Positions 1 through 40,393 of a stretch of DNA of 40,393 bases are shown piece by piece; position 1 is the stretch's first letter, and every line of letters begins with the position of its first letter. The notes beneath the pieces were generated by a model. That model worked only from the letters and a program-made list of their open reading frames with translations. It was not told the DNA's origin and made no database searches. Both the position numbers and the translations under genes were made by a program. The stretch comes from a virus (Duplodnaviria > Caudoviricetes), in the IMG/VR virus record IMGVR_UViG_3300036856_000029, positions 1 through 40,393 of that record. One strand, given 5' to 3'.

Positions 1-114
1 GTAATTATCAGCCTATCACGCATCGCATGTAGATAGCAAGATGCTCCCCCACCCCCGGCACCTTGACCTTTCTTTCTCCTCTGCTTCTGATTCGTTGCTC
101 TGACTGGATCGCTC

Positions 115-180
115 CGCTTCGCAGGCGTTCCGCACTTTCGCACCCACTTCGCAGGCGTTCTGCGCCCACTTCGCACCCGC
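115..180 (+). repeat. Imperfect ~30-bp tandem repeat
   Basis: CTTCGCAGGCGTTC at 117 and 147; TTCGCACCC at 137 and 170. Confidence 0.7.
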
Positions 181-216
181 TTTGCATGGCTTGTGGCACT
201 ATGCGCAAACGTACTC

Positions 217-246
217 TTGACACGTTTACGACCTATCCCCTATATT
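217..246 (+). promoter_or_regulatory. Sigma70-type promoter of the rightward early operon
   Basis: TTGACA (217-222), 18 bp, TATATT (241-246); start expected near 252. Confidence 0.75.
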
Positions 247-264
247 CGGAGCTGCAACACCACT

Positions 265-300
265 TGGGCCTAGCCCAGCACCGAAAGGACGTACCGCATG
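265..300 (+). repeat. Repeated gene leader copy 1 (TGGGC-N3-GCCCA hairpin + GCACCGAAAGGA SD + ATG)
   Basis: TGGGCCTAGCCCAGCACCGAAAGGACGTACCGCATG; ends at the start codon at 298. Confidence 0.9.
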
Positions 301-948
301 GAATTGTTCGTCTCTCACCCGTCCAGCGACATACTTACCGAAAAGTACCGCCCGCTTCGCATCGCGGAGTTTGTGGGGCTTGACAAACCGCGCCGCATTG
401 CTGCCAAGTTCGCATCCAATCCGCCACGTACTGCGGGACTACTCTTCACAGGTGAACCCGGCATAGGCAAGACAACGCTCGCGCTCGCCATCGCAGCGGA
501 GATGCCTGCGGAGCTGCATCACGTCGCATCGCAAGATTGCAACATTGAACGGTTGCGCCAAGTAGTCGCAACATGCCACTACGTTCCAAGCGAAGGACGT
601 AAGCGGCATCTCGTGTTGATCGACGAAGCCGACCGCATGACACAAGCCGCACAGGATTACATGTTGTCAATCCTCGATTCAACCGCGCCGCCGCCGGATA
701 CGATCTTCATTTTGACCGCGAACAGCACGGAAAAACTTCACGAGCGTTTGCTCTCGCGCTGCATCCCTGTGCCGTTTTCGACGCATGGACAATCGACGCA
801 AACCGCTGCACTGTTAGAGCGCGTATGGGATGCGGAAGCCCCTGCAACCGCGCCGCGTCCCAACTTCGCGCGCATCGTCAAGGAATCGTGCAGCAACGTG
901 CGCGCGTCTCTCATGCAACTACAAACGGAGCTGCTACTCGCGGACTAA
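298..948 (+). CDS. Clamp-loader/RFC-RarA-like AAA+ ATPase lacking a C-terminal collar
   Basis: LTEKYRP..I.EFVG, Walker A GEPGIGKT, Walker B LIDEAD.MT..AQ, LLSRC arginine finger; only 216 aa. Confidence 0.85.
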   Translation: MELFVSHPSSDILTEKYRPLRIAEFVGLDKPRRIAAKFASNPPRTAGLLFTGEPGIGKTTLALAIAAEMPAELHHVASQDCNIERLRQVVATCHYVPSEGRKRHLVLIDEADRMTQAAQDYMLSILDSTAPPPDTIFILTANSTEKLHERLLSRCIPVPFSTHGQSTQTAALLERVWDAEAPATAPRPNFARIVKESCSNVRASLMQLQTELLLAD

Positions 949-967
949 CTGCAGCTCTCAAACCTCA

Positions 968-1003
968 TGGGCATTGCCCAGCACCGAAAGGACGTAACGC
1001 ATG
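968..1003 (+). repeat. Repeated gene leader copy 2
   Basis: TGGGCATTGCCCAGCACCGAAAGGACGTAACGCATG; ATG at 1001. Confidence 0.9.
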
Positions 1004-1186
1004 GAATCTACCTGCAAAATCTGCTCTCTTCGCTCTCACTTTGCGCTATGCGCGCATGGTGCGTGTGTCGTGTGTCGTGTGAGCTGCGAGTGTGCTGGAT
1101 GTCTCGCAGATGCGCAGCTCCGCACCCCGATGACGAAGGGCTCGCGGATGGTGAATGCTTCGGAGACAATCACCCGCTCTCACTGA
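1001..1186 (+). CDS. Small Cys-rich (Zn-binding?) hypothetical protein
   Basis: Starts at the leader ATG; CKIC, C.H..C..C...C.C..C. Confidence 0.6.
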   Translation: MESTCKICSLRSHFALCAHGACVVCRVSCECAGCLADAQLRTPMTKGSRMVNASETITRSH

Positions 1187-1225
1187 ATGGGCGCGCGTAG
1201 CAGCGCGCCACAATCTGCAACACCT

Positions 1226-1262
1226 TGGGCATTGCCCAGCACCGAAAGGACGTAATCGCATG
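1226..1262 (+). repeat. Repeated gene leader copy 3
   Basis: TGGGCATTGCCCAGCACCGAAAGGACGTAATCGCATG; ATG at 1260. Confidence 0.9.
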
Positions 1263-2162
1263 AATGCTTATGAAGTCATCACCGCGCGCCTGATCGAAAA
1301 ACTCGAAGCTGGCGTTATTCCTTGGAAGCAACCGTGGAAGAATAGCGCGCACGGCGCGTATCTCCCTACAAACTTCGCCACTGGACGCGGCTATCGCGGA
1401 ATCAATCTTGCGATGCTGCTTTGCAGCGGGTACGGCTCACAGCAGTGGATGACGTACAAGCAAGCGGAGGAGCTAGGCGCCAACGTTCGCAAGGGCGAGC
1501 GCGGCACCCCTGTTGTGTTCTGGAAGTTTCCCGGTAAAGCTGCGAATGAAGACGGTGCGATGGTGCGCGAGAAAGGCGCGCCGCTGTGCCGCTATTACAC
1601 GGTTTTCAACGTGGAACAGATTGACGGTTTGCCCGTCGATCTCCCCTTTGAAGATGCGCCTTTCGACGCCATCGAATCCGCGCAGCGCATCGTTGATGCG
1701 CATATGGCGAGCGCATCGCATCCGGAGCTGAAACACGGCGGCGCGAGTGCGTGCTACGTGCTCACTTACGACACGGTTTATATGCCCAAGCCGCAATCGT
1801 TTGTGACACCAGAAAAGTATTACTCCACGCTATTCCATGAGCTAGGTCACAGCACACGGCACCCGCGCCGCCTCGATCGCAAGAAAGAGGATGCGCGGTT
1901 TGGCTCCAAGGATTATGCAACTGAGGAGCTGGTAGCAGAGTTTACGGCGGCGTTTCTCTGCGCCGAATCAGGCATCGTTTCGGAGGACGTCGACGCGCAC
2001 AATGCGGCGTATATCAAGGATTGGCTGGATGTCTTCAAGGCTGATTCGCGCGTCGCTGTGATGGCTGCGCAGCGCGCACAAAAGGCCGCTGATTTCATCC
2101 TGGGCCGTGCCGCGTTCGATGCGGCTGAAGAGGCGCGCGAAGAGAGTGCGGTGGCCGCATAG
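1260..2162 (+). CDS. ardC: ArdC-family antirestriction/ssDNA-binding protein (DUF1738 + zincin-like domain)
   Basis: YE.IT..LIE.LE.G..PW..PW, YRGIN, W.TYKQA, VRKGE.G, YTVFNVEQ, HELGH, Y..EELVAE; start moved to the leader ATG at 1260. Confidence 0.93.
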   Translation: MNAYEVITARLIEKLEAGVIPWKQPWKNSAHGAYLPTNFATGRGYRGINLAMLLCSGYGSQQWMTYKQAEELGANVRKGERGTPVVFWKFPGKAANEDGAMVREKGAPLCRYYTVFNVEQIDGLPVDLPFEDAPFDAIESAQRIVDAHMASASHPELKHGGASACYVLTYDTVYMPKPQSFVTPEKYYSTLFHELGHSTRHPRRLDRKKEDARFGSKDYATEELVAEFTAAFLCAESGIVSEDVDAHNAAYIKDWLDVFKADSRVAVMAAQRAQKAADFILGRAAFDAAEEAREESAVAA

Positions 2163-2217
2163 GACGAAACGGGCAGAGCATCGCCCGTCGCAGCGTCAAG
2201 CGCTGCCTGATGAGTCC
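2162..2217 (+). ncRNA. Type II hammerhead ribozyme
   Basis: GGAC-GAAA-CGGGC-agagcatc-GCCCG-TC^-GCAGCG-tcaag-CGCTGC-CTGATGA-GTCC: complete core with three paired stems; predicted cleavage after C2189. Confidence 0.93.
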
Positions 2218-2238
2218 ACACCACGAAAGGAAACCTAA

Positions 2239-2478
2239 ATGCCCACCATCGACGAACGCCGCGAAGCTGTACGCGCACTCACTACCGAATGGCCGTATCT
2301 GAAAGCGTCCGAGCTCTACGACGCGGACGGAGATAGCCCAGAGAACATCGCCGTCAATTTGCAAATGCAAAAGACGGAGCTGCTTCGGGCGCTGAAAGAA
2401 ATCGTAGAGTCACAGCCGAAATTCTCCACTCCTGCCCGAATCGCTTCTGCCGCCATCGCCAACGCTGAAGGTCGCTAA
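2239..2478 (+). CDS. Hypothetical protein
   Basis: 79 aa ORF with SD GAAAGGA just downstream of the ribozyme. Confidence 0.7.
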   Translation: MPTIDERREAVRALTTEWPYLKASELYDADGDSPENIAVNLQMQKTELLRALKEIVESQPKFSTPARIASAAIANAEGR

Positions 2479-2497
2479 CAACCCAAACCCTCAACCA

Positions 2498-2535
2498 TGG
2501 GCCTCGCCCAGCACCGAAAGGAAACACTTTCAATG
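2498..2535 (+). repeat. Repeated gene leader copy 4
   Basis: TGGGCCTCGCCCAGCACCGAAAGGAAACACTTTCAATG; ATG at 2533. Confidence 0.88.
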
Positions 2536-2688
2536 ACTCCGAACGATCTGCACGAACTCGCCAATATGTACGGCTTCCTCGCCTGGCTGATTCCTACCCT
2601 CATCACCTTCGTGGCTCTCGTCGGCTACTGCTTTTGGATTTCACGCGACCGCGTACCCCGTTCGGCGCGCCGCAAGCGTGGGTTCTGA
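2533..2688 (+). CDS. Small single-pass membrane protein
   Basis: 51 aa; hydrophobic FLAWLIPTLITFVALVGYCFWI followed by a basic tail. Confidence 0.65.
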   Translation: MTPNDLHELANMYGFLAWLIPTLITFVALVGYCFWISRDRVPRSARRKRGF

Positions 2689-2795
2689 GGCTGTTGCACT
2701 CAGTCTCCACATTCACCCGCGCGGCTCGACGTACAGACGCGCGAATCGAGGGCAAACCGCCCGCCAACAGGCTGCAAAAACCATAAGGAGAGTAC

Positions 2796-3191
2796 ATGCA
2801 AATTCTCGACATCATCGCAGGGAAGTATCCGCAATTCCTCGAGCGCGCAGGCGTCGCCATCAAGGTCACCAATCAGCCGTACATGGATCTGAGCGTCGAG
2901 TCGATCGGCGCGCGCGGTCCGTGGGGCGAAGGTATCGCCGTTTCGATCTGCCACTACGGCGAGCAAAATGGTGATCTCATGCGTGACCCCGAGGTGTGTC
3001 TGGAGCGCACCGCTGCCGGCGGCTGGCGTCCGTACTACTACCGCAACGATTACGTCGGCTTCGAGCAAGAGAGCTGCGAGCCGGGCCTAGTCGCAGCTCT
3101 GGAAACCTTCTGCCGCACGTGGGATGCTAACCTGCGCAGCCAGGGATTCGTCACCGCAGTTGAGGCTGACAAAGCACAGGTGCGTGGATGA
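2796..3191 (+). CDS. DUF6908-like protein
   Basis: SD TAAGGAG; YMDLSVE, SICHYGEQNGDLMRDPE, W..NLR.QGF (family recalled from memory). Confidence 0.7.
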   Translation: MQILDIIAGKYPQFLERAGVAIKVTNQPYMDLSVESIGARGPWGEGIAVSICHYGEQNGDLMRDPEVCLERTAAGGWRPYYYRNDYVGFEQESCEPGLVAALETFCRTWDANLRSQGFVTAVEADKAQVRG

Positions 3192-3470
3192 CGCAGCGCA
3201 CCCTCTTCAACCTGCCAGCTCTGCCGCCCGTTCCTGCTGTCTGGGAACGGCGCGGCGGCGTCAACGGGGGCACCTGCGGCTCCTCTCACACTCACCTGCC
3301 CAGCGGCATGGTTGCGCGCCACTGTGGGCACCCTACGGCGAACTTTCCTTATTTACATCGAGACACCAGACGGCGGCTTGATCTATGCGCCGAACGGGCG
3401 CGGCTTCCAGCGTCTCGCGCTGGCTAAAGGGCATATTGAATCCCTCTGGAGGAATCGCACCAATGCCTAA
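3188..3470 (+). pseudogene. Hypothetical protein split by a 1-nt frameshift at ~3352-3354
   Basis: Frame 1 ends ...HCGHPTANFPY; removing one T continues YIETPDGGLIYAPNGRGFQRLALAKGHIESLWRNRTNA* with its stop overlapping the next ATG. Confidence 0.6.
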
Positions 3471-3759
3471 ATTCAAAGTTGAAGTTGAGGTCACCGCCCG
3501 CTGCCGGTACACCGTCGAGCTCGAAGCTGACGGCGAGGGGTGCGCCGAAGACGACGCGCTGAAGCTGTGGCGGTCGAAGCTGCCCGATGATTTCCAAGTC
3601 GAGAAAGGTTACATCGACGATTGGGACACGGAGGTCGAACAGCTCACGTGGGAGTGCACAGAGTGCGGCGCGGAGATCTCGCAGGAACAATCCGACAAGG
3701 GCGACGGTCTCTGCCCCGCCTGCGATGCGAAGATGAAGGCGGAGGAGAGCAGTGCCTAG
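3463..3759 (+). CDS. DpnD/PcfM-like domain + C-terminal Zn ribbon
   Basis: SD GGAGG; MPKFKVEV......TVELEA....AE; CTEC...CPAC. Confidence 0.6.
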   Translation: MPKFKVEVEVTARCRYTVELEADGEGCAEDDALKLWRSKLPDDFQVEKGYIDDWDTEVEQLTWECTECGAEISQEQSDKGDGLCPACDAKMKAEESSA

Positions 3760-4072
3760 TCGTGATCTAACCCCTGCGCAAGCCACCGACCTCGCGCGTT
3801 ACTTCCTCGGTCCGGAGTGGCGCGCGCGGCTCACCCATTCGCTACAGAAGCCGTACATGCTCAGCGACGGCCGCCAAGCCTACGCCGCCGCGAGCTGGCG
3901 CTCTCTCTTCCGGCTGGTCGACGTCAAGCTGCCGGTCCGGCCGCAGTTCATCTCCGCAGGGATGCGCGTGATGATGGGAGAGCGCGCCGTTGCCACCGCT
4001 GTATCAAACTCGATGGCCAAGCGCATCGCCGCCGCGCTCAACGAACACGAGCCTAACTCGCGCGGCATCTGA
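3752..4072 (+). CDS. Hypothetical protein
   Basis: GTG start with GGAGGAG SD, overlaps the upstream stop, ends at the terminator. Confidence 0.65.
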   Translation: MPSRDLTPAQATDLARYFLGPEWRARLTHSLQKPYMLSDGRQAYAAASWRSLFRLVDVKLPVRPQFISAGMRVMMGERAVATAVSNSMAKRIAAALNEHEPNSRGI

Positions 4073-4074
4073 AA

Positions 4075-4110
4075 CTAGAAAACCCCGCCGGCTTGGCGGG
4101 GTTGTTCTAG
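4075..4110. terminator. Hairpin terminator between convergent operons, probably bidirectional
   Basis: CTAGAA-AACCCCGCC-ggctt-GGCGGGGTT-g-TTCTAG. Confidence 0.8.
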
Positions 4111-4163
4111 CTCTGACAGTTTACCGCGACCTTTCTCTCCGTCCCCTCAGGGGATGAGCTTGT

Positions 4164-4349
4164 CTAGTGCACCCAACCTGCGCGCGGCGCGCTCTGTGCC
4201 TTCACCACGGCGATGGCAGCGCTGAAGCCTTGCATGGGTTCCGCAACCGACATGAACGCCGTACAGACCTCGCAGGCGCACGGAATCTGATGCCCTTCGA
4301 GGATCTCCAACACGCGCTTCTCCAGCCGGTCCCGCTCGCTCAGCTTCAT
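4164..4349 (-). CDS. Small hypothetical protein (H..PCACEVC)
   Basis: 61 aa, GAGG SD. Confidence 0.5.
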   Translation of the reverse strand: MKLSERDRLEKRVLEILEGHQIPCACEVCTAFMSVAEPMQGFSAAIAVVKAQSAPRAGWVH

Positions 4350-4422
4350 GGCCGTAACCTCATAGGCGAAGGCCGCGACGGTTATCGCGGCCCCCGTTGC
4401 TCAACATTGTTCGGGTACAACG

Positions 4423-5190
4423 TCAGTTACCGAAAACGAATTCCACGCCGATGATTGGGCTATATCCGCCGTTGATGGTGCTCTTCAAAACGCGCCCGGT
4501 TGGCATGATGAAATAGTTTTTGTTCTTGCTGATTCCAATCAATGCAGCAGCCCCGAGGTTGTACTGCCAGCCTGCGTTCGCTCCGCTCCACGCTACGCCC
4601 GTCGCCGTCGTGCCGTAGATGGGCACGCTGCCCAGCGTGAGCAGCTTCTGCGCGACACCGACACCGACGTTGGTTGTCACAGTGAAGGGCTTTGTCGTGT
4701 TCGGTAACGCGTCCAACACCGTAAACGCATAGGTGCCAGTGTTGCCGATGCCGTGCGCATAGAGCGCTGTGCCTGCGATCGCGGGGCTGCCTCCGGGGTT
4801 CCACGACGCGCCCAGGCCGTAGATGTTTGTGAGGTCGGCCGCCGGCGTCGCCGTCGTCGTGGCCGTCTGCGCGCGCATCGGCACCGCTGCCACCGCAAGC
4901 AGCGCGAGCACAGCCAGGGGAAGCCCGGCCTTCCGCTCGATCGCGGCCGACGGCGCCGCAAAGATCGATGGGAACAGATGCGCGAGCACGTTGGCGATGC
5001 CCACTAAAATCGTGAACGCGCCCGCGTGGGTGTTGAGCCAGCCCGTAGCCCAGCCGCCGAACAGCCCGGCGATCGTGCCTGCCAAAACGACGTACTGCGT
5101 GATTTTCGTAGTCACTGAAACGTTCTCCTTCGCGATCGATTTCGCTTTGTTGTAGTCACTCAACAGCTTGAACATCTGAATCGGATTCAT
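4423..5190 (-). CDS. Lysis-cassette membrane protein: two TM helices + internal signal peptide + probable outer-membrane beta-barrel
   Basis: Start MNPIQM at 5190 overlaps the upstream stop (ATGA); amphipathic strands; C-terminus GVEFVFGN. Confidence 0.65.
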   Translation of the reverse strand: MNPIQMFKLLSDYNKAKSIAKENVSVTTKITQYVVLAGTIAGLFGGWATGWLNTHAGAFTILVGIANVLAHLFPSIFAAPSAAIERKAGLPLAVLALLAVAAVPMRAQTATTTATPAADLTNIYGLGASWNPGGSPAIAGTALYAHGIGNTGTYAFTVLDALPNTTKPFTVTTNVGVGVAQKLLTLGSVPIYGTTATGVAWSGANAGWQYNLGAAALIGISKNKNYFIMPTGRVLKSTINGGYSPIIGVEFVFGN

Positions 5191-5444
5191 CGGTTGACCT
5201 TCTCTTCTTCCGTGGCGGTGAGGCGCATCCGGGTCCGCAGCATCCGGTACGATCTGCGCGACCAGGTCTCGATGTTCTGCAGCCGGAGCTCGAGCTCGCG
5301 GCGCGGAACGTAATGCTTCTCCACCACGCCCAGGCGGCGATCGATCTCGCGGAGCTGCGTGCGGCAGATGGCGACCGTGCAGGCCAGCGAGGTGAGCACA
5401 ATGAAGCCGTGAAAGATGAGCTCGTTGCCGAGGTGCTGATCCAT
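5187..5444 (-). CDS. Putative holin/holin-like protein
   Basis: One N-terminal TM helix + charged coil, directly after the endolysin. Confidence 0.5.
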   Translation of the reverse strand: MDQHLGNELIFHGFIVLTSLACTVAICRTQLREIDRRLGVVEKHYVPRRELELRLQNIETWSRRSYRMLRTRMRLTATEEEKVNR

Positions 5445-5446
5445 GC

Positions 5447-5968
5447 TTAGGCCGCCTCTGTCTTCGGCTGGTGCAGGTCGATGAAGCCAAGCAGCTGCAC
5501 GAGCGTCTTTCCGCCCTTCTGCCTGTAGTTATTGCCGGGGAAGCTGGCCCAGATGTTCGCGCACGCGGCGATCGCATCGGGCCACTTGCCGGCGGCGATG
5601 AGCGGCAGTGCCTTGCGCTCGCGAATCTGCTCCACCGCAACCAGGTCCTGCGATCGCGCGCTGAAATCTCCCAGCTTGAGCAGGACCTTGTACGCCTCCC
5701 ACCACTTCAGTTCCAGCTGATAGCGTCCCGATGCCGTCGACGTGAGCAGAGGATCGCGGCGCACAATCTGCGTGGCGCGGCCGTGGGCGAAGGGATGATC
5801 GGAGAAGTCAGTGAAGACGGCCGGACCGTAGATGCTGCTCACAATGACGTCGTAGCCGTTGCACTTCGTCAGTGGATGGGTCGCGGTTGCTTCGCTGTAG
5901 GCGATGAGATCAAGGAAAGTCAGCAGGCGAGCGCTGCCCTCAGCATCCTGCTCTGTGAGTGTGGGCAT
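5447..5968 (-). CDS. Endolysin, lambda-R-like lytic transglycosylase (GH104)
   Basis: FLDLIAYSE, GYDVIV, FTDFSDHP, STASGRYQ, DFS..SQD, IWAS.PG..Y.Q. Confidence 0.93.
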   Translation of the reverse strand: MPTLTEQDAEGSARLLTFLDLIAYSEATATHPLTKCNGYDVIVSSIYGPAVFTDFSDHPFAHGRATQIVRRDPLLTSTASGRYQLELKWWEAYKVLLKLGDFSARSQDLVAVEQIRERKALPLIAAGKWPDAIAACANIWASFPGNNYRQKGGKTLVQLLGFIDLHQPKTEAA

Positions 5969-6060
5969 AAGCGCAACTATCGCCGCAAGATGTACAACTC
6001 ACGATGGCCCCTTCGTGGTACCGGGACGGTTTGGCTATGTGGAATTCCCGAATTGGGAAT

Positions 6061-6480
6061 TTACGTGCTGAGAACTTCAGCAACGATCTCGGTTCGCGGG
6101 TTCGCGCGGTCCTCGTCGATCACTTCGAGTAGCCATTTCCGCACGCGCGCATCCGAGTGGATAACCCCCGCATGTTGTAGGCTGTCGGCGATGCACTTCC
6201 AGAAATTGTCTCCGTCGCCGCGCTCGCCTGGTCCGAGGTAGATCCTCGCGGTGAGCTGATAGCGCACCCTGTCGCACTCGCGCTTCGTGAGCGGGGCGAT
6301 GGTCCGGCCGGCGGCTGCGATCCAAACGAGATCTCGCCACAGGATTGCCTCGGGCGTTAGCTCGAAGCTCTTGCGGCGTTCGCGGCCGTAAAACTTCATC
6401 ACCGGCTTTTTGTAGTGGTTCACGCTGGGCGGCGTGCCCTCGATCGTGATGCACACGCGCTGGTCGCTCAATTCACTCAC
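6061..6480 (-). CDS. rusA: RusA-family Holliday junction resolvase
   Basis: PPSVNHY, RGDGDNFWKCIADSL..AGVI.SD..V, NPRTEI. Confidence 0.85.
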   Translation of the reverse strand: MSELSDQRVCITIEGTPPSVNHYKKPVMKFYGRERRKSFELTPEAILWRDLVWIAAAGRTIAPLTKRECDRVRYQLTARIYLGPGERGDGDNFWKCIADSLQHAGVIHSDARVRKWLLEVIDEDRANPRTEIVAEVLST

Positions 6481-6481
6481 C

Positions 6482-6718
6482 TTAGTTGGTTCGCGCGATC
6501 TTCGCCGCGGCTACGCCAGCTTTTATTGCTTCATCAAGATTGGGTGCGCTCCAAAAGGCTTTACAGATCGAACATCCGCAGCTGCGTGGATGCGATTCCA
6601 GCACCTGATTTACATGCATTTTCCAATCGCGTTCTTCCGTGAGTTGTGCGAGCTTCCGCTCCCCTTCAGCAATCTTTTTTTTCAGTTGGGCTATTAGGTT
6701 CTCCGATGTGTCGCTCAT
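6482..6718 (-). CDS. Hypothetical protein (coiled coil + HPRSCGCSIC)
   Basis: Translationally coupled in the operon. Confidence 0.6.
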   Translation of the reverse strand: MSDTSENLIAQLKKKIAEGERKLAQLTEERDWKMHVNQVLESHPRSCGCSICKAFWSAPNLDEAIKAGVAAAKIARTN

Positions 6719-7053
6719 GCGAACTGCAGCTCCTTCTGCTTGCGTCTCTCGCGAGCTGCGCGGCGCTGGCGGGTGCGGAGACGGTGCGCCTGGTCATAGC
6801 GGTTATGACAGCACTGGCACGCGGCGCGCAGGTTCTCGTCGTCGCAGTTGCTCTCGTCATGGTCCAGATGCGCCGTCGTCAGCACCACGATTGAGCCGGT
6901 CCACGGATGCCGCATGCCGTGCCGCGCGGTGCAGCGTTCGCCGTCCAGCGTCAGCATCTCGCAGCGCCCGCCGGCGCGCTCCCACTTGATGCGCTCGGTG
7001 ATCTCCGTCCAGTTGGCCGGATACTTCGATTTGTTCTCAGGACGGATGGGCAT
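6715..7053 (-). CDS. HNH endonuclease-like protein
   Basis: YPANW..I, RAGGRCE, LTTAHLDHD..N....NL...CQ.CHN.YD. Confidence 0.85.
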   Translation of the reverse strand: MPIRPENKSKYPANWTEITERIKWERAGGRCEMLTLDGERCTARHGMRHPWTGSIVVLTTAHLDHDESNCDDENLRAACQCCHNRYDQAHRLRTRQRRAARERRKQKELQFA

Positions 7054-7054
7054 C

Positions 7055-7249
7055 TCATCCCTCGTCGAGCGTCTGGTCGTAGATCTCTTTCACGGTCTCG
7101 CGAAGATTCGCGATGACGGTCTCGGTCTCCATCAGAAGCTCGGGCGGTTGAACTTCTGAGTTCATCAGCTCCCGCAGCTCGTCGGCGATGCTGCTGAGCT
7201 CGTGTGCGCCTCTCTCGATGATTGCGTTCACTTCGGCTGGCGTGCTCAT
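7055..7249 (-). CDS. Hypothetical protein
   Basis: 64 aa, coupled by overlapping start/stop. Confidence 0.6.
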   Translation of the reverse strand: MSTPAEVNAIIERGAHELSSIADELRELMNSEVQPPELLMETETVIANLRETVKEIYDQTLDEG

Positions 7250-7506
7250 GCTTTGTGCTCTCCTTCGTGCTCCTCTTCGAGCGGGAAAATAGTTCTTCCT
7301 CCGTACTGATCGGAGATGGCCTTCATGGCCGGCAGAATCGCCTCCACCAGCTTCATGTCATCGCCTTCGTAGGCGAGCGCAGCGGACATCCCGCCAATGA
7401 AGCACATCTTGAAAATGGCTTTCTGGCTGGGGGTGAGCACACCGTGCAGGCCCCGGTCGGTCATCTCTTCAAACTGATCGTCGATGTATTTGCGCGCGCC
7501 GTTCAT
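7246..7506 (-). CDS. Hypothetical protein
   Basis: Start MNGARK with AAAGGAG SD, ATGA overlap. Confidence 0.65.
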   Translation of the reverse strand: MNGARKYIDDQFEEMTDRGLHGVLTPSQKAIFKMCFIGGMSAALAYEGDDMKLVEAILPAMKAISDQYGGRTIFPLEEEHEGEHKA

Positions 7507-7655
7507 GACGCTCCTTTCTTCCATCCCTTTTCGAGCGCCCAGATGACCAGGCAGCGCAGATTGCAGAATTTCATCGGCGTGCGGTCATCCGGTCCGCGTA
7601 GCTCATAGTGCTTGGCGGGCACCGTCGTGATGCAGCTGCTGCAGAGGAGGCTCAT
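7503..7655 (-). CDS. Small Zn-finger (TRASH-like) protein
   Basis: MSLLCSSC...FCNLRCL; ATGA overlap. Confidence 0.55.
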   Translation of the reverse strand: MSLLCSSCITTVPAKHYELRGPDDRTPMKFCNLRCLVIWALEKGWKKGAS

Positions 7656-7876
7656 GCTTCGTACTCTCCTCCGGCCGCAAGCCGCGGCGGGTCGATCGTG
7701 TCCGCGTGCTTGTTGAGCAGCTGGGCCAGGTTGCGCGCCTGCGCGGCGGAGAAGACGATGTGTCCGCACCCGTTTTCGTCGGTGAGAAGTTGCGGGTGGT
7801 TGACGACGATCTCTCTCTGATCTGTGGTCAAGCCCACCCATAGGCAGTTGCGATCTGGCGCTGGTGACGTGCTCAT
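7652..7876 (-). CDS. Hypothetical protein
   Basis: 74 aa, coupled. Confidence 0.6.
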   Translation of the reverse strand: MSTSPAPDRNCLWVGLTTDQREIVVNHPQLLTDENGCGHIVFSAAQARNLAQLLNKHADTIDPPRLAAGGEYEA

Positions 7877-8064
7877 TTGTCTTTGTCCTCCTCTACTGGT
7901 TGAAATTGTGTGCAGCTGCAGAGCGGAGCCTGACAGTGATCCGATTTGCAGTTATCGCCGCGCGGGTTGCGGGCTTGGCGCATCTCGTCTTTGTAATACG
8001 AATGCCGGGTGCCGGCGGTGCAGTGCTCCTTGCGCGAGTGGGTGCATCTGCACAGGCCGGTCAC
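7873..8064 (-). CDS. Small Cys/His-rich protein
   Basis: C.C.H....H...C....C....C.C..F. Confidence 0.6.
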   Translation of the reverse strand: MTGLCRCTHSRKEHCTAGTRHSYYKDEMRQARNPRGDNCKSDHCQAPLCSCTQFQPVEEDKDK

Positions 8065-8246
8065 AGGTCCTCGTCGGCCGGCGGCTCGTCGCTCTCCTCG
8101 TAGGGTCCGTCGATCACTTCGGCGTCGAACTCATCGAAAATATCGGGCGTAGCCTCATCCTTGGCGCGTGTAATTGCCTCCTCTTCGCTCTCCGCGTCCA
8201 CCGTGATGCTTCCTTCCCACCGCACTTTGACGTCAAACTTAGACAT
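8061..8246 (-). CDS. DpnD/PcfM-like small acidic protein
   Basis: MSKFDVKV......TVDAESEEEA...A. Confidence 0.6.
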   Translation of the reverse strand: MSKFDVKVRWEGSITVDAESEEEAITRAKDEATPDIFDEFDAEVIDGPYEESDEPPADEDL

Positions 8247-8535
8247 GCTTCTTTCCTCCGGTGAACTCGTCACAGCGGGCGCAGTAGCCCTGGCTAATGT
8301 CGTTGGGGTTGTAGCTCACCGCGCTGCACTTTGGGCACGTGAACGACGGCGCCAGCGTTTGCTGCGTCTTCACGCGTACCAGATAGCGCAGCAGCGCCGC
8401 CAGGCTGTCCGCCTCAAGAAACACCTCATTCGACGTGCTCACGCCATTCGAGGCGAACAGCCGTACCGTCTGGCCGTCGAAGTCGGCATACAGCCCGTCG
8501 CCTAGATATTCCGGCTGGCGCTTCTCGTCGCTCAC
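8239..8535 (-). CDS. Hypothetical protein with C-terminal Zn finger
   Basis: YLGDGLYA..DG; FTCPKC...SYNPND...YC..C. Confidence 0.65.
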   Translation of the reverse strand: MSDEKRQPEYLGDGLYADFDGQTVRLFASNGVSTSNEVFLEADSLAALLRYLVRVKTQQTLAPSFTCPKCSAVSYNPNDISQGYCARCDEFTGGKKHV

Positions 8536-8948
8536 AGCTTCTCCTCTGTCGTGCTCTCCGCGTTGTGCTTCTCGACGCACTCCGGATTGCTGCATACTGT
8601 CTGGCTCTCATCGATCCATGCGCAGCCGCCCTCGCACGCTTGGCCTTCTGTGCATCCGCAGTATTGACAAGCGCCGGGCTTCGCTGGGCGCGTGTGGCCT
8701 GTCAGTATCCTCTCGAGCTCGATCGGCAGTGGGTTGCCGCTCGAGGCCGTGAAGCCCAGAGAGACCGCGCGCTGATCCGGTCCCGCTTTGAAATTTTCGT
8801 CGTGGAAGTACTCGACCTTCAAAGTCCAGCGAACGCGCGTCCCAAAGCGCTGCCACATAATGGACTCCATCGCTGTAGTGACGAGGCGCGCCACAGCTAT
8901 GGCCGGGGGAAGAAACAGAGCAGTGTTTTTCAGCTTGCGCTTCGCCAT
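8532..8948 (-). CDS. Hypothetical protein with Cys-cluster C-terminus
   Basis: C..CGCT...AC.GGC.W......CS..C. Confidence 0.65.
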   Translation of the reverse strand: MAKRKLKNTALFLPPAIAVARLVTTAMESIMWQRFGTRVRWTLKVEYFHDENFKAGPDQRAVSLGFTASSGNPLPIELERILTGHTRPAKPGACQYCGCTEGQACEGGCAWIDESQTVCSNPECVEKHNAESTTEEKL

Positions 8949-10408
8949 CAGAATTTCTCCTCGGGCACCACCTGCTCGCCGTGCGCCTCGCCCTCTTCCA
9001 TGACTACGGCCACATTGCCGCCGGTGTCCACGCGCTCGATCCAGACCTGAAAGCCGTGTTTCTCGGCCTCCTCGGCGACGAGCTGCAGGCTGTCGTCGTC
9101 CAGCAGTGCGCCGTCCGCGATTCGCAGCACCTTCAGCTTCGGATTGCTGGCCATGCCCAGCGCCATCGACACGCGAATCTGCTCGGCGTTCGACGCCTGG
9201 TTGAGCGGCAGCGCGTTGTACAGCACCTCGCCGTCACCGATGCCTAGGCCGGGGATGGGCATCTTCGAGCGCGCGATCGCGGCCTCGCGCTCGTGAGAGC
9301 GTTCCTTCATGCGCTGGTCGATCTGCGCCCGCAGCGCCTCCGCCTGCTCCAGCAACGCTGCGGTCTCGCGGTAGGAGTGCGCGCGCTGGATGGCAGCGTT
9401 CACCTCGTTGGCGTGCTCCAGCTCGCGCGTGAGCTCGAGCACGTCGATCGGCTCGGGGATCTCGATCGCATTCGCGCGCGCCAGCAATTTGCCGGCAGTG
9501 CCGCCCAGCGGCTCCGGGATGATGATCTGGAACGTGACCTGCGCACCGTCGTACGCGTTGGCCCTCTCGATCAGATCGAACGCGGCCTTGCGCTCCCGGA
9601 CCGCATAGTCGGCTTCTCCGCGCGCCTGAGCCTCGAGCTGCTCCCTGGTGCGCTTCGCATTCTCGATCGCGGTGTTGTGGATGTACGCTTCGTTGATCTT
9701 GCGCGAGATGGCATTGGTGTTGATCGGCTCGGTCGGCAGGTCCGCCGGCGGCTCGCTCATCGCCGCTAGTCGCGCCTTCGCCTGGTCGACGCCGCGGCCG
9801 GCGATGCGCCGCTCCTCGTAGTCGGCGCTCTGTGCCGCGTCCAGCGCGTCAATGTCGATATCGAACGTCACCAGCCCGCGCAGCGTCTCCACCTGAGACT
9901 TTTCGTTCATCCGCAGAAACGCGAGAGGATCGAAGCTGATCTTGCCCATGAGCTCGTTGAGCAACGTCTGCGGGTTGGGAAACTGCTCGCGCCGCTTGCC
10001 TTCGACTACCAGCCGCGTGAGGTAGGTATTTCCTTTCTTCGATCCCTCCACGCGCGTGAAGTAGCGCGTGACCCTGAAATCGCCCAGGTCGATCTGCACC
10101 TTGCCGGCGTGTGATCCGGTGCGGATCGGCTGGCTCGGCACCGTGGACGTGCCCGCGAGTCCCCAGGCGATCGCGTCGAGCACTGACGTTTTGCCGCTGC
10201 CGTTCTTGCCGGCGATGACAACCATTGCGCCCTTCGGCTTGATGTGCGCCACGCGGACGCGTTTGATGTTCTCGACGTAGAGCTCAAGGATCTGCAGGCC
10301 CTTCGGCGCGGCCGGTGGCGTCGGCGCGTCTGTCCGCGCGGCGGCGCGGTCCTCCATGATGCGGAGCTCTTCCTGCTTCTCGGCCGGCTTACTTTTTCTC
10401 GGTGCCAT
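8948..10408 (-). CDS. SMC/Rad50-like ABC ATPase
   Basis: VENIKR, Walker A GKNGSGKTS, long coiled coil, signature-like ASNAEQ, Walker B/D-loop LRIADGALLD; start at MAPRK with GAGGAG SD. Confidence 0.85.
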   Translation of the reverse strand: MAPRKSKPAEKQEELRIMEDRAAARTDAPTPPAAPKGLQILELYVENIKRVRVAHIKPKGAMVVIAGKNGSGKTSVLDAIAWGLAGTSTVPSQPIRTGSHAGKVQIDLGDFRVTRYFTRVEGSKKGNTYLTRLVVEGKRREQFPNPQTLLNELMGKISFDPLAFLRMNEKSQVETLRGLVTFDIDIDALDAAQSADYEERRIAGRGVDQAKARLAAMSEPPADLPTEPINTNAISRKINEAYIHNTAIENAKRTREQLEAQARGEADYAVRERKAAFDLIERANAYDGAQVTFQIIIPEPLGGTAGKLLARANAIEIPEPIDVLELTRELEHANEVNAAIQRAHSYRETAALLEQAEALRAQIDQRMKERSHEREAAIARSKMPIPGLGIGDGEVLYNALPLNQASNAEQIRVSMALGMASNPKLKVLRIADGALLDDDSLQLVAEEAEKHGFQVWIERVDTGGNVAVVMEEGEAHGEQVVPEEKF

Positions 10409-10724
10409 TGTGATCTCCTCGGTTGGCTGTGGTGGGTGGTGGCGCATCGGGCTGAATCGTCCAGGTGCGGTGATCGAGATGGAAGCCGGGATGCTCGCGC
10501 ACAACGTCGGCATCGATCTGCGCCAGCTGCTGCTGCAGCTGCTGCGCGGTGTTCTCCGTCTGCTGCTGCTGCGTGGTGTTGGTCGCGATCTCTGCGAGCA
10601 CCGCATTCAGCGCGATCTTCGCGGTGTTGGTGAGCTCGGGCGCCGGGGGAGCTGCAGGAGGCTTGGGCTGCTGCGCGCCGGCGAGGATGACGCCGAACAC
10701 AAACGGAATCAATCTGCGAATCAT
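10389..10724 (-). CDS. Small exported coiled-coil protein
   Basis: AAGGAG SD; signal-like MIRRLIPFVFGVILAGA-Q; Q-rich coil. Confidence 0.6.
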   Translation of the reverse strand: MIRRLIPFVFGVILAGAQQPKPPAAPPAPELTNTAKIALNAVLAEIATNTTQQQQTENTAQQLQQQLAQIDADVVREHPGFHLDHRTWTIQPDAPPPTTANRGDHNGTEKK

Positions 10725-10754
10725 CGGTGGAGCTCCTTGCGTGGTTGGAAGTTT

Positions 10755-10883
10755 TTACAGCTCGCGCCGCATGCGGTGCAGCCGTTCGACTCGTCGCCGG
10801 CGGCGGTCCTCGTTCTCTGCCACGCGTGCGATGTCGAATCCGGCGATGAGCAACACAGAAGCGATAACGAGCAGCGTCAGCAC
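10755..10883 (-). CDS. 42-aa membrane peptide (absent from the ORF track)
   Basis: GAGGAG SD + GTG; MLTLLVIASVLLIAGFDIARVAENEDRRRRRVERLHRMRREL*; fills the gap in the operon. Confidence 0.6.
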   Translation of the reverse strand: MLTLLVIASVLLIAGFDIARVAENEDRRRRRVERLHRMRREL

Positions 10884-11158
10884 GCCGCCCGCTCCTCGAT
10901 GTCGAGCACATAGATGAGGCGGTCCTTGCGTCCGCGCGCCATCAGCAGGGTGCGCAGAGCGCGCGCGATGCGCCCGCCGCGGCCGATGACCTTGCCGATC
11001 TCGCGCGGGGGCACCTTCACGCCGAACGCGATGCGATCGGGATGCAGCTCGGGTTGGATGATGATCTTGTCGGGGTCCCGCTCATCGACCAGGTTGGTGA
11101 TGATGAGCGTGAGCCAGCTGGCGGTGAGAGTGGCTTTCTCTACAGTCTCGGAATTCAT
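10877..11158 (-). CDS. khpA: KhpA-like single KH-domain RNA-binding protein
   Basis: I..LVD..D.I.I, V...EIGKVIGRGGR.ARALRTLL, ..LDI; start MNSET. Confidence 0.82.
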   Translation of the reverse strand: MNSETVEKATLTASWLTLIITNLVDERDPDKIIIQPELHPDRIAFGVKVPPREIGKVIGRGGRIARALRTLLMARGRKDRLIYVLDIEERAAC

Positions 11159-11196
11159 ACCCCTAACGATACCCGTATCGCTAGGGGATATGTCAA
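11159..11196 (-). promoter_or_regulatory. Promoter (probably leaderless) overlapped by a 28-bp palindrome
   Basis: TTGACA, 19 bp, TATCGT, 7 nt, ATG; CCCCTAGCGATAC-GG-GTATCGTTAGGGG. Confidence 0.7.
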
Positions 11197-11205
11197 GGCC
11201 TATGG

Positions 11206-12414
11206 TTATGTGGCGTAAACACACCATGTCAATGTTCTCGGAACGGAACCGCTCGACAGAGAAACGGTCCAATTCGTACCGTTCCATGTCACGCTGCCGC
11301 TTCCAAGCCCGGTGATCTGGCTCGTTCCCAGCAGCTGCGACCCAAGATTCGCATCGAGGATGAACATCGCGGATCCACCGAGAGTGTTGTCTCGCAGCAC
11401 AAGCATCCCCGAAGCGGAGCCAGTGCCGGCAAGCGTTGTCGCGGTGGACAGGGCGGTGACCGACACCGACGAAGTGCCTCCGAATATGACAGCAGTGGAA
11501 GTAGCGCCGGTGATCGTACCGCCCGTCGACACGTTGCCATTCCCGTCGATGGAGAATGAGTTGGGGGTGCCACCGACCACCGTCAGCGTAGCAAAGGCTC
11601 CGATGCCGGGGGTCGTAGTGCCGATGGGGGGAGGAGCCGAGAACAGATTAGTCGTAGTGTCCCAAAAGGCTCCGGTGCTGGGGTTCTCGAAAAGAATGTT
11701 CGGGCCGGCAGCTGTCGCGCCTGCGAGCCGCGTGGCCGCGCCGGCCGTGCCACCGACGATGAAGTCACCCGCCGCGGTCATCGGGTTCCCGAAGCTGGCC
11801 GGGCAGTTGGTGCCTCCCGAGAGACACACCGCAGAGCCGCCGATGGTTGTGCCGGCCGCCAGCGTCGTCGTCGAAGTGGAGCTCAGTGTGGTGAATTTGC
11901 CGGCGGCGGCCGTCGTCTGCCCGACGGTCGTGCCATTGATCGCTCCGCCTGTGATCGCGACGCTGTTGGCGTTCTGAGTTGCCATCGTGCCGAGCGTGGG
12001 CAGCGCGACCGCGGTCTGCGAGGTCACCAGACCCTTCCCGTTCGTCGTGGGCACGCAGAAATGAGTCGAGTCGCCGCACGCTCCGGCTCCGCTGTTGACC
12101 GTCGTCAGCGTGAAGAGCGCGCTGCCTGGCCCGGTAGCAGCTCCATCGCCATGGAGCGCTGTAATCGCGCTCGGAGCCGCCGCCGCAAACCATCCGCTCG
12201 AGCCGCATTGATACTGCGTGTTGGGCGTGGTGCTGGTGTCGAGATAGGGCTGCTCGTAGTTGGCGCTGGTGCAGCTCGCCGCCGGAGCTCCGGAGCCGGT
12301 GGCCAGTGGCCAGTTGACCCCGTTGTTCGGGTTGATCTTCTGCGCGCTAGCTGCCGCTGTACATGTAATTGCAGATGTGAGAATCGCCGTCTTGAGGAAT
12401 GTACCCAGCTTCAT
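11206..12414 (-). CDS. Tail fibre/adhesin-like protein with N-terminal signal peptide
   Basis: G/T/A/S-rich; fibre-type motifs LGTMATQNANSVAITGGAI.GT..G.T....G.FT, NPMT.AGD.IVGG..G...RL; last gene of the virion operon. Confidence 0.65.
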   Translation of the reverse strand: MKLGTFLKTAILTSAITCTAAASAQKINPNNGVNWPLATGSGAPAASCTSANYEQPYLDTSTTPNTQYQCGSSGWFAAAAPSAITALHGDGAATGPGSALFTLTTVNSGAGACGDSTHFCVPTTNGKGLVTSQTAVALPTLGTMATQNANSVAITGGAINGTTVGQTTAAAGKFTTLSSTSTTTLAAGTTIGGSAVCLSGGTNCPASFGNPMTAAGDFIVGGTAGAATRLAGATAAGPNILFENPSTGAFWDTTTNLFSAPPPIGTTTPGIGAFATLTVVGGTPNSFSIDGNGNVSTGGTITGATSTAVIFGGTSSVSVTALSTATTLAGTGSASGMLVLRDNTLGGSAMFILDANLGSQLLGTSQITGLGSGSVTWNGTNWTVSLSSGSVPRTLTWCVYAT

Positions 12415-12964
12415 AGGTGATCACGGCTCCATTGAGAGTGAAGGCGATGCCCGCAGTCATGCGCGCGCCGCTCTTGAACAGGTTGAGGCTCGCGGGTGGC
12501 GACGGCACCTGCGGGAGCGTGAAGGTAGCATTGCCGCTGGTGTCGATCGGCGGGGTGGGCACTACGTCCCAGGCGAAGGTCGGCGTCGGCGTGGGTGGTG
12601 TCGGCGGCGGTCCGGGATAGATCTGCGGTGCGCTGCTCAGGTCGATGGTCTGTGTGCCTGTGAAGCGATACGCGCCGCTCTGCACAATGTTGCCGTCGCC
12701 GTCGAGCACGGTGATCGCGTAGTAGGTCTCCGCCGGCGTCAGCACATCGTTACCCCACAGTGCGACCGAGACGCCGCCGCCGGTGTCGTAGAAGTCTTGA
12801 GGTCCTACCTTCGCGACGTTCGCCGTGCCCGCGATGCAGGGCAGCGTCAGCCCGAAGCCGGCCAGCGCGATGCGCAGCACGGCGGGGTTGGAGGTCGATC
12901 CTGCGGCGGCGCCGGCGATGTCGCTGAGAGTTGCCGTCAATGTGATTTGCGGAGTGGCTGGCAT
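12347..12964 (-). CDS. Putative tail fibre adaptor/virion protein
   Basis: Beta-rich; LWGND.LTP..TYY; Pro linker + small C-terminal beta domain. Confidence 0.5.
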   Translation of the reverse strand: MPATPQITLTATLSDIAGAAAGSTSNPAVLRIALAGFGLTLPCIAGTANVAKVGPQDFYDTGGGVSVALWGNDVLTPAETYYAITVLDGDGNIVQSGAYRFTGTQTIDLSSAPQIYPGPPPTPPTPTPTFAWDVVPTPPIDTSGNATFTLPQVPSPPASLNLFKSGARMTAGIAFTLNGAVITYEAGYIPQDGDSHICNYMYSGS

Positions 12965-12967
12965 AAT

Positions 12968-13432
12968 TTATTCGTAAAAGTTCATCAGTGTCATCGTGGC
13001 GCGGTTGGCGTGATTCTTCGGGTCCTGCACGATGGTCTGAGCGAACCATGGACGTATCGGCCGATTGACGAAGCACCAATACAGGGCGGCGTGTTCCGGC
13101 TCGCACAGGCTGCTCTCGAGGGTTCCACCTTCCGAACCTTCCTCGTCACCGAAGCCGTTCAGCGAGCTCTGCCCGAAATAGATATCGTCGACGTCGCGCA
13201 GCAATCTCTGATATGCGCGGCTGCTCACATCGATCTCGATCTTTTCGGCTGGCTCGTGCGCGTTGCCCTCGTCGGCGGTCTCGATCACCTCGACCCATTC
13301 GCCCCATCCAGCCCGCACGCGATTGCGCAGGCAATAGCAAATCGCCTTCATCTGCTCGAGGCTGCCGCGCGCGCCCGCTTCCCGCACGGCGTACAAAACC
13401 AACATCACCCGGTCCACGTCGCGCTGTGTCAT
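12968..13432 (-). CDS. SleB/Hydrolase_2-like cell wall hydrolase
   Basis: REA.....E.M.AI....RNRV..GW....EVI, ALYW, C-terminal FY. Confidence 0.6.
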   Translation of the reverse strand: MTQRDVDRVMLVLYAVREAGARGSLEQMKAICYCLRNRVRAGWGEWVEVIETADEGNAHEPAEKIEIDVSSRAYQRLLRDVDDIYFGQSSLNGFGDEEGSEGGTLESSLCEPEHAALYWCFVNRPIRPWFAQTIVQDPKNHANRATMTLMNFYE

Positions 13433-13728
13433 GCCGGCTCCACTCGATTCTTCGCTGTCGTGAGCATCCAGTGCACATCGGCCCGCGTGCCTGCGCCCCA
13501 ATGGAAGCCGAGGATTTCCCTGTCTCCGTGCGCGCGCGGTCTGGAGAGGATCACGCTCAGGTCGCGCACGTCGCCATGCTCGCCGCGCTCGATCTCACGT
13601 GTCAGCCGGCGCAGGCCTCCGGTAATGTCCCGATGCGTACCGGCGTCGATTGCGCGCAGCTTGCTCTTGCGCTTCGACTGTCCGCGCGTCTCATCGGGGT
13701 TCGAGCTGGGTAGATAGGTGGATTTCAT
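13429..13728 (-). CDS. Hypothetical protein
   Basis: Start MKSTYL, ATGA overlaps. Confidence 0.55.
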   Translation of the reverse strand: MKSTYLPSSNPDETRGQSKRKSKLRAIDAGTHRDITGGLRRLTREIERGEHGDVRDLSVILSRPRAHGDREILGFHWGAGTRADVHWMLTTAKNRVEPA

Positions 13729-13943
13729 GCCAGATGCACCTTCTGTTTTTGGTTCTCGCGAATGAACTCCTGCATCTGGAACGCCTTCAGACTTTCCCAG
13801 CCTGCATCGAATCCCGCGCGAAACATCTTCTGCGCCGCGTCGATCTGTTCGGCGCTGAGGCCCGCCTCGCGAAACTTTGGCAGCACCTGCGCCGCCCATA
13901 TCTTCTGACACGATTCATTTCGGAATCGATCTTCGTTGTTCAT
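13725..13943 (-). CDS. Hypothetical protein
   Basis: Start MNNEDR, TGATG overlap. Confidence 0.55.
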   Translation of the reverse strand: MNNEDRFRNESCQKIWAAQVLPKFREAGLSAEQIDAAQKMFRAGFDAGWESLKAFQMQEFIRENQKQKVHLA

Positions 13944-15052
13944 CAGTTCACCAGCTCTCCGTTGCTCTTCTCGGTCACTATGTCGAAGCCGGCCATGTCG
14001 GCATTCCGCCGCATATACAACTGCTGCTGATACCAATCCGCTGCGGGGCCGCTGCTCACTGGAAACGCCTTGTGCGCCTCCTCCTCCGTAATCGCGCGGC
14101 TGCGAATCATCGTCAGCAGTGCGGTCCGCCAGCCTACAAACTTCGCGCTGGTCGGCACGCCGAACTCATCGAAGTTCATCTGCATCCACTCGGTGCCAAG
14201 CGGCGCCTGCAGCGTGCCCACGCGCAAGTACTGCGGCACCTCAGCCTCATACGCCTCGCGCTCCAGCAGCATCTCCGAGGCGGTCTGGATCATGTCGCCG
14301 GCGAGATGAAAGCTCTTGTCGGCCTCGGCGTTCACCTTCGCCTTGCGCAGCTTTTTCCCCTTCACCAGCTCCGCTTCGGCTGCCTGCCTCAGCTCGCTCG
14401 CCTTCACCTGCGCGTAGTCGTGCTGGATCGCGGTCTGTCCGTTCCACAGCGGGTTGCGCACCACCAGCGCCAGCAGGCCGCTCTTCGCATTCGCGCTCAG
14501 CTTGATGATGCGATCGTCTTTCAGAATCACGCGGTCCGGCCCGATCACCTTGCACAGCTTCTCGAAGAACTGCCACGGACTGAGCACCTGCCCCTGCCGC
14601 ATCTCTTCGTTCTCTTTGCCCTCCCAGCGCTCCTGTCCCGCCCATTTGTGGCGGTCCTGCTCGGCCGCCAGCATCTCGTGCAGCCGCCAGCGCATCTCGA
14701 TCTCTTCCTCGGGCGTCTTCGCCTGGTCGATCTCCTCGCGCATGCTCTCCATCGCCGCCTGCACGCGCGGGTGACGGCCCAGCTCATTCATCTGCCGCGT
14801 GGCCTGCTCTTCTTTGTGCCAGTCCTTGAAGCTCTGCGGAGCGCCCACTGCAACGCCATCAGTGCCAAACCCGAGAGCAAGACCCAGCCCATCAAGCACG
14901 CGATCGTCTCCACTACGTACGTCTTCCACATATCGTCCCTCGTCGATCTCGACCGCTGCCTTGCGGATCTCCACCTCGGCCGGGTGCGCCTTGGGGCTGC
15001 TCTGATGCCTGCGTGCAATGTGCATCGCCGGGCTCTGCTGTTTGTGGCTCAT
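13943..15052 (-). CDS. Hypothetical phage protein
   Basis: 369 aa, AAGGA SD, coupled. Confidence 0.7.
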   Translation of the reverse strand: MSHKQQSPAMHIARRHQSSPKAHPAEVEIRKAAVEIDEGRYVEDVRSGDDRVLDGLGLALGFGTDGVAVGAPQSFKDWHKEEQATRQMNELGRHPRVQAAMESMREEIDQAKTPEEEIEMRWRLHEMLAAEQDRHKWAGQERWEGKENEEMRQGQVLSPWQFFEKLCKVIGPDRVILKDDRIIKLSANAKSGLLALVVRNPLWNGQTAIQHDYAQVKASELRQAAEAELVKGKKLRKAKVNAEADKSFHLAGDMIQTASEMLLEREAYEAEVPQYLRVGTLQAPLGTEWMQMNFDEFGVPTSAKFVGWRTALLTMIRSRAITEEEAHKAFPVSSGPAADWYQQQLYMRRNADMAGFDIVTEKSNGELVN

Positions 15053-17493
15053 CAGTCCTTCTTTCCTTCGACAGCATGCACTGCCGCTTTTGTCTTCTCT
15101 CCAAACGTTTCCATTCCTTCCTTGACTCGATCGAGCAAGGGCGGTGTGGTGCTTTGGTCGTGAATCCGGTTTTCGAGGTCCGGAGAGAGTGGACGGGTTT
15201 GCCAGTCCGCGGGCATGTGCAGGTAGACACCGGAAGCCCCACTCTCTCGCAACGCCTGCGCCGTGAGCTTCGTTCCCAGCGCATCGTTGTCGCTCGACGA
15301 CAGGTGCTCTCCTTGTGGTTGCGCGTCCTCATGCTCTTTCACCAGCGCGGAGGTGATGAGACCGGTCGCGATCTTCGGCGTCACATTGTTGCGGATCGCG
15401 TAGTCGAAAAGTTTTCCGGCCTGCGGACTCGTCGCGAGTATCCGCAGCACCATCCGCTCGGCCTGCGCGCCCGCGTAGCTGCCCGCAACCGCGCCCTCCC
15501 ATCCTGCGATTTGGTGGCCCAGCATGCCGCCGAGAGCTCCGCCGACCTTTCCGTTCATGATGTTGTGCAGCAGGCTCAGGCTCATGTGCTGGATCGCCGG
15601 ACGCTTCTCCGGCACCTGCAGGAGGTCCGCCAGGCGCGTCATGTTCTCCATGCCGTCTTTGCCGATGACGCTCTCGATGCGATCGCTTCCGTAGTCGCGA
15701 ATCATTCGCTGCAGGCCCTTCTGCATGCGATAGCCGGTCAACACGCGCCCTCCGCTCACCTGGGCGGAGTAGGCGTCATCTACGTTGGCGGCGTGCTCGA
15801 CGACGTTGTGCAGACCATCCAGAATCATCGACTGCGACCACAGTTTCGACGCCTGCACGCGCTCGGCCGGACTGATGGCGCCGGTCTGCTCGATGAGCTG
15901 CTGGATGCCGGATTCGTATTTGCGCGCGTCCAGAAAATCTCCGCGCCGAATCGCAGCTCCACGCGAACGATTGAGATCTCCGAACTGTCCGTTGGTGGCC
16001 TCGTCGATCTTCTGATAGATCGGCTGCGCGGCGTTCTGCAGCTGGTCCGCTGCCTCGCCGAAGCTGCCCACGCTCGCCGCCGCGCGCCCTGCATCGATCG
16101 GCTGGAAGTTCGGCAGCGTGCGCTGATAGCTGTGATACACGCCCATCTGCTCCTGCAGGCTGTCGCGCGCTTCGGTGATGGCCTGCAGCTGCTCCGGCGT
16201 TGTGCCTCGCGGTGGATGGTCGATCACATCGTTCAACCGGCTGAGGTGCATCTGCGCGGTCTCTGGATCGGCGGCGATGAGATCTCCACCGCCGGCGGCG
16301 ACATCGCGCCCTGGCTCACGCGGTGTGCTGGTTGCCACATCTGAGCCAGTCGACCCTTCGACACCGGGCACGGTCGGTGCCTCGGCCGAGCTCGTCACAT
16401 ACGACGGCGGTTTGAAGGCTGCCTGCGCTCGCTTGGCTGCGGGTTGCGCGATCTCGCCCTCGGTGCCTTCCACCGGAGTTGTGCCGGGAATCGTGAACGC
16501 GTACGGCCGTGCCTCTTCACTGGCTTGCAAAAGCCGCGCGGGATCGGTGATAAGTCCCGGCGGAATGCGGCCTTTATTCGCCTCGTCCAGTGCTGCCCTG
16601 GTGGCGCGCTGCGCGAGATTGCGGAAGGCGCGCGGCGCGGCTGTCTGTTGCGCGGCTGCAACCTTCGGCGTCTCGCCCAACTTCACACTGCCGCGCGCTC
16701 CGGTTCCTGGCCGCTGGCTGCTGAGCGTGGGCACCTCCTCGCCCGCAATCGTCTCCACCGCTGGCGCGATCCTGCGCAACAGCGCGGAGACTCCCTCCGC
16801 TGCTGGCGTGAGGACCGCACCGCCTGCAGCTCCCACTCCGGCCGCTGTCGTCGCGGCGTCGGTATCGCCTCCGGTGTGCACGAAGGTCTGCGCTCCGGTC
16901 TCTGCTCCTGCCTTCAGCGCCGCGTGGACGGCGCGCGCACCCACCGCCGCCAGTTTCGCGATGCGCGGATTCTCCTGTAAGAATTTTGCCGTCTTCAACT
17001 GCTGGCCCATGCGCTCGGTGTAGGTCATGGCGCGCGCGGCGTCTTCCTCTTCGCCTCCAAAGGGATTCAGCAACTCGCCGATCATCTCGCCTGCGCCGCC
17101 CACGTGCTGCCACAGCCCATGCTCCTGGCCATGCTGTTGCAGCCAGTCGCCCGCCTCTTTCAAATCGTTGGCTGCCGCGCCTGGATCGTGCTGTGCCTGA
17201 TCGGTCAAGGGCACCACGCCGTACTGGCCCATGATCTTCAGCAGGCCGCCGACGCCGCTCCCGAGACTTTTGACCGCGCCGATCGGAGCAGCCAGCTCTG
17301 GATCATTCTGTGCTGCATCGCTGAACTTATTTTTGAGCCAGCCCATGACCCCGGTGCTCGCCGGCGGAGTGGAAGCGATCGGCGTGGCCACCGCTCCCGG
17401 CGGCGGTCCAGCGCTCGCACCCGTATCGATCGGCGTGGCCACCGCTCCCGGCGGCGGCCCTTGCGGCGGTGGCGTGATGGTGGAGGTGTCCAT
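15052..17493 (-). CDS. Putative DNA ejection/internal virion protein
   Basis: 813 aa, A/G-rich helical, PPPGAVATPI repeats; position matches P22 gp16/T7 gp16. Confidence 0.65.
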   Translation of the reverse strand: MDTSTITPPPQGPPPGAVATPIDTGASAGPPPGAVATPIASTPPASTGVMGWLKNKFSDAAQNDPELAAPIGAVKSLGSGVGGLLKIMGQYGVVPLTDQAQHDPGAAANDLKEAGDWLQQHGQEHGLWQHVGGAGEMIGELLNPFGGEEEDAARAMTYTERMGQQLKTAKFLQENPRIAKLAAVGARAVHAALKAGAETGAQTFVHTGGDTDAATTAAGVGAAGGAVLTPAAEGVSALLRRIAPAVETIAGEEVPTLSSQRPGTGARGSVKLGETPKVAAAQQTAAPRAFRNLAQRATRAALDEANKGRIPPGLITDPARLLQASEEARPYAFTIPGTTPVEGTEGEIAQPAAKRAQAAFKPPSYVTSSAEAPTVPGVEGSTGSDVATSTPREPGRDVAAGGGDLIAADPETAQMHLSRLNDVIDHPPRGTTPEQLQAITEARDSLQEQMGVYHSYQRTLPNFQPIDAGRAAASVGSFGEAADQLQNAAQPIYQKIDEATNGQFGDLNRSRGAAIRRGDFLDARKYESGIQQLIEQTGAISPAERVQASKLWSQSMILDGLHNVVEHAANVDDAYSAQVSGGRVLTGYRMQKGLQRMIRDYGSDRIESVIGKDGMENMTRLADLLQVPEKRPAIQHMSLSLLHNIMNGKVGGALGGMLGHQIAGWEGAVAGSYAGAQAERMVLRILATSPQAGKLFDYAIRNNVTPKIATGLITSALVKEHEDAQPQGEHLSSSDNDALGTKLTAQALRESGASGVYLHMPADWQTRPLSPDLENRIHDQSTTPPLLDRVKEGMETFGEKTKAAVHAVEGKKD
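17376..17457. repeat. 31-bp exact direct repeat x2 (coding PPPGAVATPI)
   Basis: CGATCGGCGTGGCCACCGCTCCCGGCGGCGG at 17376 and 17427. Confidence 0.85.
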
Positions 17494-19509
17494 TTATTGG
17501 GCCGCCTGATATTTTCCGTTCACTGTGTAGCCCAGAATCTTTCCTGGATTCTTGGGATCGTGCCACACTTGCGTGGCGCCGGCGGGAGCGCCAGCCGGAG
17601 GGGCGGCGGCCGGTTGTGTAGCGGGCGCGGCGTTCGGCTGTTGCTGTTGCTGTTGCTGCTGCGGCATCAGGCCGTAGTTGCTCGCGTAGCCGCCCAGCCC
17701 GAGGTCACGGACCGCCTGCACATTCTGCGGCGACATCAGCTGCGGGGCTTTGTCTCCGAAAGTCTGCGTGGTGCGGTACTGGATCGATCCCAGCCGCGTG
17801 AGCGCCACCTGCATGAAACTCTTGATCGCGCCCTGCATCTGCGCTGGCGTCTGATCCTCGCTGAGCAGCTTCTCGCCCTTCTCGATCTCCGATTTCTGCA
17901 GCGCGTGGTTGGCGATGAAGTTCTGGAACTCGTTGCGCGTCGCGTCGATCTCGGGCAGCATCGCAGCCACGACGGGACTGCCCGTTGCGTTCTGTCGCAG
18001 CCAGTTGATCGAATGATTGATGAGCGGCGAGTTGCCGTTGCGTAGCGTGTTGACGGTGTTGCTCACGCTGTTCGCGTGGCCCAGAAACGCGTTGAAGCTC
18101 TGCACCTGGTCGCCGAGTTTCCCGCTGCTCAGATCCTCGCGCATCTTCAGCATGTTCTGGTACTTCTGCATCGTCCAGTTCGGATCGCGCTGCTTGGCCT
18201 CGGCGATGTAGGCTTCGCGCGCGTGCGGATCGTGGAAGATGCCCACCGCCTTGGTGATGTCCACGCTGCCATCGATCATTCCATCCACGATGGTCTGGTG
18301 TGTGAGGTGGGGATCGGTCCCGTCCGTGATGGCGAAATCCTGCCGTAGCTTTGCGGCGTTGGCGTTCGCGGCTCCGGCCTCGGCATAGTTCTTTGCCGTC
18401 TCACTCTTGTTCTTCGCGATGGTGCTGGGCAGCTCTGCGTTCTTCGCATGCGTGGTGGCCTTCGATGCTTCCGTAGCGGCCTGCGACTGCGCCAGCTTCG
18501 CCTGGTCGAGTTTGAATTTCTGCGCGGCGTTGCTGGCGGCGGTCTCGTAGTCGTCGACTTCGCCGGCGGTCAACGGCTCGCTGCTGTGGTGTTCTGTGTA
18601 CTGCCCCGTCGTGCTGTCGAAGGTGTGAAACACGGTCCCGGCGGGCTCGATGGTGTTGCGGTAGCCGTCCGGCATTTTGAAGACGCGGATGCCCGCCGCA
18701 GTTCCATCCGGGTTGTAGTGCGGCAGGATCTCGATCTGATGGTTCTGCACCATCGCCTTCATCACGTTCGGCTCGACCTTCAGGATCTTGTCGATGTCAT
18801 TGGGATTTGCGGCCGTGCCCAGCAGCTTGGCTCCGTCCACTTTCAGCAGGCGATCCTCTTGCCCCTGCGCGAACGCGATATCGTGCTCGGTGGCTTCATG
18901 CTTCAGTTGGCCTAGGTGCCAGGACTGCTCGGCGGCGTCCATGCGCAGTTTCTGATAGTTCGCGTTCGCCAGCATCTCCTTCTGCAGCTCCGGCGTCTGC
19001 TGGGCCTGCATCTGACGCTGCTTCTGGCCTTCATCGAACCCTGCCGCCGCGGCCGCTCCGGGGTTGCGCCCCTGCCCCGCCGCCCATCCCTTCGCTGCTC
19101 CTCCCAACAAACCCGCGCCGATCCGCACCCACTGCTCGCCCCGGCTCAGCGTCTGCTGCTTGATGTACTGGTTGCCGTTGGCGTCGGTGCCCAGCTCCGG
19201 CTTCGTCTTTCCGGTCAAGGCGTCGGCGATCGAGTCCACCACGCCCTGTATGCCGCCCTTCTTCTGCGAGGTCACCACTACCGGCTGCGCGGGTGCCGGA
19301 GCCGCTGGCGCACTTGCTCCCGTGGCCGCTGGCGCTGCCGGAGGGGTTTGGGTAGGGGATTGGGTCGCCGGAGGGGTAGCGGGCGGCTGGCTGGCCGCTG
19401 GCGGCGTCTGCGGGGCGCTGGCGGCGTCCCATCCGCTGCCGGAGTCCGGTGCGGGGGTGTTGGCCGCCATCTGGCTGGCTGCCTGTGCTCCTGAAGTTGT
19501 GCCGCCCAT
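17494..19509 (-). CDS. Putative DNA ejection/internal virion protein
   Basis: Start MGGTTS with TAAGGAG SD; P/A-rich N-terminus, G-rich amphipathic segment, poly-Q near the C-terminus. Confidence 0.65.
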   Translation of the reverse strand: MGGTTSGAQAASQMAANTPAPDSGSGWDAASAPQTPPAASQPPATPPATQSPTQTPPAAPAATGASAPAAPAPAQPVVVTSQKKGGIQGVVDSIADALTGKTKPELGTDANGNQYIKQQTLSRGEQWVRIGAGLLGGAAKGWAAGQGRNPGAAAAAGFDEGQKQRQMQAQQTPELQKEMLANANYQKLRMDAAEQSWHLGQLKHEATEHDIAFAQGQEDRLLKVDGAKLLGTAANPNDIDKILKVEPNVMKAMVQNHQIEILPHYNPDGTAAGIRVFKMPDGYRNTIEPAGTVFHTFDSTTGQYTEHHSSEPLTAGEVDDYETAASNAAQKFKLDQAKLAQSQAATEASKATTHAKNAELPSTIAKNKSETAKNYAEAGAANANAAKLRQDFAITDGTDPHLTHQTIVDGMIDGSVDITKAVGIFHDPHAREAYIAEAKQRDPNWTMQKYQNMLKMREDLSSGKLGDQVQSFNAFLGHANSVSNTVNTLRNGNSPLINHSINWLRQNATGSPVVAAMLPEIDATRNEFQNFIANHALQKSEIEKGEKLLSEDQTPAQMQGAIKSFMQVALTRLGSIQYRTTQTFGDKAPQLMSPQNVQAVRDLGLGGYASNYGLMPQQQQQQQQPNAAPATQPAAAPPAGAPAGATQVWHDPKNPGKILGYTVNGKYQAAQ

Positions 19510-19519
19510 GATGCTCTCC

Positions 19520-20137
19520 TTAGCCCCACTTGTTGATGCTGGCGCCCGATGCCATTCCGGCCGCGCTTCCGACTGCGCCGATCGTGGCGTTGATCCAGCT
19601 GTTGTCTTCGCTGGCGATCTGAGCCGCCGTCGATGCGGCTGCCGATCCGGCGCTGGTCTGGTTCGACTGGTAGCCCAGCGGGTTCTCTCCGGCGGCAATC
19701 GCCTCCAGTCCCTGGCCGGCGTTCTCCCACTCGTTGTAACCCTGGCTGTAGTCGGCCGATTCGATCTGGCTCTCCTGCCGGGACTCCTCCTGGGCGGCGC
19801 TGGTGGCGACGCCGGATTGCACCGCTTCCTGCGCACCGCTGGGCAGCGGATTCGTGCCACCGCCCTGCGCCGCTTCCGACTCGCCCACCGCCCTCGCCGC
19901 GCTGCCGTAGTTTTCGGCGGTGCCCTCTTCGGCCTGCGCATTCAGGTCCGCTGTCTCCTCGTCGCTGAAGCCCTTCTGGTTCGGACCCTTTGCATAGATC
20001 GAGGAAAACTGATTCACCATCGGACCATAGATGGCCTGCTGGTTGGCGTACTGCTGCTGCGTCAGCGTAGCGGCCTGCTGATAGGCCGCAATCTGCGCAT
20101 CGCCGAGCTCTGTCTGTTGCGCGGTGGGTCCACTCAT
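19520..20137 (-). CDS. Putative small ejection/DNA-transfer protein
   Basis: Q/A/S-rich with G/A-rich C-terminus; first of the three ejection genes. Confidence 0.6.
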   Translation of the reverse strand: MSGPTAQQTELGDAQIAAYQQAATLTQQQYANQQAIYGPMVNQFSSIYAKGPNQKGFSDEETADLNAQAEEGTAENYGSAARAVGESEAAQGGGTNPLPSGAQEAVQSGVATSAAQEESRQESQIESADYSQGYNEWENAGQGLEAIAAGENPLGYQSNQTSAGSAAASTAAQIASEDNSWINATIGAVGSAAGMASGASINKWG

Positions 20138-20153
20138 CGTTCCGCCTCGTGTC

Positions 20154-20420
20154 TTACTTCTTCTTCTTCGCCGTCATCGAGTAGCCGGGATGGCTGCCGA
20201 TCGCATCGTGTCCGTCGTGCTCGCGCTTGCCGCCCTTGCCAGCGTGGTTTTTATGCCGCGCAGCGATTCGCTTCATGTTCTGGGCAAAGACGGCGCGCTT
20301 CTCCTGCAGGCCACCCTTTTTCTTCGCCGCCGCGATCTTCTTCGGCGTGGCCTTGCCGAATGCTCCCTCGGTGCCCTTGCGCTTCATCTCTGCCGACGCC
20401 TTCTGAATCCACTTCGCCAT
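20154..20420 (-). CDS. Small very basic phage protein
   Basis: GAGGAAGG SD; MAKWIQKA...G..G......KRAVFAQNMK. Confidence 0.7.
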   Translation of the reverse strand: MAKWIQKASAEMKRKGTEGAFGKATPKKIAAAKKKGGLQEKRAVFAQNMKRIAARHKNHAGKGGKREHDGHDAIGSHPGYSMTAKKKK

Positions 20421-20883
20421 CGCCTTCCTCCTTCGTTTTCAGCGCGCATACATACCGCGTGCCGTCCTGCACAAATCCCAGCTTCTTCACCGCGAACGCA
20501 ATCAGCTTTTGGTTCCTGCTCGCGAAATATACGGCGCTGAAGCCGTTCATCGGGAGTGCCTCTTTCAGCCACTCGATACCGGCCATCATCCCCGCCATCG
20601 CGCGTTGCTGCGAAACCTCGCGGCGCAGTCGATCGAACTGCAGCGAGATCTCGATCTCTCCCTGGGCCGCTCGAATCGACTTCATAAAAAACACAACTCC
20701 CCGCGCGTCTTCGAGCACGTAGCTGTTGGCCTGCAGGCTCTGCTCGATCCAAAACGCGGGATACTGCGCCTCCCATGTGTGCTCCGGGTCCGCCGCGTTC
20801 CATCGCTGCGCGCGCGGCAGGTCCGCTGCGGTGGCCGGCCGGAACACGAAGCCGTCGAATCGATAGGTGGGCAGCTCGATCAT
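20251..20883 (-). CDS. GNAT-fold virion assembly protein (positional analogue of T7 gp13/P22 gp14)
   Basis: FRPATAADL, KKLGF; directly after the nozzle gene. Confidence 0.55.
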   Translation of the reverse strand: MIELPTYRFDGFVFRPATAADLPRAQRWNAADPEHTWEAQYPAFWIEQSLQANSYVLEDARGVVFFMKSIRAAQGEIEISLQFDRLRREVSQQRAMAGMMAGIEWLKEALPMNGFSAVYFASRNQKLIAFAVKKLGFVQDGTRYVCALKTKEEGDGEVDSEGVGRDEAQGHRGSIRQGHAEEDRGGEEKGWPAGEARRLCPEHEANRCAA

Positions 20884-23800
20884 TTCGCCGGCGCGACCTC
20901 TTCCTCGCGGTCCTCATGCACCCGCGCGAAGATGCCCCAATCCAGCAATTCATCGCCAACTGCCTGCGAACCGTAGTCAAACTTGGTCAGCAGACAATCG
21001 CCCAGCGTGTTGGCGCCGCTCTCCTTCAGCACGTAGCGGTCGCTGTAAGCGCTCTTCGATCGCGGCGTGCGGCTGGGATCGTTCGATTTGTCCGAGAGCT
21101 TCAGCTTGTGATACGGCCGCTCCTGGCTGGGTGCGATCTCATTGAGCAACACACTCACTACCGGGCGCGCGCCCACGGCCGCGGACTTCGTGCTGATATG
21201 CACCACCTCGGCCCACTGCCCGGTGGAACACAGGATATTCACGCCCTTCGCGTCCCAGCTCGGATACGCTGTGCCGTTATCGCTCCACTCCGTTCCGCTG
21301 TCGTCGCGGCAGAGAATCGGTCCCGGTGCAGCCGGACCGATGAGCAGCTGCGTCACGCCGGGCGCGGTCTCCATCGCCTGCACCGCGCTCGTGCCTCCCA
21401 CGATCGCGCGGCGCGGGTGCCACATCAGGCCGGTCTCAGGCGGCGACACCTGCGACATGCGGAACCATCCCACCGCGCCGTCTGCCACGTAGAGCGCGTT
21501 TTCATCCGTGCCCTGGTTGTTCCAGCTCAGGTACGCGGTCGCGGAGCTGTACAGTGCTTGGCTGATGCCGCCCGTCGTCACCTTCTTGAACTGATCGCCG
21601 ATGGGGAAGCCGATCTCCGTGTATCCGGTGTTGGGATTGAACGGATATTCGATCGCGATCGAGCTCAGTTTCAGATTCGCCTCAAGCACGTACATCGTCG
21701 TGCCCTGAATGCAAACGCAGTTGTAGCCGGTGACGTTGACGTTGTTGTAGTAGCTCGTCATCCCGAAAGGATTCGAGCTCGTGCCGCCGCCGAGGATGAT
21801 CTGTATCCCCGAGCTGGTGAAGACGATCAAGCCTCCGCCCTGCAGCGTGACGGGGATGATGTCGTAAACGGCTCCAAGGGACGGCAGAAAGTTGAGCGGC
21901 GGCTGCGTGGTGTTGCCGTTGGCCGAGAGCGTGTCCGGCCCTCCGGAGAAGCGCACCAGATTCCCGTCTGCCCACCACACCCGTTGAAACGCGTAGCACA
22001 TCGGCAGGCTGGTCGGAGTGGGCGGGTTGTTGCTCCCTGAGATCGGAGCCGGAATCAATGCATTCAGGCTTCCCTGTCCCTGCGTCGACGTGTCGGCCAC
22101 CCCGGCCTCTCCGTAGCTGAAGGAATCCGTCAGTCCGTCGATCGGGATCTGATCCTCAAGCACCAAAGTCGGCTGGCCCTGCGCGGTGCGCCAGATCCAG
22201 ATCTGATCGAGCTGGGTGTCGGCGAGCATTCCCGCCGCCGTCGCCCCAACCGTGAGCGTGGGACTGAGCACTGCCGGCGGCGTGCCCAGAACGCCGCCGA
22301 AGACGGTGGCCAGCGGCGATGCGGTGCTCAGGCTGCCGTCGATCGCGTGCAGGCTGTAGGCGTACTGCAGCGTCTTGTACGTCAGCGCCACGCCCGAGCC
22401 TTCGGTCGAGATGCACACCCACGTGAGGCCGCCGTCAGTTGTCGTCGCGCCTAGCGCAGTGCCCCAATCCGTGGGCTCGGTTGTGCCGCTCGTGCCGCCG
22501 ACTCCGTCGAAGAGCCACTGCAAATTCCCGTTCGAGTCGAGCAGACACGAACCCGTCACGCCCGCGTTGGCGGCGTCGGCCTGCCACGCACCTGGCTGGC
22601 CGAGGTTGTACCACTTGAGCCCTCCGTCAACCGTCACCGCATTCGCTCCGCCCGGTGTCGAGATGCCCGTCGCCACTGGCGATAGCGCGGTGCTGTCCCA
22701 ATAACCGGGCGTGGCATCCACGTCGCCGCCGCTTTGAAGTTCGTAGAACCATCCCGGCGGTACGGAAAAATTGAATCCGAGCTGGCCGTTGCTTCCGCTG
22801 CCGGCTTTATCGGTCGCGCCGAACGTTGTTCCCCACGTGTTCTGCGTGGGCGGGCTCGTGGGCCCCACCAGCAACTTGAACCATGCAACCCCGCCGCCGG
22901 CGACTACATTGCCGAATCCGCTGTGCATCTCGACGTTGTTGCTGAGGTTCTGATAGATCGTGCCGAAGGTGTTCGCGGTCGGTGTCGGCGTGCCGGTTAC
23001 ATTGGTCGCGACGAGCTGCGCGGCCGAAGGCGCAACGGTCCACTGCGGATAGATCGGGCCGCTGCGGGTGGTGCCGGCGGTGGAGGCCACGACTTCGATG
23101 TTGCCGTTCGAGTCCAGCAGGCTCGTGTACTGCGGAAAGTCTGTATTGGGCTGCCAGAATCGCCCCGTTACCGGAGACAGCGTAGGAGGGACAAGCGGCG
23201 CGGGCAGCCCTGTGTTCTGAACGGCGGTCCCATAGCACTTCCACTGCTGGCCGCTGTCTGCGGTGACGTGCAGCCGCGTCGAATCGAAGCCCGGTGCGCC
23301 GCCGCCGGTGGTTCCGTTTCCGGTTGTGCCTGAGCCGGTGTCCGGCGTATACGCCTGCGCGGTGCCGCTGGTGAAGTTCACCTGCAGGATGCCCAGCGTG
23401 GAGCTCAGCACGGCCGCGATCGGCAGCGTCTGCCCGTTCAGATCGGCATCCGTCGTCAGTCCGGAGAACGTCATCTCGACGCCCACCAGGTTGGCGAAGT
23501 TGATCGGCACCTGCGCGGGATTCACGTACACCAGATGCTCCCAGCTCGCGCCTGCACCTGAGACGGCCGTGGCCACGATCGGCACCGTGATGCCGCCCAG
23601 CGCCATGAAGAGCGTGCCTGGCTCCGCTCCCTGATTGATCAGCGTGCCCGGCGTCACTTTCTTGTTCGCCTGCCATGCTCCGGGGAAAAGCCACTTCTTC
23701 TGATCGACGCCGTTGCCCAGGTAGAGCTGCGCATTGGGCAGCCCGAGGATCCGATTCGCGCTCGCGCCTGCGCTCTTGGTGAAGATCGACGATTTCTGTC

Positions 23801-24164
23801 CGGGGGTCGCGTCGTACAGCGTCCCATCGCTTCCGTCTGCCAACACGCGAATGATTTCGCTGTTGTTGCGTAGCAGCTTCCACGAATAAAAACTTTCGGC
23901 TGCCGGGAAGGTTCCGTCATTGAATACAACAGAGCCAGGGCTGCGCTTGTCGGTGAGGTCCGCGCAGATCTCGCGATTGATGCCGTCAAGGATCGAATCG
24001 AAGCGGCTGCCGGAGTAGAACTTCGAGACCAGATATTGCACGGCCGCATCGCGGTATGGGCTGCGCTGCGTCCACAGGCCGGTGAGCTGGCGCGCGCCCA
24101 TCGTCAGCGCGGCGTACTTACTCGGATTCCTTACCGCACCTGCGGCTTCGATCGGCCCGGGCAT
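20880..24164 (-). CDS. Tail nozzle/stabilization protein with inserted repeat modules
   Basis: 1094 aa, beta-propeller-like segments; position matches P22 gp10/T7 gp12. Confidence 0.65.
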   Translation of the reverse strand: MPGPIEAAGAVRNPSKYAALTMGARQLTGLWTQRSPYRDAAVQYLVSKFYSGSRFDSILDGINREICADLTDKRSPGSVVFNDGTFPAAESFYSWKLLRNNSEIIRVLADGSDGTLYDATPGQKSSIFTKSAGASANRILGLPNAQLYLGNGVDQKKWLFPGAWQANKKVTPGTLINQGAEPGTLFMALGGITVPIVATAVSGAGASWEHLVYVNPAQVPINFANLVGVEMTFSGLTTDADLNGQTLPIAAVLSSTLGILQVNFTSGTAQAYTPDTGSGTTGNGTTGGGAPGFDSTRLHVTADSGQQWKCYGTAVQNTGLPAPLVPPTLSPVTGRFWQPNTDFPQYTSLLDSNGNIEVVASTAGTTRSGPIYPQWTVAPSAAQLVATNVTGTPTPTANTFGTIYQNLSNNVEMHSGFGNVVAGGGVAWFKLLVGPTSPPTQNTWGTTFGATDKAGSGSNGQLGFNFSVPPGWFYELQSGGDVDATPGYWDSTALSPVATGISTPGGANAVTVDGGLKWYNLGQPGAWQADAANAGVTGSCLLDSNGNLQWLFDGVGGTSGTTEPTDWGTALGATTTDGGLTWVCISTEGSGVALTYKTLQYAYSLHAIDGSLSTASPLATVFGGVLGTPPAVLSPTLTVGATAAGMLADTQLDQIWIWRTAQGQPTLVLEDQIPIDGLTDSFSYGEAGVADTSTQGQGSLNALIPAPISGSNNPPTPTSLPMCYAFQRVWWADGNLVRFSGGPDTLSANGNTTQPPLNFLPSLGAVYDIIPVTLQGGGLIVFTSSGIQIILGGGTSSNPFGMTSYYNNVNVTGYNCVCIQGTTMYVLEANLKLSSIAIEYPFNPNTGYTEIGFPIGDQFKKVTTGGISQALYSSATAYLSWNNQGTDENALYVADGAVGWFRMSQVSPPETGLMWHPRRAIVGGTSAVQAMETAPGVTQLLIGPAAPGPILCRDDSGTEWSDNGTAYPSWDAKGVNILCSTGQWAEVVHISTKSAAVGARPVVSVLLNEIAPSQERPYHKLKLSDKSNDPSRTPRSKSAYSDRYVLKESGANTLGDCLLTKFDYGSQAVGDELLDWGIFARVHEDREEEVAPAK

Positions 24165-24167
24165 CGT

Positions 24168-24875
24168 CTATCGCTGCCTTCCGTTGGTCCCGCCCTGCGC
24201 CATGCCCTGGCTGCGTATCGCCGTGCGCGTCGTATTCATGAATTGGTTGAAAAACATGTCTTTGGCCTGCGCGTCGAGACCGTCCTGCGTGGCCAGCAGC
24301 TGCGCGATCCACTCCGCGCGCCAAATCGAGAAGCGCGAATCGTTCACCAGCAGCGCGCCCTCGCTCAACATGCCCTTGTTGAACAGGTAGCCGAAATAAT
24401 CGCTCAGCGGCGAAAAGCTCTGCGCGGGGCTGGTGATCAACGGCGCCGCATTCTGAAAATCGAAGTACGCGGTATAGTCCGCGTCGGGCACGCTGTTGAA
24501 GCGGAAGGTGATGTTGCCGTCGTTGTCGTCGAACTGCGGAGCTACCAGCGTGGGCAGACGTTTGAAGCTCACCTTGGCCAGCGCCGTCGCGCCATTCAGC
24601 TCGTAGATGTTGCCGTTGGAATCTTCCAGCCACTGCGTCTCGATAGATCCCAGCGTGGGCACCGCTTCCACGTAGTCCGTTCCGCCTTCGGTGGTGATGG
24701 CAACATTCATGCTGCTGCGGTTCTGCCGCCACACGAACGGAGGTCCCAGCATGGTGCTGAGAACGGTGTTGGCCATCGTGACGCCCGGTTCCATGTTGTT
24801 TACATTCAGGCGCTGGTTATCGATCAACGTCTGCACATAGGTCAGAGAGCTCTGGACACTCAGCGTTATCGACAT
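24168..24875 (-). CDS. Head-tail adaptor/tail tubular A-like protein 2
   Basis: AN.V...MLG.PF.W..NR; F.F..VPD..Y; TGATG overlap gives start MSITLS. Confidence 0.55.
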   Translation of the reverse strand: MSITLSVQSSLTYVQTLIDNQRLNVNNMEPGVTMANTVLSTMLGPPFVWRQNRSSMNVAITTEGGTDYVEAVPTLGSIETQWLEDSNGNIYELNGATALAKVSFKRLPTLVAPQFDDNDGNITFRFNSVPDADYTAYFDFQNAAPLITSPAQSFSPLSDYFGYLFNKGMLSEGALLVNDSRFSIWRAEWIAQLLATQDGLDAQAKDMFFNQFMNTTRTAIRSQGMAQGGTNGRQR

Positions 24876-25882
24876 CAGTTCCACCCATACGGGTTATCGG
24901 CTGTGCGCGGCACACTCGATCCCCAGCGCGGCTCGACAACGCTCGTCGCCGGCAGAAGCGCATACCCGTTCAACTCGCGGTCGCCCTGCTTCATCGGGTC
25001 GATCATCCACGCCGGCTCGCCGGTTTGCGGGTTTCTTACCAGGAGTGCTTCGCCGCGTTTCACGTCTGCGGGGTTCGGGCTGTTGGCCAGGCTCTGCGCC
25101 TGCAGGCCGCGAAAGAAAAACCGGCTGAAGCTGTTGGGAATCGGGTCGAGCATCTGCTGGAAGGTGGTGAAGCGCGGCGGATCGAGCTGGTAGTACGGCC
25201 GGATCTCGAGCGTCGGTCCCGCGGCGCTGGGCAGACGGTCGAGGCGGAAGCCCTGCGAGTTCGGGCTTACGCACGTCCACACCACCGAGCCATCCTCGAC
25301 CGTCGTGCCTTCGTTCGAGTTCGCCGGCACCGAGGGAGCGTCCGCGCCGGTCGTGCCGAAGGTGGTCACGATGAGGATGTTGCCGTTGGCGTCCACCATG
25401 TTGAGCCAGGGATTCTTCCCCGCCGGCGCTCCGCTGCCGAGCAGAGGATAGAACGTCACGCCCGCGCCTGGCCACACGCCCAGCGCGAGCTCTTTGTTGT
25501 ACATCCAGCTCACATTCTCGGGCCACCACCGGCTGACATTCGTGCGGCTCAGACCGCGCCGCCACTTGATGTTGCGCAGCGGCTTCGGAAAGCTCGTGCT
25601 GTTGACCTCGATCACGTCGCCGTCTTCGCCCCAGCCGATCGGCCCCGCCGTCTGCGCGAGCTGCGGATAGTCCTGCTGAAAGCTGTTGGTGTAGAAGGGC
25701 GCGGCGTGGGCGCGGTTCCACTTCCAGTTGTAGCGTTCGCAAACGATGTCGGCCATGACTTCGTTCGCGCACTCCAGCGCAAGCGTATCCCCGTACCCGC
25801 TCGGTCCTCCGCGCGGGTCGGGGATGCCCTTGGCCGCGATGGTCGTGTAGACATCGCGCAACATGATGGTGGAGTTGCCCAC
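24875..25882 (-). CDS. Head-tail adaptor/tail tubular A-like protein 1 with inserted module
   Basis: ANEVM..I.....NWKWNR, QQDYP, GFRL...P, .YQ..PP. Confidence 0.55.
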   Translation of the reverse strand: MGNSTIMLRDVYTTIAAKGIPDPRGGPSGYGDTLALECANEVMADIVCERYNWKWNRAHAAPFYTNSFQQDYPQLAQTAGPIGWGEDGDVIEVNSTSFPKPLRNIKWRRGLSRTNVSRWWPENVSWMYNKELALGVWPGAGVTFYPLLGSGAPAGKNPWLNMVDANGNILIVTTFGTTGADAPSVPANSNEGTTVEDGSVVWTCVSPNSQGFRLDRLPSAAGPTLEIRPYYQLDPPRFTTFQQMLDPIPNSFSRFFFRGLQAQSLANSPNPADVKRGEALLVRNPQTGEPAWMIDPMKQGDRELNGYALLPATSVVEPRWGSSVPRTADNPYGWN

Positions 25883-25888
25883 GCTCGC

Positions 25889-26101
25889 TTACTCCGCCTG
25901 CTCTTCTTCTTCAGACTCCACGTGCTCTGCGGACTGCAGGTGGATGCCGTGAGGCTTCAGCTTGGGGCCCAGGTCCTCGTACAGCGCCTCAAGGCGCTCT
26001 ACACGCTCTTCGAGCGACAGCGGTGCGGTCTGCTTCGCTGTCGCTGCTACCTTCTTCGCCGCGCGCTTTCTCGGCGGCTTCGGTGTTTCGTGTGTCGTCA
26101 T
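25889..26101 (-). CDS. Small hypothetical protein
   Basis: GAGG SD; basic N-terminus, LEERVERLE coil. Confidence 0.55.
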   Translation of the reverse strand: MTTHETPKPPRKRAAKKVAATAKQTAPLSLEERVERLEALYEDLGPKLKPHGIHLQSAEHVESEEEEQAE

Positions 26102-26171
26102 GCTTTTTCGTCCTCTCTCTGGTCAAGCGTTTCCGGTTTTCCTCCCTCAACTGAGGTCGAAAAATAGGAAG

Positions 26172-26810
26172 TTAGGCTTCGTACATCAACGTGGCGGAGC
26201 GCAGCTGCGCGCTGGGCACGGCCGCGCTGGCCGCGATGGTCACCGCCAGCGTGCTCGCCGCCGCCAGATTCACCGCCGCCGACACCGCCGTGTTGGTGTC
26301 GAGATACGTGGCGACGGCCGCAGCTGCTGCCGTGCCGATATTCGCGTCCACCCGCCCATGCGATTCCACCGTGGCTGTCGCACCCAGCGTCGCGACGGTG
26401 ATCTCAAACTCGAAGTGAATGGGAAGGTTGGCACTGGCTGCGGTGTTGGTCGCCGCGGTGGTGATGGTGCAGAGCGTCACCCCGCCCAGCGTGAGCGCAA
26501 AGCTGATCGTCGCCACGTTGGTCGCGGTGGTCGAGTAGAGCAGCGTGCCCTTCACGCGCAGCTTGCGCCCGGTCACATTCAGCGCGCCCGCGCCGAATCC
26601 GAAGGTGAGCAGGTTCTGTGCCGCCGTGATAGCCGCCAGCGCGGTCTGCGCAGGAAGCACCAGGGGCGCGCCCATCGCCAGCATCAGCTTGCGGTTGTTG
26701 CCGCTCACGTACAACACGCCGTTGCTCTGGTCTAGCACCAGGGCCTTCTGATCGAAGGAGTTCACCCCGGCGGAGCTCGGTGGCCCGAAGGTTATGCGAT
26801 CTGCACCCAT
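26172..26810 (-). CDS. Putative capsid decoration/beta-sandwich virion protein
   Basis: A/T-rich beta protein downstream of the MCP. Confidence 0.5.
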   Translation of the reverse strand: MGADRITFGPPSSAGVNSFDQKALVLDQSNGVLYVSGNNRKLMLAMGAPLVLPAQTALAAITAAQNLLTFGFGAGALNVTGRKLRVKGTLLYSTTATNVATISFALTLGGVTLCTITTAATNTAASANLPIHFEFEITVATLGATATVESHGRVDANIGTAAAAAVATYLDTNTAVSAAVNLAAASTLAVTIAASAAVPSAQLRSATLMYEA

Positions 26811-26861
26811 TTGCAATTACTCTCTCTCTGCCCCGCTCGCGCGGCGCGCTTTCAGCTTCGT

Positions 26862-27560
26862 TTACTGCGCCGCGTTCACCTGCGGATAGAAGTCGCTCGG
26901 CCGGCGGCGATACACCGGCATGCCCTGGCCGTTCTTCACCTCGAACGTGTTTCCGCAGTCCATCGTGCTCGAGTACTCGTCAGACTTCGACTCTTCGCTC
27001 TTCTCCAGCAGCGCGGCGAATGCAGCCGTATCGGCCTTCCACTTCTTCACGCGCTTCGCGGCCTGGGCTGCGGTCTCCATCACGCCGGTGCGGAAGTCTT
27101 TCTGCGGCTCGGGATTCTGGTCGTAGGGATGCGGGGAGAACACCGCCATGCGGCAGATCCCGCAGTGAATCAGGATGGTAAAGCCGTCCATCATCTTCAC
27201 TTTCTTCAGCGTGGTGTCGCCCTTGCCCTTGTAAATGTTCTTGGGGCTGGCTCCCTGCTTGTGGCTGCAATTCGCGGCAACGCGCGCCCGGCCGCGCATC
27301 TTGCTGGCCAGCTCCGACTGCCGCTGTGCGTTCTGCAGCGTCTTCGAGCGCTCCGACGCCTCGAACTTCTGCAGCTCGCGCTCGGCGATCTTCAGATTCA
27401 TCTGCGCGGTTTTCAGCGTGATCTCTTCGAGCTGCTGCTGCATCGTTTTCCCTTTGGGCCGCGGCTGCGCTTCGCGGATTTCGTCGGGCTGCTCTTCGCT
27501 CATTTCGTCGAGCTGCGCTTCGTGGATTTCGTCGGGCTGCGCTGCCTTCTTCGTTGCCAT
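26862..27560 (-). CDS. Hypothetical protein (N-terminal repeat, coil, C.H...C..C Zn site)
   Basis: GAGGA SD; QPDEIxEAQ x2 (29-bp repeats at 27464 and 27512). Confidence 0.7.
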   Translation of the reverse strand: MATKKAAQPDEIHEAQLDEMSEEQPDEIREAQPRPKGKTMQQQLEEITLKTAQMNLKIAERELQKFEASERSKTLQNAQRQSELASKMRGRARVAANCSHKQGASPKNIYKGKGDTTLKKVKMMDGFTILIHCGICRMAVFSPHPYDQNPEPQKDFRTGVMETAAQAAKRVKKWKADTAAFAALLEKSEESKSDEYSSTMDCGNTFEVKNGQGMPVYRRRPSDFYPQVNAAQ

Positions 27561-27672
27561 CGTCGTTTCCTCTTGGGAAGGGTCCCCGGACGCCTTGACT
27601 GACCGTCCGGGGTGCGTTGCTATGGGCTTGGCACTATGTATCCAGCGTGCCTTGCCGTCTGCGTGTGGGTTT

Positions 27673-28938
27673 CTAGCTGGTCATCGGTACGGCGATCGCA
27701 ATACGCATGCGGCTGGTGATGTCGGGCGGAGGCCCGATGCCCAGCACGCAGTTGTATCCGGTTCCGGCCTGGATGAGCTGGTTGGCGTCGTAGGCGGTGC
27801 GAGCGGTAAACTTCTCGGCCCAGAGGTCGAGATTCTGCCACTTGTGACCGGGTTTCGTCAGCTTGCCGTGCGGGAACTGAATGAACACCATTCCATCCAT
27901 GCCCGCAAGGTAGGTGCTGATGCCGGTCTCGCCCGAGCCCTGCCAGTTCGCGGTCTGCGTCTGGTTGGTGCTCTTCCGCCAATGGCAGCCGAACAGCTCC
28001 AGCGTGCGCACCGGAGCCTCGCCGTCGTCACCGTCCAGCGGCTCCAGCTTCAGCTGTCCCGCGTCGGTGTGCTTCCAGATGTCGACGATGGAGTTGTTGG
28101 AATCGTCGAGCATCAGATCTGAGACGAAGAAAGGATGAATGCTGCCGTTGTAAAAACCATCCTTCATCTGCGGAACTTCCGCGCCCTCAAGCGAGCCGGG
28201 CATCTGCTCGATGATGTTCTTGGTGAACGCATAGGGCGTGGTGGTCGCATCCTGGTTGGTCGTGCGCGTGTCCATCGTGCGCAGATAGTCCATCTGGTAC
28301 ATGATCAAATCGTCGATCGTTAGAGCCAGCTGATACGCCATGATGCGGCGGTTCTCAACCAGATCGTCAGAGATCGAGGTCAGCGCGGCGAAGTCGGAAA
28401 TGGTGTTGAAGTTCGCCCATTGCCCCACCACGATGTCCTTGAAGTTGACGCTGATCTGTTCCGGAGGTCCGGGGGTGCCTTCGGTCTGCTGATCGATGTC
28501 CGGTCCCAGCGGGATCGACATGAAGTTGCGCCAGGTCTGGCCGCTCTTCTCGGGCAGATCCATGTGCGTGCACATCAGCAGCTTGTTGGTTTTCGCATAC
28601 AGCCACTGCATGAACACGCGGTTGTAATAAACCGTGAGCCGTGCCTGCGGCATGTTGGCGCTGGTCTGCGCTGCAGCCGTGGCGCCGCCCTCGGCGACTA
28701 CCGGCGCGTGCGCGGCCTGCGCGGCCATCTGCATGGTCATCGTGCCTGTAGCAGCGAACGCTGAGGCGAGAGCCATCACGATCTGCAGCAACGGCCACAG
28801 AATGTACTTCACCAGCCACGAAGAGATCGCGTTCTGGGTTTTGGTGGTCATGACCGGACGGGCTGTTTTACTCGTCCCGGTGACCCACTGCTTTTTACGC
28901 TTCCACATCCGGTACGTCACAGTTGCCTGCGTACGCAT
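27673..28938 (-). CDS. Major capsid protein (HK97 fold, N4-gp56-like) with long N-terminal leader
   Basis: LPEKSG.T..F, TEG.P, V.Q...F..ISD, L..TID, G.IHP....DL, G..W..S.N; follows the scaffold. Confidence 0.8.
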   Translation of the reverse strand: MRTQATVTYRMWKRKKQWVTGTSKTARPVMTTKTQNAISSWLVKYILWPLLQIVMALASAFAATGTMTMQMAAQAAHAPVVAEGGATAAAQTSANMPQARLTVYYNRVFMQWLYAKTNKLLMCTHMDLPEKSGQTWRNFMSIPLGPDIDQQTEGTPGPPEQISVNFKDIVVGQWANFNTISDFAALTSISDDLVENRRIMAYQLALTIDDLIMYQMDYLRTMDTRTTNQDATTTPYAFTKNIIEQMPGSLEGAEVPQMKDGFYNGSIHPFFVSDLMLDDSNNSIVDIWKHTDAGQLKLEPLDGDDGEAPVRTLELFGCHWRKSTNQTQTANWQGSGETGISTYLAGMDGMVFIQFPHGKLTKPGHKWQNLDLWAEKFTARTAYDANQLIQAGTGYNCVLGIGPPPDITSRMRIAIAVPMTS

Positions 28939-28956
28939 CGCTCCCGCTCCCTCGAC

Positions 28957-29781
28957 TCAGGCCGTAGCCTTCGCCGCCGGGTAGTAGAACTCACAGGCTT
29001 CCGCATAGTCCTTGTCGCCGCTGCGTATCAGCGCCTCGGCCTTGGCTAGAGACATCCTGTCGATCTGCTCCCGCGTGTATTTGAGTGTCCTTGTCTGGAC
29101 GTTCTGGGGGGCGCGGAAATTGGTGCTCCGCGTTCCTGTTCCATTACGCCCGCCTCGGGTCGTCTCAACACGCTGAACCGGAGTCTCCTCAGGAAACGGT
29201 GTGACGTTCGGTGTTGCTCCGTCGCCGGGATCTTCAACTAAATCCCCGGAGGCGGTCATACGCTGAAAGGTCTGCGTCATCATCTCTTTCGTGATGAGAG
29301 ACACATCCCCGTTCACCAGCTTGCCCAGCTCCGTCGCCAGCAACGAACGGTTGGGCTTACAGTCGTAAAAATCCGGCGTCTCCTCGACCCACTGGCCGGC
29401 GCGCGCCTTGAACGCATCCATCGCCATCTGTTTCAGGTCTACGCCGGTGGCATCCTGAACCAACTTTGTTACTGCCTCGGCGGCTTTGGCCGGGTCCTGA
29501 AGATCGACCGTAGCTCGCGCGGTCTCGTCCGGAGTCAACCGCTTGCGCGTCGCTGGCGTCGCCGGCGGCGTTGCAGGGGGCGTGGCCGGAGCCTCCGCGC
29601 GCCGCGCCAGCGCCCGCTGCGCGTGCATGTTATTCAGCGCGATCTTGTCGTTGACGTCCTGCTCGGTTTTGCCGTAGTAGTAAATCGGATTGGTGCCGTC
29701 TTCCATATCCAGCACGCGGCAAAAGGTGCCCGGCTCGATCGGCTTTCCGTTCGGGCGCGTCGTCGTCCACTCCATCTTCAT
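28957..29781 (-). CDS. Putative scaffolding protein
   Basis: Immediately upstream of the MCP; helical, C-terminal TREQIDRMS motif. Confidence 0.6.
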   Translation of the reverse strand: MKMEWTTTRPNGKPIEPGTFCRVLDMEDGTNPIYYYGKTEQDVNDKIALNNMHAQRALARRAEAPATPPATPPATPATRKRLTPDETARATVDLQDPAKAAEAVTKLVQDATGVDLKQMAMDAFKARAGQWVEETPDFYDCKPNRSLLATELGKLVNGDVSLITKEMMTQTFQRMTASGDLVEDPGDGATPNVTPFPEETPVQRVETTRGGRNGTGTRSTNFRAPQNVQTRTLKYTREQIDRMSLAKAEALIRSGDKDYAEACEFYYPAAKATA

Positions 29782-30182
29782 TGCGGCGTCTCCAACTGCT
29801 CCACTTCCGCGTTCACGATGGCTTCCAGCTCCGCTACGGCCCTCCGCAAAATCTTCACGTAGGCCCACGCGCTGGCGATCGCATCTCTGTTTACTAACGG
29901 ATCGTCTTGGCTAAGAGAAATAGCACGTTTTTGGTGTAGCCGAACACATTTATCGGCAATACGTAAGAACAGTTCCCATCCTGGCATCTCCCTGAATTCC
30001 TTCAGGTCTAAACGCTCGGCGCGGGTCAGTCCGCGGTCATCATCATCGTGCGCCCGCCGCTGCGCCGCTGCGTTCCGCGCCGCGGCCGTCGTCTGCGGCT
30101 CCTTCCCTTCGCGCACCGCCGCCAGCTCCTCATTCAGCGGCACGCCCTGCAAAAACTTCTCGTGCGCCGTCAGCTCAGCCAC
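29778..30182 (-). CDS. Small portal-adjacent head protein
   Basis: GTG start, AAGGAG SD; L......PGW..F motif typical after podovirus portals. Confidence 0.55.
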   Translation of the reverse strand: MAELTAHEKFLQGVPLNEELAAVREGKEPQTTAAARNAAAQRRAHDDDDRGLTRAERLDLKEFREMPGWELFLRIADKCVRLHQKRAISLSQDDPLVNRDAIASAWAYVKILRRAVAELEAIVNAEVEQLETPQ

Positions 30183-30549
30183 GGTACTCTCCTTCCGGGA
30201 ACGCCCGCGTTCCATTTTTCCGGCGTGCTTCTTGTGTTCTCGCGCACCCGCTGCATTGAATCGTGCACCTGCACAGCACGCCGGCTTCGCGATCCACGCA
30301 GTAGAACTCCGGTGTTGTTTCCGGCAACGCCAGCTTTCCATCCTCGAGCTCCTTCGTCACGGGAGCCGTGGGACTCATCCGCACCGCCGCGTACCACGCC
30401 ATCAGGTGGCCCAGCTCGTGAATCGTCATCGTTACGTTGTCGCGATCGCGCAGCGTGCTCCACGCCTTGAATCCTTCGCTCAGCGGTTTGCGAATGAATT
30501 CCTTCGCCCGCTCGATCTCCTGCCATGGCACGTCATTCGGTCGAATCAC
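30175..30549 (-). CDS. Hypothetical protein with C-terminal Cys cluster
   Basis: Overlapping start and stop with both neighbours. Confidence 0.5.
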   Translation of the reverse strand: MIRPNDVPWQEIERAKEFIRKPLSEGFKAWSTLRDRDNVTMTIHELGHLMAWYAAVRMSPTAPVTKELEDGKLALPETTPEFYCVDREAGVLCRCTIQCSGCARTQEARRKNGTRAFPEGEYRG

Positions 30550-32771
30550 GCCCCCGCTCCCTCTAGACCGCCTTCGAGCTCACCCGTATCCACGTTGCGC
30601 TCCAGCCGCCCTTCTGCATTCTCTAACTCCTGCGATCCCTCCAGCCGCTGCGCTGCGTGATCCACCAGCGGCTTCAGAATTGCGAGGTTCGTGTCGACGG
30701 TGCCCTTGGCCGCAATCTCGCGCTGTTTGTTTTGTCCGCGCACGTTCTCCACGGCGGTTGCGGCGGCCGTTCTCTGCGCGGCCGGATTCGTCGCCTGCAC
30801 TTGCTTCAGCTCCTGCGGAGTGAGATCCACGATGATGTCTTCGGCACCCTGCAGCTCGCTCACGCGCAGGAATATCTTCTCGATCGCCGAAAAGTTGATC
30901 GTCTTCCCCTTCTGGTGCATGAACTCCATCAGCTGCGGCTGCTGCAAAAGTTGTAGGAGGAAAGGAATCAGCTGCTGGATCGCCGCCTTTGCAGCCAGCT
31001 TCTGGCCGGCGAGGATCTTGATGTTGAATTCGGCGTTGATCATCCTCTCCGGATCGATCTTCGCAATGATGGCGTCGGAATATTTCTTGCTCAGAATCGC
31101 GCGGATCTCAGAGAGCGGCATCTTGGTCTGCACCAGCCACCACAGGAAGCGATACCAGCGCGTCAGCACGCCTTCGATGTGCGCGATGGGTGTGGCCACG
31201 TTGTCATCGGCCTTGCTGCCCAGGCGGTTTACGCCGGCGGCGGTCCGCAGCGCAGTCGAGCCGGGGCCGGTGTTGCCCTGCATGGTGGTGTTGTTCGCGC
31301 CCACCAGGTCCTCGCCGCCATCCTTGCCCAGCTGGTAAATCTTCCATGCCTCGGCCGGAATCTCCGGCTTCGGTGCGTAGAAGAATGCCTTGCGCACATC
31401 GCCGCCGGGCGCGTTCACGCCCCACAGGTTGCCCAGCCCCATCACCACGTTCTGCGTCGGCTCGTTGCCGCTGGAGCTGTCGTAGAGCAGCGGCGCATTC
31501 ATCCAGTAGCCGATCATCTTCAGCACTTCATTCAGCACGCCCTGGTCCATGCGCTGGTCGCCGGCATTCAGCCGTCCGATGCCCATGCCGTAGCCGCTGT
31601 TATCGATGTCCCACCAGTTGGCCGTCACGCCCAGCGCGAAATCTCTCAGGTCGTGCGGTGCGTTGCGAATCACCTTGCGTCGGCCCTGGTAGCACAGCAC
31701 CTCGATGATGTTTTCGTTGGTCGAGTATTTCAGCCGCATCAGAGGCCGCAGTGTCGGGTCGGCGTTGGTCTGCTCGTGCTCGCCCTGGGCGTGAAACACC
31801 ACCGAAGAATTGGAGTTCATGCTCTCCGAGGTTGTCGACGCGGGGGGCGCATCGCCCAGCGGGTTCTCGAAGAAGAATCTTTTCAGGTCCTCGTCTTTGG
31901 GGATGTCCTTGTAGCAGTCCATGCCGCGCAGCCGCTGCAAGTCCTGCAGCGTCAGATAATCGACATCGATCTTTCCCTGCGCACTCTTCTCCGGCCGGTT
32001 CGGCGTGCGCCATCCGGGGTCGTAGAGCGTCGTTCCCAGCTTGCGATATTCAAAGTACGGCCACGTCTGTGTGACCTTCTTTTTGACTTCCTCGAATTGA
32101 TCGCTCTCCCACGTATTCACCGTCTTGGGTGCACCGATCGGCAGCGCCACCTGCGGCGGCTGCGTTTTGCGCTTCCGTGTGGTGAGCTCGCACTCAACCT
32201 CTTCCCAGCCGATATCTCCGATGCCGGTGCCCTGCAACACCTGGCAATCGATCAACAGCCCCATGTTGTATTCAAGATCCGCGCGCTCGCTCAGAACGTT
32301 GAACAACTCGGTGATGGCGTCGGTATAAAGCTCCTGGTCCGGGTCGCCGGCGAGCGGCCCGCGCGCCTCCAACAGAAACGGCGTCTGGTCGGCGAACACG
32401 CCGCGCTTGATCTGAGTGGCCATCGTGTTCGAGTTCTTCGCCACGTTGAAGCGACTGATGCGCGCCATGCCGCCGCCGGCGCCGCGCGCATCGCGATCGA
32501 AGTTCGGGCTTTGCTTCAGGTAGTCGATCAGCTGCCACTCGGCGAGCCACGCATTCTCATCCAGCCATCCCACCCATGCCTGATAGTTCTGCCACACGAT
32601 GGTGGCCGCGGCGTCGTCGTCGAAGCTGGTTTCAGTGGCTCCGTCTTCGCCGAGGTCAGCCTGTGACTGCGCGATCCGCGGCGTCATCTCGTTGCCGAGA
32701 GGAAGGCCGTCGCCACCTGGCCGTGCTGCTACGTCGTCGCTCTCGCGCTCGATATCCAACTCTTCAGCCAT
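30546..32771 (-). CDS. Portal protein (P22-like size)
   Basis: 741 aa directly after TerL; GTGI...GW, YG.GIG, RTA.G. Confidence 0.8.
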   Translation of the reverse strand: MAEELDIERESDDVAARPGGDGLPLGNEMTPRIAQSQADLGEDGATETSFDDDAAATIVWQNYQAWVGWLDENAWLAEWQLIDYLKQSPNFDRDARGAGGGMARISRFNVAKNSNTMATQIKRGVFADQTPFLLEARGPLAGDPDQELYTDAITELFNVLSERADLEYNMGLLIDCQVLQGTGIGDIGWEEVECELTTRKRKTQPPQVALPIGAPKTVNTWESDQFEEVKKKVTQTWPYFEYRKLGTTLYDPGWRTPNRPEKSAQGKIDVDYLTLQDLQRLRGMDCYKDIPKDEDLKRFFFENPLGDAPPASTTSESMNSNSSVVFHAQGEHEQTNADPTLRPLMRLKYSTNENIIEVLCYQGRRKVIRNAPHDLRDFALGVTANWWDIDNSGYGMGIGRLNAGDQRMDQGVLNEVLKMIGYWMNAPLLYDSSSGNEPTQNVVMGLGNLWGVNAPGGDVRKAFFYAPKPEIPAEAWKIYQLGKDGGEDLVGANNTTMQGNTGPGSTALRTAAGVNRLGSKADDNVATPIAHIEGVLTRWYRFLWWLVQTKMPLSEIRAILSKKYSDAIIAKIDPERMINAEFNIKILAGQKLAAKAAIQQLIPFLLQLLQQPQLMEFMHQKGKTINFSAIEKIFLRVSELQGAEDIIVDLTPQELKQVQATNPAAQRTAAATAVENVRGQNKQREIAAKGTVDTNLAILKPLVDHAAQRLEGSQELENAEGRLERNVDTGELEGGLEGAGA

Positions 32772-34443
32772 CTAGTCCTCCTGGCATCGGTGGCAGCTGC
32801 CACGTCGTCGCCTTCTCCATCGCCTGCCGGTATGCCTGCGCTTTCTTGCGGGCTTGCTCATCCACGCGCGGCATACCCTGCTGATCCAACAGCCAGTTCA
32901 ATGAAGCGTCGTCGCGCCGGCGGCGCTGGAATTCGATCTCTTCCTCTTCAAGGTTCGCGCGCATCTGGCTCACCGGCACAAGGTTCGCGAGTTTGGTGAC
33001 GCACTCGATGATGCCGTTCTCTTCTGCCAGCCCGAAGTGAACGAATTGTCTGCGGCACTCTTTCGCTCGGCTCATTGCGCTTGAGAAGAGCAGGCGTCCC
33101 ACCTTCATCAGCGGTTCCAGCTGCTTGATCTCCTGGCTGCGCAGGTTGTCGCTCTCTTCCCAGCCGGCGTACTGGATCCGCACGCTCACGTTGCGCCGCG
33201 CGGCCTCGTTGCGGATGAGGTTCGCCATGTAGTCGCTGCCCGGCGTCATCAGAATCATCATCGCGTCGGCCTGGTGCTGCTTATGCGCGGCCACCATGCG
33301 CTCCGCGAGCTTGCTGGGTATCCAGTTGCCGCTCCAGCAGTCCAGCGCATACACGCGGCCGTCAAGCACCCGCGCGGCTACACCCTCGGCGTTCTGTGTG
33401 CTCTTGTGCGCGCCGTAGGGCAGTCTCCAGCAGGTGTACGTGTCGCCGCCGTACGGAGGCACGCGCTCCACTGCGATCTCGCAGCTCGCATACAGCTTCT
33501 CCGGAAAGATCGGAACGATGCCGCCCAGAGGATCGTTCTGCTGCTGGCACATGAAGCTCTCGAAGTTCTCATAGAACTTGTCGCGCATGGATTTGTAGTC
33601 CATGCCCGGCAGCTCGTCGAAGAGCATCGTTACATCGTCTTCGTCGGGAAACTCCCCAGGCATCAGGCGCTGCCCGTTCTTCACTATCAGCGAGCCGCGA
33701 ATCAGCGCCTTCCACATCGCGGGGTCCATGTTGGCCAGCGTCTCGCCGTAGAGGTCCTGCGGGTGGTAGCGCGTGCCAGGCAGATAGAGATAGCCGCCGC
33801 GGCGGATGGTGTTCTTGTTGGTGTGGTGCGAATCGATCACCTTGCGGCGCGACTCCGCGCTCGCGTGCAATCCGCTGTTGCGCGTGTCCACCATGTCATC
33901 GCATTTGTCGATCCACGGATGCCACCCGCTCTGTTGCGAGAGTGGCGATGTAAAGGCGAGCGTCGCGTCGATGTCGCGCATGTCGTGGTTGGGCGTGTTC
34001 CACGTATCGGTGGAGTGGAAGGGCCACTTATTCACCACGAGCTCGGGGAAGAGCCTGTGCAGCGGCGTGACGATCTTGTACTGACAGAAGTAGTCGGCGA
34101 TGCCCTTGGCTACCGCCTTCGCCAGATCCTGCGTCGCGCTCTCATTCAGAATCGTGATGGCCTCGGGGAAGGCCAGTATCCATTGCAGCGAATCGACGCG
34201 GCTCCAGCTGGTTTTGAATGTGCCGCGCGGGTCTAGGTGCATCCGGTTCTTGATCGGGTGTTGTTCCGGAATGCTGACGTTTGGATTTTTGGGGAAGTAG
34301 AGATCGGCCACCGGCGCGTGCAGCACCGGATGAAAATCGTTGAAGCCCATCAGCTCGGCCAGGAAGAAGTGATCTTTGAGACAGCGCGTCCGCAGATCCT
34401 CGCGATAGGCTTCGTCCTGGTCGAGCTTTTGTTCGTCGAGCAA
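32764..34443 (-). CDS. terL: Terminase large subunit (ATPase intact, nuclease residues appear substituted)
   Basis: Walker A PRGTFKTS, Walker B CDDMVD, GTRYHPQDLYG, F..Q.QNDP; start probably TTG at 34443. Confidence 0.85.
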   Translation of the reverse strand: MLDEQKLDQDEAYREDLRTRCLKDHFFLAELMGFNDFHPVLHAPVADLYFPKNPNVSIPEQHPIKNRMHLDPRGTFKTSWSRVDSLQWILAFPEAITILNESATQDLAKAVAKGIADYFCQYKIVTPLHRLFPELVVNKWPFHSTDTWNTPNHDMRDIDATLAFTSPLSQQSGWHPWIDKCDDMVDTRNSGLHASAESRRKVIDSHHTNKNTIRRGGYLYLPGTRYHPQDLYGETLANMDPAMWKALIRGSLIVKNGQRLMPGEFPDEDDVTMLFDELPGMDYKSMRDKFYENFESFMCQQQNDPLGGIVPIFPEKLYASCEIAVERVPPYGGDTYTCWRLPYGAHKSTQNAEGVAARVLDGRVYALDCWSGNWIPSKLAERMVAAHKQHQADAMMILMTPGSDYMANLIRNEAARRNVSVRIQYAGWEESDNLRSQEIKQLEPLMKVGRLLFSSAMSRAKECRRQFVHFGLAEENGIIECVTKLANLVPVSQMRANLEEEEIEFQRRRRDDASLNWLLDQQGMPRVDEQARKKAQAYRQAMEKATTWQLPPMPGGLDG

Positions 34444-34444
34444 G

Positions 34445-34765
34445 CTACATCTCTTCTTCGGGAGCTGCTGCGCCTGCACCGCCGCCGGCCTCTTCGCCGC
34501 CCGGCTCGCCGCCACCAGCTGCGCCTGCATCCGGAGTCACCTGGGGCTGCTGATTCATCGCGAACTGATCGACTGTGTGCTGGCCCGCCTCTTCAGGCGT
34601 GGAGCTGACAGCCACGTTCTTCCGCTCAGGCTCGGTCTCCGCATCACCCTTTTTCTTTTTGTAGGTGTGATGGTGGATGATGTGACCGTCCTCGGTCTCC
34701 TCGCTGCGGATCTCGTGCAGGTGTTTCTTCGCGTGCTTCTTGCCTTCGTGCTCTTCCTTCGCCAT
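34445..34765 (-). CDS. Small His/Lys-rich protein
   Basis: AGGAG SD; directly upstream of TerL but no recognisable TerS motif. Confidence 0.65.
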   Translation of the reverse strand: MAKEEHEGKKHAKKHLHEIRSEETEDGHIIHHHTYKKKKGDAETEPERKNVAVSSTPEEAGQHTVDQFAMNQQPQVTPDAGAAGGGEPGGEEAGGGAGAAAPEEEM

Positions 34766-34867
34766 CGCGTTCTCCTGAAAGTGTGGCGGGGATTGTCCCC
34801 CCGCCTTCTCGACACGCTGGGGAGAGCGTGCGGGTCCCGGCTTTACGGCCCTTGCGGTGATAGCTCT

Positions 34868-35497
34868 CTAGCCGACGCAGAACTTCTGCACATTCACCGT
34901 CGTCAGCGTGCCTGCGGTCGCGCCGCTGGACGTGAAGGTGAGCGTGAAGCTCGGCAGGTTGGCCACGGTCGGAGGATTCGCGGACGGGTTGCCCTGGTTA
35001 AGGAAGCCGTTCGGGAAGTTGGAGAGCGTTACGGACGCGACGATGGTTTTGTTGACGTAGAAGTCCAGCTTGCCCGCCAACGTTCCACTCACCGAATCGA
35101 AGATGAGCTGCGCGTGTGCCCACCACGCTGCTGTGGCACTGGCCTGAGCGATCGCGCCGCTCGATCCCAGCAGCGTGTTGCTTCCGATCGTCTCGCTCGA
35201 TCCCTCGTACAACTTAATGGTGATGTTGCCGCTGGCCGTCGTCTTGATGTAGCCGGAAGCGAAGAGGTCGAAGACGGTCTGCTCGATCTGCGTGTCGGGA
35301 GGAATCGCGATCGATAATGGCACCGCCGCATTGGGCGCGCTGGGCGCGATGATCTCAGTGGCAGCAGCCAGCGTAAACAGCAACGGAAGCACGCCGGCCA
35401 ACGTTTGCGTCTGTGTCGCCTGTTGATTGAGGGGGATTTGGTTGGCGACACTCGCAGCTCCCGAGTTCGGTCCGTACGGCCGGTCTGACAATGCCAT
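34868..35497 (-). CDS. Putative beta-sandwich virion/decoration protein
   Basis: AGGAG SD; resembles 26172-26810. Confidence 0.55.
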   Translation of the reverse strand: MALSDRPYGPNSGAASVANQIPLNQQATQTQTLAGVLPLLFTLAAATEIIAPSAPNAAVPLSIAIPPDTQIEQTVFDLFASGYIKTTASGNITIKLYEGSSETIGSNTLLGSSGAIAQASATAAWWAHAQLIFDSVSGTLAGKLDFYVNKTIVASVTLSNFPNGFLNQGNPSANPPTVANLPSFTLTFTSSGATAGTLTTVNVQKFCVG

Positions 35498-35501
35498 CTT
35501 T

Positions 35502-35744
35502 TCATTCTCCTGAAGAGGGTGGATGCGCGCCTAGTGTAGTCGCATCGCGATCTTCTGTCTCTGGCATTTTTATTTCAGAGGGCTTCGCGCGGCGCACCGC
35601 CATGCGCTCGACGACGCCGGTGGTGCCGTCGCCGAATCGGACCTGGACTCGCGCGCCAACCCCGCGCAGGATCTCGCAGAGCGCGCCCTTTTTGCCGCAG
35701 CGGTCCCAATCCATCACGTAGGAAAATCCGGGGAGTGTCTTCAT
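35502..35744 (-). CDS. Small SH3/KOW-like hypothetical protein
   Basis: Start MKTLPG (ATGA overlap); V.VRF.DG...VV. Confidence 0.5.
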   Translation of the reverse strand: MKTLPGFSYVMDWDRCGKKGALCEILRGVGARVQVRFGDGTTGVVERMAVRRAKPSEIKMPETEDRDATTLGAHPPSSGE

Positions 35745-36082
35745 TGGTTCCCCTGCTTGGCGCGGTGTTCCGCGAAGGCTTTGGGCGTCGCGGTCACGTC
35801 CGGCACCGTCTTCTTCCACTCCTCGAACTGCTCGGGGTAGAGGATGTCTGGCCGGGTGCGCTCGAGCCGGCGGAAGCGTGCGAATGCTTCGCGGTCCTCG
35901 GGCGTCGATGGCTTGCGGCAGTAGCGGCACTCGCGCGTGTCCTGCTGGGCGCGCTGTGCGTCGCGGCGGATCTTCGCGCATTCTTTGGAGCAGGTGATGC
36001 TGCCCTTGGACAGCCGCTCGGTGCTGATGGGCTTGGCGTCGACGACACAAAAACCGGCTAGGTTGTAGGTACCCTTAGGCAT
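35741..36082 (-). CDS. Zn-finger protein, first gene of the virion operon
   Basis: C..D...TCS.EC and CRYC; start MPKGTY. Confidence 0.6.
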   Translation of the reverse strand: MPKGTYNLAGFCVVDAKPISTERLSKGSITCSKECAKIRRDAQRAQQDTRECRYCRKPSTPEDREAFARFRRLERTRPDILYPEQFEEWKKTVPDVTATPKAFAEHRAKQGNQ

Positions 36083-36084
36083 GA

Positions 36085-36115
36085 TTGACACACACCCCCT
36101 TCGTACCCGTATCAT
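36085..36115 (+). promoter_or_regulatory. Promoter for the RHH regulator (probably leaderless)
   Basis: TTGACA, 19 bp, TATCAT, 7 nt, ATG (36123); no SD. Confidence 0.65.
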
Positions 36116-36140
36116 ACCCCGTATGGGAAAAAGGCGGCAA
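36111..36140 (-). promoter_or_regulatory. Divergent promoter for the virion operon
   Basis: TTGCCG, 18 bp, TATGAT; its -10 overlaps the -10 of the opposite promoter. Confidence 0.5.
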
Positions 36141-36323
36141 CAGAAAAAGCCTGTCTATCGCGTGGTTGATCTGCGAGCCACCGAAGAGGAGCTGGACGAG
36201 ATTACGCGTGCAGCTCAAGCCGAGGCCGCTGAGCTTCGCATCGTCTACTCGCGGAATAACTATTGCGTGCGGATGCTGCTCGCCGCAGCGCGCAAACAGC
36301 TGAAGAAGGACGGGACCGAATGA
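36123..36323 (+). CDS. Ribbon-helix-helix (Arc-like) transcriptional regulator
   Basis: VVDLR.T.EE...I..AA........SRN.Y.V..L..A. Confidence 0.7.
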   Translation: MGKRRQQKKPVYRVVDLRATEEELDEITRAAQAEAAELRIVYSRNNYCVRMLLAAARKQLKKDGTE

Positions 36324-36604
36324 TCTATCTCGTGATGAACGGCAAAAAGCTCATCATCCTTGAGCCTGGCAATGTTGAACACATCCGCGGCGGCGGCATC
36401 GCTACGACTTCCGATAAATCGACAGCGATCGCGTACGCGCCCGATCATGTGTGGCTGCAAGAGCAGGTGATGAAGATCGGCGGGGACAAAATCACACCGG
36501 ATGATCTGGTGCGGTTGCTCAAGGAAGGCCTCAGCCGGCCAGAGGTCATCGAACGGCCGTTTCACCCCACGTGGGATGCAGCGAAGAAAGGCGGGACCGC
36601 ATGA
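36320..36604 (+). CDS. Hypothetical protein
   Basis: Start MIYLVM, ATGA overlap. Confidence 0.6.
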   Translation: MIYLVMNGKKLIILEPGNVEHIRGGGIATTSDKSTAIAYAPDHVWLQEQVMKIGGDKITPDDLVRLLKEGLSRPEVIERPFHPTWDAAKKGGTA

Positions 36605-36825
36605 GTGAGCCGACGATTCTTATCCCTGTGACGCGCAGCCAGCAGATGGCGCTGATTGACATCCTGACCTATCACATTCGGCGAACGGATGAGGTTCAGG
36701 TGTTCGTCAACTGCAGCTCGCACCCTGTAACGGAGACGACGACGGGCGAGCTGCTGCGCATCGTGCAGGAAGCCAACGCAGAGCTGATCGTTGGCACCGC
36801 CGGGGCTTGCATACTTAAGCCATAA
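36601..36825 (+). CDS. Hypothetical protein
   Basis: Start MSEPTI, ATGA overlap. Confidence 0.55.
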   Translation: MSEPTILIPVTRSQQMALIDILTYHIRRTDEVQVFVNCSSHPVTETTTGELLRIVQEANAELIVGTAGACILKP

Positions 36826-36832
36826 TTACGGC

Positions 36833-37396
36833 TTAATTATGTCGCGCAGTCTCCATCTCTTCGAGCTCGCGGAAGAGCTGACGGACCTCCTCCGTGGAGT
36901 TGTCCGGGTGCTCTGTCGGCTGGCGTGGCTCGTACAGCCGCACAAACTCGTCTAGGTCATCCTCCAGTACCCTCGCCAGCGTTACCAGCGTGGCCGCCAG
37001 CTCCTCCATCGTCGTGAAGTTGATCTCTAGATGCCCGCGCGCCAGCTTCAGTGTGTTGGGGATGCCGTAGAGGCTCATTGGGTCCACGTCGCGCTGATTC
37101 AGGAAGCGCAGCTTGCGGCGGCTGACCGTCTTCTCCTCGCGCATCTTCTCCATCTCCGCCGTCACGTCGGCCGCGGCGTCGATCCGGTCCAAGAACTTCA
37201 CCAACTCCTCGCGCTCCACCAGGTGCGAGCTGTTGAGCTCAACCGTGTTCATCGTTTCGAGGAGACGGCTGGCGGTGCGGGACTGGACCTGGAAGAGCTC
37301 TTCGAGGTCGCGGCGCGTGTAGTGGGAGCGGACGCTGCCGGCGGCGCTCTTGCGAATCTCCTTCAGCCTGGGAAGCCACGGAATCGGTCGAGCCAT
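36833..37396 (-). CDS. Hypothetical protein with N-terminal HTH/excisionase-like segment
   Basis: [21 protein letters not shown]; GAGG SD. Confidence 0.65.
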
Positions 37397-37494
37397 AGCA
37401 AAACGCCTCGTTTCGGGGAGGGGGGTTTTCGCGAGGCCGTGTCAAAACCCCTCAAACCCCATTCTGGCACCCCTTCCCTGCGCCCCCTGGGAAC

Positions 37495-37560
37495 CATACA
37501 TATATATGTATATATCTAGACAGATAGACCTGTATGTATGTAGACATGTAGATAGAGAGG
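37495..37560 (+). promoter_or_regulatory. Putative par centromere/operator (4-nt periodic TAGA/TATG repeats)
   Basis: AT-rich island directly upstream of parA: TAGA CAGA TAGA CCTG TATG TATG TAGA CATG TAGA TAGA. Confidence 0.65.
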
Positions 37561-37565
37561 TAGCT

Positions 37566-38255
37566 ATGCACGTTCTCGCGATCGCAAACCAGAAAGGGGG
37601 CTGTGGAAAGACGACCACGGCCATGAACCTCGCCGCTGGCCTCACCCGGGCGGGCTACCGCGTCCTCGTCGTCGACGCCGATCCGCAGGCCAGCGCCATG
37701 AGCTGGAGTCTCGCCAAGGGGCAGGGAAGCGTGCCGTTCGATGTGACCACCGCCCGCCAGCTCCGCGGCCGTCTGGGGTCGGTGAGCGAGGGCAGCCATG
37801 ATTTCGTCCTGGTCGACTGCTTGCCGGGGGTGATGACGGAGGACGACGCCGGCCGCATGGCGCGCTCGGCGGTCCGCTCGGCCGATGCGCTCCTGGTCCC
37901 GCTCATCCCGTCGCGGGTGGACTTCGTGGCGGCGGCGGCGTTCGTGCGCTACCTCGAGGGAGAGAGGACGCGCGCCGCGAAGGTCGCAGTCCTCATCAAC
38001 GGGCGTCGGCCGAACCTGCTGGGCCGCGAGGCGCGCGATCGCGCGGCGGTCCTGTTCTCGCCGATCGACGGCGCCCGCGTCCTCGAGACGACGATCGGCA
38101 TGCGAACGCCGATCACCGAAGTGTCCGGCTCCGGCAAAACCATCTTCGATTACGCGCCTGGCTCCGAGTCCGCGCGCGAGTACTTCCAGCTCACCAAGGA
38201 GATCCTGCAATGGCTAAGCGTGCCCTTATCGACGTCGACGACTTCAGCAGCTTGA
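37566..38255 (+). CDS. parA: ParA partition ATPase (type Ib, no N-terminal HTH)
   Basis: Deviant Walker [26 protein letters not shown]. Confidence 0.92.
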
Positions 38256-38569
38256 AAACAGAGTTACCCCCTGGGCGAGATGCCGGCGAGGCTCTAAGGG
38301 CGATTGTGGGCCCGGAATCGGCATCGCAGGAGACGGCTCCGCCTATCGATTTCGCTGCTCGTGCTCAAGAACTCGAGGCTCGCGAGCGACTGATCATCGC
38401 GCAGGCGCTCGTGCGGGCCGCGCTACCTGATGATCCGTTGGTGCCGTTCCCGCTGCAGCTCCCATTCAGCATGGTGGCGGCGCTGCGGAGACTAAAACGA
38501 GAGCGCGGCCTGATCCCGGCACATATCGTGCGTCAGGCGGTCGCAAAGGCTCTCGCGGAGCTGGGCTAG
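38210..38569 (+). CDS. Type Ib centromere-binding protein (ParG-like RHH)
   Basis: AAGGAG SD; unstructured N-terminus, C-terminal FPLQLP...V..L..L......A.IVRQAV...L. Confidence 0.65.
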
Positions 38570-39612
38570 GAAGCTGTGGCGCTATGTGTCCGGCGCTCTG
38601 AGCGGCGTTTGACGGCTAACGGGCTGCGCTGGACCACCATGCCGCCGCCGTGGGGCATGTACTTGATTCGCAGGGTGGGGTAGGCAGCCTGCACCTTCCT
38701 CATCGCTACCCGCACCTTGCGGCTCAGCTCCCGGTTGCTGGCGTAGTGACAGCCCAGCTGGTCCGCGAGGTATTCCCATGTGAGCGCGTGGCTCTTGAGC
38801 TTCTTGCTGTCGATGTACTCCGTGAGGTAGCAGCACAGGATGTACAGGTCGATCGCGAGGGCCGAGCTCTTGAGCATCGAAATTGCCTCGATGCGGAAGG
38901 GCACCGCGCTCTTCATGATCGCCGCGAAGAAATCGGGGCTGAGCTCAATCCAGCTTTCGAAAAACGCCTTGCCGTCCGGGTTCCGAACGTCCCACCACAG
39001 CGCGTTCTTGGAGCTGATTGCCGCGTTCTCCAGCTCGTAGCCTTCCATCGCGCGGAGGGTGCCCGCTTCGCTGTAAACGCCCTTCAGCCCGCGGTGAAAG
39101 CTGATGTGACACTTGAGAAGCCGTTGGAGCTGCTTCTGCAGGTTGCGCGCCATGCTGCGCTTGCCTCGGCTGTCGTCGCCGATCTCCAGCTTGCGGGCGA
39201 ACTCTGCGAACGAATCGCCGAGCTTGATGCGGCGGTCCTTGCGGATCTTCGCCTCGCTGACCATCCAGATCAAAATGAGCCGTGGCAGCGCCCCGTATGG
39301 GTATCCAGTTGAGCAACTTTTTTTCACGTCCCAGCCAGGTTGAACGACTAAAGTCTCGCCGTTCTCGCCGCCGTTTTTCCGCGTCCACACAGGGACGTTG
39401 CCGGGGTCTTTGTGGGGCAGCGTGCATTTGACAAGGCACGTCGCGAGATAGCCGCTGGGGCCGTCGTCGTGCGGAATGACCTTGATTTCTGCTGCTTTGG
39501 CCGCCAGCTTCAGCTGCGCCGTGGTTGGTGTTCGCGGTGTTCCGGGGGTTTGTTTCTCGGCGTTCAGTTGAGGCCGGGAGCCAAGCTCTGTAGAGGACTC
39601 ACGTTCGTTCAT
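38566..39612 (-). CDS. repA: Plasmid replication initiator (RepA_C, IncW-like family)
   Basis: CTLPH.DP, W.R.NG, G.PYG..PRL.L.W, I.LG.S...F, QL.RL, A.DLY; start 39612 or 39636 (the track start at 39738 lies inside an iteron). Confidence 0.85.
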   Translation of the reverse strand: MNERESSTELGSRPQLNAEKQTPGTPRTPTTAQLKLAAKAAEIKVIPHDDGPSGYLATCLVKCTLPHKDPGNVPVWTRKNGGENGETLVVQPGWDVKKSCSTGYPYGALPRLILIWMVSEAKIRKDRRIKLGDSFAEFARKLEIGDDSRGKRSMARNLQKQLQRLLKCHISFHRGLKGVYSEAGTLRAMEGYELENAAISSKNALWWDVRNPDGKAFFESWIELSPDFFAAIMKSAVPFRIEAISMLKSSALAIDLYILCCYLTEYIDSKKLKSHALTWEYLADQLGCHYASNRELSRKVRVAMRKVQAAYPTLRIKYMPHGGGMVVQRSPLAVKRRSERRTHSATAS

Positions 39613-39676
39613 GTTTTTGGGCCTGTCACCATCCATTACAACGAGTGCGGCTGTTTGTCCATTCCCCTTGACCCTG

Positions 39677-39685
39677 TTATCCACA
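39677..39685 (+). promoter_or_regulatory. DnaA box
   Basis: Perfect TTATCCACA next to the iterons. Confidence 0.75.
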
Positions 39686-39721
39686 ACTTCCACAGCCAAT
39701 TTTGGGAATCGCCTCGCGCCT

Positions 39722-39999
39722 CCGGTGAATTGGTACACGCACCCGAAAAGCGAAAAAATAGCGCAAGCAGCTCAGACAAGTCCCTCCGGTGAATCGGTAC
39801 ACGCGTAGACCGGTGAATCGGTACAGTCGCGGAGCGACTTTTCCAGTATCCATGCGGGTTTTGTCGCGCGGGTTTTGGCGTTTTTGGCCGCGCGATTTGA
39901 GGGCCGCGAGACCGGTGAATCGGTACACGCGACCCTCGCGAATATTGATTCCGTCTCCGGTGAATTGGTACACGCTGACTCCGGTGAATTGGTACACGC
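39722..39999 (+). repeat. Six replication iterons (oriV)
   Basis: CCGGTGAATYGGTACA(CGC) at 39722, 39786, 39810, 39912, 39957, 39981, upstream of repA. Confidence 0.92.
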
Positions 40000-40393
40000 T
40001 TAACCAGGTAGTAGGAACAGATACGTGGTGACCGCACGTAGTCGGCGGCAACGCAAAAGTGGAAATCCTCGCTCACCCGCCTTCTGGGCAGCTCTGGCGA
40101 TCTCGCGATCTCTGACAGCGCTCCGGCGATCCGCACTGGCTCTCTCAGCACCTTTCCAGCACCCCTAACTTCTGTCGCCTCTACAGGCATTTGCACTAAG
40201 TGCCACACGCACCCTCTAAGGGACCTCTGAGCCTGTAAGAAAGAGCGCTGCGCGCGCCCTGCAACCGCCCCTGCCCAAACAATGATGCAACGGTGAAGGG
40301 TAACAAAGAATAGGCACAGGGCTAATACAACGTCCAAGCCAATAGACAAAGACTTGCGAGAATGGTTAGGCTAAACAAAGATTCTTGCGATAT

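Follow-up and report, generated by a model that had tools for sequence, protein, structure and literature searches.

Repeated hairpin leaders and a hammerhead fold in the early operon of a phage-plasmid suggest a cassette array bounded by translation-start elements

PeSLs, found in the large genomes of virulent T4-type phages, join a sigma70 promoter to a terminator-like stem-loop (Arbiol 2010, PMC2839356; Comeau 2014, PMC4122927). In prophages, clustered hammerhead ribozymes flank genes including ardA and have been proposed to cut polycistronic RNA (Perreault 2011, PMC3088659). Twister ribozymes were found in the same prophage contexts as hammerheads, according to the part of a review that deals with them, where the roles of bacterial self-cleaving ribozymes are regarded as largely open (Weinberg 2019, PMC6765202). 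Cluster K mycobacteriophages carry SAS repeats spread over half of the genome, together with ESAS, 17-bp imperfect repeats that the relevant section of the report judges non-pairing in RNA (Pope 2011, PMC3203893). Moreover, the acr-aca1 and acr-aca2 operons bear 5'-UTR RNA motifs, one per operon in the portion of the study that describes them (Feussner 2026, PMC13551039).

Each ingredient of the array described here has precedent; the array works like T4 PeSLs and prophage ribozyme clusters combined, and fits neither. As with PeSLs, a repeated stem-loop, a Shine-Dalgarno sequence and a start codon precede variable small early genes, and indels and swaps are bounded by the copies, which for PeSLs has been explained by recombination between copies; unlike PeSLs, the internal copies lack a promoter or a U-tract, the stem has 5 bp, and the copies belong to a single operon of a 40-kb phage-plasmid; mini-circles have been demonstrated for PeSLs (PMC2839356, PMC4122927). 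The type II hammerhead with its full core, between early genes and beside an anti-restriction gene, recalls the prophage clusters, whereas an operon of this family typically has a single ribozyme at a set position, with plain hairpin leaders at the other junctions. With SAS/ESAS, as far as the sections on these repeats go (PMC3203893), the array shares an oriented repeat with a ribosome site a few nucleotides before the ATG, the association with non-structural genes, an adjacent upstream inverted repeat, and a subcluster-specific consensus; it differs in its perfect 4–5-bp stems (5 bp here), its RNA-type loops and its single operon with evidence of swapping, and the 13-bp SAS consensus is not matched. 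The Aca 5'-UTR motif, in the available portion of its description (PMC13551039), is likewise a lineage-specific short hairpin that closely follows the transcription start and leaves ~20 nt to the start codon, and its counter-defence operon also has a DNA palindrome close to the promoter; however, several motifs per operon occur here, and neither an HTH Aca gene nor an acr gene was identified in the operon. EGeRS1 of pLS20 plasmids is likewise structured and recurs ahead of establishment genes, ardC among them, but it spans 420–751 bp and blocks read-through, according to the passages that concern it (PMC8708921). In SRPS, intergenic stem-loops set the stability of processed messages, as might happen here, but those stem-loops shield 3' ends and are not repeated (PMC4423207).

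The window, that is, the whole stretch of 40,393 nt analysed, is a phage-plasmid: it encodes a terminase and a major head protein together with RepA_C and ParA-family matches, and contains iteron-like repeats; no terminal repeat was found at the contig ends. Its host is likely a member of the Acidobacteriota. The early operon is preceded by a sigma70-like promoter (TTGACA-18-TATATT, positions 217–246, + strand), and its TTGAC box stands at the same place in the 25 rows listed (relatives and window). Because this is the only + strand promoter of this type that the scan found in positions 1–4500, the early transcript probably starts at about 252–254. In many relatives an imperfect palindrome precedes the −35 box by ~10 bp. 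The early operon of the relatives, among which L038 and L050 were used from 39 metagenome matches, begins with a fixed clamp-loader-like ATPase gene and ends with a near-fixed gene, with variable genes in between. In the window it is closed by a strong hairpin at 4075–4110, terminator-like by score on the − strand.

Within this operon, TGGGC-N3-GCCCA-GCACCGAAAGGA occurs as four exact + strand matches, at 265–289, 968–992, 1226–1250 and 2498–2522, spaced 703, 258 and 1272 bp from one copy to the next; there is no further copy in the window at up to three mismatches, and none appeared in 100 dinucleotide shuffles. Copy 1 comprises a 5-bp hairpin (stem probability 0.95), a GCACC linker and a GAAAGGA ribosome site; copies 2–4 were likewise identified by motif match and folding. 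Each copy leads to a start codon (ATGs at 298, 1001, 1260 and 2533) across GAAAGGA-to-ATG gaps of 8, 8, 9 and 10 nt, so that the hairpin ends 20–22 nt before the ATG in all four (20 nt in copy 1). The stem is invariant, the loops read CTA, ATT, ATT and CTC, and CTGCAACACC lies upstream of copies 1 and 3. The four copies, their gaps to the ATG, the loops and the shared upstream element had been recognised in a preliminary description made from the same DNA, which also placed copy 1 at the transcription start; the placement holds for CTGCAACACC (252–261, at the inferred 5' end) and not for the hairpin itself, which begins 11–13 nt downstream of the inferred start. An extra 7-bp GC hairpin (1190–1209, + strand) folds between a stop codon and copy 3.

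The reading that we favour, with moderate confidence, is that the leaders are self-standing translation starts, 5' shields and crossover sites, accompanied by a predicted hammerhead cut after ardC. The repeats would be copies of the operon's own 5' leader (short hairpin, linker and ribosome site), the hairpin likely folding in the RNA just outside the ribosome footprint and each copy likely letting the next gene start translation independently. The hairpin does not free the ribosome site consistently (unpaired 0.67, 0.19, 0.61 and 0.29 in the native copies versus 0.49, 0.44, 0.58 and 0.30 with permuted hairpin letters), and folding gave no support to a role as ribosome-site insulator; its job may be 5' protection or service as a protein site. 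Over 50–80 nt, only copy 4 folds better than its shuffles (z −3.09), the other three giving z 0.76, −0.46 and −1.51; on the opposite strand of the window, 9 of 26 leaders have hairpins, compared with 5.1±2.0 in shuffles.

One gene per repeat in uniform orientation is also what integron attC-like sites, PeSL-type promoter-terminators or ssDNA promoters would give, and the internal copies of L073, L086 and L028 carry a −10-like TATAGT. Nevertheless, these readings are extremely improbable: five junctions contain no RYYYAAC or GTTRRRY, no integrase was found among the 35 large ORFs scanned, and the repeat is much shorter than EGeRS1 (420–751 bp in the part of PMC8708921 that gives its size). Moreover, the 10 nt that follow each leader hairpin are free of T, no −35-like box precedes copies 2–4, and the leader hairpins were not scored as terminators. 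The absent boxes, T-tracts and −35 boxes largely exclude attC, terminator and internal promoter readings for this genome.

The first gene behind a leader (298–948) encodes a clamp-loader-like AAA+ ATPase of 216 aa, with matches below NCBIfam cut-offs and only P-loop-level matches in PADLOC; it is the fixed anchor gene of the array. Copy 2 precedes a Cys-rich peptide of 61 aa (1001–1186) without a Pfam match or a homologue among the relatives' called genes, and copy 3 precedes the ArdC anti-restriction protein of 300 aa (1260–2162; PF08401, ArdcN, E 5e-35; PF18818, MPTase-PolyVal, E 2e-37; phrog_7245). A 79-aa gene (2239–2478) follows the hammerhead; its upstream region shares the C-rich linker and GAAAGGA and lacks the TGGGC hairpin. 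Copy 4 leads a hydrophobic peptide of 51 aa (2533–2688) with a weak Pfam match below cut-off, and this cassette recurs with its leader in L004 among other neighbours. A DUF6908 gene (2796–3191), whose cassette gave one weak match in a search for relatives, lies behind a structured spacer of 107 nt (2689–2795) with a related GGGC/GCCC hairpin at 2750. The array continues with a Zn-ribbon-like gene (family F3, 3463–3759), common to the close clade, and with its conserved late anchor gene (family F1, 32 called members, 3752–4072), all on the + strand. ArdC is the only known host-interaction family in the array; thus the view of the cargo as host-interaction genes stands for ArdC and not for the ATPase, a fixed first gene, nor for the 61-aa and 51-aa peptides, which have no firm family.

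Across the relatives, the hairpin is conserved as structure, not as sequence. Of 24 first leaders, 22 have a hairpin 2–17 nt upstream of the ribosome site (3.8±1.8 in shuffles), as do 74 of 102 spaced internal leaders (22.5±3.8), whereas no enrichment appears in coupled genes (7/46 versus 7.3) or in opposite-strand genes of the relatives (9/84 versus 10.8); at least two leader hairpins occur in 24 of 27 genomes. Loops measure 3–7 nt, with UUCG in 11 and GCAA or GAAA in 7 of 96, and loops and loop lengths vary even inside one genome while stems do not. Stem sequences differ by lineage, pairing being kept despite their wholesale replacement between lineages, and the outer pair is seen as UA, GC, GU, UG, AU and CG. 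G.U exceeds A.C beside the stems (7:1 inner, 28:17 outer). In a covariation test, a slide of one column scored as well as the structure (0.220 versus 0.194), because loop lengths differ. Selection on structure had previously been argued from the invariant stem with its varying loop, but a stem invariant within one genome would suit a DNA operator equally well; selection on RNA structure is supported by the family-wide stem turnover, the variable loop length and the G.U pairs. A double-stranded DNA operator ahead of each gene, acting as a roadblock or repressor site, would suit the perfect 13-bp palindrome with constant spacer in the four copies of this genome, and ESAS inverted repeats are interpreted in that way in the pertinent section of their description (PMC3203893). 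However, the spacer varies between 3 and 5 nt inside individual genomes (L014, L015 and L018), the G.U excess is on the sense strand, UUCG and GNRA loops recur and the distance to the ATG is fixed, which makes this operator very unlikely.

Another possibility is that the copies are by-products of duplication of a strong 5' UTR, the hairpin being a passenger and only the ribosome site and the homology having a role. Internal copies resemble the first leader, upstream bases included, L104 and L107 contain an internal repeat of 65 nt with 92–98% identity, and the hairpin has no consistent effect on ribosome-site accessibility. The genome's own first leader is the unique best match for only 16 of 67 internal leaders, with 4 more tied, and leader homogenisation is therefore partial, which counts against the favoured reading. 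Pairing retained through wholesale stem swaps between lineages, varying loops beside unvarying stems and a second, unrelated hairpin family (GGGCGGC type) at the same position in five close relatives all speak against a passenger, and we regard this explanation as improbable.

More serious, though still less probable than not in our estimation, is a role of the hairpins as RNA operators: each would be bound by a phage protein that blocks the ribosome and silences the whole early array after establishment, as Aca1 and Aca2 do, with captured genes joining the regulon and swapping still occurring. The geometry is that of the Aca1 motif, whose inverted repeat comes just behind the start site and is separated from the start codon by ~20 nt in the part of the study describing it (PMC13551039), compared with 20–22 nt here; stem and linker are lineage-specific and repeated within a genome, and the palindrome upstream of the −35 box would have its counterpart too. 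In the F1 model, the N-terminal half resembles a dsRNA-binding domain in topology (best such row Z 3.8, rmsd 2.6, 46 residues), below significance. Nevertheless, several lineages that have the hairpin lack this part of F1, neither the loop nor its length is constrained even within a single genome, and Pfam revealed no HTH among the operon genes. The KhpA-like KH gene of the window was found in just 8 of 36 relatives, whose records may be incomplete, and was rejected as a universal leader partner. F1 itself gave no Pfam family, no usable Atlas match, no Foldseek match at E ≤ 0.001 and a best VIA Z of 4.9, and with no significant fold match it was rejected as a known regulator. F1, the KH protein and an 80-aa protein (36081–36323) are candidate binders of the leader RNA.

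Returning to leaders as translation starts and crossover points, this double role is likely since gene differences between relatives sit exactly there. An extra gene lies between two leader copies in L086 versus L073 and in L017 versus L109 and L016, and L074 and L076 diverge at the ATG behind a leader. The GGDEF block of L017 and L109 is 95.4% identical from 16–19 nt before one hairpin to the ribosome site of the next leader, with 108 of 119 silent sites identical, versus 14/36, 12/24 and 18/37 (39–50%) in three other shared genes. Thus, the expectation that gene content would vary cassette-wise between leaders is borne out by these indels and by the GGDEF swap, and crossovers between leader copies, probably by homologous recombination, would add, drop and swap genes. 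Breakpoints between genes are, however, expected under any mechanism from selection for intact genes, and in L050 a gene elsewhere coupled to ardC sits directly behind a leader, an arrangement that leader-to-leader crossover cannot produce. The repeat-to-repeat deletions or circles that had been anticipated in reads did not appear: the contigs of one DNA run, a possible source, which drop rare variants, held no joint between leader copies, and their single joint, with 24 letters on a side, falls inside ardC and probably derives from a different organism. The role of recombination anchor is thus upheld by gain, loss and exchange in relatives and not by joints in that run, and the preliminary interpretation as a whole is partly supported. 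The leaders provide PeSL-like shuffling in a compact form devoid of promoters, with one clear and recent swap from leader to leader, and they flag small uncharacterised genes, candidates for counter-defence, that are the first to be expressed by a phage-plasmid from a poorly studied phylum.

Directly after ardC, folding, a descriptor scan and a family alignment reveal a type II hammerhead fold (2162–2217, + strand). Its core is complete (CUGANGA, GAAA, NUH and three stems, stem II open), with stem II at 2162–2165/2214–2217, GAAA at 2166–2169, stem III at 2170–2174/2183–2187, stem I at 2190–2195/2201–2206 and CUGAUGA at 2207–2213; stem probabilities are 0.92, 0.79 and 0.92 and the predicted cut follows C2189 (GUC). 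In the alignment of 12 sequences, 95.8% of cells are paired and the score is 0.635 versus 0.045–0.112 when slid, a covariation that is partly circular because members were picked by a descriptor demanding the stems. Rfam gave no family at gathering threshold in the window and only chance-level matches in 1–4500, Hammerhead_3 scoring 17 bits (E 7.9), and by eye there is no 4-bp pairing of loop 2196–2200 with the tail after 2217, a loop I/3' tail pseudoknot that is common and not universal. Strict hammerheads number 5 on the + strand and 0 on the − strand in 523 kb, and 0 in 1.05 Mb of reversed decoys. The mRNA processing suggested earlier for the repeats thus finds a place only at this overlooked hammerhead junction and not at the four hairpins, no cutter being identified upstream of copies 2–4. 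The predicted ribozyme would split the message of the ATPase and ardC from that of the downstream small genes, whose decay rates could therefore differ, and the leader hairpin probably protects the 5' terminus that such a cut leaves on the message.

A type II hammerhead lies beside the ATPase in 7 of 53 genome loci, Twister-P5 exceeds the Rfam cut-off with 10 matches in 9 of 49 scanned AAA loci, and 11 of 19 free junctions after ardC or DUF932 hold a hammerhead or twister. As a rule an operon has a single ribozyme, whose fixed position follows either ardC/DUF932 or the ATPase; according to the genome, this slot is occupied by hammerhead II, by twister P5 or by a twister-P1-like motif, and the remaining junctions carry plain hairpin leaders. 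L014 has a variant core and L029 a twister-like motif. In L071 and L092 a shared motif fills the slot, of which a 14-letter scan gave no convincing third example (119 mostly chance loci, 20 of 64 collection parts). A broader proposal, which we consider rather unlikely, is an integrase-free cassette array whose repeat serves for crossover and, at the same time, as an RNA operator recognised by a phage protein, captured genes joining one translational switch, while the post-ardC slot accepts any self-cutting RNA and the L071/L092 motif is an undescribed ribozyme. In any case, the slot is a place to seek new ribozyme classes. Across genomes, the junction after ardC/DUF932 carries a hammerhead or twister in some cases and a plain hairpin in others, or the genes overlap directly, and it thus offers a natural comparison in which cut versus no cut is testable in one context; in the sister genomes L073 and L086, the same slot is filled by a hammerhead and a twister.

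The four early leaders of the window, each composed of a TGGGC-N3-GCCCA hairpin, a linker and a GAAAGGA ribosome site, lie at 265, 968, 1226 and 2498, exactly as in the preliminary description, and each ends 8–10 nt upstream of an ATG, as had also been claimed. No additional copies occur in the window at up to three mismatches, the pattern was absent from 100 shuffled sequences, and the exact leader is also present on 7 other contigs. Copy 1 had been placed at the transcription start and is indeed near it, but, judging from the single promoter-like site on the + strand (217–246), it would lie 11–13 nt inside the inferred transcript. Copies 2–4 have no −35-like box, T-tract or attC boxes. Further upstream, an imperfect palindrome (~196–212), whose position ~10 bp before the −35 box is conserved in the window and its relatives, looks like a DNA operator, and short direct repeats (CGCAGGCGTTC plus CGCACCC units) occupy 119–181, upstream of the promoter and near the contig end.

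Hairpins were surveyed in 27 genomes bearing F1, the family of the late anchor gene of the operon (3752–4072 in the window), excluding L107, a near-duplicate of L104, and L004, L031, L092 and L109, whose first gene is truncated or has a miscalled start. Of the 24 first leaders, 22 have a hairpin that ends 2–17 nt upstream of the ribosome site (3.8 ± 1.8 in shuffles), as do 74 of the 102 spaced internal leaders (22.5 ± 3.8). Hairpins are not enriched before coupled genes (7/46, 7.3 expected) or opposite-strand genes of the relatives (9/84, 10.8 expected); the opposite-strand genes of the window itself gave 9/26 (5.1 ± 2.0). Stems are lineage-specific and repeated within one genome, loops measure 3–7 nt and include UUCG and GNRA, and beside the stems G·U exceeds A·C by 7:1 inside and 28:17 outside, counts drawn from related genomes that are not independent. 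When 29 first leaders chosen by hand were aligned without editing, the structure outscored all 500 shuffles, although sliding it by +1 gave an equally high score owing to the differences in loop length. Together, these sequence patterns speak for an RNA hairpin on the sense strand rather than a DNA operator, and the turnover of stems between lineages, the variable loop length and the G·U excess support the earlier proposal of selection on structure. Nevertheless, folding of the four copies shows no consistent opening of the ribosome site, and the folding energy is unremarkable in three of them, which counts against a simple role. The main rival, in which the leaders would be RNA operators for a phage repressor, draws on a leader geometry equal to that of the Aca1 motif in the accessible part of PMC13551039, but searches by family, fold and relatives found no such regulator, and we regard it as rather unlikely.

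The account of 252..2535 had overlooked a second RNA element: directly after the anti-restriction gene ardC (1260–2162), positions 2162–2217 fold as a type II hammerhead with a complete core, below the Rfam threshold, and a cut is predicted after 2189. In 523 kb (the first 7 kb of the window plus 62 loci, both strands), a descriptor search returned 5 strict hammerheads, all of them on the operon strand; 1.05 Mb of reversed decoys contained none. Twelve aligned hammerheads show strong covariation, which is partly circular, since members were chosen by a stem descriptor. Of the 60 ATPase loci, 49 were scanned with Rfam, and 9 of these together contain 10 Twister-P5 matches. In 11 of 30 cases ardC/DUF932 overlaps or directly adjoins the following gene, and a ribozyme comes immediately after 11 of the remaining 19; the sister genomes L073 and L086 carry different ribozyme classes in this same slot. 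Type II hammerheads also occur in 7 of 53 genome loci; in six of these the ribozyme directly follows the ATPase, and in the seventh it lies between DUF932 and the ATPase. The gene behind the window's hammerhead has no TGGGC hairpin, and a message cut after 2189 would carry stem I as the 5′ hairpin of this gene; a standard hairpin leader follows the ribozyme in several relatives. By pattern only, L014 (2797–2855) contains a type II fold with intact stems and the core CUCAGGA instead of CUGANGA, possibly a variant or decayed hammerhead, and L029 one twister-P1-like motif. Two slots with no known ribozyme (L071 1829–1880, L092 1967–2030) share CGCGTCCTAC, a hairpin and then CGTCAA, and these two examples could represent an undescribed RNA. 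A structured spacer of 107 nt (2689–2795), which includes a GGGC/GCCC hairpin at 2750 and possibly a pseudoknot, gave no Rfam match, and no relative was found.

An alignment search yielded 60 loci with the clamp-loader-like ATPase (298–948 in the window), whose genes were called by a simple script that may miss or miscall small ones. The ATPase is usually the first gene of the operon and F1 often the last, and the content between them is highly variable (ArdC, DUF932, GGDEF, DUF2958 and many orphans). Several differences between relatives support the cassette-wise variation that had been predicted. A GGDEF block with 95.4% identity is common to L017 and L109; it starts 16–19 nt upstream of one hairpin and runs to the ribosome site of the next leader, although repeats by themselves lengthen alignments. 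Its silent sites are identical at 108/119, against 14/36, 12/24 and 18/37 in three other common genes, a fourth having only 3 such sites. Moreover, relative to L073, L086 has an additional 56-aa gene flanked by two leader copies; relative to L109 and L016, L017 has an additional 104-aa gene between two copies of a second type of hairpin leader; and L074 and L076 are 86.5% alike until the ATG behind the second leader, with different genes thereafter. The first leader of the same genome is the best match for no more than 16 of the 67 internal leaders, and ties for best in 4 others. These leader-bounded differences match the footprints expected of crossovers in repeats, although selection favours intergenic breakpoints anyway; the L050 rearrangement requires another route, and no repeat-to-repeat joints were seen in a single DNA run.

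GGDEF genes move as cassettes in L016, L017, L018, L050 and L109, possibly as a means of altering host c-di-GMP. L050 also carries an IS1595-family transposase in its early operon (1866–2795), and the ATPase, which falls ~100 aa short of the clamp-loader profiles that it matches, is truncated in L004, L050 and L109. ArdC lies near it in 26 of 53 genome loci (L112–L164), in either order across the family, which suggests a functional pair.

Hairpins and bound ribosomes slow 5′-end decay, and the ribosome footprint extends ~20 nt upstream. In the best reading, which we hold with moderate confidence, the leader would be a portable RNA start module uncoupling the translation of each gene, the ribozyme would split the message after ardC, the leader hairpin would likely protect the 5′ ends of the cut message, and the repeats would double as crossover sites. 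The leader-and-ribozyme array is real and its individual components are of known types. As far as the portions of these sources available to us describe them, the array works similarly to PeSLs (PMC2839356, PMC4122927), which contain a promoter and terminator that the window's leaders lack, the leaders are similar to SAS/ESAS (PMC3203893), and the ribozyme part matches ribozyme clusters near ardA (PMC3088659, PMC6765202); PMC8708921 and PMC4423207 were also compared. A literature search, mostly of open-access main texts, returned no account of this leader family or of the hairpin–ribozyme combination.

The window, a complete contig of 40,393 bases, is a phage-plasmid, since it combines terminase, major head and endolysin matches with a plasmid replicon (37566–40020) comprising a ParA-family gene (37566–38255, +) with a 119-aa partner, RepA_C (−, ending at 38566), which 14 of 36 relatives also have, and five iteron-like 24-nt repeats (39717–39999). 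No integrase was found among its 35 large ORFs. The host is likely an acidobacterium, since, among the 53 genome loci that have the first gene, 47 carry names of Acidobacteriota lineages, the lower-rank names being ones that we take to belong to this phylum. The first gene lies <750 bases from a contig end in 37 of 60 viral loci. An 80-aa protein (36081–36323, +) has a ribbon-helix-helix-like pattern by eye and no Pfam match at E 0.001. The phage also encodes a KhpA/KhpB-type KH RNA-binding protein (10877–11287, −; PF13083 above the cut-off), whose gene is present in 8 of 36 relatives.

Follow-up and report, generated by a model that had tools for sequence, protein, structure and literature searches.

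The window analysed here is the whole 40,393-nt record of a phage, probably from soil. One DNA data set, a soil metagenome that may be its source, contains the stretch in a single contig and with no differences. Its terminase, head–tail adaptor, major head protein and endolysin genes lie on the minus strand, and its left end carries a plus-strand operon of nine open reading frames (ORFs): an AAA gene, a 61-aa ORF, ardC, a 79-aa ORF, a 51-aa ORF, a DUF6908 gene and three small ORFs. The features of this early operon are as follows.

217–246, plus strand: sigma-70-type promoter, 11 of 12 consensus positions; the identical spacing recurs in relatives
265–300, plus strand: leader copy 1, the primary 5′ UTR (hairpin 265–277, Shine–Dalgarno (SD) sequence, ATG 298)
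298–948, plus strand: first operon gene, for a clamp-loader-like AAA+ ATPase, and marker of the phage group (domain and family searches)
968–1003, plus strand: leader copy 2, before the 61-aa ORF
1226–1262, plus strand: leader copy 3, before ardC, with a stronger second hairpin upstream at about 1189–1209
1260–2162, plus strand: ardC, 300 aa, with ArdcN and MPTase-PolyVal domains (PF08401, E = 4.8e-35; PF18818, E = 2e-37; phrog_7245)
2161–2217, plus strand: putative hammerhead of type II topology with an open stem II, of a pseudoknot-less phage subgroup (pattern, shuffles, model R1)
2218–2241, plus strand: spacer, SD-like GAAAGGA (2225–2231) and ATG 2239, like the 3′ half of the repeated leader
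2239–2478, plus strand: 79-aa ORF directly downstream of the ribozyme, no relatives detected
2498–2535, plus strand: leader copy 4, before the 51-aa ORF
2533–4072, plus strand: remaining ORFs of 51 aa, DUF6908 (2796–3191), 79 aa (uncertain), 98 aa and 106 aa (ORF calls, domain search)
4075–4110: strong hairpin at the operon end (folding; terminator score on the minus strand only)

Both domains of the ardC product exceed their curated cut-offs, and by domain content the predicted protein qualifies as an ArdC anti-restriction protein. It is alone among the nine ORFs in bearing an anti-defence label, most of the ORFs having no family at all. For the AAA protein, PADLOC returned nothing beyond weak P-loop matches. 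The DUF6908 protein gave one weak partial match, and a search with the 79-aa ORF among proteins of 43–139 aa returned only itself; a single partial match to the latter, a weak one, came from a viral locus (L054). The AAA protein has relatives at 34 loci, 18 viral and 16 from genomes. Since 15 of the 16 genome loci bear Acidobacteriota names (genus names assigned to that phylum) and the remaining one has no label, the host is probably an acidobacterium.

Three further features of the genome were recorded. Short degenerate repeats lie upstream of the early promoter (63–190), and relatives have similarly repeat-rich left ends; a 24-nt repeat occurs five times near the right end (39717–39999) and may represent sites for protein binding or an origin; and a KhpA/B-type KH-domain RNA-binding protein is encoded at 10877–11287 on the minus strand, for which the search returned only the window's own protein.

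The hammerhead at the ardC stop codon

A structural pattern search located a complete type II hammerhead motif at 2161–2217 on the plus strand, where ardC ends and before the ribosome-binding site of the following gene. Neither strand of the whole window has another type II match, and of 400 dinucleotide-shuffled strands only 2 contained a loose match and none an equally good one. Its parts, all on the plus strand, are mapped as follows.

2162–2165/2214–2217: stem II, four Watson–Crick pairs
2166–2168: G12-A13-A14
2169 and 2188: A15.1, paired with U16.1
2170–2174/2183–2187: stem III, five pairs, six with A15.1–U16.1
2187–2189: GUC, with C17 at 2189
2189/2190: predicted cleavage site, 3′ of C17 in GUC
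2190–2195/2201–2206: stem I, six pairs and a 5-nt loop, one further U-G wobble being possible
2207–2213: CUGAUGA
2169–2188: stem III hairpin, which would form the 3′ terminus of the upstream (ardC) product (pair probability 0.88–0.97 in six contexts)
2190–2206: stem I hairpin, with U2196 at position +7, which would form the 5′ terminus of the downstream product without a 5′ overhang (pair probability 0.90–0.99)

The hammerhead core is present in full (C3-U4-G5-A6-N7-G8-A9, G12-A13-A14, A15.1-U16.1 and H17, at 2207–2213, 2166–2169 and 2188–2189), and three helices of 6, 4 and 6 Watson–Crick pairs close the junction, G10.1–C11.1 being G2214–C2165. The topology is that defined as type II (PMC3088659): loops close stems I and III, and stem II is open. 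An initial annotation of this DNA had already described a full core with Watson–Crick-paired stems, which the pattern map and the shuffles bear out. It had also correctly noted that the first G of the ribozyme, G2162, is the last base of the ardC TAG (2160–2162), and that a partial leader leads on to ATG 2239; indeed, GAAAGGA at 2225–2231 is embedded in a tail like that of the repeated leader. A2161 is likewise common to the stop codon and the ribozyme. Hammerhead cleavage generates 2′,3′-cyclic phosphate and 5′-OH ends (PMC6155905), and these are the ends that cleavage after C2189 is predicted to leave.

As a check, the initial annotation had proposed a search against the Rfam model Hammerhead_II (RF02276). 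This gave no match for the window copy, even at E ≤ 10, the gathering threshold being 37 bits. The element shares with RF02276 the order GAAA, stem III, GUC, stem I, CUGAUGA and the open stem II; it differs in having a stem II of 4 bp instead of 2, and a loop I of 5 nt instead of about 10. Related copies from two other phage loci (L016 and L203) match RF02276 at 34–35 bits. A partial 17-bit match of the window copy to Hammerhead_3 was rejected because it borrows the GAAA of the SD sequence (2225–2228) and lacks stem III.

The folding energy of the element is unremarkable (z = −1.02, not significant). In four of six sequence contexts the lowest-energy structure is the hammerhead fold, which lies above the minimum by 0.3 kcal/mol in one other context and by 3.0 kcal/mol in the longest. 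Stable pairing is predicted for stems I and III in all six (0.88–0.99), and the pair probability of stem II varies from 0.98 to 0.05 depending on the context.

The majority of type II hammerheads are described as having a pseudoknot in which at least four pairs link loop I to the 3′ tail; one example with such a pseudoknot was 20- to more than 100-fold less active when deprived of it, and 4 of 18 consensus hammerheads assayed were inactive (Perreault 2011, PMC3088659). No such pseudoknot of at least four pairs was found in the window copy, the best candidate having two pairs.

A pseudoknot-less subgroup in phages

A search pattern that fixed only the letters of stem II and of the core, stem pairing being no part of it, matched at least 137 viral loci, with about 320 stretches estimated; the counts that follow come from the 130 distinct viral matches listed. 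Stems I and III form in 125 of these 130, as opposed to 8 of 6,500 shuffled spacers. Two bases that had not been searched for are nearly invariant among the matches listed: an A directly 5′ of stem II in 127 of 130 other copies (A2161 in the window) and a U seven bases after the cut in 124 of 125 (U2196). Given that the A before stem II is near-invariant in the subgroup, the element probably starts at A2161, one base 5′ of the start given in the initial annotation, whose assignment of a type II hammerhead to this site stands. A U at position +7 that forms a trans-Hoogsteen pair with an A of loop II has been described for active hammerheads (PMC9217987; PMC6155905). By mapping this pair onto an open stem II, we infer that U2196 may contact A2161, the A of the ardC stop codon, in a tertiary interaction replacing that with the loop II A. 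The pseudoknot is not enriched in the subgroup: it occurs in 7 of the 125 other copies listed, with 9.8 expected from shuffled tails.

A covariance model, R1, was built from 40 non-window phage copies preselected for folding and similar length. It scores the window copy at 63.5 bits over model positions 1–69 of 69 (E ~ 1e-14, the E-values being rough), and among its 40 members two-sided changes occur in all six pairs of stem I and in four of the six of stem III. The window copy displays the subgroup's features: a 4-bp stem II, a 6-bp stem I, a loop of 5–6 nt that starts with U, the A before stem II, a stop codon upstream and an SD sequence downstream. Judged from sequence, the element is a real and probably active type II hammerhead.

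For the subgroup, it is the norm to follow a stop codon and to precede a ribosome-binding site. Among the matches listed, 102 of 125 copies have the stop codon of an ORF of at least 50 aa no more than 12 nt upstream (controls: 662 of 12,500 random positions and 19 of 123 antisense), and an SD sequence with a start codon follows in 99 of 123 (control: 1,069 of 6,200). The flanking genes were scanned at loci of at least 1,500 nt, which provided 135 flanking ORFs, 133 of them scanned and the other two being shorter starts of included ORFs. For the matches listed, 105 of the 133 had no Pfam match, one was an ArdC (located downstream of its ribozyme) and one a weak ArdA.

From these sequence counts the subgroup appears as a common one in phages. 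Since the Rfam type II model at threshold misses most of it, such parts are probably under-annotated in phage genomes. No publication on the pairing of ardC with a hammerhead, or on the pseudoknot-less subgroup, was found in the largely open-access literature covered. Note that in 26 of the 130 copies listed the first bases of the CUGAUGA core could pair with the five that follow stem II, and this part could refold after cleavage; this complementarity is absent from the window copy.

Likely segmentation of the early message

Hammerheads at gene junctions have been known in phages since 2011, and the window copy is one more example. Perreault 2011 (PMC3088659) reports type II hammerheads, and clusters of them, flanking prophage genes and proposes that they process long transcripts into mRNAs the length of an operon or a gene. 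In vitro, prophage hammerheads arranged in tandem cleaved polycistronic RNAs of 2 kb; hammerheads around ardA were seen to cut in E. coli, and ardA adjoins hammerheads in Agrobacterium and Legionella. The likeness extends to the type II fold, the intergenic position in a phage operon, the anti-restriction neighbour and the proposed processing of a long transcript. By contrast, the window has a single copy in a 40-kb genome, not a cluster, its neighbour is ardC, upstream, not ardA, it lacks the pseudoknot between loop I and the 3′ tail, and it is known from sequence. The text supplements of that paper contain no match for ardC terms. The element would function like these prophage hammerheads, yet it falls outside RF02276 by both score and pseudoknot. 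Three type II hammerheads near phage-like genes have also been reported to cut in Desulfovibrio cells (Olzog et al. 2021, PMC8782182); those of Desulfovibrio vulgaris resemble ours in lying among hypothetical and phage-like genes, cleavage being seen there and predicted here.

What is seen directly at the locus is the core, the three stems, their position, the membership in a covarying subgroup and the promoter-like site at 217–246. On this basis, we consider it fairly likely that the ribozyme cuts the early mRNA after C2189 into two separately translated pieces, insulating the downstream genes. A single transcript would run from about 253 to about 4110 (~3.86 kb), and the ribozyme would fold once 2217 has been transcribed and the ardC stop codon is free of ribosome, the U2196–A2161 contact assisting folding in place of the pseudoknot. 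The cut would fall near the middle of the message and give pieces of 1,937 and 1,921 nt: the upstream one, with AAA, the 61-aa ORF and ardC, would end in the stem III hairpin with its cyclic phosphate, and the downstream one would start, 49 nt before ATG 2239, with a 5′-OH on a stem I paired along its whole length. Because of the type II order, both new ends would be capped by hairpins, and the distal genes would therefore have a protected 5′ end of their own, independent of ardC, as with the engineered RiboJ. With the latter, mRNA rose about twofold, and protein by a factor of two to ten (Clifton et al. 2018, PMC6206723); note that it consists of the sTRSV ribozyme plus an added hairpin and is placed after a promoter, whereas the window element is natural, of type II and between genes. 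The predicted opening energy of the SD sequence is nearly unchanged by the cut (2.24 to 1.80 kcal/mol), so that better access to it would not be the reason for cutting, and any gain would lie in stability or uncoupling.

In favour of segmentation stand the canonical core and stems, the R1 score, the covariation and the placement of the subgroup after a stop codon and before an SD sequence, and the ribozymes in the operons of relatives. Against it stand the short, context-dependent stem II (4 bp; +3.0 kcal/mol in the longest context), the lack of a pseudoknot and the absence of a ribozyme from most relatives. The initial annotation had proposed that the ribozyme self-segments an anti-defence polycistron: segmentation is upheld by inference and by precedent (Perreault 2011, PMC3088659), but 'anti-defence' as a label for the operon is not supported, ardC alone of the nine ORFs bearing it.

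The cut could instead destabilize the downstream RNA by exposing it to RNase J, thereby lowering or timing the expression of the distal early genes, as in glmS, where the 5′-OH product of the ribozyme is degraded by RNase J1 (bioRxiv 10.1101/2023.03.12.532304). RNase J and RNase E/G genes were present in all three host-lineage genomes searched. We nevertheless regard such an outcome as unlikely: the new 5′ end is predicted to be fully paired in stem I, 5′ stem-loops are reported to stabilize processed isoforms in B. subtilis operons (bioRxiv 10.1101/2023.03.12.532304), and among the matches listed there are other phages with several hammerhead copies within one gene array and a fresh SD sequence behind each.

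Ribozymes and hairpins at the junctions of related operons

A hammerhead or a twister was found near the AAA gene or in its operon at 5 of the 18 viral loci, where it looks intact, and at 4 of the 16 genome loci (9 of 34 in all).

L198: type II hammerhead after AAA (53.7 bits with R1)
L203: type II hammerhead after AAA, core variant (Rfam Hammerhead_II, 35.1 bits)
L199: type I hammerhead (pattern match only, no Rfam match)
L204: two twister-P5, above the Rfam threshold, flush with stop codons
L207: twister-P1 after ardC (E = 8e-6, below threshold)
L331, L334 and L335: type II hammerheads (16 of 16 genome loci scanned)
L333: twister-P5 (14 of 16 genome loci scanned)

Slots of one kind are therefore occupied by different folds. 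Behind the AAA gene, for instance, the window has a leader hairpin, and L198, L331 and L334 each have a hammerhead; in L335 the hammerhead precedes the AAA gene. That unrelated ribozyme classes occupy common gene neighbourhoods has been reviewed by Weinberg et al. (2019, PMC6765202), who describe twisters in the same contexts as hammerheads, and the twisters of L204, L207 and L333 extend this, with a different fold, to the present operon type. According to the same review, the purpose that ribozymes with self-cleaving activity serve in phages and bacteria is still open. The exchange of folds in one slot suggests that the cut itself is what is kept.

A special link between ardC and the ribozyme is not supported. 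A ribozyme stands directly after ardC at 1 of 32 ArdC viral loci (two of which end before the ardC stop codon), namely L016, with the identical TAG overlap; in L004 a hammerhead lies some 950 nt beyond ardC. Six viral loci of the AAA group contain the complete ardC junction, and one of these has a twister there; none of the 6 genome loci with ardC has a ribozyme after it. ArdC is 1 of the 133 flanking genes of the matches listed. A further hammerhead with the same TAG overlap after ardC, in L306 (identical to L288), stays outside these counts because it was located through the hammerhead pattern. An ArdC-specific pairing was rejected on these figures, and the ribozyme is likely a generic junction part rather than a regulator of ardC.

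The sharing of A2161 and G2162 with the TAG raises the question of a translation-gated switch, in which a ribosome terminating or stalled at the ardC stop codon blocks folding and cleavage reports ardC translation. Indeed, forcing 2148–2175 to be unpaired abolished stems II and III in folding predictions, the stop codon includes the near-invariant A in 48 of the 125 copies listed, and the TAG overlap recurs after ardC in L016 and L306. However, the A and the G are dictated by the ribozyme, so that a single T suffices to make a TAG; the offsets of the stop codon relative to the ribozyme spread from 0 to −12 among the matches listed; twister-P5, another fold, is also flush with stop codons in L204, which points to tight packing; and the hammerhead of L335 sits before the AAA gene. 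We consider a gate of this kind rather improbable. The same low probability applies, in our estimation, to a wider scheme in which the early operon of these Acidobacteriota phages would be punctuated by RNA parts that can replace one another (hammerheads of types I and II, twister-P1 and twister-P5, leader hairpins and one or more internal-loop hairpins not yet catalogued), and in which the stop-codon A would provide the only tertiary contact of the pseudoknot-less subgroup, so that termination would gate the cut.

In L192–L194, the three closest relatives with ardC (ArdC 62–64% identical), the end codons of ardC are nearly the same and its stop codon overlaps the ATG that follows, the junction being free of both ribozyme and leader hairpin. 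For this reason, the ribozyme plus the 79-aa ORF has the look of a cassette substituted for a coupled gene block, the two having likely arrived together. The comparison also qualifies the earlier statement that the ribozyme takes the place of the leader hairpin, which is true in comparison with the other cassettes of the window but not with these three relatives. L192, the closest relative, does contain a type II hammerhead elsewhere (L192:2797–2855), but its core is broken (G5 and neighbouring bases changed) and neither an SD sequence nor an ORF follows; it looks like a decaying cassette. Since most relatives are devoid of ribozyme and the L192 copy is broken, the ribozyme is dispensable.

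These observations could also mean that the ribozyme is a passenger, brought in together with the 79-aa ORF and, in its present context, slow or irrelevant; the weakness of stem II in long contexts and the lack of clear relatives of the 79-aa ORF would fit. We hold this to be improbable as well, as all core bases, stem pairs and both conserved extra bases are intact, together with the SD sequence and the downstream ORF. Segmentation remains the reading that we favor, and the locus offers a convenient test case for it: a single ribozyme in one operon, with relatives that have no ribozyme, a decayed copy or a twister instead.

Four genes of the operon carry the repeated leader, in which a hairpin of 5 bp is followed by a short spacer and GAAAGGA, and the spacer–SD tail is common to the leaders and the ribozyme. 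The initial annotation had surmised that these hairpins are protein-dependent equivalents of the ribozyme. Every junction would then be processed, the leaders being cut by a nuclease, a proposal compatible with segmentation at the ribozyme. The common tail and the exchange of leader hairpin and hammerheads in the slot after AAA (window as opposed to L198, L331 and L334) speak for it, as does the junction before ardC, whose predicted succession of hairpin, A/C-rich linker and hairpin mirrors the two ribozyme products; RNase E/G and RNase J are encoded in the host lineage. The proposal is mostly unsupported, though, and in our judgement unlikely: leader copy 1 is the primary 5′ UTR, lying 15–18 nt past the −10 hexamer in the window and in seven relatives, where there is nothing to segment; ribozyme and leader hairpin stand in series at three junctions (that of L203 and both of L204); and the leader stem is nearly invariant in close relatives, leaving little covariation available, with no cut site predictable. 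We read the repeated hairpins as a duplicated translation leader.

A few further observations concern RNA elements at such junctions. In L016, an unrelated phage early region (L016:3650–6640) has several repeated promoter-plus-leader cassettes, and two type II hammerheads lie at junctions without the promoter repeat, one of them overlapping the ardC TAG. In the window, the stop codon of the 51-aa ORF is followed by a hairpin, then by a possible compact pseudoknot (~2712–2752) and a leader-like 4-bp hairpin before the SD sequence of DUF6908; this segment (2689–2795) had no Rfam match and no similar DNA among the relative loci compared. Finally, at four Acidobacteriota genome loci the AAA gene is followed, in the slot of hammerheads elsewhere, by a hairpin of two short stems and a large internal loop with an A-rich 3′ side (L328:6608–6649, L330:6606–6645, L341:6612–6649 and L342:6290–6331). 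The four sequences are similar, and the three scanned had no Rfam match at gathering level; this hairpin may serve as a nuclease site or may be a ribozyme not described so far.
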